From positions 12,654,133 to 12,674,132 of the forward strand of contig NC_057755.1 in assembly GCF_004010195.1 (NCBI RefSeq): a stretch of DNA of 20,000 bases, read 5' to 3'. Shown here piece after piece: positions 1 to 20,000 of the stretch. The position numbers and the translations under genes are program-made. The notes under the pieces are model-generated. The model did not search any database, was not told the origin of the DNA, and saw only the letters and a program-made list of their open reading frames with translations. The DNA is from Chiloscyllium plagiosum (lineage: Eukaryota). Numbering within the stretch: the first letter of the stretch is position 1; every line of letters starts with the position of its first letter.

Positions 1-620
1 ACATGTTGTAAAAGTCTAGTTCATTATTTTCATGTTTCTGAAAATAACTTTTAGAAATTGATGTTTCAACAGTAGGTAAATAGGGCATCTGAGAAATTGA
101 TAAATAACCCTGAAGTAAATGCCATTCACAGCAAGCTTGGAGTTAGCCTACAATTCAAGTGTAATCATGTTGATGGTGAAAAACTTGAACAATAAATGAT
201 TTGTCTCTAAGCTTGTAATAGAGTCTGAAGAGGCAGCAGTTACAACCATTAGAAATATAAATTATTTGATGCATCGTGTTGTGTTAAAAGTAAATTTTAA
301 AAAAAATTTGTTTGCATCAGCCCAAAACATCCATAGATTATAGGGATGTTTGAAGCCGGGAAATGGAGCTTAGAGTGAACACATGAGCTCTTTAAAGAAA
401 ACTGAAGGAAAGATCCCCCCAAAATGTATACATTGAGGAATAACCAGAACACTAAAGAGAATTAAATATCCCTGGAGGACTATGTATATCTTCTGAGTTG
501 GTCCCAGGAGAAGTGAATAAACTTTTAAGATTTCATAAGAGGAGAGAATTCTTGGGGTGGAGTTAAATCTTGACAGCCCTAGCCAGGATTTAACAATTCT
601 ATGACCTGTTTGTTTTACAG

Positions 621-854
621 AAGCAAAGGAGGCTTGTTGAAAGCCAAAGAAATTCTGACTCGCCTGGGCCTGGAGCCATCAGACGAGGATTGCATTGCTG
701 TACAGCATGTTTGTACAATTGTTTCTTTCCGTTCAGCCAATCTGTGTGCTGCTGCCCTTGGAGCTATCCTGACCCGACTTCGTGATAATAAAGGTGTGCC
801 AAGGCTCCGCACTACAGTGGGAGTGGATGGGTCACTCTACAAGATGCATCCACA
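621..854 (+). CDS. HK1: Hexokinase coding exon (equivalent to HK1 exon 9; end of N-terminal half)
   Basis: Acceptor ttttacAG at 619-620 and donor CA|GTAAGT at 855. 234 bp, phase 2 at both ends. Translates [78 protein letters not shown]. Hexokinase identity is near certain; HK1 versus HKDC1 is less so. Confidence 0.93.
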
Positions 855-1263
855 GTAAGTCATTGCTATCAATTACTTTACTTAATTCTAAAATAGACCT
901 TCAAATTGAACTGCACACTCTGCTTTCAAGAATGACAAGCTGACAAGTTTTTTGATAGATATTTTTATTGAAAAAGAAGACTTAAGATTTTTTACAAAAT
1001 TACAAAAATAATACAAACTAGTATGTTCACTTTACAATACAATAACAACCCCAATATGAAATTTTTTAAAAAACTACTTCTCTATTCTACAAATAATCAA
1101 AATATAAAATAGGGTATCATACATTACTAACAATAAACAAATAGGTAAATAAATAACTAAATACATACTCAAAATAGATTTATATCAAGTCCTAACAAAT
1201 CCCACATTTATAAAGGATTCCTCCTCCCAGGAGCCCCCGAACCAGCCAGAACCATTACCACAG

Positions 1264-4200
1264 CTAAGTAAAGGCCCTGGACAATGTGGCCAAAATATCT
1301 GTGTCAGTATAGTTCAAAAAGGGCTGCCATGTTCTATAAAATAATTCAGTTTTTTGGTGCACCATTTTCGTAAGGAAGTCAAGGGGGATATATTCCATGA
1401 CTAAGCTGTACCAGTTTGAAAGTCCTGGGGGACCTTCGGGTACCCAATTCACTAAAATATTTTTACTCGCACAAAAGGAAAGGATAGTGAATAATTTCCT
1501 CCCATATACATCCAAAGAGGGGAAATTTGGGGAGCCCAAGAGTAGGGACACCTGAGTCCAATCCAATCTCCATACCCGAAATCTTTGCCAAGGCATTCGC
1601 TACTCTGTCTCAATACCTAAGGATCTAATGGCATGTCCACAGATAATGTGTAAGAGTACCAACTTCGATTTTGCATTTAGGACACGTTGGAGATGCGCCT
1701 GCCTTGAATTTTGCAAGTCGTTCAGGTGCCACGTGAGCCCTGTGAAATATCTTCAATTGAGTAGCCTGAATTCTGTTACAGATAGACACCTTCCTGGTAT
1801 TTTCCCAGACGTCCTCCCACATTTCTAAGGAGATTTCCAACCCTAGTTCTTGACTTCAGGTTTTATATAACCATTCCATGTCCTTCGATACCTTATTGCA
1901 TAACGGGTGGTAGAGAGTACTGACCGAGGGAGGGTCCATCGGCCGAAGCACACTCCTTTCCCTATCCGATTGCAAGGATAGATTATCAGTGAAGTCTTCT
2001 TTTGTATAAAGTCTCATATTTGAAAATACCGAAAGAGGTCCCTGCTGGGTAGCCCAAACTTCTGGCGTAATTGCTTAAAGGACATCATGAATGCCCCATT
2101 GAACGGAGATACCTCTGGACTCCCAGATTTTGAATATAGCATCAGTCAGCCCTGGCTGAAATCCTAATGTTCCCACTATAGGGTTATAAGGGGAGGATTT
2201 TTTGCAGGTTACCCTCATCTTGTTGCATTATTCTCCAGGCTTTGATTGTATTTAACACAGTAGGGTTTTTACAATAATCCGTAATAACTGTCATCTTGTC
2301 CATAAATAGTAGATTGATCAGAGAACATTTTGCCTGGGAGGCCTCAATATTTAACCAGATTGGATCTCTTGTGACCCACAATCAATCAGCTACATAGGAT
2401 AATAGGGAGCTCAGTTGGTACCTCCTGAAATCCGGAAAGTCCAGTCCTCTCCTTACTTGTGGAAGCTGCAGCTTTCCTAATTTGATAAGGGGCCGTCTAT
2501 GACTCCAAATAAAGGAGCCGAGCCAGCCATAAAGCTTACGCAGCGCCTGCCTCGGCAGCATCAAGGGTATATAAGACGGGGTAAAATATTCATCTCAACT
2601 AAAGCGACTCTGCCTAACCAAGATATCGGGAGATCTTCCCATCGTTGAAGGTCCTGTCTTATTTTCTCCAATAAGTGTGTACAATTGGCTATATATAGCT
2701 GACCAAATGCCGGAGTGATGAAAATACCTAAGTACAGAAAACCTTCTAGTGACCATCGAAAGGGAAAAGAGGATCTGTCCGCAAAACTGGATATACTGGC
2801 AAGACCTCCCAGTGGCATGGCATCTGATTTCATAAAATTGATTTTGTGGTCTGAGAACATACCAAATAAATTGACCACTTGAATTAGGTGGGGCACAGAT
2901 GTCAAAGGATCACTTAAGAAAAGGAGGACTTCATCCGCATAGAGAGTAATTTTGTGCTTGCCTGATCCAACCTCCGGAGCCGATATGTTAGGGTCAGTTT
3001 GTATAGCTTCTGACAACGGCTCAATCACTAGCAAAAATAATAATGGTGAGAGAGGACATCCCTGACGACAGCCCTTGCGACGCTAAAGCTACCCAAACTT
3101 AAACTGTTAATGATCACCACTGCTTTGGGATCATTTATATAACTCATTTAGTAAAAACCTCTCCAACACCAAACCGCTACAGTGTATAAAAAAAGATATG
3201 GCCATTCTACCTGATCGAATGCCTTCTCTGCATCAAGGGAGACCACTAAACTCAGTATTGTTCCCTGTTGGCAGGCTTGTACCTTATTTAAGATTCTTCT
3301 AATGTTATTAGTTGATCTGTGATCCTTTATATACCCCGTCTGGTCTTCTTTTATAATGAATGGTAAGACTCTCTCCAGACTTAATGCTAAATTTGAGAGA
3401 ATTTTAAAATCTACGTTTAACAAGGGTCTATATGAGGAGCAGTCTTCTGGGGTCTTTCCCTTCTTAAGAATGAGAGAAATATTTGCTTCTCTCAGCGAAG
3501 GCGGGAGGCAGCCCTGACTGTGAATAGTTTTATATATATTTATAAGTGGCCTGGCCAGTTCCCTATAAATTCTTTATAAAACTTAGCCTGGACTCTCTCT
3601 GGTCCAGGCGCTTTGCCACTCTGAATCTGCCTCACCACTTCTTGTACTTCCTGGGTTGCCAGGGGGCATTCAAGAATGACACCTGCTCTGAGGGTAGGCC
3701 CAGGAGGGCCAGATTTTTAAAGAAAGACTCCGTCTTCCTCGTTCTGTCCTCAGTCCTGTGACTTATACAATTCAAAATAGTACTTCCTAAAGGCTGCATT
3801 GAGCTTTTTATGATGATAAGTCAAGGTACCAGTACTGTCTCTAATGGATGTAATGGCTTGGGAGCCTTTTTCTTTCTGGTAAGGTACGCTAGAAAGCTGC
3901 CAGGCTTATTACCGTATTCGAATAGCTTCTGCTTTGTGAATAAAATCTCCCTCTTTGTGTTTGAGTAAATGCAGTATTCAAGGTTGCCCTAAGGGCTGTG
4001 ATCCACTGTAGTTTAGTAATGGAGGGCCTATCAACATACGCTGTCACAGTTGCCTTTAGGTAAGCATCGAGTAGACACTGTTGCTCTCCCTTTTTGTCAT
4101 TTCCAGGTTGCAGAATGTTAGATAACCAAGCCTCGCGTGTATGCCTTTGCGGTCTCCCGCATCGTCTAGGGGTTCCTGGCCGTGCCCGAGTTGATATCCC

Positions 4201-4710
4201 AGTAGGTTTTAAATTCCTGCGAAAAATATTTTATGAACTTCTTATCCTTCAGTAAAAAAGGGTCCATATGCCAGTGTTGGGGACCTATGCCATCATCACT
4301 AGTCTTAACCTCCATGTATACTGCGGCATGGTCAGAGATAGTTATATTCCCTATTTTACAGGACAATATAGAGTTCAAAAGGGTCAAGGGGACAAAAAAC
4401 ATATTGATTCTGGTATGGCACTTGTGTGGGTTAGAATAGAAAGTAAAGTCTGTACCCTCTGGGTGGAGACAATTCCACACATCTACCAGCCCCAACTCCC
4501 TATTCAGATCCGCCAGCTGCCTAGATTTCAAAGATATGCCCGCAGAGCTCCTAGATATCCTGTCCGCCTCTGGGTCAATGATACAATTAAAATCTCCCCC
4601 TATAATTGTATGGCAGACCCCAAGAGCCATCAACTTAGAGAACGCTTCCGTTACAAATTTAAAAGGGTGTGCCAGGGGGGCAATAAAGATTCAAAATCCC
4701 ATATTCCTGT
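1264..4710 (-). pseudogene. L1 ORF2 (APE endonuclease, reverse transcriptase, CCHC), frameshifted
   Basis: Fragments: NLYCPP, IIGGDFN, SDHAAV (EN); LNVDFKIL, DQTGYI, SLDAEKAFD, QGCPLSPLLF, YADE in place of YADD (RT); CPKC-x8-H-x4-C near 1630-1680. Stop at 1264. The N-terminal part of the EN domain is absent. Confidence 0.9.
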
Positions 4711-4863
4711 ATGGGAATTCCTTGCTCACAGGGGGCACTACTACCTTCCATTAACCCTGCCATAAGTTCTCCCAGCTAGGGCCCTGCCCTCAGCCCAGGC
4801 GTTACAAAATAAAATAAGTAAATTCCAGTATCTTATAAAACAGAAGTTAAATTAAAAGTGGGT

Positions 4864-4864
<1 letters not shown>

Positions 4865-4913
<49 letters not shown>

Positions 4914-5002
4914 CTCTCTCTCACACTCTCTCTCTCACTCTCTCTCTCTCACTCTCTCTCTCTCACTCTCTCTCTCTCACTCTCTCTCTCTCACTCTCTC
5001 TC
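4865..5002. repeat. Compound (CA)n/(CT)n microsatellite
   Basis: Directly visible dinucleotide run. Confidence 0.97.
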
Positions 5003-5368
5003 TGTGGAAAACTTACGTTCTGTCTGGAAAATGACCCTGAGCTTCTGGTTGCCTGCTACTACAACATACCACCATATTTCCTGGCTAATATTTCCATCTT
5101 GGACATGCTCCGGAGCTCCAGTGAGGCTCAGCACCAGGTGGAAGAAAAACATTTCATTTTTCATTTGAGGATCTTGTAGCCTTCAGAACTCAGTATCAAG
5201 TTCAATAAGTTTTAAACCTGAATACCTTCTTCAATGCCTTTATCTACTCCCACTCCAGACTCGTTATGACATGGGCTGTTTTCAGCACAACCAATCCATT
5301 TTCACCTACTTACGATCCCATTATTAGCTTTTCTTTCTCTTGGTCTTCTATTCCATCCCTTGGCCGAT
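5003..5368 (+). mobile_element. Penelope-like element fragment (GIY-YIG C-terminus plus part of the 3' UTR) nested in the L1 inter-ORF spacer
   Basis: Translates ENDPELLVACYYNIPPYFLANISILDMLRSSSEAQHQVEEKHFIFHLRIL*PSELSIKFN, a decayed VAxHFN...E..LI..LGTL.P.GLN motif; homologous to the frame at 9834. Confidence 0.7.
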
Positions 5369-5440
5369 CTCTTTTTTTCTCTCTCTCTCTTTTTTTCTCT
5401 CTCTCTTTTTTCCTCTCTCTCTTTTTTTTTCTCTCTCTAT
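5369..5440. repeat. (CT)n/poly-T low-complexity tract
   Basis: Directly visible. Confidence 0.9.
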
Positions 5441-5672
5441 CACCTAGATATGCTGTAATATATTCAAATTTACAATCCCAGCAAATATTAAGCAACTCAA
5501 AAAGAAAAACAAACCCACTCAGAGACATTCCCCAATAATCAGATAAACCGCGTGAGCTATAGATAAGACTGAAGAAAGAATAAGGAACGAGCCCCTCCCC
5601 CATTGGGAAGAAGGAAAGACAAAGGAGGGGGGGAGCAAAATAAAGACGTCCATACAGTTCAAGTCTCGCAGT

Positions 5673-6472
5673 CTATTTGAGAGCGTCCACGAATTCTTTT
5701 ACTTTTTCCAGTGATCCAAAGATATATAAAAGATCCTCCATGACTGAAGCCCAGCATTGCCGGATATCGCATGGAATATTGAATATTTAAGTCTTTCAGA
5801 CACTTCTTCGCCTCGTCAAATGCCCTCCTCTTGCGGACCACAACCAGAGAAAAGTACTGATACAACATTATCTTGGAGTCCTTGTATATTGTGGCCTGGG
5901 GATCCTTCCCAAGACTCTGGAGGCCTTAGGCAGCATTTGTTTTTCCCTGTAATGTTGAAGGCAGACCACGACTGGGCAGGGGCGCTGGTCCGACCCGGGC
6001 CTGCGTACAACAACCCGGTGGGCCCGCTCAACCCGTACCCGGCCCAGCTTCAACTTCAATTTCAGCAGCTGTGGGAGCCATTGCTCCAGGAAATCCACAA
6101 GCTAGCCTTCCTCCTCCCAATCGGGAAGGCCCAGCAACCGAATGTTTTTCAGACGACCTCGAGAATGAAGGTCGTCGATATGTTCCTCCAAGGTCCAGAC
6201 TTGTTGCTCCAGAGCCCGGACCTGACCCGCAGATGACTCAGCAGCAGTTTCCGAGGCCGCGGTCCATTGCTCCGCCCCTCCAATATGCTGCCCACGTTTC
6301 TCGATCTCTCAGTCATGCTTCTGCAGCATGACCAAGATCGACTCCCACTGGACCAGGTCTCCTCGATGGATGCATTGCTCTTCTCTCGGAGTTTAACGAA
6401 CTCTGAGATCAGGTTTGCCTCTGCAGGTAAGTCCCCCGAGGTGAAACTACGGGACCCTTTGCCCTTAGTCAT
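5673..6472 (-). pseudogene. L1 ORF1 (Transposase_22-like coiled-coil/RRM/CTD), frameshifted
   Basis: ATG at 6472. Motifs LHSRGRLKNIRLLGLP, VERAHRV, RPCPVVV, KRRAFDEAKK, YSMRYPA, ending EFVDALK* at 5673. Confidence 0.85.
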
Positions 6473-6630
6473 TTTTAAGAAAGCACCAAACTGTTAAAGT
6501 TTGATACAAAATGGCTAAGGGTGCTGGGCAAAAACTATTTTAAATAATTTAACAGGTGAAGTGAGGGTGGGCACCCCACTCTTTCTGAGTCTTGGGCAGA
6601 GCTCTGCAGCCTCAGACCTGCTGGGTCACT

Positions 6631-6640
6631 GCCATCTTGG
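6631..6640 (-). promoter_or_regulatory. YY1-type motif at the L1 5' end (internal promoter element)
   Basis: CCAAGATGGC at +8 to +17 of the element; matches the GCCATNTT YY1 core. Confidence 0.55.
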
Positions 6641-6907
6641 ATCTCCCGACCAGCTGACAATTTAAAGGCCTAAAAAACCAGTCGCTTTCCAACTACTGAA
6701 TTTAACACCTACCTCTGTGCGTGTCGAAGTAGGACAGTTTTAACTATGTGAGAGCAAATCGGTCTTGCACGTTTGTTGAATCATTGTCTAATATTTGATT
6801 GAAAATCAGATTTATCTTTACATTTTTCCTCAGTGTGCAGTTCTGATGCTGGCAATGGTTCTGGGGGAAGGTTGCAAATGTTGGTCCAGGATGACATGCT
6901 GTGGGCC

Positions 6908-7440
6908 TTAGAAACAGGAATAGGCCATTTAGCCCTTCAAGCCCGCTCCATCATCAATATGATCATGGCTGATCTAGTAGTGTTCTCAGCTCCACTTTCC
7001 TGTCTGCACTCCAGAATCCTCTAACGTCCTCTAATTTTACTAGTATCTCCCAAAAGGTTCAATAAAATTTCCTCTTATTCTTCTAAATACCAATTGACCT
7101 AACCCGTTCAACTTTTTTTCAACAGATAAGCCTTTCTGTTCCAGAAATAAATTGAGTAAACCTGCCTTGAATTACTTTTAAAACAGTGAGATCTTTTTCA
7201 AATTAGGAGACCATAACTACAAACAGTACCAAGCTGGTCTCCCCAGTGCCCTGTGTAGCTCTAGTAAAACTTCCATAATTTTTATTCCATTCCTCTTGCG
7301 ATAAGCATCAAGATTACATTTACTTTCTATAATCGCTTGTTGTACCTGCACATTTTCTCTCTGATTTATGTATCAGAGCACCCTTCTGTATCACCTAGTT
7401 CTGCAATCTCCCTCCTTTTTAAATAGTGGACAGCTTTTCT
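6908..7440 (-). mobile_element. Old CR1-clade LINE 3' fragment
   Basis: Starts with the reverse-complement tail (agaaacaggaataggccatttagccc...gatcatggctgatct) and shows decayed similarity to the other CR1 3' fragments here. Confidence 0.6.
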
Positions 7441-7449
7441 ATACAATAT

Positions 7450-7945
7450 TCTGGCACATTAAAAGAGCTCTTGCAAATTATTGCAGAAACTGAATTTGCT
7501 GTGATGTATCCAGGCGACGGATGTCTCCCTGGATAGCAAGTTTCTAGATGTGGTGGATTCTCCAGCTTAAGATGTGCGCACAGAGAGAGAATGGCTGATT
7601 GCAAAACAATCCAAGAGCAACAGGCTGGTAGTGCAGCAGTCCCCTGAGTGCATCATGTCCTCTAATCAATATACAATTTTGATTATTAGTGAGAATGATG
7701 GCTCCTCTAGGAAGTGCAGACAGAGCCACTTGGCGCTATTGTTGGTTCAGCAATACTAGAAGGCAGGGCAAGATTGGAAAAGCAATAATGATGAGTGTTT
7801 CATAGTTAGGACAATTGACATTCGTATCTGAAACAGTCGACCTAAATCTAGAATGATATCTTAGTTGCTATCATACCACAGTCAGGCAATGTGACGGAAG
7901 GTGAACGGCCAAAGGTAGTTGTCCATGTTAGTGTAACAACTTTGA
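7450..7945 (+). mobile_element. CR1 ORF1 (SGNH esterase-type) fragment, highly decayed
   Basis: EWLIAKQSKSNRLVVQQSPECIMSSNQYTIL, a decayed GDS block near 7785-7820, and EGERPKVVVHV near 7895-7930. Confidence 0.5.
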
Positions 7946-8151
7946 GCATAACATTAAAAAATAGGAGCAAGAGTCGACCATCATACTTGTTCCATCTTTC
8001 AACAAGATCATAGTTGAATTGATTATTCAGCCTTCATTTCATTGTCTACCTATTGCTCCATAATCTATGACTCCCACACAGATTAAAAATGAGTCTAACT
8101 CAGCCTTCAATATATTCAATGATTCCATTTCCACTGCTTCCTGACAGCATA

Positions 8152-8408
8152 GGGGTGGCATGGGAGCTCAGTGGTTAGCACTGCTGCCTCACACCTCCAG
8201 GGACCCAGATTTGATTCCACTCTCTGGCGACTGTGTGTGGAGTTTGCAAATTTTCTCAGTGTCCGTGTGAGTTTTTTCCCCATAGTTCAAAGGGTGTGTA
8301 AGCTAGCTGGATTAGCCATGGGGAATGCAGGGTTACAGGGACGTGGGTCTGGATGGGTCGGTGTGGAGCTAATTGGCCTACTTCCACACTGTAGGGATTC
8401 TATGATTC
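8152..8408 (+). mobile_element. tRNA-derived SINE (HE1/V-SINE type), internally deleted
   Basis: A box gagctcagtgg, B-box-like gatttgattcc, V-domain-like tgtgtggagtttgca, tail ccacactgtagggattctatgattc. Confidence 0.85.
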
Positions 8409-8840
8409 ATATTCTAGATTTCATTAGAGGAAATATGCTCACTGTCCCTACCCTGTCAAGTACTGTAGTAATCTTTCAATAAGAACACTTCTCAGTGATC
8501 TGAATTTTAATACCCCTCAGCCCAACCTGCTTAACCATTTGTCATAGAGCATTTCATCCTACAAATAAACCAAGTGAACATTCTGTGAACTGCCTCCAGT
8601 GCAAGTGTCTTTTCCTTTAAAAAGGAGATCAAAGCTATACATAGTACTCCCATGTATATTCTCACTAATGTCCTGTGCAGTTGAGGTAAGAACTTCCTTT
8701 CTTTTATATTCCGTCCCTCTTGTGATTATTCCAACATGCGTCGTCCTAATAATTACTTACTTCATAGGCATGTTAACTTTTATTAATGTGCTAGGGCACC
8801 TAGACCCCTCTATACCATAGCATTCTGCAACTTCCCCCCA

Positions 8841-9134
8841 CAGTGACTCAGTGGATAGAACTGCTGCCTCACAGCACCAGGCACCCAGGTTCGATTCCAG
8901 CCTCAGCTGACTGTGTTGAGTTTGCACATTCTCCCACTGTCTGTGTGGATTTCCTTCCACAGTCCAAAGATAGGCAGGTTAGGTGGATTGGCCATGCTAA
9001 GTTACCCATAGTGTTTAGGGATGTGCAGGCTGGGTGATTTAGCCATAGGAAGTGCAGATTTACCGAGGTAGATTAGAGGAATAGGTATGGGAGGGATGCC
9101 GTTCAGAATGTTGTGAACTTGAGCTGAATGACCT
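8841..9134 (+). mobile_element. tRNA-derived SINE (HE1/V-SINE type)
   Basis: A box tgactcagtgg, B box ggttcgattcc, gagtttgcacattctccc, ccacagtccaaaga...ggttaggtggattggccatgctaa. Confidence 0.85.
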
Positions 9135-9636
9135 AGTTCTGGTCGCCCTATTATAGGAAAGATGTGGATGCTTTGGAGAGGGTTCAGAGGAGATTTACCA
9201 GGATGCTGCCTGCACTGGAGGGTTTATCTTATGAAGAGAGGTTGACTGAGCTCGGACTTTTTCATTGGAGAAAAGGAGGAGGAGAGGGGACCTAATTGAG
9301 GTATACCAGATCATGAGGGGCATAGATAGTCTCTGGCTATCGACTCTATTTCCCAGGGCAGAAATGACTTAACACGAGGGGTCATAGTTTTAATCTGGTT
9401 GGAGGAAAGTATAGAGGGAATGTCAGAGGTGGGTTCTTTACACAGAGTTGTGAGAGCATGGAATGCGTTGCCAGCAGCAGTTGTGGAAGCAAGGTCATTG
9501 GGGACATTTAAGAGACTACTGGACATGCATATGGTCACAGAGATTTGAGGGTGCATACATGAGGATCAATGGTCGGCACAACATCGTGGGCTGAAGGGCC
9601 TGTTCTGTGCTGTACTGTTCTATGTTTCTATGATTC
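9135..9636 (+). mobile_element. CR1-clade LINE, 5'-truncated 3' end
   Basis: FWSPYYRKDVDALERVQRRFTRMLP...YEERLTELGLF; 3' end gggctgaagggcctgttctgtgctgtactgttctatgtttctatg. Confidence 0.9.
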
Positions 9637-9833
9637 TGCTTTTCTATTCTTCCAAACCATGTACAAAACATCACACTTTCTCACATTATATTTCATCTAC
9701 TAAGTTTTTGCCCAGTCAAGTTATCTATATCCCATTTGATTTATCCTTGTCACATGTACTTAAGTACAGTGAAACATTTTGTTTTGTGTGCAGTACAGGT
9801 AGTACATACCTTTAGACAGAGCAAGACATACAA

Positions 9834-10270
9834 CATTTCAACTCCCCCTCCCACTCTGACGAGGACATGGAGGTCCTGGGCCTCCTTCACCGCCGCCTCG
9901 GAACACTTCAACCCCAGGGCATCAATGTGGATTTCAACAGCTTCCTCACTTCCCCTTCCTCCACCTCATCCTAATTTCAAACTTCCAGCCCACACTGTCC
10001 CCTTGACCTGTCCGTCCGACCTGCCTATCTCCTTTTCCACCTATCCACTCCACCCTCTCCTCCCTGACCTATCACCTTCATCTCCTCCCCCACTCACCTA
10101 TTGTACTCTATGCCACTCTCTCCCCACCCCCACCCTCCTCTAGCTTATCTCTCCACGTTTCAGGCTCTCTGCCTTTATTCCTGATGAAGGGCTTTTGCCC
10201 GAAACGTCGATTTTGCTGCTCGTCGGATGCTGCCTGACCTGCTGTGCTTTTCCAGCACCACTGATCCAGA
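9834..10270 (+). mobile_element. Penelope-like element 3' fragment (family A) with hammerhead motif
   Basis: Frame from 9834: HFNSPSHSDEDMEVLGLLHRRLGTLQPQGINVDFNSF (GIY-YIG C-terminus, apparent internal deletion), C-rich UTR, then HHR core. Possible TSD atacaa(c/g)att at 9828 and 10270. Confidence 0.85.
10178..10211 (+). ncRNA. Minimal type I hammerhead ribozyme motif (family A)
   Basis: CUGAUGA-A-GGGC UUUU GCCC-GAAAC-GUC; palindromic ACGU at stem III; stem I only UC/GA. Confidence 0.7.
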
Positions 10271-11284
10271 TACAAGATTACGGCTGCTTAGGTGCACAAA
10301 AGCTAGATCAACATTAGATTTGAAATTAGATAGCAAACAGTAATGGGCCTAGCCCCAAAGCCTGAGCCACTCTACTAAACTGACCCGAGCTGTCATTTCC
10401 TCCCAGCTTGATTGCAGACCACTTGTGCCCGGTGAGTTATCAGGTCCTCTCCTTCCTCTACACATACCTCTAACATGGGTACAGTGCCAGAATCTGAGGA
10501 GCTGCTTTTTTAAAAAAAGTCAGTTCAAGTATTGGGATCTCTTCATAAGTGCCGTGTTTCCTTTTTCTCCTGTACTGTGTGTACTGCAGCTGGGCAAGTA
10601 GCAGTTCATCATTATCTAAAAGCTAAACAGAGTTGGGATAAAGGGAGGAAAGCAAGAGTTTCATGGAAATTATTTGCAGCTTGCATATTATGCTGTACAG
10701 CAGGATCATGGGTGCTGTAGTAAAGTAAAATCATTTAGCAAATATGCAGGTACCAAAAGATTAATCAGTACAGTTTCACCTCAGTGATGTGTGATGTCCT
10801 GACTCAGCATCCCATTGTCACTGCATGCCACAACTCTGTCACAGTTGAAGTTATGATGCATGAAAGGTATATGGAGGTACTGTATATGAAACCTGTGGGA
10901 ACTGGGTGTGAGATGAGCAGTATTGAAATATGTATAAGGGTAGTGAGGTGTCTGGATGTTAGATGTGGAACTTGATTGCCACAGATTAATGATGGTGGTG
11001 TGGTGATTGAAAAGCATGAGATTTTGGTTTGGTGACGAGAAGATATCATTGAAAATGTATTTGCTGCAAAAATCATTAAAGCTCCTTGTACCGCTGCTGC
11101 TGGGTACTCAAGGCTACATTCTGAGAATTGACCACTTTCTGCAGCTTCTCTCTTTTCTCTTTTGAGGATGCTGTTGGCAGCTTTCTGACTGACTGCAAAG
11201 TAAGGCCACACCTCTATCCAATCCACCATGGCATCCATGAATCCAAAGGCCGTCTTCCCTACTCTGAATTTAACAACAGTCTCC

Positions 11285-11479
11285 ATGGAGAGAGAGCAAG
11301 CTAACGTTTCAAGTTTAGATGACTCCTCTTCAGAGCTGAAGTGAAGATGAACAGTCATCTAGATTTGAAACATTAGCTTGCCCTCACATCATGTATGCTA
11401 TCTGACCCTCTGTGATCTCCAACATTTGCTGTTTTCAGTGCAGATTCCGGCATCTGCAGTAATTTGCTCCTACATTTTG
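11285..11479. mobile_element. 195-bp fold-back PLE-derived mini-element (family B) with 16-bp TSD
   Basis: TSD tttaacaacagtctcc at 11269-11284 and 11480-11495. Inverted arms 11284-11324 and 11353-11393 (34/41 match). Confidence 0.85.
11299..11337 (-). ncRNA. Minimal type I hammerhead ribozyme motif (family B)
   Basis: Minus strand: AGCU-CUGAAGA-G-GAGU CAUCUAA ACUU-GAAAC-GUU-AGCU; 4-bp stem I and palindromic AACGUU. Confidence 0.7.
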
Positions 11480-12299
11480 TTTAACAACAGTCTCCTCTAA
11501 TTCAGTGCAACTTCACTTTATAAGGGCCAGAGTCCCTTTAAGACAAGCACACTGTCTGAGCCTTGTACTCACTGAATTCTGCTCACTGAACTGATAGGCA
11601 AACAGCAACTTGTACTCCACTGAAATCAACGCTATAATAGAGTAGGGAGGAGGCAACAATAACTTTACTAGCTAGGCCACAAATCACAACTTCAGACCTT
11701 TTTTTAAATTTATTTAACCAAGTGAGAAAGTAACAAGTGAAGGAGTCAATAAGCCCATAATCTGAATGTCAAACAGTGAAAACATCTCACTGTAAGGGAT
11801 AATTCCTTCTGAGTGGTGCAGTCTCAAATGTCAAACCATCTGGGATTTAAACAGCTCCATATCTTTAATATCCCAAAAGCAATTAAACAAGGCTTGTCTG
11901 ATTCAAATAGTTGGCCACTTTGGAAAGTAACTACTTGACTCTCTCACAAATGAATAAAATGTCATCCCTGTTCAAAAGTAGCTGGATCCCTCCCTCCCAC
12001 TGCAGAGAACCAACATAACTTACATTTGTATCAAGTTAAGCTCACGAAGGTTCTGGGTGTTTTGTGCAGGAGGGAGACTCCTTAAAAGTTAAGGAATAGT
12101 GCAGTTCTTTCAGCGAATTAATTCTATCAGTTGTGCTTCTGTTCTTTTGGAAACATTGATACAAAGTTATAAATAATGTCAGTAAGCAGGGCAAATCTTT
12201 GTGGGTCACACAAGCATAATCTCTCGAACTGATCTCCGTCCTGAACAATTAGTAACAGAAACATTGAGTGATCATAACTACGCTGACAGAAGTCAGTTA

Positions 12300-12370
12300 A
12301 AGTAGCAGGAATTGAATCTGGGACCTGTACTTGACAGCTCATTGCCCAACTGAGGCACAGGGCAGCTGTA
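12300..12370 (-). mobile_element. Degenerate tRNA-derived SINE head
   Basis: Minus strand TGCCTCAGTTGG (A-box-like) and GTCCCAGATTCAATTCC (B-box-like) at tRNA-like spacing. Confidence 0.35.
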
Positions 12371-12466
12371 AATGTTTTTCTTACCATCGTGTTTGTAAAA
12401 TTATGATGGTTACATTCTTTTGTGTGCAGAAGTGATCTATCTTGATCTCTTTGTGATCTCTTACAG

Positions 12467-12771
12467 ATTTGCCAGGCGCCTCCAGAAAACCGTGAGACGG
12501 CTAGTCCCCGACTGTGAGGTCCGGTTTCTCCTTTCGGAAAGTGGCAGTGGAAAAGGTGCTGCCATGGTCACTGCAGTGGCCGCAAGGCTTGTTTCACAAC
12601 GCAAAGAAATAGATGAAACACTTGCATCGTTCACACTCACGCAAGAGCAGCTGTTTGAGGTGAAGAAGAGAATGAGAATGGAGATGGAGCTTGGTTTAAA
12701 GAAGAAATCTCATGATACTGCAACAGTGAAAATGTTGCCAACCTTTGTTCGCAGCACCCCCGATGGAACAG
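12467..12771 (+). CDS. HK1: Hexokinase coding exon (equivalent to HK1 exon 10; inter-domain linker helix)
   Basis: Acceptor ctcttacAG at 12465-12466 and donor AG|GTACCC at 12772. 305 bp, in frame with the previous exon (CA|A = Gln). Encodes [41 protein letters not shown]...[15 protein letters not shown]. Confidence 0.93.
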
Positions 12772-13064
12772 GTACCCAAGTTATACTTAAAATCTTAGCC
12801 TGTGTACTTTATTATTAACAGTCCAACAGTCACTCTGTGTTTACCTCGGCCTAACAAAGTAAAACATCCCAAGACACTTCACATGGGAATTGTAAAGCAA
12901 TTGGGAAACGCTATAGGTTTTAAGGAACATCTTTAAAAAGGAAACAGAAGCAGCGAGGTTTAGGGAGGAAATTCTAGAGTTTAGGGCTTTTGTAGTTTAA
13001 GGCATGGCCACTAATTGTTCAGGGATTAAACTTTCAGATTTTTGGAACTTTCAAAGTAAGATTT

Positions 13065-13715
13065 AATGTGCACATATACCAGTCCCTTAAGGTATCAGGC
13101 CAGATGGATAAAGTGATTAAGAAGGTTTGAGGTATTTATTAGTCGTGGCATAGATTTTGAGAGCAGGGAGGTAGTTGCTGGAACTATATATTAAAAAAAA
13201 AAGTACTGAGTGCAGTTCTGGAATCCACATTATAGAAGTGGTGTGATAGCATTGGAGAGGGGGCAGAGGAGATTTACCAGGATTTTGCCAGGACTGCAGG
13301 GTTTCAGTTGTGTAAAGAAATTGGACAGACTGGGGTATTTTTCCCTACAGCAGAGGAGATTAAGAGGAGGCAGAATTGAGATATATAAAATTATGAGGGG
13401 CATGGATAGGGTAGACAGAAACTTTCTCCATGGAGAGATCAATGGCCAGAGCATAGATATAAGGTAAGAGGCTGAATGTTTCGAGGAGAGGTGAGGAAAA
13501 TCTTTTTCACTCATGGGTGATGTGGATCGGAACTCACTGCCTATTGAGGATGGTGGAGGCAACAACTCTCAACATTTAAGAAGTATTTAGATGTGCCAAG
13601 ACAAACAATACAATGGGCCAAGTGCTGGAAAATGGGATTAGAATAGATAGGTGGTTATTTTTATTCCGCATGGACGTGATAATCTGAAAGCCCTTTTTCT
13701 GTGCTGTGGACCCCT
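13065..13715 (+). mobile_element. CR1-clade LINE 3' fragment
   Basis: VQFWNPHYRSGVIALERGQRRFTRILPGL...LDRLGYFSLQQRRLRGGRIEIYKIMRGMDRVD; ends ttctgtgctgtggacccctatg. Confidence 0.88.
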
Positions 13716-14259
13716 ATGCTGGAGAGAAAAAGATGGGGAGGAATGAAGCTGTGAAAAGACTTAAGAATAAGTATGAGAATTTTAAAGTAGAGGCATTGTT
13801 TAACTGGGAGTCGGTATAGATCAAAGAAAATGGGTGAGCATGATTTGATGAGCGTTCGAACACGCACAATAGAGGTTTGCTTGTCGTCAGGGTGCCAAAG
13901 GGTGGGATGTGGGAAACCAGCCAGGAATATGTTGGAACAGTCAAGTTTAGAGATTGAGAAGGTACAAGTGAGGATTTCAACAGCAGATGCAATGTGGCAG
14001 CAAAGTAGTCAGGTGATCTTACACAGGTGGACATAGTTGGTCTAGATGATGTAAATATGTGATTGGAAGTACATCTTGGGCTGAGATTAGCCTCAGACGT
14101 TCGACAGGGTGAGAGAGAGAGAGAATTGTTGACTGGGCAATGAATTTTAGGACAGGGATCAAAGAAACTTCTGGTTCAGTTCTGGACATCAGGAAATTAT
14201 TCTGGAAGTTTAAAGAGAGGAACAGTTGAGAGGTGGTGATGTCAGCCTGTGTGGATGAT

Positions 14260-14456
14260 GTTAAAAATCACACAACACCAAGTTATAGTCCAACAGGTTT
14301 AATTGCAAGCACACTAGCTTTCAGAGCAACACTCCTTCATCAGGTGCGTCGCTCCGAAAGCTAGTGTGCTTCCAATTAAACCTGTTAGACTATAACCTGG
14401 TGTTGTGTGATTTTTAACTTTGTACACCCCAGTCCAACACCGGCATCTCCAAATCA
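14260..14456. mobile_element. 197-bp fold-back PLE-derived mini-element (family C) with 12-bp TSD
   Basis: TSD tgtgtggatgat at 14248-14259 and 14457-14468. 68-bp inverted arms 14260-14327 and 14351-14418 (64/68 match). Confidence 0.9.
14312..14346 (-). ncRNA. Minimal type I hammerhead ribozyme motif (family C)
   Basis: Minus strand: CAC-CUGAUGA-A-GGAGU GUU GCUCU-GAAAG-CUA-GUG; stem I CAC/GUG and palindromic AGCU. Confidence 0.75.
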
Positions 14457-14689
14457 TGTGTGGATGATAACATCAAGTTTTGGGCCTCTTTGCTGAGAGG
14501 CAGCATGTAAATGAGAAATAGAGCTCCAAGAATAGATCCGTGAGGGAAATCAGAAGTATGGGAACGAGAGGAGCAACCACATAACCAATTACAAACTTGT
14601 AAGGTATTCTTGGGTCACATCCAAAGAAGTTCCATAATTCTCCAAAGAAATACACTTAGTTCAAAACTAGTCTTACCACGTATGCTTTG

Positions 14690-16560
14690 CCTACTTCAGT
14701 CCTGGGCTCCAAAAATCCAGCTTGAGCTGAGGCACCTGATGACTTGAATGCCTGACTGCCACTGTGACCCTAATGTGCATGAGAAAAAGTCAGCAGGCAT
14801 TTGGAATGGTTTGAGTTTAATAAGGAGTTCATTTACCTTATGTTGTGTACTAAGTGCATTTAAATACAATATCCTCAGTCCTACATTGACCATACCCCTT
14901 TTGCTTTCCCTTCGCCTTTTCGTAGTTGTCCCCTTATTGCTGTACCTGAAGTTAGATTGCTGATCCTTTCCATTATCTGTCCAATTACTTGTTCTGCAAA
15001 TCTTAATAACCTCTCCTGAGCCTCCAACTAATTTAAAGTCTTTGTGACTTCAATTTGTACCATTGGTTTGTTTCATTTATAATGAATGCTTCATGCATTA
15101 AGATATAAAGACTTTAAGTCTGCTTGTTTGATTATCACATTTCCCCATACTTTTATGGTTCCTTTGCAGAAGATTAGATACCCTACAGCGTGGAAACAGG
15201 CCCTTCGGCCCAACCAGTCCACACCGGCCCTCCGACGAGTAACTCACCCAGACCCATTTCCCTCTGACTAATGCACCTAACACTATGGACAATTTAGCAT
15301 GGCCGATTCACCTGACCTGCACATCTTTAGACTGTGGGAGGAAACCGGAGCACCCGGAGGAAACCCACGCAGGCACGGGGAAAATGTGCAAACTCCACAC
15401 AGTCGCCCAAGGTTGGATTTGAACCTGGGACCCTGGTGCTGTGAGGCAGCAGGGCTAACCACTGAGCCACCATGCCACCCTGATGACATACATATAGTCT
15501 GTACCTTTTATTTTATGGTAACTATCAGTCCCATGACTAACCAGTAGTTCAACCTTATCTTTTATGTTTGGTTTTACAATTTTCATGGGAGTGAACAGCG
15601 CCCCCCCCCCCCATGTTCTTCACTATTTACTTTAAAGTGCTCTCTCCAACCCACTGTTATGCAATTTGCCAGGATTCTGATCCAAGAATGATTCCGATGG
15701 ATCCTGTCCCATCAGAACAGTTCCTTCCTTCCTCAGTACTAGTGCCCATGTCCTGTGAATTCAAACCCGTTTTTCCCACTCCAATCTTTGAGCAACATAT
15801 TTGCCTCCCTAATCTTGTTACCATGTCAATTAACAGATGGCTTAGATAGTAATTTGGCGATTATATCCTTTTTGATTCTGCTTTTTAATGTTGCCTCTCA
15901 CTGTTTATATTTCCTCAGCATAACCTGTTTCCTCTTTCTACCTCTATTATTGGTACCTTCATGGACCAAGACAACAGGACCTTTCCGTTTGCACTCCAAA
16001 TTCCTCTAAAGCCCAGATGTGATGCCTTGATCCTGGGAACCAGGCAGGCAACACTGCCTTCAGACTCTTAATCCTGGCCGCACAACGATTCTGATTAGAG
16101 TTAGATTTCTCGTTTCTACCTCCTCTTGAATGCCTCCCTATACCATGGTGCTGTGGTCAGTTTGCTCATCCTCTCTACAGCTCGACTGTCATGCAAACGG
16201 GGAGCAGGCATCTGAAGTCTGTTAGACAAATTCAAGGGCTGAGACACCTTTAGCACTACCCCCCCCTACGTTCCTTACCTGCCTCACTTATAGTCACACC
16301 CTCCTGTCGCTGACCACTGACAGATTTCGGGGTTGTTGATCGAAGAGGTGTGACCACTTCCTGAAGCATAGCATCCAGGTAACTTTTCCCTTCTTGTGGT
16401 GTTCAAAGCTCAGACTCCAGCTCATCAGCTCTGAGGTGGAGTTCCTCATGCAACCAATATTTGCTGCTGATGTGTTCACTATGAACTACAGTGGGGTCCA
16501 CTAGCTCTCACATTGATCTTATTTATTAGTTCTTAGTTTGTTTTTTTTTAAATTTCCTAC
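14690..16560 (-). mobile_element. CR1 5' region (ORF1 esterase-type plus start of ORF2 endonuclease), decayed, interrupted by a SINE
   Basis: Minus-strand motifs HISSKYWLHEELHLRADELESEL (about 16410-16475), CCLPG (about 16040), PVVLVHEGTNN (about 15945-15980) and LRILYLNALSTQHKVNEL (about 14825-14880). Confidence 0.7.
15172..15480 (-). mobile_element. Full-length tRNA-derived SINE (HE1/V-SINE type)
   Basis: Minus strand GGGTGGCATGGTGGCTCAGTGGTTAGC, B box GGTTCAAATCC, V-domain TGTGTGGAGTTTGCACA...CCGGGTGCTCCGGTTTCCTCCCACAGTC, and a CR1-like tail GGGCCGAAGGGCCTGTTTCC. Confidence 0.92.
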
Positions 16561-18603
16561 TGATCTTTTAGTTTTTAATTGGTAAATATTTCTCCTATTT
16601 ACCTTCAATCTAGCCTATAGCAGAAAGTCGAAGTAGTAGCCATTGCTAACCAATGATCTTATGATTCTCCTGTGATATCACTTTATTTTGTGCTGGGCCC
16701 TGATCTTGGGCTTCAATCTATCTTGTTTAAGGTAAACCTTACAAATTATGAGCCAAACAAAGCAAGCAGAAAACACCTGTTCATCTCTGCACCGAATTCC
16801 TATGCTGCAGCTAAAGTTCCCAAACTATTTCCTGGCATAGGCTGTGTCTCACCCTGGATGGGATCGCTCCTTCCTAACTATGTGAAGTTTCCTGATCATG
16901 CACTTTCAAAAGGCCCTCTCCTATGTAGAGCTGAGGTGAGCTTGGACAACTCTCACTGATTAAGCTTCAAGAGCAATTAGTACCTATTGAGGCCCCATTC
17001 AAATCTGAGGTGTTTGACTGATAACTGTCCCTCCGTCAAGTTACTCAGCGACTTTATTAGTGTTTGAGCTAGACTACTGAATCTTAAATGTTTAAAATTG
17101 AGAAAGAAAGTAAAGCTTTACTACTCCCACACTGCCTCCAAAGAAAGTTCAAAACTTGTATGGTGCATATGTGCATCCTCTCAACCTAGTCCTAATGGTC
17201 TGGATGGTTGTGGCCACATCATGGAATTCAGTTCTCTTTATATAAAAAAAACTCACCAGCAAGGGGCACACCTCTAAGGGAAAGCTGTTAAGCATTTTTT
17301 TTCTACATTTGATATATTCCATTTAACTATACCTGAGGTAAGTCATTCCTTTTGATGCTTGTGGACTACTCCTGTTTCAGTACTGATTTCAGTCCAATGT
17401 AAGGAATGGTGTCATTGTAACTATCATGGAAACTCTGAATTTTCACAACTTAATTTTCAGAGGGCTTCTTTAACTTTACTGAAACCATGGAACTTGTTAA
17501 TCTTTTCTTTAACTGTGCCTATGGTCTTATACCTTAGCCCACGCCTTCTGGCACCTGGGTGACAAACATAGCTTTGTCTCACCGCGTAGGGATAGTACAG
17601 TTGGGGAAACACTCAACTACATTCCCAAGGTTACCTCCCTTGTCTTACAGTCCCAGCTGCTGTTTCTTCACAGGTTTCCGCTTGGTATGTTTTGATTTTT
17701 GCTAAATGAAGGGAGAAGTCCATTTCATGATTGGCTTCAATATCCATAACTGGTTTGTCCAGTAAGACTCTGGGTCTACCCACAGCTTTCTCCTCACATT
17801 ACGTGTAATGGGCACATTGCATTCCTGCTGGAAATTATTTTTACCCCGCTGGTTTTTAAAAAATCAATTCCTGTAGCTCTTTATTTTCCATATGACTAAG
17901 AACCGACCCAATCAGCTTAAACCCTCGTGTCTGTATTGTTCTGAAGTTTGTGGAGTTCACTTGTGATTTCCTGCTAAAACCTCTGGTTTCTGAGTTGGCT
18001 GTGACAGTGAGACCACTGCGATAGTTATTTCTGATAACACCAATTGAATGCAGCAATAAGTAGGTATGAAGACATATGCAGTTTGATGTCTTGTATTTTT
18101 AAAATGCCTGACACTGAAATAAATATGATGGTGTTGGTTCCACCAAAATGGGTTCCTACTTCAGGAGCAGCTCCAGAGCAGCTGAAGGGTGTTTCAGTGT
18201 TTACGAGAGGGCAGGAAGCAAGCACCAGAGTGATTTGAAATAATGCTGTGTCAGATGTCACAGGTTTACACGATGGCACTTCCACGTTTTCTAATGAACT
18301 CCTGAACACAAATTTTAAAAGAACAACCATGTACCATCTCCCTCTGTCACACTTTCCCAGGGTGCCTTCAAACCGTTGCACTTTCCAATTTTCTGGAGTC
18401 ACACATAGATCGGATCTGCAGATTTTCTTCCCTAAAGGATATTGACAATTACCATACGCCATCATCTCCCTTAATAGTGTGGGTACTTAGAATCATTGAA
18501 TATTATAATGAGTACCAATCCAAAATAATAACCAAAGAAATACTAAGGTTATTTTTTAACATTAATAGTACGATAGCAAGGATCAAAAGTATTTATTGTT
18601 TAA

Positions 18604-18795
<192 letters not shown>

Positions 18796-18912
18796 TAGTG
18801 TGTTGCAGTCGGTGCATCAACAATTAATAGATAGTAAGAGGTGGTTGGGAGCAATTAGGAATCAAACAGCTGGTTTACACAAAGTAAGGGCATATCTGAG
18901 ATATTAAAGAGC

Positions 18913-19645
18913 AAAAGAACACAGGAACAGGGCCTTCAATCACCAAGTCTGTGCTGATGCACAATGCCTTTCTAAGCTAAAATCTTTTTTTCCTCTACAT
19001 GATCTGTATTTGTCTATTCCCTGCCAACCAAGACGCCTCTTAAACATTGCTATTGTATCTACTCCTCCCACCTCCTCTGGTCATGCATTCCAGGCACTTA
19101 CCATCCTCTGTGTAAAAGAATACTTGTGTCTCACATCTTTCTCCTTTTTACCTTAAACCTGCTAATTAATATTTCTATCCTGGGTAACAGACTCCGATTA
19201 TCCATTCTATCCATGCCTCTTATAACTTTGTAAACTTAATCAGGTCACCCCTCAGCCTCCTACGTTCAAATCCAAACAAACCAGGTTTGTCCAATCTCTC
19301 CTCATAGCTTATACCCTCCAATCTTGGTAACATCCTGGTAAACCTTTTCTTTACCCTTTCCAAAGCCTCTGCACTCTTCTGGTAGTTTGGCAACCAAAAC
19401 TGTACACACTATTCCAAATGTGGCCTAACTCAAGTTCTGTACAGCTGCAATATGACTTTCTGATCTTTACCCTGTAAGCCCTGACTGATGAAGGCAACCA
19501 TGCCTCACCTTGACCACCATCTCCACTTTCAGGGAACTGTGGATTTGTATGCATAGATTCCTCTATATGTTAATGCATCTAAGGGTTCTATCATTTGCTG
19601 TGTACTTCCCTCCTGTATTAGATCTTCCAAAATGTATCACCTTAT
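18913..19645 (-). mobile_element. CR1-clade LINE 3' fragment
   Basis: Antisense to VRPHLE*CVQFWLPNYQKSAEALERV...FTRMLPRLEGISYEERLDKPGLF; homologous to 9135-9636 and 13065-13715. Confidence 0.85.
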
Positions 19646-19679
19646 CTTTATATTGATGAAATCAATAGTTCATATTTGT

Positions 19680-19772
19680 CTTAGAATCATATAGCATGGA
19701 AACAGACCTTCAGCCCATGCTGAACATAATCCCAAACTAAACTTAGTCCCACCTGCCTGATCCAGGACCATA
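19680..19772 (-). mobile_element. CR1/SINE-type 3' tail fragment interrupted by the PLE copy
   Basis: agaatcatatagcatggaaacagaccttcagccc resembles the reverse-complement tails at 15172 and 18913. Confidence 0.55.
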
Positions 19773-20000
19773 AGGTAAAAACAATGACATGTAGATGCTG
19801 GAAACCAGATTCTGGATCAGTGGTGCTGGAAGAGCACAGCAATTCAGGCAGCATCCAAGGACAGGCAAAATCGACGTTTCGGGCAAAAGCCCTTCATCAG
19901 GAATAAAGGCAGAGAGCCTGAAGCGTGGAGAGATAAGCTAGAGGAGGGTGGGAGTGGGGATAGAGTAGCATAGAGTACAATAGGTCAGTGGGGGAGGAGA
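19773..20000 (-). mobile_element. Penelope-like element 3' end (family A), runs off the window
   Basis: Reverse complement of 19811-20000 aligns ungapped to 10081-10270 with 13 mismatches in 190 bp (manual count). Confidence 0.9.
19870..19903 (-). ncRNA. Minimal hammerhead motif (family A, second copy)
   Basis: Identical to 10178-10211 across the core. Confidence 0.7.

Follow-up and report, generated by a model that had tools for sequence, protein, structure and literature searches.

What kind of insertion leaves a nearly perfect 197-bp hairpin with a hammerhead ribozyme motif inside a hexokinase intron of Chiloscyllium plagiosum, and does the ribozyme itself set the ends of such an element? 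A preliminary description of this locus had argued that it does, with ribozyme-defined RNA ends and fold-back or twin priming producing a reproducible insertion type. We analysed the locus within a window of 20,000 nucleotides (NC_057755.1, positions 12,654,133 to 12,674,132 of the forward strand), and all positions given below are those of the window.

Anatomy of the insert and its hammerhead

The insert, called element A here, is flanked by two copies of TGTGTGGATGAT, an exact 12-bp direct repeat at 14248-14259 and 14457-14468 for which the rough probability of a chance occurrence is about 1e-4. The perfect 12-bp target-site duplication (TSD) described earlier was confirmed as an exact repeat; no empty allele was seen among the dataset sequences covering 14130-14700, and the TSD is read from the repeat. 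Between the two copies lie 197 bp (14260-14456) made up of two arms (14260-14327 and 14351-14418) that match at 64 of 68 positions, a 23-nt loop (14328-14350) that includes the reverse complement of CUGAUGA, and a 38-nt tail (14419-14456). These measurements had all been given correctly, as had the presence in the loop of the CUGAUGA half of a minus-strand ribozyme and the start of the plus arm inside stem II, where the direct copy begins at 14346. When mismatches were allowed the overlap of the arms extended to 77 nt at 91% (14260-14336 against 14342-14418), indicating that decayed arm and a 5-nt microhomology round a 5-nt loop make up most of the 23-nt "loop". Each arm has sequence that is missing from the other, and the 197-bp element is two short back-to-back copies of the ribozyme-bearing end of a Penelope-like element (PLE). 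The features of the insert and the neighbouring exons are:

12467-12771, plus strand: hexokinase exon upstream of the host intron (Pfam PF00349, E 1e-10; AG/GT borders)
14248-14259, no strand: left copy of the TSD, exact direct repeat
14260-14346, minus strand: inverted, 5'-truncated, tail-less copy of the PLE end (pLTR), ending 2-3 nt upstream of the hammerhead core
14310-14348, minus strand: minimal type I hammerhead from the motif scan, with features as in the available parts of PMC4209133; cleavage predicted
14342-14346, no strand: junction microhomology, AGGTG here against AGGAG in the family (4/5), pairing with 14332-14336 round a 5-nt loop
14346-14418, plus strand: direct, 5'-truncated copy of the PLE end, beginning inside stem II and lacking CUGAUGA
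14419-14456, plus strand: PLE "tail" of 38 nt, with the motif CC(A/G)GCATCTNCA common to elements B and C
14457-14468, no strand: right copy of the TSD, the first 2 nt of which probably match the template too
18623-18771, plus strand: hexokinase exon downstream of the host intron (Pfam PF00349, E 1.2e-12)

On the minus strand the hammerhead runs from the 5' strand of helix I (14348-14344) through CUGAUGA (14343-14337), an extra A (14336), stem-loop II (14335-14323), GAAA (14322-14319) and a palindromic AGCU to the 3' strand of helix I (14314-14310). The predicted cut falls between 14315 and 14314, and its equivalent in the right arm between 14363 and 14364. A relaxed minimal-hammerhead scan of the window returned two matches, both on the minus strand (14343 and 11333), and none in each of 100 block shuffles; the scan missed both family C cores and is not exhaustive. 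Rfam hammerhead models gave no match up to E 1. As proposed earlier, the hairpin carries a hammerhead motif on the minus strand; it is of the minimal type I, with the CUGANGA / GAAA / UH core, the extra base before stem II and the palindromic helix III stub all present. In the available parts of PMC4209133, minimal hammerheads in PLE pLTRs are described as mostly solo, in some cases on opposite strands, and inactive as monomers. Element A shares with these the CUGANGA and GAAA boxes, the extra nucleotide before stem II, the palindromic 15.2-16.2 and the short helix I, as well as solo motifs left by truncated PLEs and opposite-strand motifs lying nearby. It differs in that its second motif is only half present and in the change of G10.1-C11.1 to G-U.

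This conserved pair is lost because C11.1 is U in the inverted copy (14323), while the direct arm retains C. Changes occurred at 14323, 14328 and 14331, in each case at a CpG; one is in the loop and one weakens G10.1-C11.1. Two mismatches outside the ribozyme (14281, 14291/14387) likewise give G-U on the minus strand. Since any C-to-T change in a G-C pair yields G-U, these pairs are no evidence of selection. The C-to-T changes in stem II that leave G-U pairs had been seen correctly, but as a sign of kept function they do not hold up against CpG decay, a change in the loop and the hit on G10.1-C11.1. Only 44-73% of the depth at the three CpG positions carried the family letter, and the letters found here may stem from the subfamily rather than from decay. 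When the minus strand was folded, forcing hammerhead helices I and II cost 39 kcal/mol (-99.8 against -138.8 kcal/mol). The host sense strand carries no ribozyme, since the direct copy is without CUGAUGA, and an antisense ribozyme locked in the long predicted stem should not cut the hexokinase pre-mRNA.

The ends of the arms bear directly on the role of the ribozyme. Both arms cross the predicted cut, the right arm starting 18 nt upstream of it and the left arm ending 31-32 nt upstream of it. Neither template can therefore have been cut there, unless it was re-ligated, and the claim that ribozyme cleavage defined the RNA ends was not supported, given these 18-nt and 31-32-nt extensions.

Penelope-like families in the window and in sequence datasets

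Element A is very probably a dead insertion, truncated in both of its copies, of a PLE that carried an endonuclease. No ORF was found in family A, and its assignment to PLEs was made from motifs, layout and a link to another family in the window, family C. Families B and C in the window have the same hammerhead layout as A, and the tail motif was found three times in the window, once per family and each time 79-84 nt after the hammerhead GAAA. The first of two family C copies (9837-10270) is tail-less and holds a C-terminal GIY-YIG remnant that is interrupted by an in-frame gap of some 15 codons; no TSD of at least 7 bp was found for it. The second copy (19777-20000) has a tail. At 9837-9971, 45 codons are retained that match shark proteins from Rhincodon and Stegostoma (4 matches, 2 relevant); the other two, P0001 and P0004, were dropped as unrelated repeat proteins. 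The shark protein P0005, reached through this remnant, scored above the Pfam cut-off for GIY-YIG (23.2 against 22.6 bits) and below it for RVT_1 (22.7 against 29.6), and by eye it has a cysteine motif between the RT and GIY-YIG domains, like the one described for Neptune. At its end, P0006 resembles by eye a translated family C hammerhead, and a PDB search with P0006 returned 0 matches. Neither the family C remnant nor a 41-codon frame through the left arm gave a match in word-based protein searches.

The layout of element A is also that of known insertions. The available parts of PMC8557442 describe PLE inserts as an inverted truncated copy with a 30-40-bp tail, those of PMC3846280 report inverted pLTRs with a 31-bp tail, 8-10-bp TSDs and microhomology, and those of PMC8969392 list inverted pLTRs with short extensions as ordinary PLE features. 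Element A agrees with these endonuclease-bearing (EN+) insertions in its head-to-head inverted 5'-truncated copy, the tail at one end, the TSD, the microhomology at the 5' junction and the partial tandems of its family. It differs in that both copies are shorter than 120 nt and ORF-less and that its TSD is 12 bp against 8-10 bp in rotifers. The layout is thus already published for PLEs (PMC8557442 and PMC3846280, available parts) and is not a novel insertion type; the preliminary description had itself allowed that the sequence might be an ordinary PLE terminus, and this is largely what was found. In the literature covered, which left most subscription journals as well as Repbase and Dfam outside, we found no paper whose subject is shark PLE hairpin stubs or the position of the junction relative to the hammerhead.

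Element B (11284-11479; 11269-11495 with flanks) is a second PLE hairpin stub, 196 bp long with a 15-16-bp TSD; on its minus strand the hammerhead core lies at 11333. The two arms agree at 83% over 41 nt. The unique 3' part measures 86 nt, and it is this 3' stretch, not a single tail, that the inverted arm misses. Elements A and B had been said to match in architecture and size; this was borne out for total length (197 and 196 bp) but not for the unique 3' part (38 against 86 nt). In both elements the longer arm halts shortly before the hammerhead core, 2-3 nt upstream of it in A and about 13 nt in B, which agrees with the earlier placing of the inversion at the ribozyme, but the arms of A do not end at the cut. 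Both family C copies extend far beyond the core.

Datasets were mapped to 14130-14700 for 4 of 24 runs (X1, X13, X19 and X22), of which X13 comes from a second organism. In X1, 69,440 of 19,387,400 contigs aligned to this region, and in X13 71,740 of 35,358,582. Summed depth, which is not a copy number, was about 9 in the flanks and rose to millions inside the insert. The family of element A is a very abundant dispersed repeat. At 14345 the family letter is A (213045 of 216257 depth in X1) and this copy has T. Among the matches listed for X1 (18 of 753 rows), contigs left the family for unrelated flank at 14456, 14457 and 14458 (708, 1175 and 1084 contigs) and at 14421 (417 contigs). Loose ends at 14260 came from 673 contigs among the matches listed, a figure that mixes tail-less ends with tail-bearing copies aligned to the left arm. 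These pile-ups indicate two 3' end sites for the family, separated by 35-40 nt, and since its copies end at 14456, 14457 and 14458, the TG at 14457-14458 seems to be family sequence as well. Direct partial tandems were found in X13, where among the matches listed 14420, 14437, 14451 and 14456 were joined back to 14388-14397. In X13 a single contig runs from the tail into the right flank (14435-14683, with 8 other letters and 1 gap). It has 22 letters inside the element, under the required 31, and we tentatively regard the insertion as shared with the second organism.

The preliminary description had placed the inversion at a fixed point. Joints were read from the best 15 of 360 and the best 12 of 319 rows by support, a small and non-random part, after exclusion of 3 rows of table 5 without a left-to-right skip and 5 direct-tandem rows of table 5c. 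Inversion joints of the family fell at many positions among the matches listed. In 12 of the 14 left-to-right joints among them the right arm started 13-42 nt downstream of the cut. With the first base of the core as reference, the right arm began at +7 in one of the joints listed, at +31, which is 2 nt past the cut, in one, and at +42 to +71 in 12. Two left arms among the 14 reached the hammerhead core. Six of the 14 broke at 14305, beside the odd letter of this copy at 14306, and the left reach of those six is not readable. As identical junctions collapse in contigs, a joint like that of element A is invisible, and the counts show spread rather than frequency. A fixed inversion point was not upheld by this spread, and a hotspot at the hammerhead is possible.

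Three further patterns were seen in the family. Tail-to-tail joints at 14420-14458 occurred in 6 contigs of X1 and 7 of X13, and joints from the tail end to the left-arm start (14456 back to 14260) in 3 contigs of X1 and 1 of X13, in both cases among the matches listed; these represent either neighbouring or nested insertions or tandem hairpin units. A family joint at 14280-14342 contains a 20-nt run in which GAAGGA, the sequence at stem II's start, is repeated and which looks like slippage at the ribozyme during joining. Pattern scans of genome contigs returned 5 and 1 bacterial loci, taken from their titles as chance matches, and scans for further copies returned 0 in viral contigs and 0 and 0 in metagenome contigs.

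A short, non-coding element with a long inverted repeat, a TSD and high copy number could be taken for a MITE or a foldback DNA transposon with long terminal inverted repeats. On the right side, however, the inverted repeat is not terminal, as the 38-nt tail lies outside it. The family also has direct partial tandems with variable truncation and joints and no uniform unit, and a PLE-type hammerhead and tail motif are present. A transposon of this kind is largely refuted already and appears extremely improbable. Such hairpins can be mis-filed as MITEs or miRNA precursors. The family is of modest importance; its abundance and shortness allow genome-wide counting of junctions, tails and TSDs.

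Mechanism of insertion

That the hairpin came from a retrotransposed insertion by fold-back or double priming had been suggested earlier, and our results support this in general. On our preferred reading the hairpin is a by-product of insertion. Both outer ends of element A are element 3' ends, one for each family end site, and each arm has arm-specific sequence, which makes two primings the simplest reading. We lean slightly toward element A having been made in one event by target-primed reverse transcription (TPRT). Taken whole, the best explanation is a PLE insertion through one TPRT event from two primings, which we hold to be moderately probable. The PLE protein would nick both target strands 12 bp apart, as the TSD suggests. 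One nick would prime at the start site at the tail end and give the right arm with its tail, while the other would prime at an inner start site 38 nt away and give the left arm, which has no tail. Our family data show the two end sites, and their use as starts of reverse transcription (RT) is shown only in an anole PLE. Judging from the sequence, both templates would have been uncut at this hammerhead. The longer cDNA would then halt just upstream of the core and join the other arm via the AGG(T/A)G microhomology, either by annealing of the two cDNAs or by snap-back followed by annealing, and CpG and other changes would accumulate later. In L1 twin priming, two different parts of one RNA are copied. 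Element A resembles its products in the TSD-flanked inversion and the microhomology at the joint, and differs from them in that both of its arms copy the same 73-77 nt.

An experimental comparison is offered by the Anolis Poseidon PLE (PAc). In the available parts of PMC11167929, PAc nicks and extends both strands in vitro and RT starts at two sites that bound the tail; uncut RNA is the main substrate, hammerhead mutants leave insertion unaffected and no reads end at the cut. Element A is alike in having two end sites that bound the tail and a template uncut at the hammerhead, and two-strand nicking fits its two outward-facing 3' ends. It differs in that its target lacks the ATT-type site preferred by the anole enzyme, which counts against the proposed mechanism, and in that the equivalent ATG opens no ORF (stop after 8 codons, by eye). 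The main text of that paper, as far as available, gives no inverted-copy model, and the available parts of PMC8557442 call the origin of PLE tandem and inverted structures unresolved.

A single template could also give such a hairpin if the tail-bearing strand folded back just upstream of the hammerhead and self-copying made a full hairpin of it, one tail then being trimmed during integration by the endonuclease or by repair. AGGTG at the end of the left-arm strand (14346) can pair with CTCCT (14332-14336), and copying from there gives the exact start of the right arm. Snap-back of this strand thus gives the same junction, and the tail then calls for priming a second time or for trimming. The subfamily letters do not differ between the arms (T at 14302/14376, a GTC-type loop and no 2-nt loss at 14364), which suits fold-back, and with these letters one template is not distinguishable from two. 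PMC3846280 proposed self-priming, and PMC8557442 proposed that the endonuclease resolves the tail (available parts of both). The predicted snap-back is weak, however (-0.8 kcal/mol, z -0.32), and 58 of 200 shuffles were as good. The tail-less end is a frequent family end site, which two RT starts explain without trimming, and in element B the missing 86 nt do not correspond to one tail. We therefore consider self-copying of one template unlikely.

The preliminary description had instead let ribozyme cleavage set the RNA ends, making the hairpin unit of about 197 nt, perhaps as a retrozyme-like circular RNA, a reproducible mobile entity. The letters of the catalytic core are intact, elements A and B are similar in total size with junctions near the core, a few contigs join 14456 back to 14260, and ligated circles were proposed as PLE templates in the available parts of PMC4209133. 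Against this, neither arm ends at the cut, and in the anole data (PMC11167929, available parts) no reads do. The element has one complete core only, whereas minimal hammerheads are inactive as monomers (PMC4209133, available parts) and retrozymes are built as tandem repeats. In the long stem the core is sequestered, the joints listed are scattered, and A and B reach equal size from different parts. The non-LTR retrozymes of the available parts of bioRxiv 10.64898/2026.07.22.740005 are likewise short, non-coding and PLE-related with a type I hammerhead, but they consist of direct tandem units that each carry a hammerhead, whereas element A is a single inverted pair. A mobile hairpin unit is accordingly improbable.

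Within the preferred reading of two primings in one TPRT event, the nearness of the junction to the core may have a further cause, which we put forward as a rather doubtful possibility. The template of the stub would be a short RNA that begins upstream of the hammerhead, by a few bases, at a pLTR start or a splice boundary and not at the ribozyme cut. Run-off cDNA would then meet the ribozyme's own near-inverted repeat (the helix I strand with C3-U4 against the 5' strand of stem II) and produce a recurrent junction hotspot. If this is true, with one nick priming per RT start site, it would explain the inverted copy and the one-sided tail of PLEs together, and shark genomes would offer many thousands of natural products for testing.

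Host intron and neighbouring repeats

Three exons in the window match Pfam hexokinase models. The insert, on the sense strand of the gene, starts 1489 nt (the TSD 1477 nt) past a hexokinase exon, and the next exon follows 4167 nt after the insert. The earlier claim of a hairpin in the host pre-mRNA about 1.5 kb past an exon agrees with this distance and with folding, in which the host-sense strand of the insert is predicted to form a long stem (-106.8 kcal/mol) with A-C mismatches. The putative-RNA contig set X19 contained 2,317 pieces of the family among 436,203, as contigs that show no start, end, strand or editing. In the raw-read run X22, 0 of 8,328,510 reads were placed, with about 6 in 100 of the run sampled, which is no test of circular RNA.

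The stem and its mismatches, together with an insertion that may be common to the second organism, would suit a regulatory hairpin used by the host as a miRNA precursor or as an editing or splicing element of the hexokinase pre-mRNA. The arms decay without compensation, however, and the element is deep intronic (1.5 and 4.2 kb from the exons) and encloses no exon. Rfam miRNA models gave 4 matches on the element, all under the gathering score (65.3 against 89, 50.1 against 81, 48.4 against 94). A miRNA precursor was rejected on these scores, which below threshold reflect any long hairpin, and host use of the hairpin in general is very improbable. An Rfam match to BTE at 16016-16083 was a chance hit (E 0.96, 21.5 bits against 45). 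As a single copy, element A matters little, being a decayed PLE stub deep in an intron; hairpins of this kind may add much intronic dsRNA to shark transcriptomes.

Other repeats in the window were also noted. Parts of the two family C copies (10081-10270 and 19811-20000) are inverted relative to each other, are 93% complementary over 190 nt and enclose the exons at 12467-12771 and 18623-18771; this pair could favour back-splicing or exon skipping. Three related SINE-like copies (8148-8279, 8843-9046 and 15242-15485) are about 80-85% alike, the third being inverted, and are putatively a tRNA-derived shark SINE. Diverged 3' fragments of a LINE-like repeat, presumably CR1/L2, lie at 9135-9640, 13214-13720 and 19207-19722. 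By eye, a long broken element that looks L1-like lies at about 960-4800 and 5650-6450 on the minus strand, interrupted by a CA/CT microsatellite (about 4865-5002) and by a CT-rich tract (5330-5440).
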